Below, in pieces: positions 1-64,000 of a stretch of DNA of 64,000 bases. Origin of the DNA: Alphaproteobacteria bacterium (GTDB lineage: Bacteria; Pseudomonadota; Alphaproteobacteria; G965222575). The notes below the pieces were generated by a model, which saw nothing but the letters and a program-made list of their open reading frames with translations, did not search any database and was not told the DNA's origin. The DNA lies in NCBI GenBank assembly GCA_965222575.1, contig OZ244958.1, positions 216,072-280,071 on the forward strand, read 5' to 3'. The position numbers were made by a program, and so were the translations under genes. How positions within the stretch are numbered: position 1 is the first letter of the stretch; each line of letters starts with the position of its first letter.

Positions 1-404
1 CGTTGTGCAAGTGCAATGCCGGTTCCCAAGGGGACATTTGCCCCTACAACGCCATGTCCGCCGTAAAAGTTTTTCTTCAAGGAAAACATATGCATACTAC
101 CGCCCTTCCCTTTTGAGTAGCCATTCCGCCTGCCAACGAGCTCAGCCATAACTCTCAGAGGAGACATATTCATAGCAATCATTTGACCATGGTCTCTGTA
201 AGTTGTAATGACTGCATCTTCTTTTTTAAGGACTGCAAGAACGCCTGCTACAACGGCTTCCTGTCCAAGGCACAGATGACAAAATCCCCCAATCTCGCCT
301 TTTGTGTACAGGACGCTCACGCGCTCTTCAAAACGTCTGATTCGTATCATCTGCCGATACAGCTCTATCATTTTGTCTTTTGAAAGAGAGAACTCTGTAG
401 CCAT
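1..404 (-). CDS. pdhA: pyruvate dehydrogenase E1 alpha subunit, N-terminal part (gene continues beyond window start)
   Basis: Minus-strand translation from the ATG at 404..402 gives MATEFSLSKDKMIELYRQMIRIRRFEERV...GKGGSMHMF, typical of PDH E1-alpha. The ftsB-pdhA neighbourhood is typical of alphaproteobacteria. The ORF is too short on this window to appear in the ORF track. Confidence 0.6.
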   Translation of the reverse strand, partial: MATEFSLSKDKMIELYRQMIRIRRFEERVSVLYTKGEIGGFCHLCLGQEAVVAGVLAVLKKEDAVITTYRDHGQMIAMNMSPLRVMAELVGRRNGYSKGKGGSMHMFSLKKNFYGGHGVVGANVPLGTGIALAQ

Positions 405-706
405 TATTCCTCCTTGTTTGGCAAGATGAGATATTCTGTTGGTGCGTGAAAGCCAAAGGTATCTTTTAATCGCTCTTCCAGCAAATCCATCTTTAAGGTA
501 TCAGAACTGAGATTGTTAACATGAACCGTTAAGGCTTCCACCTGTTTTTTAGTAGAGATAAGTTCTTGAGAAAGTGTTGTGCGTATGGTACGCAGCTTCC
601 AATAATCCCGTAATCCGAAATCATCCCAAACCATGCCGTAAGCTATGTACAATGACAAACACGCCAACACCACAAGACCAAAAATATATTTTAAGGATGC
701 TATCAT
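404..706 (-). CDS. ftsB: septum formation initiator (FtsB/DivIC family)
   Basis: 100 aa with an N-terminal TM helix followed by a coiled coil (KKQVEALTVHVNNLSSDTLKMDLLEERLK). Its stop overlaps the pdhA start (TAATG). Confidence 0.5.
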   Translation of the reverse strand: MIASLKYIFGLVVLACLSLYIAYGMVWDDFGLRDYWKLRTIRTTLSQELISTKKQVEALTVHVNNLSSDTLKMDLLEERLKDTFGFHAPTEYLILPNKEE

Positions 707-856
707 AGTCTATTTATTGTGACCGCTATTGATGAAATTGTCTAGTAAGAACTCAGTTCTCTCCCCTTTTCTCAAGTGTGTTGGGGGTTTTCGTCAAAGA
801 GAGGAGTAGAGACTCACCGCAACCCCTGCCTGCTTTATGGAGAAGAGGGGGGACTA

Positions 857-1369
857 CTAGTTTTCAGTAGGCACTGGTTGTGGCTGTAGGACGGACACAA
901 AGTTTGCTTCTGCTGTCATGTGATCATTGACGGTGCAGAAGCCTTTAAGGGAAAAGAATCGTTTCCCGCGCAGAGGTCTATCTGTGTCTACGATTACCTT
1001 AACAATCATAACATCTCCGGGCAGGACGGGGCGTTTGAAGACGAGGTTTGTGACTTTGACAAGATAGGGAGTCATGTGTCTGAGTTCATCAGTAGAGGTA
1101 TCGCGTGGAAACCATGGTTGTTTAGAGAAAGCTTCTAAGGATAAATAAATAAATAAAAGGCCTGTTTGGGCAATACTTTCCATTTGCAGGACGCCGGGCA
1201 TGATAGGATTGTTTGGGAAGTGTCCCTGAAAAAAAGGTTCGTTATAGGAAAGGTTTTTTTGACAGGTGATGGTTTTCCCTTTTTGTATGTCAAGGATTTT
1301 ATCCACCATGAGGAAGGGTGCCCTATGGGGTAGGAGACTTAAAATCTCTTCAATGGAAGATTTTGTCAT
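857..1369 (-). CDS. fabZ: 3-hydroxyacyl-ACP dehydratase FabZ
   Basis: LPHRAPFLMVDKILD...HFPNNPIMPGVLQMESIAQ hot-dog fold motifs. Confidence 0.8.
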   Translation of the reverse strand: MTKSSIEEILSLLPHRAPFLMVDKILDIQKGKTITCQKNLSYNEPFFQGHFPNNPIMPGVLQMESIAQTGLLFIYLSLEAFSKQPWFPRDTSTDELRHMTPYLVKVTNLVFKRPVLPGDVMIVKVIVDTDRPLRGKRFFSLKGFCTVNDHMTAEANFVSVLQPQPVPTEN

Positions 1370-1400
1370 GTCTCTACTTTTCCCATCATTGAGGTTTATA

Positions 1401-1967
1401 TTATTGTAGGGCTTTTGGTTTGTCTAAGGTAACGTTAGGCAAAGTGGCATCAAGTTTTTTTAAGAATTCCACAGTGAGGTCTAGGGAGAAGTGAAAATAA
1501 ATAGCGGATTCTCTTTGTAGCACGGCCATGACTTTTTGACTTTTGCCGTAATCAGCCACGAGTTTGCTTAAGGCATAGAAGATTTCATCATTAGCTTTTT
1601 CCATAGAGTTTTTGAGTTCATTTTCAGTTCTTTGGACATCTTCTTGGAATCCGAGGACGTTGCGGGCGAATTTTTGTCGTTCCAGCGCCCAGACTTCGGG
1701 AGAGACGAGCTCTTGGCTTTTTTCTAAGGCTAAGTCTTGTTCTTTTAGTTTTTCCTGTAGAGGCGTGAAGTAGATTTGTAATTTTTTCTTATGGTCTTCC
1801 AGTTGTTTTTCCACATCGGCATAAGCCTTTGAGTTTTTGACGACCTTTTCAAAGTCTACGAAAATGACTTTTCCCTCTAAGGATTCGGCAATGACAGGGT
1901 TAACGACGAACAGGCAAGCGGCCAGTGAGAAGAGTCCGCAAGAAAGATAAAAGCTGAAACGAGGCAT
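1401..1967 (-). CDS. skp: OmpH/Skp family periplasmic chaperone
   Basis: Signal peptide followed by a lysine- and glutamate-rich coiled coil. Position directly downstream of bamA fits skp. Confidence 0.6.
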   Translation of the reverse strand: MPRFSFYLSCGLFSLAACLFVVNPVIAESLEGKVIFVDFEKVVKNSKAYADVEKQLEDHKKKLQIYFTPLQEKLKEQDLALEKSQELVSPEVWALERQKFARNVLGFQEDVQRTENELKNSMEKANDEIFYALSKLVADYGKSQKVMAVLQRESAIYFHFSLDLTVEFLKKLDATLPNVTLDKPKALQ

Positions 1968-2009
1968 AAGAGGTCTCCTTGAAAATAATGTTAGGGAAGT
2001 TCTATCATA

Positions 2010-4277
2010 CTAAAATAGCGTACCAATGGAAAACAAAAAATATTGTGTTCTATCATAAGGTTCTGACCTGAGGACTTTTGTCCAGCTGAATTGGAGTTGT
2101 CCGGCGGGAGAATTCCAGATAAAAGCAAATCCTGTTGTGAGGCGGATTTTGCTACTATCCCAGTAGGAGCCTACGTTAGAGCCTGCATCAATTTTCGAAA
2201 GATTGCCCGCAAGAAGAAAAAACTTGCCAAAGAAACCAAGGCCTTGAGAGATAGGAAACTTCACAGAGCCCTCTGCTAAGTAATAAAAGTTTCCGCCTAA
2301 AGCTTCAAGTCGTCTTTTATCTCTAGGGCCTATGCCCCAATAGTCGAAGCCTAAGAATTCGTGTCCCCCTAAATTGAAGCGCTGCCCTGACTTGATGGTT
2401 CCCTGTCCAATGCCTGTGACATGCCCTATTTTGAAGATAGTCTGTAAGGTAAAGGTTTGGGATAAGGGATAGTAATGACTATACTTTGCTGTTGTTCTCA
2501 GATACTTATTGTGACCGCCGAGACCGGCGAGGTCTTGACTCCATCGTAAAGCAAGACCTCTTGTGGGATAGTAATAGTTATTGGTTAAGTTGTAATTGAG
2601 GGTATAGCCAACGCTTGAGGTATAAGAGACTCCTTCTTTATCCTTTAGGAGGTCGGAGGTTGCTTCTGGTAAATCCGTGATGAATGTTCTTGTTAAGGAG
2701 TAACGTGCTGATTGCGTTAAATTAGAAGTATACCGCCATCCGAAGCTTACTCCTGTTCCAATGGTGTTACCGTTGTAAGAATAATAGGTTCCTTTTTTGT
2801 AATTCTGTTTATAAAGATGCAAAGTTGCCGATAAGGGCAGTCCGCGAAATCTTGGCTCTGTATAGCTGAAGTTAATGCTAGAGGTTCCTTTTGAAGTATC
2901 CAAGGTGAGATTTATACCCCGTCCTGTTCCCATGAAGTTATTTTCGCCGAAATCAATCTGTAAGGAAAAGCCCTCAAGATTAGAATATCCGCCGCCAATC
3001 ATGAATCGACCAGTAGGCTGTTCTTTGACACTCACATTGAGAACGACCCACCCCTCTTTACTAGCTGGTTCTGTGGTGATAGAGACATTGGCAAAGAAGC
3101 CCGTTGCCATGAGTCGTCTTTCTGACTGTTTGAGGAAAATGTCATTGAAGGCATCCCCTTCTACAATGAGGAGTTCGCGTCTAATGACGCGGTCGTATGT
3201 TCTAGTATTCCCATAGATGCGGATTTTATCCACATACTGGTAGGGAGCTTGTTGCACGAGGAAGTGGAGATCCACAGTGGAGGCGGTATGATTTAAGGAG
3301 AGTTTTGGCATAATAGTGAGGAAGACATCATGTCCTTGCTTAAAGTTGCGGATAAGAGAATCCACAAGGTCATCCACAGCGAAATAGTTATAGACATGCC
3401 CGGGTTTGAGGGTAATGCGTTTTCTGAGGGCGTCGAGGTCTACATAGGAGACTTCTGAGTCGACAGTAATTTTGCCATAGCGGTACAAGTCCCCTTCTTC
3501 AATGACAAAGGTGAGGACTAAAGCCTGTTGATTGGCCATCAGTTCTGTGACAGAGGCGGTGACTTTCACATCAGCATATCCCCGCGATAAATAGTATTGC
3601 ATAATAAGCGACTGGTCATAAGCGATTCTATCGTTATCATACACCGAGGTAGCGGACGAAAATCGCAAGCCCTTACGTTCTTTAGAAATAATGACTTTTC
3701 GTAATGTTCTATCTGAGAAGACATGGTTACCGGAAAAGAGGATTTTTTCGATTTTACGTTTTGCACCAGAAAAGAGCTCAAAGACAACATCCACACGATT
3801 TTGGGTTCTATAAATGAGTTTAGGGGTGACTTTAGCGGCAAAGTATCCATTTTTAGAAAAGAGCTGTAAAATGCGGTTGACATCCGCTTCGAGTTTTCGT
3901 TTTGTGTAAGGGGCTCTGGATTTGAGGAGCAGGTCAGCACGCAAGGTATCATCTGAGAGTTTGGTAGACCCTTCAAAGAAGATTTTATTCACAATAGGCG
4001 TTTCTTTGACCGTAATGACTAAGACATTATCAGCTTGCATGGTGAAGGAGACATCTTCAAAGAGTCCCGTTTTATAGAGGTTTTTAAGAGCAGCATCCAG
4101 GATTTCATCGGTAATGACCATCTGTTTGCCTAAAGCGACATAAGAGAGGATGGTTTCTGTCTGTACTCTTTTGTTCCCGACGCACAGGACTTTTGAGATA
4201 GTCCAGGTACGGGCACTAAGGGGCTGTGACAAGAGCGGCGTCAGGAGAAAGAGCAAGAAGAGGAGGCGTTTCATCAT
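2010..4277 (-). CDS. bamA: outer membrane protein assembly factor BamA
   Basis: POTRA repeats plus a C-terminal beta-barrel ending in an aromatic residue. Likely start is MMKRLLFLLF (signal peptide) at 4277/4274, with the ATG overlapping the rseP stop (ATGATGA). Confidence 0.85.
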   Translation of the reverse strand: MMKRLLFLLFLLTPLLSQPLSARTWTISKVLCVGNKRVQTETILSYVALGKQMVITDEILDAALKNLYKTGLFEDVSFTMQADNVLVITVKETPIVNKIFFEGSTKLSDDTLRADLLLKSRAPYTKRKLEADVNRILQLFSKNGYFAAKVTPKLIYRTQNRVDVVFELFSGAKRKIEKILFSGNHVFSDRTLRKVIISKERKGLRFSSATSVYDNDRIAYDQSLIMQYYLSRGYADVKVTASVTELMANQQALVLTFVIEEGDLYRYGKITVDSEVSYVDLDALRKRITLKPGHVYNYFAVDDLVDSLIRNFKQGHDVFLTIMPKLSLNHTASTVDLHFLVQQAPYQYVDKIRIYGNTRTYDRVIRRELLIVEGDAFNDIFLKQSERRLMATGFFANVSITTEPASKEGWVVLNVSVKEQPTGRFMIGGGYSNLEGFSLQIDFGENNFMGTGRGINLTLDTSKGTSSINFSYTEPRFRGLPLSATLHLYKQNYKKGTYYSYNGNTIGTGVSFGWRYTSNLTQSARYSLTRTFITDLPEATSDLLKDKEGVSYTSSVGYTLNYNLTNNYYYPTRGLALRWSQDLAGLGGHNKYLRTTAKYSHYYPLSQTFTLQTIFKIGHVTGIGQGTIKSGQRFNLGGHEFLGFDYWGIGPRDKRRLEALGGNFYYLAEGSVKFPISQGLGFFGKFFLLAGNLSKIDAGSNVGSYWDSSKIRLTTGFAFIWNSPAGQLQFSWTKVLRSEPYDRTQYFLFSIGTLF

Positions 4278-5335
4278 GAGAAAAAAGTCAAGATATCGTT
4301 CCATGTTGCAAAGAGGATTAAGGCAATCAACAGGCATGCACCAGCAATCATGAGAAGTTCTTGGAAACGTCTAGGCAGTGGTTTTCCTATAAGGCCTTCT
4401 AGGAGATAGAAGAGCAAATGCCCTCCATCTAAAGCAGGAATAGGCAAGAGGTTGAGCAGGCCGAGGCTAATAGATAAGAGCGCTGTGAAATTAATCAGTG
4501 GAGCGAGTCCAGCACGTGCGGCTTCTCCGGACATTTTTGCAATACCAACAGGACCAGCTAAGGAGTCTATAGGCGTTTTTTTCACAAACAAGCCGCCAAC
4601 AGCGCGCGCAATCATCACAGTTAAGTCGTAAACTCTCCTGAGGCTTTGGAAGAGAGCTTGCGGAGGGGAGAGCAACTGATAGGCATACTGTCCACTGCTC
4701 ATAATCCCCAGTCTGCCCGGCGATACAGAAGCACTGGAACGGTCTAGTACAACAGAAAGTTCCGCCTCATCACGCCTGATGAGAATGTGAAAAGGGAGAC
4801 TGGGGGATTGTTGAAAGAATTGTACGATATCATTAAAGGTAGCAACTTGTGTGTCCCCTAAGGCTAGGATACGGTCGCCTGCTTTCAGTCCTATGGTAGA
4901 AGCCGCAGAATTGTTCTGTACCTTTCCAATAACGGGAGCAAGTTGCGGCTGTCCCGCAACAGTATAGAGAGCGACCAAGAGCAGTAGCGCTAAGGCAAAA
5001 TTCGCAACAGGTCCCGCTAGCACCACCAAGACTCTGGAGAGCAAAGGGTATTGCCAAAATTCCTTATGGTTTGGTTGGGGAATAGGGGGGGGGCGTTTCT
5101 TATCCGGAGGCAGCATATCCCCTTGGAACTTGACATATCCCCCTAGAGGAATGGAGGCAATTTGAAAGGAGGTGTTGCCTTTTGATTGCCACTTGTAAAG
5201 AGGCTTGCCAAAGCCTATAGAGAAGATTTTCGCCCTAATACCACAGGCCTTGCCAACCCAAAAGTGTCCCGCCTCGTGAACAAGGACAAGGAGGAAAAAG
5301 ATAAGAAGAAATGTCAAAAGTGAGAGAACAATCAT
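4274..5335 (-). CDS. rseP: RIP zinc metalloprotease RseP (site-2 protease)
   Basis: HEAGHFWVG motif, a PDZ domain and a C-terminal LDGG motif. The coding sequence contains a G9-10 homopolymer. Confidence 0.85.
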   Translation of the reverse strand: MIVLSLLTFLLIFFLLVLVHEAGHFWVGKACGIRAKIFSIGFGKPLYKWQSKGNTSFQIASIPLGGYVKFQGDMLPPDKKRPPPIPQPNHKEFWQYPLLSRVLVVLAGPVANFALALLLLVALYTVAGQPQLAPVIGKVQNNSAASTIGLKAGDRILALGDTQVATFNDIVQFFQQSPSLPFHILIRRDEAELSVVLDRSSASVSPGRLGIMSSGQYAYQLLSPPQALFQSLRRVYDLTVMIARAVGGLFVKKTPIDSLAGPVGIAKMSGEAARAGLAPLINFTALLSISLGLLNLLPIPALDGGHLLFYLLEGLIGKPLPRRFQELLMIAGACLLIALILFATWNDILTFFS

Positions 5336-6522
5336 GAAAGGGCTTCGTATTGCGGGCGTTGTTGTAGCGTTTGTAAGGTGAGTTTTCTCGTCTGCTGATT
5401 CACCTCACTGATATCTTTGAAATCTCGCATAGTACTCTGTTGCCTTGTTTTAGAAAAACACTCCATGACGCTATGTATGAGAGGAATAATATCTAAAAAA
5501 CTGATTTTTCGTTGAAAGAAAGCTTCTGCGACCACTTCATTAGCAGCATTAAAAGCACAACAAGCAGCCTGCCCTAAGGCAGCAGCTTCCCGCGCGATGC
5601 TAACAGCAGAGAAGACCTCTTCGTCTAAAGCGTCGAAGGTGAGGTGTTGCATCTGTGTTAAAGACAAGATAGGAGACAAGATATCACGTTCTTCTGGCCA
5701 TTGCCAAGCATAAGCTAAAGAGACTTCCATGGACGGGGGAGACAGGAACGCTATGATAGTGCCATCCTGTTTTGTCACCAGTGCATGAACAATGCACTGT
5801 GGGTGAAGGACGACCTCAATTGTGTGAGGAGGCGTGTTGAAGAGGACGGAGGCTTCAATAATTTCCATGCCTTTGTTGACGAGGGTTGCGGAGTCCAAAG
5901 AGATTTTTTTCCCCATAGACCATGTTGGGTGATTAACAGCCTGTTCGGGGGTGATTTGTTTCATTTTGTGTTTTGGGAGGTCTCTGAAGGGCCCTCCTGA
6001 AGCGGTGAGGGTTAGGGTATGGAAGGGTGAGGGGGTGTTCAGTCCGTTGAGGAGGCGAAACAGGGCATGATGTTCTGAGTCTACGGGGATGATGGAGGTC
6101 TCTGAGGCGGCGGCGATTTTTTGCAAGAGTTTGCCTGCGCAAACGACGGTTTCTTTATTAGCCAAAGCGAGAACCCGCGCCGCTTTAGCAGCAGCCAAAG
6201 TCGCAGGGACGCCGTCAAAGCCTGAGATAGCCGCTAAAGTCCAATCGACCTTAATAGAAGCAATCTCTTCAAGGGCTTTTTCTCCATAACTAACAGAGAT
6301 AGGGAACTGTTTCAGTGCTGCCTTGAGAATTCTCGCCTCTCCTAAAGAGGCAACAACGGCATGGCAAGGCAAAAAGCGCCGGCATTGTTGTATCATCACT
6401 TGGAGATTACGATGTCCGGTGAGTGCTACAACTTGAAAGCTTTTTGGTGGGAGACGGTTGAGAATATTCAACGCCTGTCTTCCAACGCATCCAGTAGAGC
6501 CTAAAATGGTGATTCGTCTCAT
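5332..6522 (-). CDS. dxr: 1-deoxy-D-xylulose 5-phosphate reductoisomerase
   Basis: ITILGSTGCVG N-terminus and full-length Dxr similarity. Confidence 0.9.
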   Translation of the reverse strand: MRRITILGSTGCVGRQALNILNRLPPKSFQVVALTGHRNLQVMIQQCRRFLPCHAVVASLGEARILKAALKQFPISVSYGEKALEEIASIKVDWTLAAISGFDGVPATLAAAKAARVLALANKETVVCAGKLLQKIAAASETSIIPVDSEHHALFRLLNGLNTPSPFHTLTLTASGGPFRDLPKHKMKQITPEQAVNHPTWSMGKKISLDSATLVNKGMEIIEASVLFNTPPHTIEVVLHPQCIVHALVTKQDGTIIAFLSPPSMEVSLAYAWQWPEERDILSPILSLTQMQHLTFDALDEEVFSAVSIAREAAALGQAACCAFNAANEVVAEAFFQRKISFLDIIPLIHSVMECFSKTRQQSTMRDFKDISEVNQQTRKLTLQTLQQRPQYEALS

Positions 6523-6528
6523 GGGGGG

Positions 6529-7404
6529 TTAGAGGAGTATGAAGAGGTAAAGAGCATAAAAGCAAGTAGCAGGGAGAAAACCATCCCATCTGTCCCAGAT
6601 TCCGCCGTGTCCGGGCATAATGTTGCCGGTATTTTTGAGACCGCAACGGCGTTTGAGGAAAGAGAGGACAAGGTCACCGATTTGCACGATACAAGCGAGG
6701 GCAGCGGCTAGGAACAGGGGGGCGAAGAGGTGTGGGTTTTGGAGCGGAAAGGTTTGGGGGAAGAAGGAGCTGAAGAATGTACCAAAGGCTATAGCGCAGA
6801 AGAAACCGCCAAAGAATCCTATCCAAGTTTTGTTGGGAGAAGCAAGTGGCAAGAGTCTCCAAGGGAAGAAGCGTCTGAAGACGGCGCCAAAAAAAAAAGC
6901 AAAGGCATCCATACTCCAGACAACGACAAAGAGCCAAAGCATGAAAGCGGTTCCTGTTGGGTAAGAGAGGATGAAGAGGAAGGCCAGGGGAAAAGCTAAG
7001 ACATAGAGGTATCCTAAGATGAGGGCTATGCCATCACGCGTGGTGTTGAAGGTTGCAAGGGCAAGGAGGAGGACTGAGAGGGCAATGGCTATAAGATAGA
7101 GGAAGTGTTCGTTCTGGGAGAGGAGAGGGAAAGCGATGACAGGCCAAGAGACAAGGGGTATTGTGATGAGAAAAAGAGGATTTGTAAGGCGGAGGTGCCA
7201 TTTTTTTTTCTGTATTTCATGAGTGGGGAGGAGGAGAGGAAGTCCTTCATAGATGAGGAGAGCAAGCGGCAAGAGGAGGAGCCACCGCATACTAGGGTCT
7301 TCTAGTAACAGTAAGGAAAGCAACATGACAATCACATAAAGAGAGCCTGAGAGGCACCGCAAGGCACTATCATGTGGAAGAGAAAAGTATTGTAACCAGT
7401 GCAT
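6529..7404 (-). CDS. cdsA: phosphatidate cytidylyltransferase
   Basis: Polytopic membrane protein with a C-terminal GHGGxxDRxD-like motif (PGHGGIWDRWD). True start is uncertain. Confidence 0.7.
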   Translation of the reverse strand: MHWLQYFSLPHDSALRCLSGSLYVIVMLLSLLLLEDPSMRWLLLLPLALLIYEGLPLLLPTHEIQKKKWHLRLTNPLFLITIPLVSWPVIAFPLLSQNEHFLYLIAIALSVLLLALATFNTTRDGIALILGYLYVLAFPLAFLFILSYPTGTAFMLWLFVVVWSMDAFAFFFGAVFRRFFPWRLLPLASPNKTWIGFFGGFFCAIAFGTFFSSFFPQTFPLQNPHLFAPLFLAAALACIVQIGDLVLSFLKRRCGLKNTGNIMPGHGGIWDRWDGFLPATCFYALYLFILL

Positions 7405-7439
7405 ACTAGAAGTTGAGGAATGAGAGTGGGGGGGAGGGG

Positions 7440-8144
7440 TTAGAGACTGCCGTAAGACCTATTACGCTTTGAATAAAGGTTTATTATCTCACTAAAAAGG
7501 TCTTGTGTAAAGTCTGGCCAAAGGACTTTAGGGAAGGCAAGTTCGGCGTAAGCGGCTTGCCAGAGGAAGAAGTTACTTAATCGGCATTGTTTGCCGGTTC
7601 TGATGATGAGGTCTGGAGGGGGCAGGAGATGGGTCATGAGGTTTTTTTCTATGGTCTCTTCAGAGATTTCCAGGGGGTCTATCAGGCCTTTTTTGACTTG
7701 TTGTGCAATCTGTTTTGTAGCGTTTAAGAGGTCATGTTTTCCGCCATAGTGGAAAGCAATGGTGAGGGTGAGGCTTGGGCGGGTGATGGAGGAGGCTTCA
7801 TGGGTCATCATTTGGGAGATATCCTGTGGTAGGGACTGTATTTTGCCGATGAACTGAAGGTGAATATTGTGTTGGAGGAAAAAGTTTTGATATTGAGGGA
7901 AAGCAGATCTGAAGAGGTTATAGAGCAAGGTAATTTCACTTTGTTTTCTGCTTTTATTTTCAGTGGAGAAGGCGAACAAAGTGAGGTATTGGATATGGCT
8001 AGAAACGGCTTGTTGGGTAATACGTTTTGCGACTTCTATGCCTTCTGTGTAGGCTGTTTTCATGGGGAGGTTTTTCTGTTGTGCCCATCGTCTATTACCA
8101 TCCATGATACAAGCGACATGGCGTGGTGTTGTTGAACGTGTCAT
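7440..8144 (-). CDS. uppS: undecaprenyl diphosphate synthase
   Basis: HVACIMDGNRRWA motif. Confidence 0.85.
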   Translation of the reverse strand: MTRSTTPRHVACIMDGNRRWAQQKNLPMKTAYTEGIEVAKRITQQAVSSHIQYLTLFAFSTENKSRKQSEITLLYNLFRSAFPQYQNFFLQHNIHLQFIGKIQSLPQDISQMMTHEASSITRPSLTLTIAFHYGGKHDLLNATKQIAQQVKKGLIDPLEISEETIEKNLMTHLLPPPDLIIRTGKQCRLSNFFLWQAAYAELAFPKVLWPDFTQDLFSEIINLYSKRNRSYGSL

Positions 8145-8674
8145 GAAGGTTTTAAGATATCTTGTTCTTTCGCGGTAGCAAGTTCATGGATTTGTGCGAT
8201 TTTTTCTTCAGTGAGTTTATTGAGTTGTTTTTTCAGCCTGTGTAATTCGTCCTGAGAGGGTGTTTGTGTTTTGATATTGTCCAAGGCGGAGCGTCTTACA
8301 TTTCGGACAGCCACGCGGGTGCTTTCTGCGTATTGGGCAACAAGTTTCGCCATTTCTTTTCGTCTTTGTTGAGAAAGAGGTGGCACATTGAGGCGTATAA
8401 TATTGCCGTCTCTTTGGGGGGTGAGGCCGAGATGGGATTTCAGAAGACTTTTCTCAACGTTCTCAATATTGTTTTCGTCCCACACTTGAACAGTCAGCAG
8501 TTGCGGTTGCGGGGCGGCTAGACTAGCCATTTGAGACAGCTTCATTTTCGCACCATAAGATTGAATCTCTAGGTGTTCCAGCAACCCAACATGCGCTTGC
8601 CCCGCTCTGATACCGCTGAGTTCCGTTTTGAACACCTCCACAGCCCCCTGCATGCGTTTTTCAAAATCCCTCAT
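8141..8674 (-). CDS. frr: ribosome recycling factor
   Basis: 177 aa with Frr-like sequence throughout. Confidence 0.9.
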   Translation of the reverse strand: MRDFEKRMQGAVEVFKTELSGIRAGQAHVGLLEHLEIQSYGAKMKLSQMASLAAPQPQLLTVQVWDENNIENVEKSLLKSHLGLTPQRDGNIIRLNVPPLSQQRRKEMAKLVAQYAESTRVAVRNVRRSALDNIKTQTPSQDELHRLKKQLNKLTEEKIAQIHELATAKEQDILKPS

Positions 8675-9396
8675 TCGTTCTTTGCATTGTTTCCTACAAG
8701 TGTAAAGCTCCCCTTTAATTGAACGACCTTTAACAACTCCTGCATTTTACAAACTAAGATAGGGAGGTCATTATCCCGTGCTAAGGTTACAGCAGAAGCA
8801 TCCATCACTTTGAGATTTTGATTCAGCATTTCTTGATAAGAAAGAGAGGGATACCTGATAGCTTTAGGGTCTTTTTTAGGATCGCACGAATAAATACCAT
8901 CAACGCCCGTTCCTTTAATTAAGACCTCACAATCCAACTCATTGGCGCGAATAGCCGCTGCAGTATCCGTTGTGAAGAAAGGGATACCTAGTCCGCCACT
9001 GAGAATCACAAGGCGATTTTTGCTCAAGTGCGCAGTAGCGCGGCGTGGGATATAAGGCTCACAAATAGTATCCATCCGCACAGCGCTCATCATACGGGTT
9101 TGTCGTCCTAAAGATTCTAAAGCTTCTTGGATGAAGAGGCTATTTTTGATGGTAGCGAGCATGCCGACTTGGTCTGCTACTGCGCGTTTCATACCGGCTT
9201 TTTGTCCTACGCGGCCGCGAAAAATATTGCCGCCGCCAATGACCAGAGCGACCTCTATGCCTAAATTGCAAATACAATCAATAGTTTGCACAAAGCGATT
9301 AACAGCAGAGAAGTCAAAGCCAAAGGCATTCTTGCCCGCTAAAGACTCGCCGGAGCATTTCAATAAGACCCGTTTATAAGGCAGGGCTAAGGTCAA
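8671..9396 (-). CDS. pyrH: UMP kinase
   Basis: KRVLLKCSGESLAG N-terminus. Confidence 0.9.
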   Translation of the reverse strand: MTLALPYKRVLLKCSGESLAGKNAFGFDFSAVNRFVQTIDCICNLGIEVALVIGGGNIFRGRVGQKAGMKRAVADQVGMLATIKNSLFIQEALESLGRQTRMMSAVRMDTICEPYIPRRATAHLSKNRLVILSGGLGIPFFTTDTAAAIRANELDCEVLIKGTGVDGIYSCDPKKDPKAIRYPSLSYQEMLNQNLKVMDASAVTLARDNDLPILVCKMQELLKVVQLKGSFTLVGNNAKNE

Positions 9397-10271
9397 GTAT
9401 GACCTCCCTCCCCTAAGGCAAATCGGGTGAAGGCTTCCACAGCATGCCCTTGAAGGATATCATCAACAGTTTTATCAGGCGTCATGACAAAGGGTTGTTT
9501 GAGCAGGACAACATCGCCATAGAATTTTGCCATTCGTCCTTCCACTATCTTAGAGAGGAGTTTTTTCGGTTTCCCTGCGGCTATTGCCTGTTCCGTGAGT
9601 ATTTGTTGTTCGCGTTGGATAAGGGTTGGGTCTAAGCTTTCCACATCCACCGCAACAGGAGCACTTGCCGCAATATGTAGAGCGACTTTGCGTCCAAGGT
9701 CAGAAGCGTTATTGTCTTTGTGACATATACTCACTAGGACGCCAATGCGACCGAGATTTTCCGCGTAAGCATTATGGACATAGGAAGCGATGACGCCCTG
9801 TGACGTGTTGAGGGAAGCGACTCTTGCAAGAGCAAGATTTTCTCCAACAGACGCCATGGTCTCCTGTAGGGCTTGTGCAACAGTAAAGTCCGGTTTCTCA
9901 GGAAGGGAAGCCTTGAGCAAGGTGGAAACAGTAAGGTCACCCTTCAGGATTAAAGCCGCTTGCCCTACCTGTTGGACAAGGGTTTGAAAGGTTTTATTAC
10001 GGGCAACAAAATCTGTCTCTGCATTAATCTCTACCAGCACAGCACGGGTCGCTTCAGTATTGACAAGTGCACACACAAGGCCTTCTAGGGCAACACGCAT
10101 GGCTCTTGATGCCGCCTTCGCTACGCCTTTTTTACGCAGCAATGCCACTGCTTCCGCCCCATCACCGCCCGCTTCCTCTAAGGCTTTCTTACAATCCAAA
10201 ATCCCCACACCCGTTTGCCGCCGCAACGCTAAAAGTGCTTCAGAAGAAAAAGACTTAGTCCTCTTTTGCAT
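9393..10271 (-). CDS. tsf: elongation factor Ts
   Basis: TGVGILDCKKAL motif. The N-terminus is about 8 aa longer than usual and overlaps the rpsB 3' end. Confidence 0.9.
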   Translation of the reverse strand: MQKRTKSFSSEALLALRRQTGVGILDCKKALEEAGGDGAEAVALLRKKGVAKAASRAMRVALEGLVCALVNTEATRAVLVEINAETDFVARNKTFQTLVQQVGQAALILKGDLTVSTLLKASLPEKPDFTVAQALQETMASVGENLALARVASLNTSQGVIASYVHNAYAENLGRIGVLVSICHKDNNASDLGRKVALHIAASAPVAVDVESLDPTLIQREQQILTEQAIAAGKPKKLLSKIVEGRMAKFYGDVVLLKQPFVMTPDKTVDDILQGHAVEAFTRFALGEGGHT

Positions 10272-38962: not shown

Positions 38963-40053
38963 GAGGGAGTACTGGTGGTGGTATCGTCTACTTCTAGCAG
39001 GGTAAGGTTTTCTCTTAATTTTCCCAGTATATTAAAAGAAACGAGGCGTAGAACAACTTCTAACGCGCTCTTAATTCCCTCTTCAGAGCTACCGCCATGG
39101 CTTTTAACGGAAATACCGTTCAGTCCAATGAGCATACCGCCATTATATTGGCTTGGCGTGCAAATCTTTTGGAAGGATTGAAGATAAGGCAAGGCACAAC
39201 GGCCAACAATCTTCCCAACAAGAGAAGAAGAAAAGACCTCTTTTAAGGCAGTAGCCACGAAGTGTCCTGTTCCTTCAACAAGTTTCAGTCCAATGTTGCC
39301 CGTGAATCCGTCGGTAACAAAGACATCAGCAGCCCCCGCTAGCACTTCATTTCCCTCAGCAAATCCGTTGTATCGGAAAGGAAGAGAGAGTTTTTTTTTC
39401 TCTAAGATGTTGTGTGCTTCTCTCACGGAATCAATGCCTTTTCCGGTTTCTTCCCCTACATTGAGCAGGCTAACAGTTGGCATTTTTTTCCCCGTGACCA
39501 CACGAAAGAATAAAGCCCCCATGATAGCGAATTGTAAAAGATTTTGACTATCACACTGGACATTAGCCCCTAAGTCAATGACGGAAGAAAAGCCCTTTTC
39601 ATTAGGGAGAAACCCAATAATAGCAGGACGGTGGACGCCCGGTAGCGTGCCAAGAAGAATTTTGCTCATGGCCACAAGAGCCCCTGTGTTGCCACTGGAC
39701 AGAATAGCATTGCTCCGCCCTTTTTTGACATCTAAAATGGCAGCATACATGCTGGATTTTTTCCCCTGCCGTAAGGCAACAGAGGGCTTATCATAATCAG
39801 AGATAACATCTTGAACATCAATGATGGTGATATACTCTCTTTTCTGGGGCAGCAAGGGTAAGAGCTGCTCTTGTTTGCCAAAGAGGCGAAAAACCACATG
39901 AGGCCAATCTTGATGCGTTTTCAACACAGCAGCAATCACAGCTTGCGGGGCATATTGCCCCCCCATAGCATCAATAGCAATAGGAAACCTCTCGTCTTTT
40001 TTGCCAAAAAGAGGTCTGAAAACAGCACCACGGTCTTTAAGCGGACGCGTCAT
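38959..40053 (-). CDS. plsX: phosphate acyltransferase PlsX
   Basis: IAIDAMGG motif and rpmF-plsX-fabH synteny. Confidence 0.85.
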
Positions 40054-40249
40054 CTACTTTTTCTTCTTCTTCTGAAGGCCGTAGGAGTACAGCACGCCCT
40101 TTATAGTAACCACAAGCCTGACAAACATGAAAGGCAAGTTTTGTCTCACCGCAATGAGAACACTTCGTTAAAGCAGGAGAGCCTACTCTATGGTGAGAAC
40201 GTCTCATATCTCGCTTGGAGCAAGACGTTTTCCTTTTAGGAACCGCCAT
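40037..40249 (-). CDS. rpmF: 50S ribosomal protein L32 with acidic C-terminal tail
   Basis: MAVPKRKTS...[20 protein letters not shown]. Confidence 0.8.
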
Positions 40250-40420
40250 TTCCCTTTATCTTTAGTGATTGTTTTACATCCGTAGTCCATTTAGGGTATC
40301 TGATAATCCCTTGTGAGTCTAGACAAAAATCATGGGGTGATGAAGGCGTATCGTTCGCAATTTTTAAGAGAGGCAGTTGCTAGGCGCTTTCAGTCATGAT
40401 GAGGCGTGCGTCATGGTCTA

Positions 40421-40963
40421 CTAGGGGCTAGGCCACTTCAGAGGAGAGGCAGCAGTAGTAGCGTTGTTAAGTTGGGTTTCCATGAGGGAGAGTGCCTGCT
40501 GAAGGTAAAGAAGGGAGGCTGTAGTGTTAGGGGGTGTACAGGTACCATAGAGATTACGATTGAGGGCGTTTTGCAGGGAGAGGTGATGAGGAAGGTTTTT
40601 ACCATAGGCTATCAGGCGTCCTCCTATGGCCCGTGTCATTGTGTTGAGTTTAGGTCCCACGCCGAAGTCGCTAACGCCCTGTAGCCGCACAGCCATATCG
40701 AGATGCTTGATACAACTGTTATAGACTTTATGAACGAGTCTTTTTTGTCCTGTGTTGCGTAAGGCTGTGAGGACACAAAACAAGTGCAGGACGAGAAGCT
40801 CAAATCGTCCATCTATGGTATCTGGAATATGAAAGGGAGGAGCATAGAATTTAGGATGGCGTGCTTGCTGAGCAAGGTCAAGATAGAGGATATTGGCGCG
40901 TGTATTTTCTGTAGCGCGTGCTTTTAAGAAGGCAATAATAGACATATCAGGCAGTGAAGCCAA
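40421..40963 (-). CDS. ubiquinol-cytochrome c chaperone (Cbp3/UQCC1-like) domain protein
   Basis: LYLDLAQQARHPKFY...PDTIDGRFELLVLHLF pattern. This position upstream of rpmF is typical in alphaproteobacteria. Confidence 0.5.
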   Translation of the reverse strand: MASLPDMSIIAFLKARATENTRANILYLDLAQQARHPKFYAPPFHIPDTIDGRFELLVLHLFCVLTALRNTGQKRLVHKVYNSCIKHLDMAVRLQGVSDFGVGPKLNTMTRAIGGRLIAYGKNLPHHLSLQNALNRNLYGTCTPPNTTASLLYLQQALSLMETQLNNATTAASPLKWPSP

Positions 40964-43900
40964 AGGTTAGTCCTAAGAGGGCGTTTTCGATTTTATAGGA
41001 GAGCAGTCCGGGCAAGGTGAGTGATCCTTTTATGGGTGTGTCTTTGAAGATGAGTGTTAGGTGGCACTGTCCATTTTTTTCAAGGAGGCGGTGGTTTTTA
41101 TAAGCGTTGAAGAGGATGTTCAGGTCTTCTGTTGAGGTGATGTTGACCCATAGTTGCGTTGAGTGTTGGGCGTAGAAGTCTTGGAAGTTTATGGTGCTGA
41201 AGCAATGGATATAGCCGGTTTGTTTTTCCATTTCTACAATAACCAGTGCGCCGGTCTTGAGGGTGTCTTGGAAGGATGTTTGTTTATTCCCAGAGAGAAT
41301 CAGGGTAAACACCTTGCCAAAGTCCATGAGTTTGAGGAGGGAATAGGGCGCCCCTTTTTTTCCTATGCCTTTTTCTTTTTGTAAGACGACAACGGGGACT
41401 TTTTGTCGTTTGCCTGAGCCGCGTCCTATGTTATGGAAAAACGGGCTCAAGCCGAGGCGTTTGAGGAGGGGTTCTTGTCCTTCTAAGGGATGGGGTAGGA
41501 AGGTGAGGTCACAGGCAGTATATTCCCGCACAATGGCTTCTCTTCTAGACCAGGGCGTAGCAGGTGTGGTAAGGAGGTCAGTGACATTGATATCTGAGGG
41601 TTCAAAAAGCCCTCCTTGGGTGTTAGCAAGTTGTTTAGCCACCTCTATGAGTCTGGGAAGATTATGGTACAGGGTTGCTCTATTAGGGTCTAAGCAATCT
41701 AAAGCCCCTGCTATGATGAGGTGTTCTAGCTGTCTTTTTGTTACCCCTTGCGTACGGCGGAGAAAATCGGCAAGATTTTTGAAGGAGCCATGTTCTTTGC
41801 GGTTTTGCACAAGATTTTTGACGGTGAGTTCGCTGACATTTTTGATATCGCAAAGTCCGAAGAGGACGCTTTTTTTCTCATTCTGTTGTTGAACAGAGAA
41901 GGTAACATCTGAGGTATTGACGCAAGGTGAGATGAGAGGGATTCCTCTTTTTTTGAGTTCTTCTCTATAGAGGAGTAGTTTTTCGGGTTTATCTCTATCG
42001 AGGGCCATGGCGGAGGCGGCGAATTCACAAGGGTAGTAGGTTTTAAGCCAAGCTGTTTCATAGGCTATCAAGGCATAAGAAGCCCCATGGGCTTTATTGA
42101 AGCCATAGCCGGCGAATTTTTCGATTTTGTCAAAGACTTTGGTTGCAAGTTGCGCGGAAACTTTGTGGAGGTTTTGAGCACCCTTGATAAATTCCTGTCG
42201 TTGAAGAGCCATTTCTTGGGAATCTTTTTTCCCCATGGCGCGGCGGAGGAGGTCAGCTTGACTTAAGGAGAAGCCGGCGAAGACTTGTGCAATCTGTAGC
42301 ACTTGTTCTTGATAAATAATAATCCCGTAAGTGTCTTTGGTGATAGGGGTGATACTCTCGTGCAAAAGAGGAGGAATAGCTTTCCCATTCTTGGCTTTAA
42401 TATAGTTAGGAATGTTTTCCATAGGCCCCGGTCTATAGAGGGAGACAAGAGCAATTAAGTCTTCAATGTTATTGGGTTTTGCCTCTATTAGCAGCTCGCG
42501 CATGCCCTCGCTTTCAAACTGAAAGACCCCTGTGGTGTCTCCTTTGTTCATGAGCGCCATGACCAAAGGAGAGGCTTTTTTCTTATCCATAGCAGGCACT
42601 GTGCCGTAGTTACGGCGTATCATTTCCCATGTATTATGAATGACAGTGAGTGTCTTAAGCCCTAAAAAGTCAAATTTTATCAAGCCCGCTTGTTCCACAT
42701 CTTTCATGGAGAACTGCGTGGCAGCCATAGCAGATTTTGGGTCTTTATAAAGAGGAACGGTTTCCATGAGGGGTTTGTTGCTAATGACAAGGCCTGCGGC
42801 GTGGATGGAGGGGTGTCGATAGAGTCCCTCTAGGCGTATGATGATTTCAAAGAGTTTTTTGACTGTTGGGTCATTGCGTTTTTGTTCCTGTAGGACAGGT
42901 TCGTCTTTGAGGATTTCTTGAAAAGGCTTAGGATTGATTGGCATAAAGGGAATACGCTTAGAGAGCGCATCCACTTGAGCATAGGGCATAGAGAGGACTC
43001 TACCGACATCTCTAATAGCCATTTTCGCCTGTAGTTTTCCAAAGGTTATTATCTGAGCCACCTTGTCTTCACCATATTGCTTACGGACATATTCCAGGAT
43101 TTCCGGTCGTCTGTAAGGGCAAAAATCAATATCAAAGTCTGGCCATGAAACGCGTTTAGGGTTTAAGAAGCGTTCAAAAACCAAATGGAATTGTAACGGG
43201 TCTACATCTGTTATGCCGAGGCACCAAGCCACAAGGGAGCTTGCCCCAGAGCCGCGTCCGGGGCCGACGGGAATCTTTTGCTGTCGTGCCCAATTGACAA
43301 TATCCGCCACAATGAGAAAATAGCCTGCAAACTTCAAGGAGCAAATAATGTCTAGTTCCTCCTCTAGTCTCTTTTGATAAAGCTGGACTTTGTTCTTGGG
43401 GAGAGATTTTTTCTTCAAGCCTGTGGCGGCTTTTGTCCTGAGCAAGGTTTCTTGGGTTTCTTGTTTTGGCGTTTTGAAAAGAGGCAAGGAGGGAGCTCTG
43501 GTTTCAAAGAGTGCGGCACAACGTTTGGCAATGAGGAGGGTATTTTCCACAGCATCAGGCAAGTCGGAGAAAAGTGCTTTCATGTCTTCAGGCGGTCTGA
43601 AAGCAAAGGAGTCGTTTAACATCACCCGCGTAGGGTCAGTGAGCACTTTTTTTTGCGTAATACGCATCAACACATCATGGGCTTCACGTTGTTCTTTGGT
43701 ATCAAAATAACAATCATTGGTAGCAACTAAAGGCAAGCGATAGCGGTGAGAAAGTTTGAGAAGAGCACGGTGGTATTTTTGTTCTTGAGGCAGTCCGTGA
43801 CGAGAAAGCTCAAGGTACAAACGATGAGAGAAGGCCTCTTGGAATTGTTGTAGTAGCGGGAGAGGATTACCGCCTTGTGAGAGGATGTGTTCTAAGGGCC

Positions 43901-44297
43901 CTGTGTTACCGCCTGTGAGAAGGATGAGGTCTTGTGTGCAAGCCTTAAGGGCTTCCCACGGGAGTCCTTCTCCTTGAAATTTCAGATACGCTTGACTGCT
44001 CAAGCGGATGAGGTTTTTCAGTCCTCTTGGCGTAGCCGCTAAGAGGAGGACGGAAGGGTGTGTTTTGTCTTTAGCATTTAAGATTAACGGCATCAAGCAC
44101 CCCACAATGGGTTGGATGCCCTTATTTTTTAAGGTTTGGCAAAAGATCTGTCCCCCTGCAAGATTGACTTCATCAGTCATAGCCACGGCAGGCATACGAT
44201 ATTCTCTACAACGTTTAGCAATTTGTTCAGGGGAAAGCATACCCTTGCCGAAAGAGTACCGCGTTCTAAGCCTAAGATGAACAAAGGGCGCACTCAT
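40947..44297 (-). CDS. dnaE: DNA polymerase III alpha subunit
   Basis: PHP domain start FVHLRLRTRYSF and full-length DnaE sequence. Probable start MSAPFVHL at 44297; the ORF is open to 44321. Confidence 0.9.
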   Translation of the reverse strand: MSAPFVHLRLRTRYSFGKGMLSPEQIAKRCREYRMPAVAMTDEVNLAGGQIFCQTLKNKGIQPIVGCLMPLILNAKDKTHPSVLLLAATPRGLKNLIRLSSQAYLKFQGEGLPWEALKACTQDLILLTGGNTGPLEHILSQGGNPLPLLQQFQEAFSHRLYLELSRHGLPQEQKYHRALLKLSHRYRLPLVATNDCYFDTKEQREAHDVLMRITQKKVLTDPTRVMLNDSFAFRPPEDMKALFSDLPDAVENTLLIAKRCAALFETRAPSLPLFKTPKQETQETLLRTKAATGLKKKSLPKNKVQLYQKRLEEELDIICSLKFAGYFLIVADIVNWARQQKIPVGPGRGSGASSLVAWCLGITDVDPLQFHLVFERFLNPKRVSWPDFDIDFCPYRRPEILEYVRKQYGEDKVAQIITFGKLQAKMAIRDVGRVLSMPYAQVDALSKRIPFMPINPKPFQEILKDEPVLQEQKRNDPTVKKLFEIIIRLEGLYRHPSIHAAGLVISNKPLMETVPLYKDPKSAMAATQFSMKDVEQAGLIKFDFLGLKTLTVIHNTWEMIRRNYGTVPAMDKKKASPLVMALMNKGDTTGVFQFESEGMRELLIEAKPNNIEDLIALVSLYRPGPMENIPNYIKAKNGKAIPPLLHESITPITKDTYGIIIYQEQVLQIAQVFAGFSLSQADLLRRAMGKKDSQEMALQRQEFIKGAQNLHKVSAQLATKVFDKIEKFAGYGFNKAHGASYALIAYETAWLKTYYPCEFAASAMALDRDKPEKLLLYREELKKRGIPLISPCVNTSDVTFSVQQQNEKKSVLFGLCDIKNVSELTVKNLVQNRKEHGSFKNLADFLRRTQGVTKRQLEHLIIAGALDCLDPNRATLYHNLPRLIEVAKQLANTQGGLFEPSDINVTDLLTTPATPWSRREAIVREYTACDLTFLPHPLEGQEPLLKRLGLSPFFHNIGRGSGKRQKVPVVVLQKEKGIGKKGAPYSLLKLMDFGKVFTLILSGNKQTSFQDTLKTGALVIVEMEKQTGYIHCFSTINFQDFYAQHSTQLWVNITSTEDLNILFNAYKNHRLLEKNGQCHLTLIFKDTPIKGSLTLPGLLSYKIENALLGLTFGFTA

Positions 44298-45040
44298 AGC
44301 ACTAAGCCGCACAAGGGGCAACGAGGGTCAGGTGGCACAGCGGTTTTTTTTATCACCATTGTCTCAAAATCACAGGTCATAAGGGAGCCTATGAGGGATT
44401 TTTTGCCTAGTATCTGTTTTATAACCTCTAAGGCTTGGAGTGTGCCCATCACGCCTGCGCAAGCCCCTAGCACTCCCTGTTGACAGGAGTCAATGGGACT
44501 TGTTTGCAGGGTTTCTGAGAAGAGGCAAAATAAGCAAGGGGTTTCTTTAGTCCAAGGACAAAATGTTGTCAGGTACCCTTTCATCGTGGAAACGGCAGCA
44601 AAGATGAGGGGTTTACGATGTTTATAGCACTGTCTTGCAATAAGAGCCCTTGAGGCGGGATTATCGGTTGCATCAACAACCCATTGATAAGAGTCTAGGG
44701 GGGTGTGCTGATGAAAGGCGTGTTGAGCGGTTTTCACCTGTACAGTGGGATTATTGGCTTTAAGGGCTTTTTTTAGGATAAAAACCTTAGGGAGTCCGAT
44801 ATGTTTTGTATGGTAGGGGACTTGTCTTGAGAGGTTTTCCAGTTCAATGACATCGGGGTCTATGATGGTGAGGTTGTGTACCCCGCCTGCGGCTAGGTAC
44901 AAAGCGGCCACAGAGCCTAAGCCGCCGGCGCCGATGAGGAGGACGGAAGCATGAGCAAGGGCTTTTTGTCCTAGGCACCCGACCTGTGGGGTATCAAGTT
45001 GCCGTTGATAGCGCCTTAAGAAGTTTTGTTGTTGTGTCAC
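44294..45040 (-). CDS. ThiF/MoeB/HesA family E1-like adenylyltransferase
   Basis: LLIGAGGLGS nucleotide-binding loop and a C-terminal CxxC pair. Confidence 0.7.
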   Translation of the reverse strand: MTQQQNFLRRYQRQLDTPQVGCLGQKALAHASVLLIGAGGLGSVAALYLAAGGVHNLTIIDPDVIELENLSRQVPYHTKHIGLPKVFILKKALKANNPTVQVKTAQHAFHQHTPLDSYQWVVDATDNPASRALIARQCYKHRKPLIFAAVSTMKGYLTTFCPWTKETPCLFCLFSETLQTSPIDSCQQGVLGACAGVMGTLQALEVIKQILGKKSLIGSLMTCDFETMVIKKTAVPPDPRCPLCGLVL

Positions 45041-46284
45041 TGATTGGGACAGGAGGAGCGCTTTTGTTGAAAGGGGATTATTGTTCTGAGTTGTTGGTTT
45101 TCGAGAGCGTGGGCTATTTCTTCCACGAGTTCTTGTGCGATGAGGGTTTTGAGTTTTTTCTCTCCCAATTTTGGGATAGTGAGATTATCTTTGAGGAGTC
45201 TAATCTGATTAAAGTCACTGCCTAGAGGGAAGCCATTCTGTAAGGGGTTGTTGACCATCCAGTCGCATTGTTTTTGGAGGCGTTTTCTTTGGGCTTTTTC
45301 TGCATTAGACAGGGCGAATCCGATAACCAGTGGGGGTCTGTTTTGTGCTGTTGCAACGGTGTGTAGGATATCAGGTGTTTGAGAGAGGAAAATGGCATGT
45401 TGGGAGTTTTTGTCTGGTTTTCCGTTCTGATAAGCTGTTGGTGTATAATCTGAAACGGCAGCGGTTGCGATAAAAACATCTGCGGGCAGTGCGTTTAAGG
45501 AGGCATCGAGCATATCGTACACTGAGGTGACGGAGATGGTATTGAGCAGCGGTGGCGGTGGGAGAGAGGTAGGCCCTGAGATGAGTGTAACGTCTGCGCC
45601 GGCCTCTTGGCATTTTTGAGCAATGGCATAGCCTTGCTTACCGGAAGAGGCATTTGATAGGAATCGGATGGTATCGATATGTTCACGTGTAGGCCCAGCG
45701 GTAATGACAATTTTTTTACCGCTTAAGCGTGTGGGTTTAAGAGTGCGGCAAACGGCGTCAATAATGTCTTGCGTATCAGCTAAGCGTCCGTCTCCGACTT
45801 CGCCGCAAGCTTGTTCCCCGGTGCAAGGGCCGCAAAAGAGGACGCCATCTTTTTTCAAGGTGTTGACATTGCGTTGTGTCGCCTTACTGTGCCACATATT
45901 TTTGTTCATAGCGGGAGCGACGACGAGGGGACAGTGTCGTGCGAGGCACAGAGCGGCGGCTAAATCCTCTGCTGCACCTGTTGCTAGACGTGACAAAAAA
46001 TTCGCAGTCCCAGGCACCACAAGAATCAGGTCTCCTTTTCGTTCATAAGAGATATGCGGCATAGGCGCGAAGCCTTTTTTGCGCTCAAAGAGGTCTTCTA
46101 ATACCCGGTTGCCTGTTAAGCTTTCAAACAGCAAAGGGGAGACAAAGGCTTGTGCGGCAGTTGTTAGCACACAATGGACGGAAGCCCCAAGTTTTTTTAA
46201 GCCACGCACCACAAGACAAGCCTTATAAGCACCGACTCCTCCGGTGACAATCACAATCAGCGTCTTGTTCTCCAACACCATCAA
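45037..46284 (-). CDS. coaBC: bifunctional phosphopantothenoylcysteine decarboxylase / phosphopantothenate-cysteine ligase
   Basis: N-terminal flavoprotein domain (IVIVTGGVGAYK) plus a C-terminal CoaB domain; 415 aa. Confidence 0.85.
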   Translation of the reverse strand: MMVLENKTLIVIVTGGVGAYKACLVVRGLKKLGASVHCVLTTAAQAFVSPLLFESLTGNRVLEDLFERKKGFAPMPHISYERKGDLILVVPGTANFLSRLATGAAEDLAAALCLARHCPLVVAPAMNKNMWHSKATQRNVNTLKKDGVLFCGPCTGEQACGEVGDGRLADTQDIIDAVCRTLKPTRLSGKKIVITAGPTREHIDTIRFLSNASSGKQGYAIAQKCQEAGADVTLISGPTSLPPPPLLNTISVTSVYDMLDASLNALPADVFIATAAVSDYTPTAYQNGKPDKNSQHAIFLSQTPDILHTVATAQNRPPLVIGFALSNAEKAQRKRLQKQCDWMVNNPLQNGFPLGSDFNQIRLLKDNLTIPKLGEKKLKTLIAQELVEEIAHALENQQLRTIIPFQQKRSSCPNQ

Positions 46285-47021
46285 ACCATTACCATTCCGC
46301 CATTGATATGTAAGGTCTGTCCCGTGATATACTGTCCACTTTGCCCGGCTAGGAACACAACCCCTTGGGCAACATCCTCCGCTGTCCCCAAAACACCCAT
46401 AGGAATAGTTTGAAGCGCCATATTTTTTACCTCTTGCGGTAAGTCTTTAGTCATATCGGTCTGAATATAGCCCGGGGCAACGCAGTTGACGGTAATCCCG
46501 CGTTTCGCCACCTCCCGCGCCATAGACTTTGTCCAACCCCCAAGCCCTGCCTTAGAAGCCGCATAAACAGTCTGTCCCGCATTACCCGTCGTCCCAACAA
46601 CAGAAGAAATAGAAATAATTCTTCCCCAAGATTGTTGCACCATATTCCTTAAAAAAGCTTGAGCGAGAAAGAATCCCGCTTTGAGATTCACACACATCAC
46701 CTCCTCCCAATCCCGTTCTTTTACCCTAAGGGCCAAGGTATCCCTTGTCATGCCCGCATTGTTGACAAAAATATCAACAGACAAACGGTGCTGTTTCAAA
46801 AAATCCTTAACCTCAAGGACGCCGTTTGGAGATTTCAAGTCCTGTACACAAACCACTGCTCCCTCTAAATTGCGCGCAAGCTCTTCTAAGACCGTTTGCC
46901 GCCGACCAGATAAAATCACCCGCACCCCGCGTACTGTAAGTGCCTCCGCCACAGACATCCCAATCCCCCCAGACGCCCCTGTCACAAAAGCAACCTTACC
47001 AACAAGAGAAGAAGACATCAT
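46281..47021 (-). CDS. fabG: 3-oxoacyl-ACP reductase
   Basis: VTGASGGIG glycine-rich loop and the SDR motif YAASKAG. Confidence 0.85.
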   Translation of the reverse strand: MMSSSLVGKVAFVTGASGGIGMSVAEALTVRGVRVILSGRRQTVLEELARNLEGAVVCVQDLKSPNGVLEVKDFLKQHRLSVDIFVNNAGMTRDTLALRVKERDWEEVMCVNLKAGFFLAQAFLRNMVQQSWGRIISISSVVGTTGNAGQTVYAASKAGLGGWTKSMAREVAKRGITVNCVAPGYIQTDMTKDLPQEVKNMALQTIPMGVLGTAEDVAQGVVFLAGQSGQYITGQTLHINGGMVMV

Positions 47022-47080
47022 AACTATATACCCTCACTGTTTTTTCGTAAAAACCAACAGACCCTTTTTCATCAAAATCG

Positions 47081-47163
47081 TGCGGATGAGAGGAGTTGAA
47101 CCTCCACGAAGTTGCCTTCACTAGCACCTGAAGCTAGCGCGTCTACCGTTTCGCCACATCCGC
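47081..47163 (-). tRNA. tRNA-Leu (anticodon CAG)
   Basis: Manual cloverleaf: acceptor GCGGATG, anticodon loop TTCAGGT, long variable arm, T-loop TTCAACT, 83 nt. Confidence 0.75.
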
Positions 47164-47252
47164 CCCCAGACTTCAACATGATTGTACTCCAACCTGCCCC
47201 CGAAAAAAAGTAAGACTTTCTCACAATGACAAGACAGGACAGAAGTGTTACG

Positions 47253-48476
47253 TTAATAGCCTAAGAAAAAGAAAGCATACGCGACAATCACAGCAGGGAT
47301 GAGGGTATAAAGCGTGGCAATGAGCGAGGCTTTAGGGGCAAAAGTCAGCGCTGGAATAAGAGCATCGCCGTCGTTACTGATGGCGTTGCCTAGTTGCGAG
47401 GAAAATGGCAAAACATCTTGGACATAGAGTTGCGTGAGAATAATTTGCGGCCCGCAGTTTGGAATAATACCAATAGCAATAGCAAGGAGAGGCAAAAACA
47501 GACCTGAAGTGACTTTTATCATGTGCCAAGGGATTTGGAAGTAGGTATCAGCAGCTTGGAAAATCGTAAAGATAACCATAGTCCAAAAGGCAACGAAATG
47601 CAGATGAGACACATTGGTACTCAGAGGAGAGATAGAGGAAAGTTTTCTGTGAGGTTTCCCATCAACGATGTTGCCATCGCAAGGGCTATCTAAGGGTCTC
47701 CAAAGAGAGAGTATAGAAGCGCCGCCGAGGGAGAAGGCTAGGAGAGCACCAATGAAGGCTAGGAGTTGGAAGGTTTTTTCTAGGAAAGGCTCTATAGGAA
47801 AAGAGAAAGCCTGTATGAGAGCAAAGGGGATAATGACAAACAAGCATAGTAAAGACAGGCGGGAGAGGAATTTTGTCAGGGTAATGAGGGGTAAGGTTTT
47901 TTGCGGAGGGGTGGAAGAGGGCAGTGGTGAAGGGGAGCCTTTTTTATTTAAGGTTGGTTGCAAGAAGTCTTTACCATGAAGGGCTTCGATGAGATAGCCA
48001 TAGAGTATCCCTGTGACAGTGCAAAGGAAGATAATCCAAAGGGCTTGGAGGGGTTTTTGTACGAGGAGAATAAAAGCGGCATCGCCCATGGTAGCAGTGA
48101 GTGTTGCAATGATAGCACTGAAGCGGACTTTACCGAAGGTGAATAGGCTCACCACCATAATAGGGCCGCCGCATCCTGGTAGGGCGCCGAGGAGACCACT
48201 TGAGACCAGTTGAAAATGCAGATTTCTCTGAATGAAGGTATCAATACGAAAGCCTGTTGCCCCATAGAGAAAGCGGAGCAAAAAAGAGACCATTGCCACA
48301 AAGCACACCACTTGCAGGTAAGCTTGAGTGAAGGCTTCAAAAAGAATACGCGGAAAAAACAAAGCGAAAAGAGCGGTTGCAACAAAAACAGCCGTGATGA
48401 GAGGCGACCGCCGCAGGATTGCTAAGAAATCATACAGAAAAGGCAAGAAAGCATACTGTTGTTGTTGCGTTGTCAT
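47253..48476 (-). CDS. polytopic membrane protein, putative permease (two-repeat architecture with LPGCGGPI / IPNCGPQI motifs)
   Basis: About 10 predicted TM helices, an internal duplication, and a central Ser/Pro-rich linker. Family not identified with confidence. Confidence 0.4.
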   Translation of the reverse strand: MTTQQQQYAFLPFLYDFLAILRRSPLITAVFVATALFALFFPRILFEAFTQAYLQVVCFVAMVSFLLRFLYGATGFRIDTFIQRNLHFQLVSSGLLGALPGCGGPIMVVSLFTFGKVRFSAIIATLTATMGDAAFILLVQKPLQALWIIFLCTVTGILYGYLIEALHGKDFLQPTLNKKGSPSPLPSSTPPQKTLPLITLTKFLSRLSLLCLFVIIPFALIQAFSFPIEPFLEKTFQLLAFIGALLAFSLGGASILSLWRPLDSPCDGNIVDGKPHRKLSSISPLSTNVSHLHFVAFWTMVIFTIFQAADTYFQIPWHMIKVTSGLFLPLLAIAIGIIPNCGPQIILTQLYVQDVLPFSSQLGNAISNDGDALIPALTFAPKASLIATLYTLIPAVIVAYAFFFLGY

Positions 48477-48567
48477 TATTCCATCACAATAACAGATGAC
48501 TTGCTCTTTATTTTCTCACAGCCCATTTATCTTTCACACACATTCGAGTAGAGGTTGTTGTTTAGTT

Positions 48568-50481
48568 CTAATGAGAGGGGAGAGGGTAGGAGAGATAATC
48601 GCGCCATTTTGTGCTATGAACATAAAAAGCGATAGTTTTCAGGAGGGCGTTTTCATTAGGTGTTGAGAGGATATGGGTAGGGGTGTATTGGATGAAGGTT
48701 TTGCCGGGTTTGAGGACGGTAATGACGCGTCCATCGAAGAGAGCGAGTTTTTCAAAGGTTGAGAGGAGGATTTGCGATGAGTGTTCTTGTGAGAGGAGGT
48801 TTCGTCCATAGAATTGGCTTTGGTAGGAGAAGCCTAAAAGCGCGAGCAAAGTGGGTGCGACATCTATTTGGCTTGCGAGGACGTGATTGACAGCTGGGGT
48901 GATGAAGCCGGGGGCGAAGAAGAGGAGAGGGATATGGTAAGCGTCTAGTTGGATATCGTGTATACCGTTTGTTCTGGTGGCGTGGTCAGCTAGGATGACA
49001 AAGATGGTTTCAGAGAACCATGGTTGGGTTTTAGCGTGTTGGAGAAATTCTCCTAAGGCGTAGTCAGCATATTTGAATCCCGCCTCTTGTCCGCCGCCTT
49101 TAGGGGGAATACCGTCAAGGCCTTCTGGGAAGGTAAAAGGGGTGTGATTAGAGGTGGTCATGAGGACGTAGAAGAATTTTTGTCCTTTGCGGTGGGTATC
49201 AGTGAGGTGTTTAGAGGCTTTTCCATAAAGGTCTTGGTCGCACAAGCCCCAAGCATTTTCAAAGGAGCGTTCAGAGGGCGTAAAGTGGTTGATATCAATG
49301 ATATGGTCGAAGCCGTGTTTTTGGAAGAAGGATTCCATGTTATCGAAGTGACCGTCTCCGCCATAGAAAAAGGCTGTAGCGTAGTCTCTTTCTTTGAAGA
49401 GGTGGGCGATAGACAGAAAGGATTTTGGAGGATTTTTTCTAATGACGGCAACACCGGGTGCGGGGGGGCGTGAGAGAATGACGGCTTCTAGGGCTCTTAC
49501 CGTACGAATACCAGTGGCATAAGCCTGTGTAAAAGAGAGGGAGTCTTGTGCTAGGGCGTCAAGATTGGGGGTAAGATTCTTTGCATTACCGACTTGTTTC
49601 ATGAAGCTTGTTCCTTGCCCCTCCATGAGAATAATCATGACATTTTTGTTTTCTTCTTTTTCTCTACCGTTGACCCATCGAGTGATATTATTGTGGTCTT
49701 TAGGATTGAGAAAGATATCGTTTTTGTTCCCGACAAGGGTTTTTAATTCGGGCAAGTTTTTATGTCCATAGCGTTGTATATACCATTTATCATACTGGAT
49801 TTGTCTATGGCGCAGGTTAAATCCGAAGACATAAAGGCCATTTTTCGCTACTTCATTGACGACTCTGTTATGGCTTACATCAAAAGGTTTTGGTATCCCC
49901 GCTAGAAACAAGGCTAACAGGCTGACACTGAGCACGCCCCAGACAGTTCTGCTTGGAAAAGGCAAAGGCGGCAGGGAAGCGGGGGGGCGGCGGTAACGGG
50001 AGAAAAAGAACGCTAAAAAAGCGGAAAACAGGAGGACAATAAACGTGAGATACGGAGTATAAGGATAGGTTTGGATAATCTCAAGAGAGATTTCTTTGAT
50101 ATAAGCGAAATAATCCACAGCCACAAAGTTATAACGTGAATGGAACTGATACCAGAACAAAATTTCGCCTACACTCCCGAAGAAGAAAACAAACAAGGCC
50201 GCAAACAAGCAACAACAAGAAAAGATTTTCTCCACGCGGGAGTCTCTCATTTTACTAGGCAACAAGAGCAAATAAAAAGCCGTTGGCAAAAAGAGATAAT
50301 AAAAAGCCGTAATGGTATCATAAATAAAGCCAACCCCTAGAACCAACGGCAGATGAGTGATTACCACCGTCCCTTGCACAGACTCCCAGATAAAAAAGAG
50401 CGCCCTGAGAAAGACACACACCCCAAAAAATAAAAGCGTAGGAAAAAAGAGTCTTTGCTTAAGAAAAGAGAAAAAAAGCAT
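48568..50481 (-). CDS. LTA-synthase/phosphoglycerol-transferase-like sulfatase-family membrane enzyme
   Basis: N-terminal multi-TM domain plus an extracytoplasmic alkaline-phosphatase/sulfatase-like domain. Probable start MLFFSFL at 50481. Confidence 0.55.
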   Translation of the reverse strand: MLFFSFLKQRLFFPTLLFFGVCVFLRALFFIWESVQGTVVITHLPLVLGVGFIYDTITAFYYLFLPTAFYLLLLPSKMRDSRVEKIFSCCCLFAALFVFFFGSVGEILFWYQFHSRYNFVAVDYFAYIKEISLEIIQTYPYTPYLTFIVLLFSAFLAFFFSRYRRPPASLPPLPFPSRTVWGVLSVSLLALFLAGIPKPFDVSHNRVVNEVAKNGLYVFGFNLRHRQIQYDKWYIQRYGHKNLPELKTLVGNKNDIFLNPKDHNNITRWVNGREKEENKNVMIILMEGQGTSFMKQVGNAKNLTPNLDALAQDSLSFTQAYATGIRTVRALEAVILSRPPAPGVAVIRKNPPKSFLSIAHLFKERDYATAFFYGGDGHFDNMESFFQKHGFDHIIDINHFTPSERSFENAWGLCDQDLYGKASKHLTDTHRKGQKFFYVLMTTSNHTPFTFPEGLDGIPPKGGGQEAGFKYADYALGEFLQHAKTQPWFSETIFVILADHATRTNGIHDIQLDAYHIPLLFFAPGFITPAVNHVLASQIDVAPTLLALLGFSYQSQFYGRNLLSQEHSSQILLSTFEKLALFDGRVITVLKPGKTFIQYTPTHILSTPNENALLKTIAFYVHSTKWRDYLSYPLPSH

Positions 50482-50486
50482 AGGAA

Positions 50487-51167
50487 TTACAACACCCACA
50501 AAATCGTTTTCATGGCACAAGCAAGCACAAGCATGACAAACACATTATCATCGATTTTAAACCTCTCAGCATAATACTCAGCACTTCCACCGCAAAGGAC
50601 AACAAAAACGCCCATCAGCAGCACCTGCTCTGTCCCCAAGTCCTCGCCTCGGTACCACTCCCACCAAGTCATCCCAACAACTTGTAAAAGACAAAAGGCA
50701 CCAAATCCAAAGACACAAAAAGCTAGAAAGCCCACCAGAGTCTTGGAAAAATCTCCCTCCGCCAATGGGGAACTGCGCCTATACCACCTGCCCACAAGAG
50801 CAGCAGCACTATCACCAATAATCATAACACAAAGGCTCGTAGACGCAACCCCTTTTGAAAAAAAACCAACACACAAAACAACCCCCAAAAGCACATACAC
50901 ACCCCCTGTAAAAACTCTATAGCCCGTCTGTACACACTCCTCGGCACGCAAAAGAGAACCAAAAAATCCATGATAAACCCTGTCCACTACCCCACCCCTA
51001 TGCCGTAACACCTCCACCACAACCAACCCAACTAACAAAGACCCAAAAAGCCATAAGCTAAACCCCCTAGAACACAAAGCCACCACAGGAACCATCCAAA
51101 GCGACGACAGATGAATGCCCTTGCGTAACACCTCAGACCCATAAGAAATAGGAACCCCCTCCCTCAT
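50487..51167 (-). CDS. CTP-transferase-1 family membrane protein (dolichol/polyprenol kinase-like)
   Basis: Polytopic protein with an IIGDSAAALVGRWYRR motif resembling the SEC59/DGK1/VTE5/CdsA family. The start is uncertain; the ORF is open to 51248. Confidence 0.35.
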   Translation of the reverse strand: MREGVPISYGSEVLRKGIHLSSLWMVPVVALCSRGFSLWLFGSLLVGLVVVEVLRHRGGVVDRVYHGFFGSLLRAEECVQTGYRVFTGGVYVLLGVVLCVGFFSKGVASTSLCVMIIGDSAAALVGRWYRRSSPLAEGDFSKTLVGFLAFCVFGFGAFCLLQVVGMTWWEWYRGEDLGTEQVLLMGVFVVLCGGSAEYYAERFKIDDNVFVMLVLACAMKTILWVL

Positions 51168-51219
51168 CACTACTACCCTCCTCACATACCCTTTAACTTC
51201 TGTCCAAACTCCTCCCCCA

Positions 51220-52980
51220 CCCTCTTGCCCGTGATACCCGAAGGACACGCCCTCTCCATAGATTATGCCATATGCCCTTGAACATCAAGAGAACTAGCAC
51301 CCCTCTTGCCCGTGATGCGGAAGGGTACTAGCCATCTTCATGGTTATGCCATATGCCCTTGAATATCAAGGGAAAGTTCCACCCCTTTTTCGTACAATAC
51401 TAACTGCCTCCCTCATCCCCCACCTAGCAACTCTTGCCCGTGATGCGGAAAGGTACTAGCCATCTTCATGGTTATGCCATATGCCCTTGAATATCAAGGG
51501 AAAGTTAACCCCTTTTTCGTACAATACTAACGCCTGAGAGAGGGTTATAGAGAGAAAGAAAACACCGCTTTTCATATACTTGCTAACTTTGACTCATTGA
51601 GTAGAAAATTATTGCCTTGTTTCAAAATGGTGTATAATATTCTAAATCCAGGCAAACCACCCTCCTTTGTAGAATTAATGACTCCAAATGACCGTGTGCT
51701 GAAGATTGGTTGGGAAGCGGTACTAGCCATGCTGGTATGAGACAAAAAACCTCAGGGGAGAGGTGACGGTATGAATTTGGCCAGAGATAGCCATGATGAG
51801 AGTAAACTTGATACATTACAGAACTGTTATTTGTTGGGTGATGCCATATGACTTTCTCAAAAATTGAATATCAAGGGAAAGTTCCACCCCTTTTTCGTAC
51901 AATACTGGAAAAACTGCCTCCCTCATCCCCCAACTTGCCGGAAGATGATTCATTGAATGCAGAGGTCATTTATTGAAGCGGCATTGGAATGCGTTACGAT
52001 ATGGGGTCGTTCTCTTAACATAGGACGGAAGATAAAAAACCTACATGAAGACAGGCGAGAACTAATAATTGCAAATTTTCCTGTAAGACAACTTGTAATA
52101 TGGAATCGCGGAAGCACGTTCCACCCCGTCTATATTGCCGCCAATATATGAACTTATTTACATTATTGCGGGCAGGAACTGGCGATCCCAATCAAATATC
52201 TTGCTGAATTTCGATATTGGGGAGATGTCTGGCGCATCAATCCCGAAATGAGAAATCTACACCCGGCACCATGCCCATTTGAACTGGCGATCAAGGGAAT
52301 AGATGGGCCACCCCTTTTGCCGTACAATACTGGGCTTGCCTGCCCTCATAGGAGTGCCATTCTATCTGAACGATCTTTCCCCCGAGTACAGGGAAATGTT
52401 TTATCGGAAAAGGAATATCTTAAACCAATCTTTTATGCAATCTTTGATAGCCTCTCACTTATGCCTTTCCTGTAGAAATATCATTGTGATCTGCTCGCTA
52501 AAGTACAATAAACCAGCCTCATGATTTTGTCAAGGGAATGATGGATGTCTATAATAATCTTGATTGCCGGACTCTGTACATGGGAGGTATTTTGAATACG
52601 TAATCGGGGAGACTTTAGCAAAGGGGATTCGCCATTTATATTACCAAGCTGAGGTTTTGCATGTGCCATTGGCGACTTGACTGGTTTTTATACCATGAAA
52701 CAAGCCCTGTTTCTGTCTCGTAAAACTAGGCTCGTGATAGATGGAAACAGGCAGCTTATGAAGCCATGGCATTGAAGAAGGTTTATGTCCAAGCCACCAA
52801 TTACTTGGTGACTATGGAAGAGTTAAGTGCAACCGATAATAAGAAAACATCAGCACCGCAGACAATAGACTATTTCTTGGTCGCTACTAAATCTGAATAT
52901 AGCGAGGCTTTGGAAGACATGCCAAACAAGGGAAAGTTAACCCCTTTTTCGTACAATACTAACGCCTGAGAGAGGGTTAT
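51220..52980. repeat. non-coding region containing at least 6 full or partial copies of a dispersed repeat (core ...gccatatgCCCTTGAATATCAAGGGaaagtt(c/a)acccctttttcgtacaatact...), including a 2x tandem unit of about 130 bp at 51300-51540
   Basis: Copies are at about 51268, 51330, 51460, 51845, 52290 (diverged) and 52925. The core holds a perfect 7-bp-stem hairpin. No ORF longer than 75 aa lies in the region. Confidence 0.8.
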
Positions 52981-53036
52981 AGAGAGAACCCCCCCCCCCG
53001 CACTTTTAGGGTAGTGTTACTCCTCTAGTAGCGGTA

Positions 53037-54014
53037 TCAAAGAGCCTTCTCTTGGAGGAATTTTTGTGCTTCCAAAGCAGCTTGACAGCCTAAAGCAGCA
53101 GCAGTCACAGCTTGCCTATAGACCTTATCCGTCACATCGCCAGCAGCGAAAATCCCTTCTACAGGAGTCTTAGGAGAGCCCGGCTCTACCACAAGATAGC
53201 CATCCTCATCCATAGGAAGTTTTCCCTTGAACAAATCAGTTTGAGGAATATGCCCTATCATGACAAAAGCCCCGTCTGTGGAGAGAGAGTGCGTTTTCGA
53301 AGTTTTGACCTGTTGACAAGAAACAGCGGCAAGAGTTTTGTCTCCTAAGAATTCCCTCACCACTGTATCCCAAAGAAAAGAAATATTCTGCTGTTTCCAC
53401 AATCTATCTTGGAGAATTTTTTCAGCCCGTAAGGTAGCACGTCTGTGTATTAGGACAACTTCTCTACAGACCTTAGAAAGGTGCAAAGCCCCCTCCACAG
53501 CAGAATTTCCACCGCCAATAACACAGACCTTTTGACCCTTGAAAAAGAATCCATCACAAGTCGCACAAGAGCTTATGCCAGCCCCTTTGAATTTTTCTTC
53601 CGACGGCAGTCCGAGCCATCGCGTTTTCGCTCCCGTAGCAATAATGACAGTGTTGGCATGATATTCCTTGTGATTCTCTGTTTGACACCTAAAAGGGGGT
53701 TGCAGTGCTAGTGTGGGTGAGAGGTCAAGATGAGTAAGAGCATCATCTTCAAGAATAACCCCAACACGGCGCGCTTGTTTTTCCATAGCAAGCATTAACG
53801 CAGGCCCAGAAATAACCTCCTCAAAGCCGGGATAATTCTCAACCTCCTCCGTAATGGTAAGCTGTCCCCCAGGAGACAATCCCTTCAAAACAACAGGCTC
53901 CAAGCCCGCACGCGCCGCATAAATAGCAGCCGTATACCCCGCCGACCCAGACCCCACAATCAAACAGTCCGTCTCAATAAAACCCCCCCCACTACCTAAT
54001 ACTTGTTTCATCAT
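53037..54014 (-). CDS. trxB: thioredoxin-disulfide reductase
   Basis: Redox-active CATCDG motif and FAD/NADPH GxGxxG motifs. Confidence 0.9.
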   Translation of the reverse strand: MMKQVLGSGGGFIETDCLIVGSGSAGYTAAIYAARAGLEPVVLKGLSPGGQLTITEEVENYPGFEEVISGPALMLAMEKQARRVGVILEDDALTHLDLSPTLALQPPFRCQTENHKEYHANTVIIATGAKTRWLGLPSEEKFKGAGISSCATCDGFFFKGQKVCVIGGGNSAVEGALHLSKVCREVVLIHRRATLRAEKILQDRLWKQQNISFLWDTVVREFLGDKTLAAVSCQQVKTSKTHSLSTDGAFVMIGHIPQTDLFKGKLPMDEDGYLVVEPGSPKTPVEGIFAAGDVTDKVYRQAVTAAALGCQAALEAQKFLQEKAL

Positions 54015-54112
54015 ACCCTTTCACCATAAGACAATACCCCCCTATACAAAAAAGTTCTTACTACAAAATGCTAGGTCTTTCAAGCGTGTCCCTCATCAAA
54101 ATGCGCGAACCC

Positions 54113-54742
54113 TTAACTGTGCGCAACCTGTACCGAAAGACAATGCGGTTTTAAGCCAATTTTTTTCAAGACCTTTTCCCACCGACAAGAAGGGTCTTTA
54201 TCAAACAAAATATCAGGGTCAGCCGGACAATGTAACCACCCATTTTGTTGTAGCTCAGCCTCTAATTGCCCCCCAGCCCAGCCCGCATAGCCTAGCGCAA
54301 TGAAAATTTTCGCCTTTTTTTGATTGAGAACTCTCGATAAAATCCCCGAAACCCAAGTGTCAGTCTCAAAATCCGCCTCCGGTGGATCCCCGCAATCATC
54401 TTGTTCATCGCTCGCACTACACTTAATCTTTCTCTTAATCAAATTGCTCTGTAGCAAAAACCCCTTTCTGGTATCTACCGGTCCGCCTAAATATACACAG
54501 GTCTTACAAGCCTTTTTATCAGGCTCAATACCCATCTGTAAGAGAATATCCCCTAAGTTCACCCCCTCTAAAGGCTTGTTAATGATAAAGCCTACAGCTC
54601 CTTCCGTAAGAGAATGAGAGTAAATAAAAATGACAGACTGCCGAAAGCGAATATCACGCATGAAAGGGGTCGCCACCAAAAAATGTCCTTCTAAAAATCC
54701 TCTAGGCATCAATTCATTCTGTGTGCATTTGTCTTGTACCAT
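54113..54742 (-). CDS. YqgE/AlgH family protein (UPF0301)
   Basis: GHFLVATPFMRD...VIFIYSHS...GAVGFIINKP pattern. Confidence 0.7.
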   Translation of the reverse strand: MVQDKCTQNELMPRGFLEGHFLVATPFMRDIRFRQSVIFIYSHSLTEGAVGFIINKPLEGVNLGDILLQMGIEPDKKACKTCVYLGGPVDTRKGFLLQSNLIKRKIKCSASDEQDDCGDPPEADFETDTWVSGILSRVLNQKKAKIFIALGYAGWAGGQLEAELQQNGWLHCPADPDILFDKDPSCRWEKVLKKIGLKPHCLSVQVAHS

Positions 54743-54812
54743 ACAAAAAATATCCTTCTAAAAATCCTCTAGGCATCAATTCATTCTGTGTGCATTTGTC
54801 TTGTACCATACA
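54685..54812. repeat. 67-bp direct tandem duplication spanning the yqgE start codon and RBS
   Basis: tccttctaaaaatcctctaggcatcaattcattctgtgtgcatttgtcttgtaccataca occurs twice in tandem. The upstream ATG copy is out of frame and gives a 31-codon ORF. Confidence 0.85.
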
Positions 54813-54930
54813 AGAAAAAGATTGATGGTTTATTATGTCATACTATTACGGATTTTGCTAATAAAATTGGTTTTATAGCACAAGGATGTGGTACCCTAGA
54901 GAGAAGTAGTAAGGGGTTCTTGAGTGTAAA

Positions 54931-55404
54931 ATGCCAAAGATAATGAAAAAAAGAGACACAGTTTTAGTGGTGATAGACAATACTCAAGAGTGTATGGTAG
55001 CACTGGAGTTTGGCGCTAGTCACGTGTGGCGCTATGGCGGAAAACTCGCCCTCCTCACCATTATGCCCGTTCCCTCTATCTATCAGTGGTCTTTTATAGC
55101 GAAAGAAATGAAGTTAGAAAAACTTGAAGAGGCTAGAAAAAAACTATTCCCCATCAGCAAAGATATACAAGCACGTTACGGCATAGGCGTTCAAACCATC
55201 ATTAAAGTCGGATACAAGAAAAAGGAGGTGATGAAAATTCTGCATACCAACCCCTCCATTAGTCGCTTGATACTAGGAGCAGCAGTAGGCAAAAATCCCG
55301 GTGAACTCATACAGTACCTCACCAAACGCACAGCACTTATTCATACCCCCATTATGGTGATACCCGCTAACATCACCCCCGAGGAAGTGGAGCAGTTTGT
55401 CTAA
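54931..55404 (+). CDS. universal stress protein (UspA)-like
   Basis: 157 aa with a VLVVIDNTQEC...LALLTIMPVP pattern typical of the Usp fold. Confidence 0.45.
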   Translation: MPKIMKKRDTVLVVIDNTQECMVALEFGASHVWRYGGKLALLTIMPVPSIYQWSFIAKEMKLEKLEEARKKLFPISKDIQARYGIGVQTIIKVGYKKKEVMKILHTNPSISRLILGAAVGKNPGELIQYLTKRTALIHTPIMVIPANITPEEVEQFV

Positions 55405-55492
55405 TAAGCTCTAAAAATCCCCCGTTCATGAGTGCCCGCCAACACGCAATGCAACCCCCTAGGGGGCAACCCCTCCCCCTTTAGCCAATCCC

Positions 55493-56218
55493 TTACGGAA
55501 GAGGAGGAGGAAAGAGGGCATCATCATCACCATCAACCTTAAAATCCAATGCGCCTAGTAATTTCGAGACATCTTTAATATTATGCTTTGTTCTGTAAGC
55601 AAAAAACTTCAACGGGTCACTCACTGTTAACTTTCCATAAACTTTGATTGTCACTACGGAACCTTGAATTGCCAAATCAAAAGCCGACTGGGTTGTGTGT
55701 TCAATACCAGAGATCAGTTCATATCTAAGCCCTATCACCGGCGTTACATGGGGATTAAAAACGAGTGGATTGTAGCCGTAAGCAATACCGTGAGCCGTAC
55801 CACCCCTCAAGTGTAGTCTAGCGTTGGCTAGCGTGCCGCCATCAAACTTAAACTCTAACGCCACCCCTGCCTCTTCCAAATCAAGAAGCCCCTCCCTATA
55901 CGAAACCTTTATATATACTGATTCTATCCCCCATAGGCGGAGAATTGGATGTTGATACCCCGGTGTAATTGTGAATTCCCCTACCTGTGCAAAAGACCCG
56001 TAAGGAGTGGCATTCTCACATTCTGTGGTGTCATCCTCCTTTAAGTCACACTCAATATTTTCCCCTTGATTCAGTTGTATCGGGGTCACAGTATAAGCCC
56101 CAAAGTTTAGGTGTGTATCTACTGTAATCTCAGGCTCCACTGCTAAGAGGAGTTGCCCTCCTAAGAGGAAACCTCCTATGGCAAGGCAACTGATAGAGAT
56201 TTTGAAAGACTTCTTCAT
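55493..56218 (-). CDS. secreted hypothetical protein, paralog 1 of a mosaic pair
   Basis: Signal peptide MKKSFKISISCLAIGGFLLGGQLLLA. Shares its N-terminal ~85 aa and C-terminal ~40 aa with the 56341..57078 product. Its own sigma70-like promoter (TTGACA-17-TATTAT) and an AGGAG RBS are visible. Confidence 0.7.
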   Translation of the reverse strand: MKKSFKISISCLAIGGFLLGGQLLLAVEPEITVDTHLNFGAYTVTPIQLNQGENIECDLKEDDTTECENATPYGSFAQVGEFTITPGYQHPILRLWGIESVYIKVSYREGLLDLEEAGVALEFKFDGGTLANARLHLRGGTAHGIAYGYNPLVFNPHVTPVIGLRYELISGIEHTTQSAFDLAIQGSVVTIKVYGKLTVSDPLKFFAYRTKHNIKDVSKLLGALDFKVDGDDDALFPPPLP

Positions 56219-56259
56219 CTACAAGCTCCTGTAGTTATTTATAGACGGGTTGGGTTGCC

Positions 56260-56292
56260 TATATAATAGGACTCTTCAAGCCCTTTGTCAAG
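56260..56292 (-). promoter_or_regulatory. sigma70-like promoter of paralog 1 (TTGACA-17-TATTAT)
   Basis: Minus-strand reading: tcTTGACAaagggcttgaagagtccTATTATataggcaacccaacccgtctata...AGGAGcttgtagATG. Confidence 0.45.
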
Positions 56293-56340
56293 ACCCCCTA
56301 GGGGTTTTTTTCCCCCTAAGGGGTTCCCCTAGCCAATCCC

Positions 56341-57078
56341 TTACGGAGTATGAGGAATGGTTCCTCGAAAGCCTCCGTCTGAGCGAGGTTTTTGGATATC
56401 ATCACTATCATAGACAAGAAAGTTCAGGGCGCCTAGTAATTTCGCATCTTTAATATTATGCTTTGTTCTGTAAGCAAAAAACTTCACCGGGTCCTCCACT
56501 ATTAACTTCCCATAAACTTTGATTGTCCTTTCTTTTGTAGCCTCTTGCCTGTTGCCTTGTATACGAGAATCGCTAAATATCAACCAGCTCACTGGTGACT
56601 CAAGGGGCTTAAACACCTCCAGGGCAGCAACATCATCAACCCTCTTCCCAGTGGACCTCTTCAGCGTAACGCGCGAGGGGACGCCCTCTAGGTGAAACCT
56701 TAACTCTAACGCCACTCCCGCCTCTTCCAAATCAAGAGACCCCTTCCTATACGAAACCTTTATAAATGCATGAGAGCTATAATCAGTCCCGCCGCCTCCC
56801 AACGGACTGAAGGTTTGCAACTGCGGTCTAATTTTGAATACCCCTACCTGTGCAAAAGACCCGTAAGGAGTGGCATTCTCACATTCTGTGGTGTCATCAG
56901 GCTTTAAGTCACACTCAATATTTTCCCCTTGATTCAGTTGTATTGGGGTCACAGTATAAGCCCCAAAGTTTAGGTCGTTATTTACTGTAATGGAAAGCGC
57001 TGCTAAGAGGAGTTGCCCTCCTAAGAGGAAACCTCCTATGGCAAGGCAACTGATAGAGATTTTGAAAGTCTTTTTCAT
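56341..57078 (-). CDS. secreted hypothetical protein, paralog 2 of a mosaic pair
   Basis: Signal peptide MKKTFKISISCLAIGGFLLGGQLLLA. The conserved termini flank a divergent central region. Confidence 0.7.
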   Translation of the reverse strand: MKKTFKISISCLAIGGFLLGGQLLLAALSITVNNDLNFGAYTVTPIQLNQGENIECDLKPDDTTECENATPYGSFAQVGVFKIRPQLQTFSPLGGGGTDYSSHAFIKVSYRKGSLDLEEAGVALELRFHLEGVPSRVTLKRSTGKRVDDVAALEVFKPLESPVSWLIFSDSRIQGNRQEATKERTIKVYGKLIVEDPVKFFAYRTKHNIKDAKLLGALNFLVYDSDDIQKPRSDGGFRGTIPHTP

Positions 57079-57100
57079 TGTCTATAGGCTCCTTTGTTAC

Positions 57101-57436
57101 TGCCTATAGACGGGTTGCCTATACGGGTTGCCTATAGACGGGTTGCCTATAGACGGGTTGCCTATAGACGGGTTGCCTATAGACGGGTTGCCTATAGACG
57201 GGTTGCCTATAGACGGGTTGCCTATAGACGGGTTGCCTATAGACGGGTTGCCTATAGACGGGTTGCCTATAGACGGGTTGCCTATAGACGGGTTGCCTAT
57301 AGACGGGTTGCCTATAGACGGGTTGCCTATAGACGGGTTGCCTATAGACGGGTTGCCTATAGACGGGTTGCCTATAGACGGGTTGCCTATAGACGGGTTG
57401 CCTATAGACGGGTTGCCTATAGACGGGTTGCCTATA
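57101..57436. repeat. 15-bp tandem repeat (cgggttgcctataga), 20 perfect copies plus partial end copies, in the 5' leader of paralog 2
   Basis: Perfect periodicity from 57124 to 57423. The array sits between the predicted -10 element and the RBS of the 57078 gene. Paralog 1 has a single degenerate copy at the same place. Confidence 0.95.
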
Positions 57437-57470
57437 TAATAGGACAATTCCAAGCCCCTTGTCAAGAAAA
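57437..57470 (-). promoter_or_regulatory. sigma70-like promoter of paralog 2 (TTGACA-17/18-TATTAT), duplicate of the paralog 1 promoter
   Basis: Minus-strand reading: cTTGACAaggggcttggaattgtccTATTATataggcaacccg... This is nearly identical to the 56260-56292 element. Confidence 0.45.
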
Positions 57471-57590
57471 AACCCCCTAGGGGGGAAAAAAACCCTAGGG
57501 GGAAAACCCCTCCGCAAGAGTTTACTTGGGGGGGGAAGCCCCTAGGGGAAAACCCCCTAGGGGGCTAGCCCCCCCCCTACAGCAATTTTA
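57465..57590. other. cluster of CCCCTAGGGG palindromes and G8/C9 homopolymers
   Basis: The palindrome recurs at least four times here, and again downstream of each paralog (55456-55470, 56287-56330, there followed by T7). These may be bidirectional terminators or a regulator binding site. Confidence 0.4.
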
Positions 57591-57634
57591 GGAGGCTTCA
57601 TCACAGCAGAGAAAAGCACAATGCTTAGAGGCTT

Positions 57635-60040
<2,406 letters not shown>

Positions 60041-60052
60041 TTATAGTGAAAC

Positions 60053-60135
60053 TGGAGGGAGTTGGATTCGAACCAACGTAGGCGTGAGCCAACGGGTTTA
60101 CAGCCCGTCCCCTTTAACCACTCGGGCATCCCTCC
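60053..60135 (-). tRNA. tRNA-Tyr (anticodon GTA)
   Basis: Manual cloverleaf: acceptor GGAGGGA, anticodon loop CTGTAAA, variable arm, T-loop TTCGAAT, 83 nt. Confidence 0.8.
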
Positions 60136-60256
60136 TAACACATACTTTAATCCTAACACCTTAAAAGCGCAAGTCCTCTTACAAGTTTCAACTCTCCAAG
60201 TTTCAACTTTCTCATGAAAAAACTTGATTTTCTCTTAAGACACACTTACCTTACCA

Positions 60257-60517
60257 GTGAGCAAGCATTCAATTGGAGGATACCGCATTATGTATTTCAA
60301 TCTCCCTAAAAAATCAGACCTTAAGAAAATTAAAAGAGAAGATTTTCTCTCCTTCGGCTGTGACACAGTGGCTTACATTAAACAAATCAAAATTAAAAAC
60401 AAAGTTTTCTATTGTCTCTTCGGGGCAGATGGTCTACCGCTGGTCATAGAAAACACCATCAAAGAAGTCGCAGACTTCGCAGCAGAAAAAGATATATGCG
60501 TAGTGACCCTTCACTAA
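60257..60517 (+). CDS. hypothetical small protein
   Basis: 86-aa ORF with no recognisable motifs. Confidence 0.3.
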   Translation: MSKHSIGGYRIMYFNLPKKSDLKKIKREDFLSFGCDTVAYIKQIKIKNKVFYCLFGADGLPLVIENTIKEVADFAAEKDICVVTLH

Positions 60518-60525
60518 AGATACTG

Positions 60526-64000: not shown

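Follow-up and report, generated by a model that had tools for sequence, protein, structure and literature searches.

The DNA that separates trxB (53037-54014) from a gene for a membrane protein of about 226 amino acids (50487-51167), both on the minus strand, raises a simple question: how did a stretch with no intact gene come to be filled with copies of a hairpin-bearing repeat? It is the largest stretch free of open reading frames (ORFs) in the window – the whole 64,000 nucleotides (64 kb) of alphaproteobacterial sequence analysed here – and extends from 51168 to 53036 (about 1.9 kb); the longest ORF inside it has at most 75 codons' worth of protein (75 aa). A sequence-only reading had earlier remarked on this unusual density of non-coding DNA, a remark that these figures bear out, and had suggested that it might mark a decayed mobile element or a cluster of miniature mobile elements (MITEs), small RNA genes, or a recombination hotspot. 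Our data lead us, with considerable confidence, to another answer: the gap is a decayed Type II restriction-modification (R-M) operon, and the repeats are local duplicates of a segment of its methyltransferase gene.

The gap and its repeat units

The left edge of the gap is placed at 51168 because the most probable start codon of the neighbouring membrane-protein ORF is the ATG at 51167; the public version of this protein, 253 aa long, is probably 27 codons too long and runs into repeat DNA. Near the opposite edge stands the longest homopolymer of the window, a C11 tract that had been put at about 52969. Its actual position is 52989-52999, and it thus falls beyond the end of the region as first drawn. 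The nearest relatives of TrxB are about 60% identical to it. The host genome, alphaproteobacterial and 1.2 Mb in size, is probably a reduced one, and many other tandem duplications were recorded in the window by TRF. The features of the gap are as follows.

51209-51302, plus strand: unit A (51222-51302), preceded by the tail of an earlier unit (51209-51221)
51303-51430, plus strand: unit B, a full 128-bp unit (repeat finding, TRF)
51431-51556, plus strand: unit C, in tandem with B and 94-96% identical to it
51557-51836, plus strand: spacer of about 280 bp, source uncertain
51837-51938, plus strand: unit D, equivalent to the repeat's 3′ part; 91% identity with B across 75 nt
51957-52428, plus strand: pseudogene of a beta-class PF01555 N4/N6 DNA methyltransferase, residues ~72-245 of ~247
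52290-52349, plus strand: copy E as delimited by repeat finding (native segment 52271-52349), inside the methyltransferase pseudogene
~52514-52926, plus strand: pseudogene of a PspGI/Ecl18kI/Kpn2I-like Type IIP restriction endonuclease, residues ~27-180 of 190-205
52927-52988, plus strand: copy F, 62 bp, matching the end of unit C at every position
52989-52999, plus strand: C11 homopolymer, read as G11 on the trxB strand and situated 37 nt past the trxB stop codon

That the repeats are real is beyond doubt. Six copies or fragments of 60-130 bp, all on the same strand, were recovered, far above chance: the pattern searches for the repeat gave two matches each, where shuffled sequences are expected to give 0.00. 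The tandem pair described by the sequence-only reading was likewise recovered, with a period of 128 bp (TRF; 1.8 copies at 51303-51535, 96% matches), and a second period of 81 bp (1.9 copies) was reported by TRF at 51220-51374. Unit A, which carries an internal deletion of 47 nt, is 64-75% identical to B and C, and self-blastn aligned 51209-51307 with 51412-51516 at 75% identity (E 1.7e-15).

The perfect hairpin CCCTTGA-ATA-TCAAGGG is present exactly twice, at 51356-51372 in unit B and at 51484-51500 in unit C; the copies are 64-96% identical, and in A and D the hairpin has been broken up by indels. A further feature is the relationship between C and F. The last 62 bp of unit C (51495-51556) equal copy F at 100% identity, forming a perfect direct repeat whose members lie 1432 bp apart and bracket 1370 bp, comprising the spacer, unit D and both pseudogenes.

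What the repeats are not is a dispersed family. All copies lie on one strand within 1.8 kb; pattern searches and self-blastn found none elsewhere in the 64-kb window, and public genome, metagenome and viral collections returned isolated single matches at chance level only. Restriction to this locus is thereby shown for the 64-kb window, with indirect support from the genome collection, which may not include the source genome.

Two pseudogenes of an R-M operon

The description of the region as gene-free holds for intact genes, but not beyond them: about 1 kb of it is recognizable pseudogene. The first of the two pseudogenes derives from a beta-class PF01555 methyltransferase. Its 45 database matches are all PF01555 proteins, 50-60% identical to the remnant (best E 1.5e-34, at 60%), and intact homologs are about 250 aa long. 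Local tblastn on the remnant gave E 4e-43, with frame switches, and the family HMM scored 128 and 50 bits in two frames, covering positions 75-193 and 136-245. A phage methylase also matches the remnant (E 7e-5), and one homolog, P0122, matches PADLOC MTase_II at 3e-40. When pseudo-proteins with X in place of the stops were scanned against Pfam, nothing matched; for the methyltransferase this was a false negative, overturned by the database search.

The lesions of the methyltransferase gene comprise at least three frameshifts, an in-frame stop at 52152 and small deletions, and its motif I, DPFAGSGTMG, is degraded in translation to PFCRTILG. The remnant possibly starts at residue ~64 (51939). 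A candidate for the N-terminus, corresponding to profile positions 32-64, lies in the spacer at 51724-51822 and is suggestive only: its family HMM score of 2.2 was equalled by 3 of 300 and 1 of 200 shuffles, and is not significant after about 30 tests. The SPPY motif and the kinship with PspGI suggest that intact systems of this family may methylate cytosine at N4.

The second pseudogene belongs to a family of partner genes. In three unrelated chromosomal contexts (L016, L017 and L018/L019) such a gene directly follows the methyltransferase, and tblastn with the partners from L016, L017 and L018 finds the remnant in the window at E 1e-30, 1e-27 and 1e-34, respectively. Intact cassettes consist of genes of 741-792 and 573-618 nt, and in 16 cases matches to the methyltransferase and to the partner family fall on contigs of equal size. 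No Pfam or NCBIfam model covers the partner family, whose members carry the annotation 'hypothetical' throughout. Three lines of evidence bear on its identity: REase_II matches from PADLOC for all three partner homologs; a profile match to PspGI in the PDB (E 3.5e-5, profile positions 12-176, catalytic block included); and an AF2 model (pLDDT 88.7) whose top Foldseek matches are PspGI (3.7e-5), Ecl18kI (5e-4) and Kpn2I (6e-4). Judged by profile and predicted fold, the partner is a restriction endonuclease of the PspGI/Ecl18kI/Kpn2I type.

Again by profile and predicted fold, the partner family has a …(S/V)xK…RERW… catalytic region like that of PspGI, but its members are shorter (190-205 aa against 272 aa) and about 14% identical to that enzyme. 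The compact M-R operon of the partner family is similarly reminiscent of the CCGG-family R-M systems (PspGI/Ecl18kI/SsoII/Kpn2I), with the difference that the copy in the window is dead. It has suffered at least two frameshifts and lacks its last ~25 codons; what was the catalytic block SISCKTKARERW now translates as SVS*N*ARDRW, SCKTK having become S*N* through two stop codons. Two of the three partner proteins cease to align at 52921, six bases before copy F, while the third aligns into F.

The locus, then, presents a PF01555 methyltransferase with an adjacent, co-oriented endonuclease, and presents neither with intact frames or motifs. Frameshifts (at least three in one gene and at least two in the other), stops and lost motifs together mark it as a relic rather than a working R-M system.

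The origin of the repeats

The core of the repeat is a fragment of the methyltransferase gene. Unit B is laid out as a 5′ half without an assigned source, the perfect hairpin, and a 3′ half paralogous to the motif-I segment of the methyltransferase: 51353-51416 aligns with 52271-52349 at a score of 70 against a shuffle null of 24.5±4 (z ~11), and the resemblance is retained in the tail of the unit (…TGCCTCCCTCATCCCCC…). Copy F scores 44 against copy E (null 23.7±3.3), and blastn pairs 52290-52349 with 51870-51926, within the unit D that lies directly upstream of the methyltransferase remnant, at 78% identity (E 1.3e-5). Copy E is the methyltransferase gene's native version of the repeat, and its matched segment translates to residues conserved in the family (…PFELAIKGIDGP…, LGLPALIGVPF). 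Because the core is collinear with coding sequence that is conserved across intact homologs, the gene is the source of the repeat and not its target.

The 5′ half of the unit amounts to about 50 nt (CTCTTGCCCGTGATGCGGAAGGGTACTAGCCATCTTCATGG…), and a partial copy of it is found in the spacer at 51712-51739 (alignment z=5.3). Collinearity of this half with the methyltransferase upstream of E was rejected (z -0.8), and its comparison with the endonuclease remnant gave a marginal signal (z 2.1). At the other end of the unit, C and F share a 25-nt tail (GCCTGAGAGAGGGTTATAGAGAGAA) that has no likeness to the methyltransferase; copy F is a methyltransferase-derived fragment joined to this tail. Several other relationships were considered and set aside. 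The repeats do not copy the 5′ end or upstream region of the 253-aa gene (ATGAGGGAGGCAGTT… against ATGAGGGAGGGGGTT…; scores of 25 and 23 against nulls of 23.0 and 23.5; z 1.6 for a 'Z' unit at 51095-51221). There is no support for reading them as whole methyltransferases with internal deletions that retain SPPY and motif I (Smith-Waterman against the consensus, z at most 1.6 for all units; HMM not significant). The equation of VATKSEY, upstream of F, with VATSPPY was wrong: that stretch belongs to the endonuclease remnant (…APQTIDYFLVATKSEYSEA…).

A history can be proposed for the locus, in which we infer the horizontal origin, the lack of function and the order of events. A Type II R-M operon – an SPPY-type PF01555 methyltransferase followed directly by a small PspGI-like endonuclease – would have been acquired horizontally, on the strand opposite to trxB and the membrane-protein gene. 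Both genes are now dead: the endonuclease has lost its catalytic Lys block to stop codons, and the methyltransferase its AdoMet-binding motif I along with its N-terminal catalytic region, wholly or for the greater part. A methyltransferase piece of ~65-80 bp (...PFELAIKG...DPFAGSGTMGIAAL...) was probably copied locally several times – in tandem as A-B-C, just upstream of the gene body as D, and as F where the endonuclease remnant breaks off at its 3′ end – the copies diverging thereafter. The perfect hairpin probably emerged when an imperfect inverted repeat, present in the coding sequence from the start, was drawn together by small deletions (CCCATTTGAACTGGCGATCAAGGG to CCCTTGAATATCAAGGG).

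Ordered by divergence, A – being the most diverged – would be the oldest copy, D and B/C would come next, and the C-F pair would be the latest or else gene-converted: 62 identical positions of 62, set against heavy decay elsewhere, call for a recent event or for gene conversion. The locus would on this account be neutral DNA that is being duplicated and deleted, in a genome rich in tandem duplication, and a present-day function need not be invoked. Recombinational deletion could plausibly act on the 62-bp direct repeats, so the region may still be prone to recombination.

The best surviving alternative shares the R-M identification with local duplication and departs from it only over the origin of the repeats. 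Here an R-M cassette, arriving with long flanking direct repeats or gaining them later, would have been amplified in tandem as (M-R)n, or re-inserted into its own older relic, and large deletions would have cut most copies down to the same small methyltransferase fragment. Copy F places a methyltransferase fragment downstream of the endonuclease remnant, which is the M-after-R order of a tandem (M-R)(M-R), and the 1370 bp bracketed by the 62-bp repeat is about the length of one intact cassette. R-M complexes often have flanking direct repeats, and the published criteria for insertion with long target duplication include three that bear on this locus: R and M inside, an insert of less than 20 kb and a repeat of more than 30 bp (Furuta et al. 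2010, PMC2853133; the reading is also credited to Nobusato et al. 2000). All three are seen here, with R and M homologs inside a 62-bp repeat of 100% identity, a short insert and no mobility genes. The repeat, however, derives in part from the methyltransferase rather than from a simple chromosomal target, and exists in more than two copies. Independent deletions would, moreover, each have to spare the same ~100-bp segment; no endonuclease-derived remnant was detected in the spacer or upstream of the methyltransferase; no long flanking direct repeats were found around the intact cassettes of L016-L018; and the identical internal structure of B and C is more simply understood as tandem duplication of a fragment that had already decayed. 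We therefore regard amplification or repeated invasion as unlikely. To the bolder proposal that the array and the 62-bp repeats are a natural fossil of the proposed R-M 'virus-like life cycle' – entry with a long direct duplication, self-amplification by way of the repeats, and decay – in a genome-reduced intracellular bacterium we attach little probability; if true, it would supply sequence-level evidence for cassette amplification in nature and would implicate as its agent a small PspGI-like R-M family not described before.

Local duplication of a gene fragment also has to be weighed against a role for the units as RNA. They might be small RNAs or a cis-regulatory leader, for example an attenuator with alternative CCCTTGA…TCAAGGG and AAGGG…CCCTT hairpins, or the promoter or 5′ UTR of the membrane-protein gene. 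The array does adjoin the 226-aa gene at its 5′ end, two copies carry the hairpin in perfect form, and unit C folds on the plus strand with z -3.8. Yet unit B folds no better than shuffles (z -0.9 and -0.6 on the two strands), copy F in its own context gives z +0.3, no promoter- or terminator-like sites were found at the units, and the copies diverge freely, with loss of the hairpin in A and D. Rfam returned nothing from the gap at E<=10 except a chance-level match to a snoRNA model (14.8 bits against a gathering score of 60, E 7.2), and from the whole window only three tRNAs. Origin from a gene fragment is a sufficient explanation; we consider an RNA function highly improbable, and the suggestion of small RNA genes finds no support.

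Weakest, and deserving almost no credence, is the repeated insertion of MITE-, REP- or RPE-like non-autonomous elements, into the methyltransferase gene among other sites: the units are short (81-128 bp), bear hairpins and occur several to a region, and copy D, if the suggestive N-terminal fragment is real, sits at an interruption of ~100 bases in the methyltransferase frame, but no terminal inverted repeats were found, target-site duplications have no space between units that abut directly in tandem, the remaining 62 kb of the window holds no copy, three public collections gave chance-level singletons only, and the core is collinear with methyltransferase coding sequence. Apart from an unrelated 17-nt match (52522/53222), the region has no inverted pair. 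MITEs, REPs and RPEs are, like these units, short (~100-130 bp), hairpin-containing and repeated, and RPEs occur in alphaproteobacterial endosymbionts and can sit inside genes; the units in the window differ in their lack of terminal inverted repeats, their purely tandem or local arrangement and their derivation from a protein gene. A CRISPR, a retron, a group II intron and IS200/IS605 ends were also rejected, as the sequence shows neither a spacer structure nor a gene for RT, TnpA or TnpB, and Rfam gave no match.

An R-M relic in a probably reduced genome

Since the repeats are duplicated scraps of a methyltransferase gene, the gap reflects ordinary decay and not a cluster of mobile elements or small RNA genes. 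The phrase 'decayed mobile element' can be kept in so far as an R-M gene pair is itself selfish and horizontally mobile; in the sense originally intended it does not apply. The outcome named in advance as fatal to the repeat-family interpretation – an element unique to the locus, in a region that is a single decayed pseudogene – is essentially what we find, except that there are two pseudogenes of one operon, together with duplicated fragments.

The locus is of a kind already known. In the reduced genome of the endosymbiont 'Candidatus Endomicrobium trichonymphae', rearrangements and duplication accompany R-M remnants (Zheng et al. 2016, PMC4760077). The two cases have in common remnants of both R and M, a genome of ~1.1-1.2 Mb and local rearrangement or duplication, and in neither genome does a transposase or mobility gene lie near the remnants. 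They differ in scale: the rearrangements in 'Candidatus Endomicrobium trichonymphae' involve whole regions, with apparent insertions and transpositions and a duplicated genomic region (PMC4760077), whereas in the window a single gene segment of ~100 bp has been recopied within 1.8 kb. The locus adds to the known instances in which a reduced genome carries R-M remnants associated with small rearrangements.

For annotation, the region is to be marked as two pseudogenes. What seemed to be a cluster of mobile hairpins or small RNAs is corrected to a dead R-M operon accompanied by scraps of its own gene, and local duplication in decaying DNA can, as here, mimic a repeat family. A minor gain concerns the partner family: these proteins of ~200 aa are, on the evidence of profile and predicted fold, an unannotated group of PspGI-like restriction endonucleases, and many genomes show them in tight linkage with an SPPY methyltransferase.

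The gap between trxB and the membrane-protein gene

The gap that separates trxB from the gene of a membrane protein holds a pseudogenised Type II restriction-modification (R-M) operon together with locally duplicated gene fragments – a locus of an ordinary kind. It is neither a MITE cluster nor a set of small-RNA genes: what the sequence-only reading had observed here is real, while those two interpretations give way to that of an R-M relic.

The gap is the largest stretch without ORFs in the 64-kb window. Its left neighbour, the membrane protein, is listed as an ORF of 253 aa; in an exhaustive HMMER comparison, homologs of about 200 aa align from their own residues 2-5 to residue ~32-34 of this ORF, which makes the ATG at 51167 almost certainly the true start. 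With this start the gap measures 1869 bp (51168-53036). In the public record the protein (P0212, 253 aa) begins at a GTG at 51248 and takes in 51168-51248 on the minus strand as well, probably 27 codons too many, which run through unit A of the repeat in reverse complement. A 1,215,846-bp contig encodes a protein 100% identical to TrxB; the next relatives share only about 60% identity and, where named, are alphaproteobacterial or Rickettsiales-like, from which we infer an alphaproteobacterial source that stands alone in its lineage and has a small genome.

Six copies or fragments of a 60-130-bp unit, all on the same strand, were recovered by a repeat search (A-C also by Tandem Repeats Finder), bearing out the repeat family that had been described.

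Repeat copies and right neighbour of the gap
51222-51302, same strand as B-F: repeat A
51303-51430, same strand: repeat B
51431-51556, same strand: repeat C
51837-51938, same strand: repeat D
about 52290-52349, same strand: repeat E, diverged
52927-52988, same strand: repeat F
53037-54014, minus strand: trxB (Pfam Pyr_redox_2, 3e-49)

B and C form a 128-bp tandem pair (96% matches in Tandem Repeats Finder), and the final 62 bp of C are 100% identical to the whole of F at a spacing of 1432 bp; self-blastn prolongs A leftward to 51209, into the tail of a still earlier unit. Two diagnostic patterns gave two matches each against 0.00 expected from dinucleotide shuffles, and the perfect hairpin CCCTTGA-ATA-TCAAGGG, also correctly noticed, occurs exactly twice (51356-51372 and 51484-51500). 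The family had been called dispersed; however, pattern searches and self-blastn matched the gap sequence nowhere else in the 64-kb window, and the family is local and tandem.

The C11 tract is present, albeit some 20 nt further right than the ~52969 first reported, at 52989-52999. No homopolymer of the window is longer; the tract, which reads G11 on the trxB strand, lies 37 nt past the trxB stop, and on the minus strand its G-run is predicted by folding to be able to pair with the following UUCUCUCUAUAACCCUCUCUC. Both 50487-51200 and 53700-54300 carry minus-strand genes and show a very strong strand skew (GC skew to -0.55 and AT skew to +0.52 on the plus strand), the coding strands being markedly G- and T-rich and the proteins G/V-rich.

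Two pseudogenes

The description of the region as gene-free holds insofar as the longest ORF listed in 51249-53036 is at most 75 aa, but two pseudogenes are recognisable. The first came from frame reading: …VIWNRGS… and …YWGDVWRINPEMRNLHPAPCPFELA… resemble a DNA methyltransferase. A Pfam scan of the pseudo-protein, with X at the stop, missed the remnant; tblastn against phages matched a DNA modification methylase (E 7e-5), and a large protein database returned 45 matches, all PF01555 (N6_N4_Mtase) and most of them 245-280 aa long, the best with 60% identity over 71% of the query (E 1.5e-34). Local tblastn with eight homologs (E 4e-43) and a family HMM built from 27 (A1) delimit the remnant:

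51957-52428, plus strand: methyltransferase pseudogene, residues ~72-245 of ~247 aa

Its reading frame switches at least three times and is broken by an in-frame stop; the remnant has lost the invariant NQGGKR block and reads a degraded PFCRTILG where motif I has DPFAGSGTMG. A decayed N-terminus may survive in the 280-bp spacer 51557-51836, where 51724-51822 matches HMM positions 32-64 with the expected strand and order; 3 of 300 and 1 of 200 shuffles reached this score, which is not significant after about 30 tests.

Three intact methyltransferase homologs were placed on contigs of other genomes (L016, L017 and L018/L019). At each, a gene of 190-205 aa without a Pfam match comes directly after the methyltransferase gene, either overlapping it or 3 nt away. 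By tblastn these partner proteins match 52570-52677 and 52673-52921 of the window (E 1e-30 and 1e-34), the L017 match beginning at 52514; the tail of the supposedly gene-free region is thus a partner pseudogene. It has at least two frameshifts, reads SVS*N*ARDRWKQAAYEAMALK at the partner's most conserved block (SISCKTKARERWKQAAYEAMALK), and lacks about 25 C-terminal codons. Homology to the L016 and L018 partners stops at 52921, six bases short of copy F; the L017 alignment continues to 52993, across F.

Derivation of the repeats and origin of the locus

Nucleotide alignment of repeats with the gene, set against shuffle nulls, places the 3′ half of B (51353-51416) collinear with 52271-52349 in the methyltransferase remnant (score 70 against 24.5±4); F scores 44 against 23.7±3.3 with the same segment, and by blastn 52290-52349 is 78% identical to 51870-51926, in D (E 1.3e-5). 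Copy E itself belongs to the gene's native coding sequence and translates to …PFELAIKGIDGP… and …LGLPALIGVPF…, in agreement with conserved family residues (…PFPLELA·RMAKLIDGP·ADPFAGSGTMGIAA·ELGVPY…). The core of the repeat family is therefore a duplicated fragment of the methyltransferase gene. The perfect hairpin is a by-product of small deletions: the gene carries an imperfect inverted repeat (CCCATTTGAACTGGCGATCAAGGG), of which B and C retain CCCTTGAATATCAAGGG. B and D have a tail (…TGCCTCCCTCATCCCCC…) that is still alignable to the gene (…TTGCCTGCCCTCATAGG…); the one common to C and F (GCCTGAGAGAGGGTTATAGAGAGAA) is not, and we infer that at F a fragment derived from the methyltransferase meets other DNA, C being a copy of this junction. 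For the unit's 5′ half (~50 nt), collinearity with the methyltransferase gene upstream of E was rejected (z -0.8). One further partial copy of this half lies at 51712-51739 (z 5.3), and its similarity to the endonuclease remnant is no more than marginal (z 2.1).

A compact methyltransferase-partner cassette would most likely have been acquired horizontally – elsewhere it stands in unrelated contexts, once by an IS1595 fragment and once, at L017, between recA and recX – and would have inserted here on the strand opposite to its neighbours, trxB and the membrane-protein gene. Once inactivated, the DNA would have evolved neutrally, tandem and segmental duplications copying the methyltransferase piece several times and deletions trimming both genes. 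Divergence among the copies suggests that A is oldest, D and B/C intermediate, and C-F latest or gene-converted. That this genome duplicates readily is indicated by the many other tandem arrays that Tandem Repeats Finder lists in the window. R-M remnants with rearrangements and duplication are known from a 1.13-Mb endosymbiont genome (PMC4760077). For a possible recombination hotspot, as the sequence-only reading had suggested, the pair of perfect 62-bp direct repeats would be an obvious substrate, through which the relic could be deleted.

At copy F a methyltransferase fragment follows the endonuclease remnant, the 62-bp bracket spans about one cassette length, and there are published precedents (PMC2853133): these points favour the alternative that the repeats were left by amplification of the whole cassette or by repeated invasion. 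We consider this unlikely, given that no endonuclease-derived remnant was found upstream of the methyltransferase, that the cassettes of intact relatives lack flanking repeats, and that each deletion would need to spare one same small segment. Small-RNA genes find no footing: Rfam gave three tRNAs only for the whole window at the gathering threshold and, for the gap at E<=10, one match to a snoRNA model, at chance level (14.8 bits, where the gathering score is 60); the units showed no sites resembling promoters or terminators; and folding is inconsistent, B being no better than shuffles on both strands (z -0.9 and -0.6), while the sole unusually stable fold, that of C on the plus strand (z -3.8, pairing with the C/F-type tail), is not reproduced by F in its own context (z +0.3). 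A MITE or mobile-element cluster is rejected: terminal inverted repeats and dispersal in the window are absent, the units abut in tandem so that target-site duplications are impossible, and core-pattern scans of 185,579 species-representative genomes, 241 million metagenome records and 2.9 million viral contigs returned single matches (5, 9 and 1, respectively), isolated and in unrelated organisms, which we judge to be chance.

Among the other arrays, 36440-37169 comprises about 14 tandem copies of a 51-bp unit (95% matches in the first 10) and takes up the space between ORFs 36236-36634 (plus) and 37152-38009 (minus). Each copy has a C7-C8 run and, on the minus strand, AAGGAGG-N7-ATGAGAAAAAAAGAAGGGGGGGCTTACTCCTAA, a Shine-Dalgarno-like site with a 10-codon mini-ORF (MRKKEGGAYS*) whose frame the variable G-run would shift. 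At 57101-57436 a 15-bp unit (TGCCTATAGACGGGT) forms a tandem array of 22.5 copies (98% identity); the only ORFs that overlap it, on both strands, are mechanical ones (57094-57517), and a palindromic AAAAACCCCCTAGGGGG repeat comes after it (57468-57510). A 67-bp unit (x2.1, 97%) at 54677-54818 lies across the 5′ end and upstream of an AlgH-like gene (54113-54742, minus). Many in-frame tandem repeats (periods 27, 42, 45, 54, 57, 81, 84 and 105 bp) at 16046-19859, inside the consecutive plus-strand ORFs 15541-16884, 16918-17676, 17679-18884 and 18933-19976, suggest that a cluster of proteins with internal repeats is encoded here, possibly surface proteins or effectors.

The partner as a restriction endonuclease

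The partner family consists of 190-205-aa proteins (P0166-P0211) annotated everywhere as 'hypothetical', with neither a Pfam nor an NCBIfam model.

Partner genes on the contigs with intact cassettes
L016, 6741-7358
L017, 5795-6367
L018, 5725-6336

All three homologs weakly match the PADLOC Type II REase model PDLC03545 in the same region (E 0.002-0.013), and phmmer gives E 0.03 for the PspGI endonuclease (PDB 3bm3); with a profile of 38 family members (A2) the value falls to 3.5e-5, the match covering profile positions 12-176 and with them the catalytic region. An AlphaFold2 model from the A2 alignment is confident (pLDDT 88.7, pTM 0.86), and in a Foldseek search of the PDB its top ranks are PspGI (3.7e-5), Ecl18kI (5e-4) and Kpn2I (6e-4). 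Methyltransferase and partner families share the same longest-contig size in 16 cases, consistent with a tight two-gene module. An intact methyltransferase (P0122) matches PADLOC MTase_II (3e-40). Taken together, these results make the cassette a Type II R-M operon, whose methyltransferase may be of the N4-cytosine kind, to judge by the SPPY motif and the kinship with PspGI. The partner proteins are restriction endonucleases like PspGI and Ecl18kI, in tight linkage with an SPPY PF01555 methyltransferase, and the two constitute a candidate uncharacterised Type II R-M family.

Follow-up and report, generated by a model that had tools for sequence, protein, structure and literature searches.

A variable-number, hairpin-forming leader repeat in a fast-evolving family of predicted exported proteins from a reduced-genome alphaproteobacterium

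This study analyzed a 64,000-nucleotide stretch of alphaproteobacterial DNA (the window), in which two adjacent paralogous genes, A and B, encode proteins with predicted signal peptides. The results point to two members of a predicted exported family of shuffling cassettes, one of which carries a leader repeat apparently amplified from a hairpin arm that would probably grade the expression of B; taken as a whole, we hold this reading to be probable, though short of secure. Because RNA folding predicted only a modest effect of copy number, what the analysis supports is a fast-evolving, presumably secreted family that includes a variable-number repeat, and a contingency or expression switch is a further step that we infer. 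Every proposed element was found where the original prediction had placed it, and the features of the locus are listed in Table 1.

Table 1. Features of the cassette locus and its neighbors, in window coordinates
Feature	Coordinates	Strand	Description
A 3' module	55405-55492	minus	tag CCGTAAGGGATTGGCTA, then G/C-block palindromes (CCCCTAGGGG at 55456-55465)
Gene A (P0004)	55493-56218	minus	241 aa, predicted Sec-signal protein, orphan family
A leader	56219-56262	minus	single 15-bp unit plus 5-bp AACCC duplication
A promoter (predicted)	56263-56291	minus	TTGACA-17-TATTAT, 11/12 consensus positions
B 3' module	56292-56340	minus	tag CCGTAAGGGATTGGCTA plus palindromes at 56295-56304 and 56313-56322
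Gene B (P0001)	56341-57078	minus	245 aa, paralog of A
B Shine-Dalgarno hairpin	57080-57111	minus	GUCUAUAGGC / GCCUAUAGAC, 10 bp, AAAGGA in 12-nt loop
15-bp minisatellite, unit TATAGGCAACCCGTC	57101-57436	minus	22.5 copies, non-coding 5' leader of B
B promoter (predicted)	57436-57465	minus	TTGACA-18-TATTAT
B 5' module	57466-57600	minus	palindromes at 57474-57483, 57492-57501, 57539-57548 and 57554-57563; G8 and C9 tracts
gyrB	57635-60025	minus	upstream neighbor of cassette B
gspG, gspE, gspF	60526-63781	minus	type II secretion, context genes

The A and B proteins were 60% identical overall (BLASTP, E = 1e-70). The original prediction described them as having near-identical ends and unrelated centers, and each half of this description held in part. 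The first ~85 residues and a block of ~35 residues near the C-terminus were nearly identical, but the extreme C-terminal tails differed; variable blocks were present between the ends, but a middle island (FIKVSY..G.LDLEEAGVALE) was conserved. The layout of the two proteins is therefore better described as conserved, variable, conserved, variable, conserved, and variable. Inspection and a hydropathy calculation were consistent with the predicted signal peptide, showing MKK, a hydrophobic core of ~20 residues, and then LLA-A, an arrangement typical of Sec signals. The N-terminus reads MKKTFK and then ISISCLAIGGFLLGGQLLLAA, with a mean hydropathy of 1.4-2.0 over residues 4-32, and a Cys pair is conserved at residues 56 and 66. 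Judged from sequence, the family proteins are presumably located at the surface or secreted. The structure model of B comprised a generic beta-sandwich at residues ~73-235; residues 1-72 were conserved in sequence and modeled with low confidence. A lipoprotein was rejected because a lipobox is lacking and the Cys of the signal peptide varies among paralogs, and an outer-membrane beta-barrel was rejected because the model is a sandwich and the C-terminal aromatic residue is lacking. Their adjacency makes the gsp type II secretion genes a possible export route for the family.

Two exhaustive searches indicated that the family has about eight members, every one in the host species. Among 5.8 billion proteins searched, seven belonged to the family, all encoded on one 1,215,846-bp contig, and when 1.84 billion representatives were searched with a profile, the fragment P0009 was the sole addition. 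The long repetitive proteins P0010 and P0011, which the profile search also returned, were judged spurious matches because their scores were sums of weak ones. No sequence match to the family was found in Pfam, NCBIfam, or the PDB, and no solved fold gave a significant structural match; scanning the genome contigs with the family profile yielded no relatives, scanning the viral contigs likewise yielded none, and JGI metagenomes matched neither the repeat nor the family profile. By these searches, the family is an orphan and lineage-restricted one.

The mosaicism proposed for A and B proved to be real and recombinational. The dS values between the two genes over successive blocks were 0.07 (N-terminal), saturated (as in the variable blocks generally), 0.30, 2.4, and 0.28, and synonymous divergence thus varied more than 30-fold between blocks. 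Because dS ranges from 0.07 to saturation along a single gene, segmental gene conversion is indicated. The central segment of A grouped with the paralog P0007. When B was compared with its allele in a sister strain, the first 315 nt were identical and were followed by patchy divergence with a dN/dS of about 1.4; 14 of the 22 amino-acid differences matched the states of other paralogs. The family thus exhibits conserved flanks, a hypervariable core, and segmental mosaic exchange.

Conserved ends, hypervariable cores, and segmental gene conversion also characterize Anaplasma msp2/p44, Borrelia vlsE, and Neisseria pilE/pilS. The A/B family resembles these systems in its conserved terminal blocks, variable cores, paralog-matching patches, and extreme divergence between near-identical strains, but it has no sequence or fold relationship to them. 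It also differs from them in that each of the four cassettes with readable upstream DNA possesses its own predicted promoter, Shine-Dalgarno sequence, and putative terminator (one gene being frameshifted). Among these four cassettes, nothing pointed to one expression site supplied by promoterless silent donors.

We compared promoters and leaders in these four cassettes, the other five paralog loci being left out, and all four had predicted -35 and -10 elements followed by a Shine-Dalgarno sequence and an ATG. The promoter TTGACA-17-TATTAT had been proposed for both genes; the spacer of 17 was found at A, but the spacer at B is 18, and the final bases of the B -10 element already belong to the first repeat unit. 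The pattern TTGACA-N16-18-TAnnnT occurred six times on both strands of the window, and three of the six sites precede a Shine-Dalgarno sequence and a gene (A, B, and rpmG). The palindrome CCCCTAGGGG had five exact matches in the window, compared with 0.09 expected, all inside 55456-57563. Palindromes had been predicted downstream of the genes and were found there, but they also lie upstream of the promoters; in both the window and the sister-strain contig L001, they are limited to the cassette flanks.

Folding of the 3' region of A was no better than that of shuffled sequence, and this module doubles as the intergenic spacer with the convergent usp gene. The 3' module of B forms a hairpin of 11-15 bp (-26.6 kcal/mol) that ends at the -35 element of A; only UCUU, a weak U tract, follows it, and the module is terminator- or insulator-like. 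Two terminator-like hairpins with U tracts (57511-57497 and 57487-57473) occupy the 5' module of B and are predicted to insulate B from gyrB. Read from these predicted elements, the order of a self-contained cassette is a G4/C4 palindrome block, a near-consensus sigma-70 promoter, a short leader in which a hairpin holds the Shine-Dalgarno sequence, a gene, and a conserved 3' tag with palindromes; the block placed first has a predicted terminator or insulator role.

The comparison with contigs of a sister strain revealed that whole cassettes differ between otherwise similar genomes. The housekeeping flanks of the sister strain were ~99% identical to the window. The flanks on contig L082 showed 96-100% identity to the window and were collinear with it at ~99% for 1.8 kb up to the cassette, where synteny stopped; at the position of gene A, this contig carries a different paralog, which is frameshifted and has a one-unit leader. 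The same B-type cassette on contig L001 occupies a different genomic context, dapB / rimP-nusA. Because it follows dapB, it lacks the gyrB neighbor, and the cassette alone is common to L001 and the window. These findings support a locus that is hypervariable between strains with ~99%-identical flanking genes. As read from the alignments, the family evolves in two ways: paralogs exchange segments by gene conversion, and whole cassettes are relocated or rearranged. Strains that are ~99% identical in housekeeping DNA therefore carry different cassettes at one site. On the gyrB side of the sister strain, the GyrB cluster contained no second member, and the contig that carries gspG (L083) stops within gspE.

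Assemblies classically collapse or become chimeric at perfect arrays and at near-identical cassettes scattered over a genome, and the sister-strain contigs had a coverage of only 2-4x; misassembly of repeats and paralogous cassettes could thus have produced the array length or the differing genomic contexts. We consider such an artifact highly improbable. Two assemblies independently contained an array of the same unit between the same promoter and the same gene, the homology boundaries match the cassette ends rather than the interior of repeats, and the collinearity of L082 with the window continues up to the cassette.

The expanded repeat tract predicted in the leader of the upstream gene was present. 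Tandem Repeats Finder reported a period of 15, 22.5 copies, and 98% matches; in the register TATAGGCAACCCGTC, 21 copies are perfect, one unit measures 13 bp, and the end is partial. Allowing at most two mismatches, TATAGGCAACCCGTC had 23 matches, compared with 0.07 expected. The expectation that the repeat number would vary between strains was also confirmed, with 22.5 copies in the window and 26.7 perfect copies in the independent sister-strain contig L001. This comparison comprises two alleles, both from assemblies and with 2-4x coverage of the sister contigs, and the exact counts and contig structure therefore carry an assembly risk. Because the copy number differs between strains, the B array is a real variable-number repeat; having a unit of at least 10 bp arranged head to tail and polymorphic between strains of one species, it is a minisatellite. 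The leaders of the four cassettes contain one unit, one unit plus 5 bp, 22.5 units, and 26.7 units, which supports four different slippage states. Since the B array lies between the sole credible promoter and the Shine-Dalgarno sequence, it should be transcribed.

Two other identities of the array were rejected. The unit contains no ATG, GTG, or TTG, and an in-frame stop precedes the ATG, which argues against a coding sequence or upstream open reading frame; the listed open reading frames crossing the array begin within or before the -35 element, and none opens into the ATG. The locus showed no GC-skew switch, and inspection revealed no DnaA-box similarity, which argues against a replication origin or iterons.

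Folding of the leaders related the repeat to the Shine-Dalgarno sequence of B. The hairpin presenting this sequence had a predicted energy of -15.5 kcal/mol (z = -4.0). The last repeat unit of B is the 5' arm of this hairpin, and the unit as such corresponds to the 5' arm and loop. In the leader of A, the Shine-Dalgarno sequence lies within a small hairpin (CUACAG/UUGUAG, 56219-56234); the evidence for a conserved Shine-Dalgarno hairpin comprises only two hairpin sequence types. Because the unit is a quasi-palindromic hairpin arm, the RNA of the array is predicted to form tandem hairpins of 10 bp, and the sense RNA folded at -156.6 kcal/mol (z = -13), compared with z = -0.4 for the antisense. 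In equilibrium folding, the predicted probability of an unpaired Shine-Dalgarno sequence decreased from 0.75 to 0.52 over 1-30 units, suggesting a modest effect of copy number on its accessibility. A parity switch, in which odd or even numbers of units free or sequester the Shine-Dalgarno sequence, was unsupported by equilibrium folding. Hairpins of single-stranded DNA as drivers of slippage were also dismissed, being weak and no better than those of shuffled sequence.

The same motif could instead act on DNA. In each of the four leaders, the -10 element is directly followed by the quasi-palindrome GTCTATAGGC, which contains the palindrome CTATAG, as would be expected of a family-wide operator, and its 22-27 copies in B might serve as a roadblock or a regulator sink. 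We regard this as very unlikely: the surroundings of the cassettes revealed no regulator gene, a 15-bp spacing places neighboring sites on opposite faces of the helix, and the RNA hairpin explains the conservation of the motif equally well.

A more serious alternative is that the array is a neutral minisatellite, a by-product of a genome-wide tendency toward tandem duplication, as in other reduced intracellular alphaproteobacteria, that happens to sit in a tolerant 5' leader without any part in regulation. Ehrlichia ruminantium and other members of that group carry intergenic tandem arrays that can precede genes and vary between strains. The present organism is similar in having a small, host-associated alphaproteobacterial genome with several intergenic and coding arrays, but it is only distantly related (its GyrB shares at most 56% identity with those of the diverse Alphaproteobacteria recovered), and the array described here is tied to one RNA hairpin in one cassette family. 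A neutral origin is plausible because the same 64 kb contains several further tandem arrays, namely an intergenic one of 14 copies of 51 bp, arrays of 67 bp x 2.1 and 128 bp x 1.8, and coding arrays. The single-unit leaders of A and of the L082 cassette, although the L082 gene is frameshifted, and the small predicted change in Shine-Dalgarno accessibility also agree with neutrality. However, the unit is an arm of the Shine-Dalgarno hairpin rather than random leader sequence, only the sense RNA folds in an ordered way, and the nearby 67-bp repeat is the same in both strains, whereas the B array differs. Moreover, structured untranslated leaders of more than 300 nt rarely lack an effect on expression. 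On balance, neutrality is a possible explanation, but we doubt it.

The position of the repeat, which separates promoter from start codon in a gene for a putative variable exported protein, and its difference in copy number between ~99%-identical strains also recall a classical contingency locus, in which rapid and reversible changes in copy number would switch B on and off within a clone. Analogs exist in uspA2 and hmw1A (PMC4679880, PMC8262952). Nevertheless, the 15-bp unit is that of a minisatellite and lies outside the typical range of 1-9 bp. Because the array follows the -10 element and precedes the ATG, gain or loss of whole units leaves the promoter spacing and reading frame intact, and an evident on/off mechanism is therefore lacking; folding also revealed no threshold or parity effect. 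We consider a contingency locus of this type quite improbable.

Known leader and promoter repeats offer closer parallels to a graded effect. The Moraxella catarrhalis surface-protein gene uspA2 has AGAT repeats in its 5' untranslated region, with 6-23 copies depending on the strain, and the copy number modulates the expression level rather than the reading frame (Attia & Hansen 2006, as summarized in PMC4679880). B resembles uspA2 in having a tandem repeat between the transcription start (predicted here) and the start codon, with 22-27 copies being in a similar range. It differs in its unit of 15 bp rather than 4 bp, its tandem hairpins, and its unrelated protein family, and any effect on expression is here a prediction. 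In Haemophilus influenzae, the variable adhesin paralogs hmw1A and hmw2A carry 7-bp repeats in the promoter region, and more repeats result in less transcript and protein (PMC8262952). Here too, a repeat lies upstream of the coding region in a variable paralog pair, and a graded "volume control" is predicted; however, the hmw unit is 7 bp, its repeats occupy the promoter region instead of a leader that forms hairpins, and its function has been shown experimentally, whereas that of the B array is predicted. Marine Beggiatoaceae possess TAACTGA heptamer arrays in 5' leaders at 169 loci genome-wide, for which a post-transcriptional action has been proposed (PMC4679880). These are likewise direct repeats between promoter and start codon, but the 15-mer described here is expanded at one cassette and single-copy in paralogs.

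The reading that we favor is as follows. A and B would be two of approximately eight predicted Sec-exported beta-sandwich proteins in a reduced-genome (1.2 Mb) alphaproteobacterium. The B array may have originated through amplification of the 5' arm and loop of the Shine-Dalgarno hairpin, seeded by the 8-bp direct repeat TATAGGCA...TATAGGCA, with slipped-strand mispairing or unequal recombination as the likeliest mechanism. The outcome would be a homogeneous 15-bp minisatellite that separates the -10 element from the Shine-Dalgarno sequence. The array would be transcribed as an untranslated leader of ~340-400 nt with 11-13 tandem hairpins. Its most likely effect would be a graded change in the expression of B, which would probably be lower as the structured leader grows, and possible routes include premature termination, pausing, or processing. 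On/off switching of B is less likely.

A joint version goes further and appears improbable to us. In it, palindrome-bounded (CCCCTAGGGG-type) units extending from promoter to terminator would relocate and recombine, unlike silent donors feeding one expression site, and the leader minisatellite would act as an RNA rheostat. Because each unit is a spare 5' hairpin arm, the copy number would set the mRNA fate or translation of one paralog, providing heritable and graded control over the dominant family member.

If the favored reading is true, an uncultured reduced-genome alphaproteobacterium diversifies an exported family by shuffling complete expression cassettes and by a length-variable, hairpin-forming leader. 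The "volume control" of surface factors, for which most examples to date are 1-7-bp repeats of Moraxella and Haemophilus, would then extend to a minisatellite, to an RNA-structure context, and to a different bacterial class. In practice, strains of the organism could readily be typed at high resolution by the array and the cassette content, and host interaction is a candidate role for the orphan beta-sandwich family. Even if the array were neutral, the locus would still be a clear case of paralogous cassettes causing synteny breaks between ~99%-identical strains.

The adjacent minus-strand genes A and B each lie in a cassette consisting of a palindrome block, a promoter, a leader, the gene, and a 3' tag with palindromes. 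BLASTP revealed that their proteins (P0004 for A and P0001 for B) are 60% identical overall (E = 1e-70), and this identity is blocky: the opening ~260 nt are 87-100% identical, an island near FIKVSY..G.LDLEEAGVALE is ~85-90% identical, the block KVYGKL.V.DP.KFFAYRTKHNIKD is 80-100% identical, and the two intervening segments and the C-terminal tails show 17-60% identity. The original prediction of two adjacent mosaic paralogs with near-identical ends was therefore confirmed; the centre, described there as unrelated, contains an additional conserved middle block. Nei-Gojobori estimates of synonymous divergence (dS) between A and B were 0.07 in the N-terminal block, saturated in the first variable block, 0.30 in the middle island, 2.4 in the second variable block, and 0.28 in the C-terminal block. 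This range of more than 30-fold within one gene pair is not explicable by protein selection alone and indicates gene conversion or segment replacement.

Coordinates of features in the window
Feature	Position	Strand	Remark
Gene A	55493-56218	minus	ORF, 241 aa
Gene B	56341-57078	minus	ORF, 245 aa
Promoter A	56291-56263	minus	TTGACA-17-TATTAT, near-consensus
Promoter B	57465-57436	minus	TTGACA-18-TATTAT, near-consensus
15-bp array, B leader	57101-57436		between -10 and Shine-Dalgarno; Tandem Repeats Finder
GGFLL duplication site (B)	~57030-57045		signal-peptide hydrophobic core
G8 tract	57528-57535		palindrome block between gyrB and B promoter
C9 tract	57569-57577		palindrome block between gyrB and B promoter
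tRNA-Tyr gene	60053-60135	same as gyrB	directly upstream of gyrB
gspG, gspE, gspF	60526-63781	same as gyrB	upstream of gyrB
67-bp x 2.1 repeat	54677-54818		over AlgH-like gene start; 1047-1188 in sister contig L082
Stretch of ~1.9 kb	51150-53037		without any ORF of at least 100 aa
51-bp x ~14 array	36440-37169	minus (sense)	intergenic, between ubiA end and rpmG (L33) promoter TTGACA-...-TATACT
Four consecutive ORFs	15541-19976	plus	447, 252, 401, 347 aa

The family proteins had no match among Pfam or NCBIfam models or PDB sequence profiles. Among 5.8 billion proteins, only seven members were found (P0001-P0007), all on one 1,215,846-bp contig, and the sole addition from a HMMER profile search of 1.84 billion representatives was P0009, a fragment of 110 aa; two further matches in that search were spurious, being repetitive proteins. 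No relatives turned up when species-representative genomes, JGI metagenomes, and viral contigs were scanned. Homologous sister-strain sequence revealed that P0009 and P0007 are encoded by overlapping DNA in different frames; they are the two halves of a single frameshifted paralog. The AlphaFold model of B (pLDDT 62, pTM 0.60) presents residues ~73-235 as a beta-sandwich, and the N-terminal 72 residues, although the family is most conserved there, are modelled with low confidence. Foldseek returned no significant match to this model. The N-terminus resembles a Sec signal (MKKTFK, a 20-residue hydrophobic core, and LLA-A), as backed by hydropathy, and two cysteines are conserved in the mature N-terminal region. 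A lipoprotein signal was ruled out because the candidate cysteine varies among paralogs and lacks a lipobox. Directly past gyrB come gspG, gspE, and gspF, which encode type II secretion components, so that secretion machinery adjoins the putative exported paralogs. Together, the Sec-like signal, the cysteine pair, and the nearby gsp genes make the predicted export plausible. When P0002, P0003, and P0005 are compared with P0001 and P0004, some carry an in-frame 5-aa (15-nt) GGFLL duplication, a further small slippage polymorphism inside the family.

Sister-strain contigs were obtained through cluster look-ups from one ENA metagenome assembly, ERZ25072854. The contig L082 encodes a Usp protein identical to that of the window and matches window 53635-55429 at 96-100% (about 99%) identity, which identifies a close strain of the same species. 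At the position of gene A, L082 carries a different cassette with a frameshifted P0009/P0007-type paralog, only 47-92% identical by 100-nt block. In L082 2700-5065, synteny with the window breaks exactly at the upstream end of the usp-side cassette, past which a small ORF and RNase J stand in place of cassette B and gyrB. On the contig L001, a B-type cassette sits between dapB and rimP-nusA; its protein, P0008, is 91% identical to B (DNA 95%). BLAST matched L001 7314-8544 to window 57475-56313, the cassette alone being common to both, with weaker similarity reaching ~75 nt further upstream through the palindromes. Synteny breakpoints thus coincide with cassette ends, and on this comparison the cassettes vary more than any other part of a genome that is otherwise almost the same in both strains.

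B and its sister allele are identical over the initial 315 nt and differ patchily thereafter, with an overall dN/dS of about 1.4; 14 of the 22 amino-acid differences match states in other paralogs. The central region of A groups with P0007 (56% identity), which is ~40% identical to the other full-length paralogs. A single expression site fed by silent donor cassettes is disfavoured, since each of the four cassettes with readable upstream DNA possesses a promoter and a Shine-Dalgarno of its own.

Across both strands, the 64-kb window contains only six sites of the pattern TTGACA-N16-18-TAnnnT, and three of them precede a Shine-Dalgarno and a gene (A, B, and rpmG). The same 17-nt spacer had been predicted for both genes; this holds for A, and the spacer of B is 18. 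The palindrome CCCCTAGGGG occurs five times in the 64 kb (0.09 expected), always inside the A/B locus. A palindrome does follow each gene as predicted, although that description was incomplete, palindromes also lying upstream of the promoters and thus flanking the cassettes on either side. The block upstream of the B promoter folds very stably (-76 kcal/mol, z = -3.1) and includes two stem plus U-tract sites that score as terminator-like; these structures would shield B from gyrB read-through. The hairpin 3' of gene B (-26.6 kcal/mol, z = -2.7) stops at the A -35 element and lacks a good U tract, and the predicted fold of the A 3' region is no more stable than that of shuffled sequence. In the window and L001, the palindromes are confined to cassette flanks, and they mark the homology boundaries; we speculate that they may double as recombination boundaries. 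The G8 run in the B block (C8 on the gene strand) aligns with a C6 tract upstream of the L001 cassette, so homopolymer length varies too.

The predicted expansion of a 15-bp repeat in the leader of the upstream copy was borne out, with 22.5 copies at 98% matches; a pattern search for the unit gave 23 matches (0.07 expected). In the A leader, a single unit is accompanied by a 5-bp duplication, AACCC. The array does not code for protein: no start codon occurs within the unit, the listed ORFs crossing the array begin in or before the -35 element, and an in-frame stop codon precedes the B ATG. In B and its sister allele, the last unit pairs over 10 bp with sequence just 3' of the Shine-Dalgarno (GUCUAUAGGC / GCCUAUAGAC, AAAGGA in the loop), forming hairpins of -15.5 kcal/mol (z = -4.0) and -15.7 kcal/mol (z = -4.7), respectively. 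At the equivalent place, a shorter hairpin, CUACAG/UUGUAG, is present in A and the L082 cassette and includes one compensatory exchange of U-A to C-G. The 15-bp unit corresponds exactly to the hairpin 5' arm plus the AACCC loop, and because this arm is quasi-palindromic around CTATAG, adjacent units pair in the sense RNA through two G-U pairs. The sense leader (367 nt folded) folds into a row of 10-bp hairpins (-156.6 kcal/mol, z = -13), compared with -133.2 kcal/mol (z = -0.4) for the antisense RNA; the gene (sense) strand as single-stranded DNA forms weak hairpins not above shuffles (-7.9 kcal/mol, z = -1.3). The L082 leader has one unit, TATTCTATAGGCAACCCGTCTATAAATAACTACAGGAGCTTGTAGATG, and contains TATAGGCA twice, 15 nt apart; such a leader probably represents the ancestral state, with these repeats as a natural slippage seed. 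In the L001 leader there are 26.7 perfect copies, spanning 400 bp compared with 336 bp in the window; this count, like the junctions, comes from sister contigs at 2-4x coverage. The leaders of the four cassettes therefore all differ (1 unit, 1 unit + 5 bp, 22.5, and 26.7), and the array is a genuine variable-number repeat across strains, as predicted.

The window has a G+C of 46% and encodes BamA, FlhA, SdhA, DnaE, and type II secretion components, and its GyrB shares no more than 56% identity with the diverse Alphaproteobacteria recovered. Combined with the 1.2-Mb contig size, these features suggest a deep-branching, reduced, probably host-associated alphaproteobacterium. Each unit of the 51-bp array contains AAGGAGG, ATG, and then a 10-codon mini-ORF (MRKKEGGAYS*), and the array looks like a tandemly amplified translation-initiation region. 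None of the four consecutive ORFs matched Pfam; they are rich in coding tandem repeats (units 27-105 bp) and proline-rich stretches and are candidate repeat-containing effector or surface proteins. In the ~1.9-kb stretch there is a 128-bp x 1.8 repeat, and a ~35-nt element, CAAGGGAAAGTTnCACCCCTTTTTCGTACAATACT, is scattered through it in five or more copies; the stretch could be a region of gene decay or represent a small family of dispersed repeats. In L082, gene calling splits the AlgH-like gene into two ORFs, for which a frameshift or an error due to low coverage could account. In the sister strain (L083 344-7410), the region a few kb upstream of the gsp genes, past the window's end, carries contractile-tail genes (sheath, tube, and a tape-measure-like protein) together with a large restriction-modification fusion gene of the Eco57I type.

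We computed Shine-Dalgarno accessibility by partition function for 0-30 units. The terminal hairpin forms at any copy number, the probability that the Shine-Dalgarno is unpaired declines only modestly, from 0.75 to 0.52, and odd and even unit numbers do not differ; these results do not support a simple thermodynamic switch of translation. On general grounds, a structured, untranslated, C-rich leader of 340-400 nt would be expected to affect transcript elongation, processing, or stability. A neutral origin of the array is a serious rival explanation, given other tandem arrays in the window, among them the 51-bp x 14 array that precedes the rpmG promoter; however, the nearby 67-bp x 2.1 repeat keeps an equal copy number in both strains. 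A leader effect on expression would have precedents: in Haemophilus hmw1A, more 7-bp repeats result in less transcript and protein (PMC8262952), and for Moraxella uspA2, AGAT copy number in the 5' untranslated region is described as strain-dependent with an expression optimum (Attia & Hansen 2006, as cited in PMC4679880).

The original interpretation is thus partly supported. A contingency or expression-tuning role is putative, and the one in silico test produced only a weak effect. The mosaic, predicted secreted paralog family and the strain-variable leader repeat are well founded. The locus belongs to a known kind, the repeat-bearing 5' leader of a variable, predicted-exported protein gene, and is set apart from known systems by its 15-bp unit, which derives from a hairpin arm, by the orphan status of the protein family, and by the shuffling of whole cassettes.
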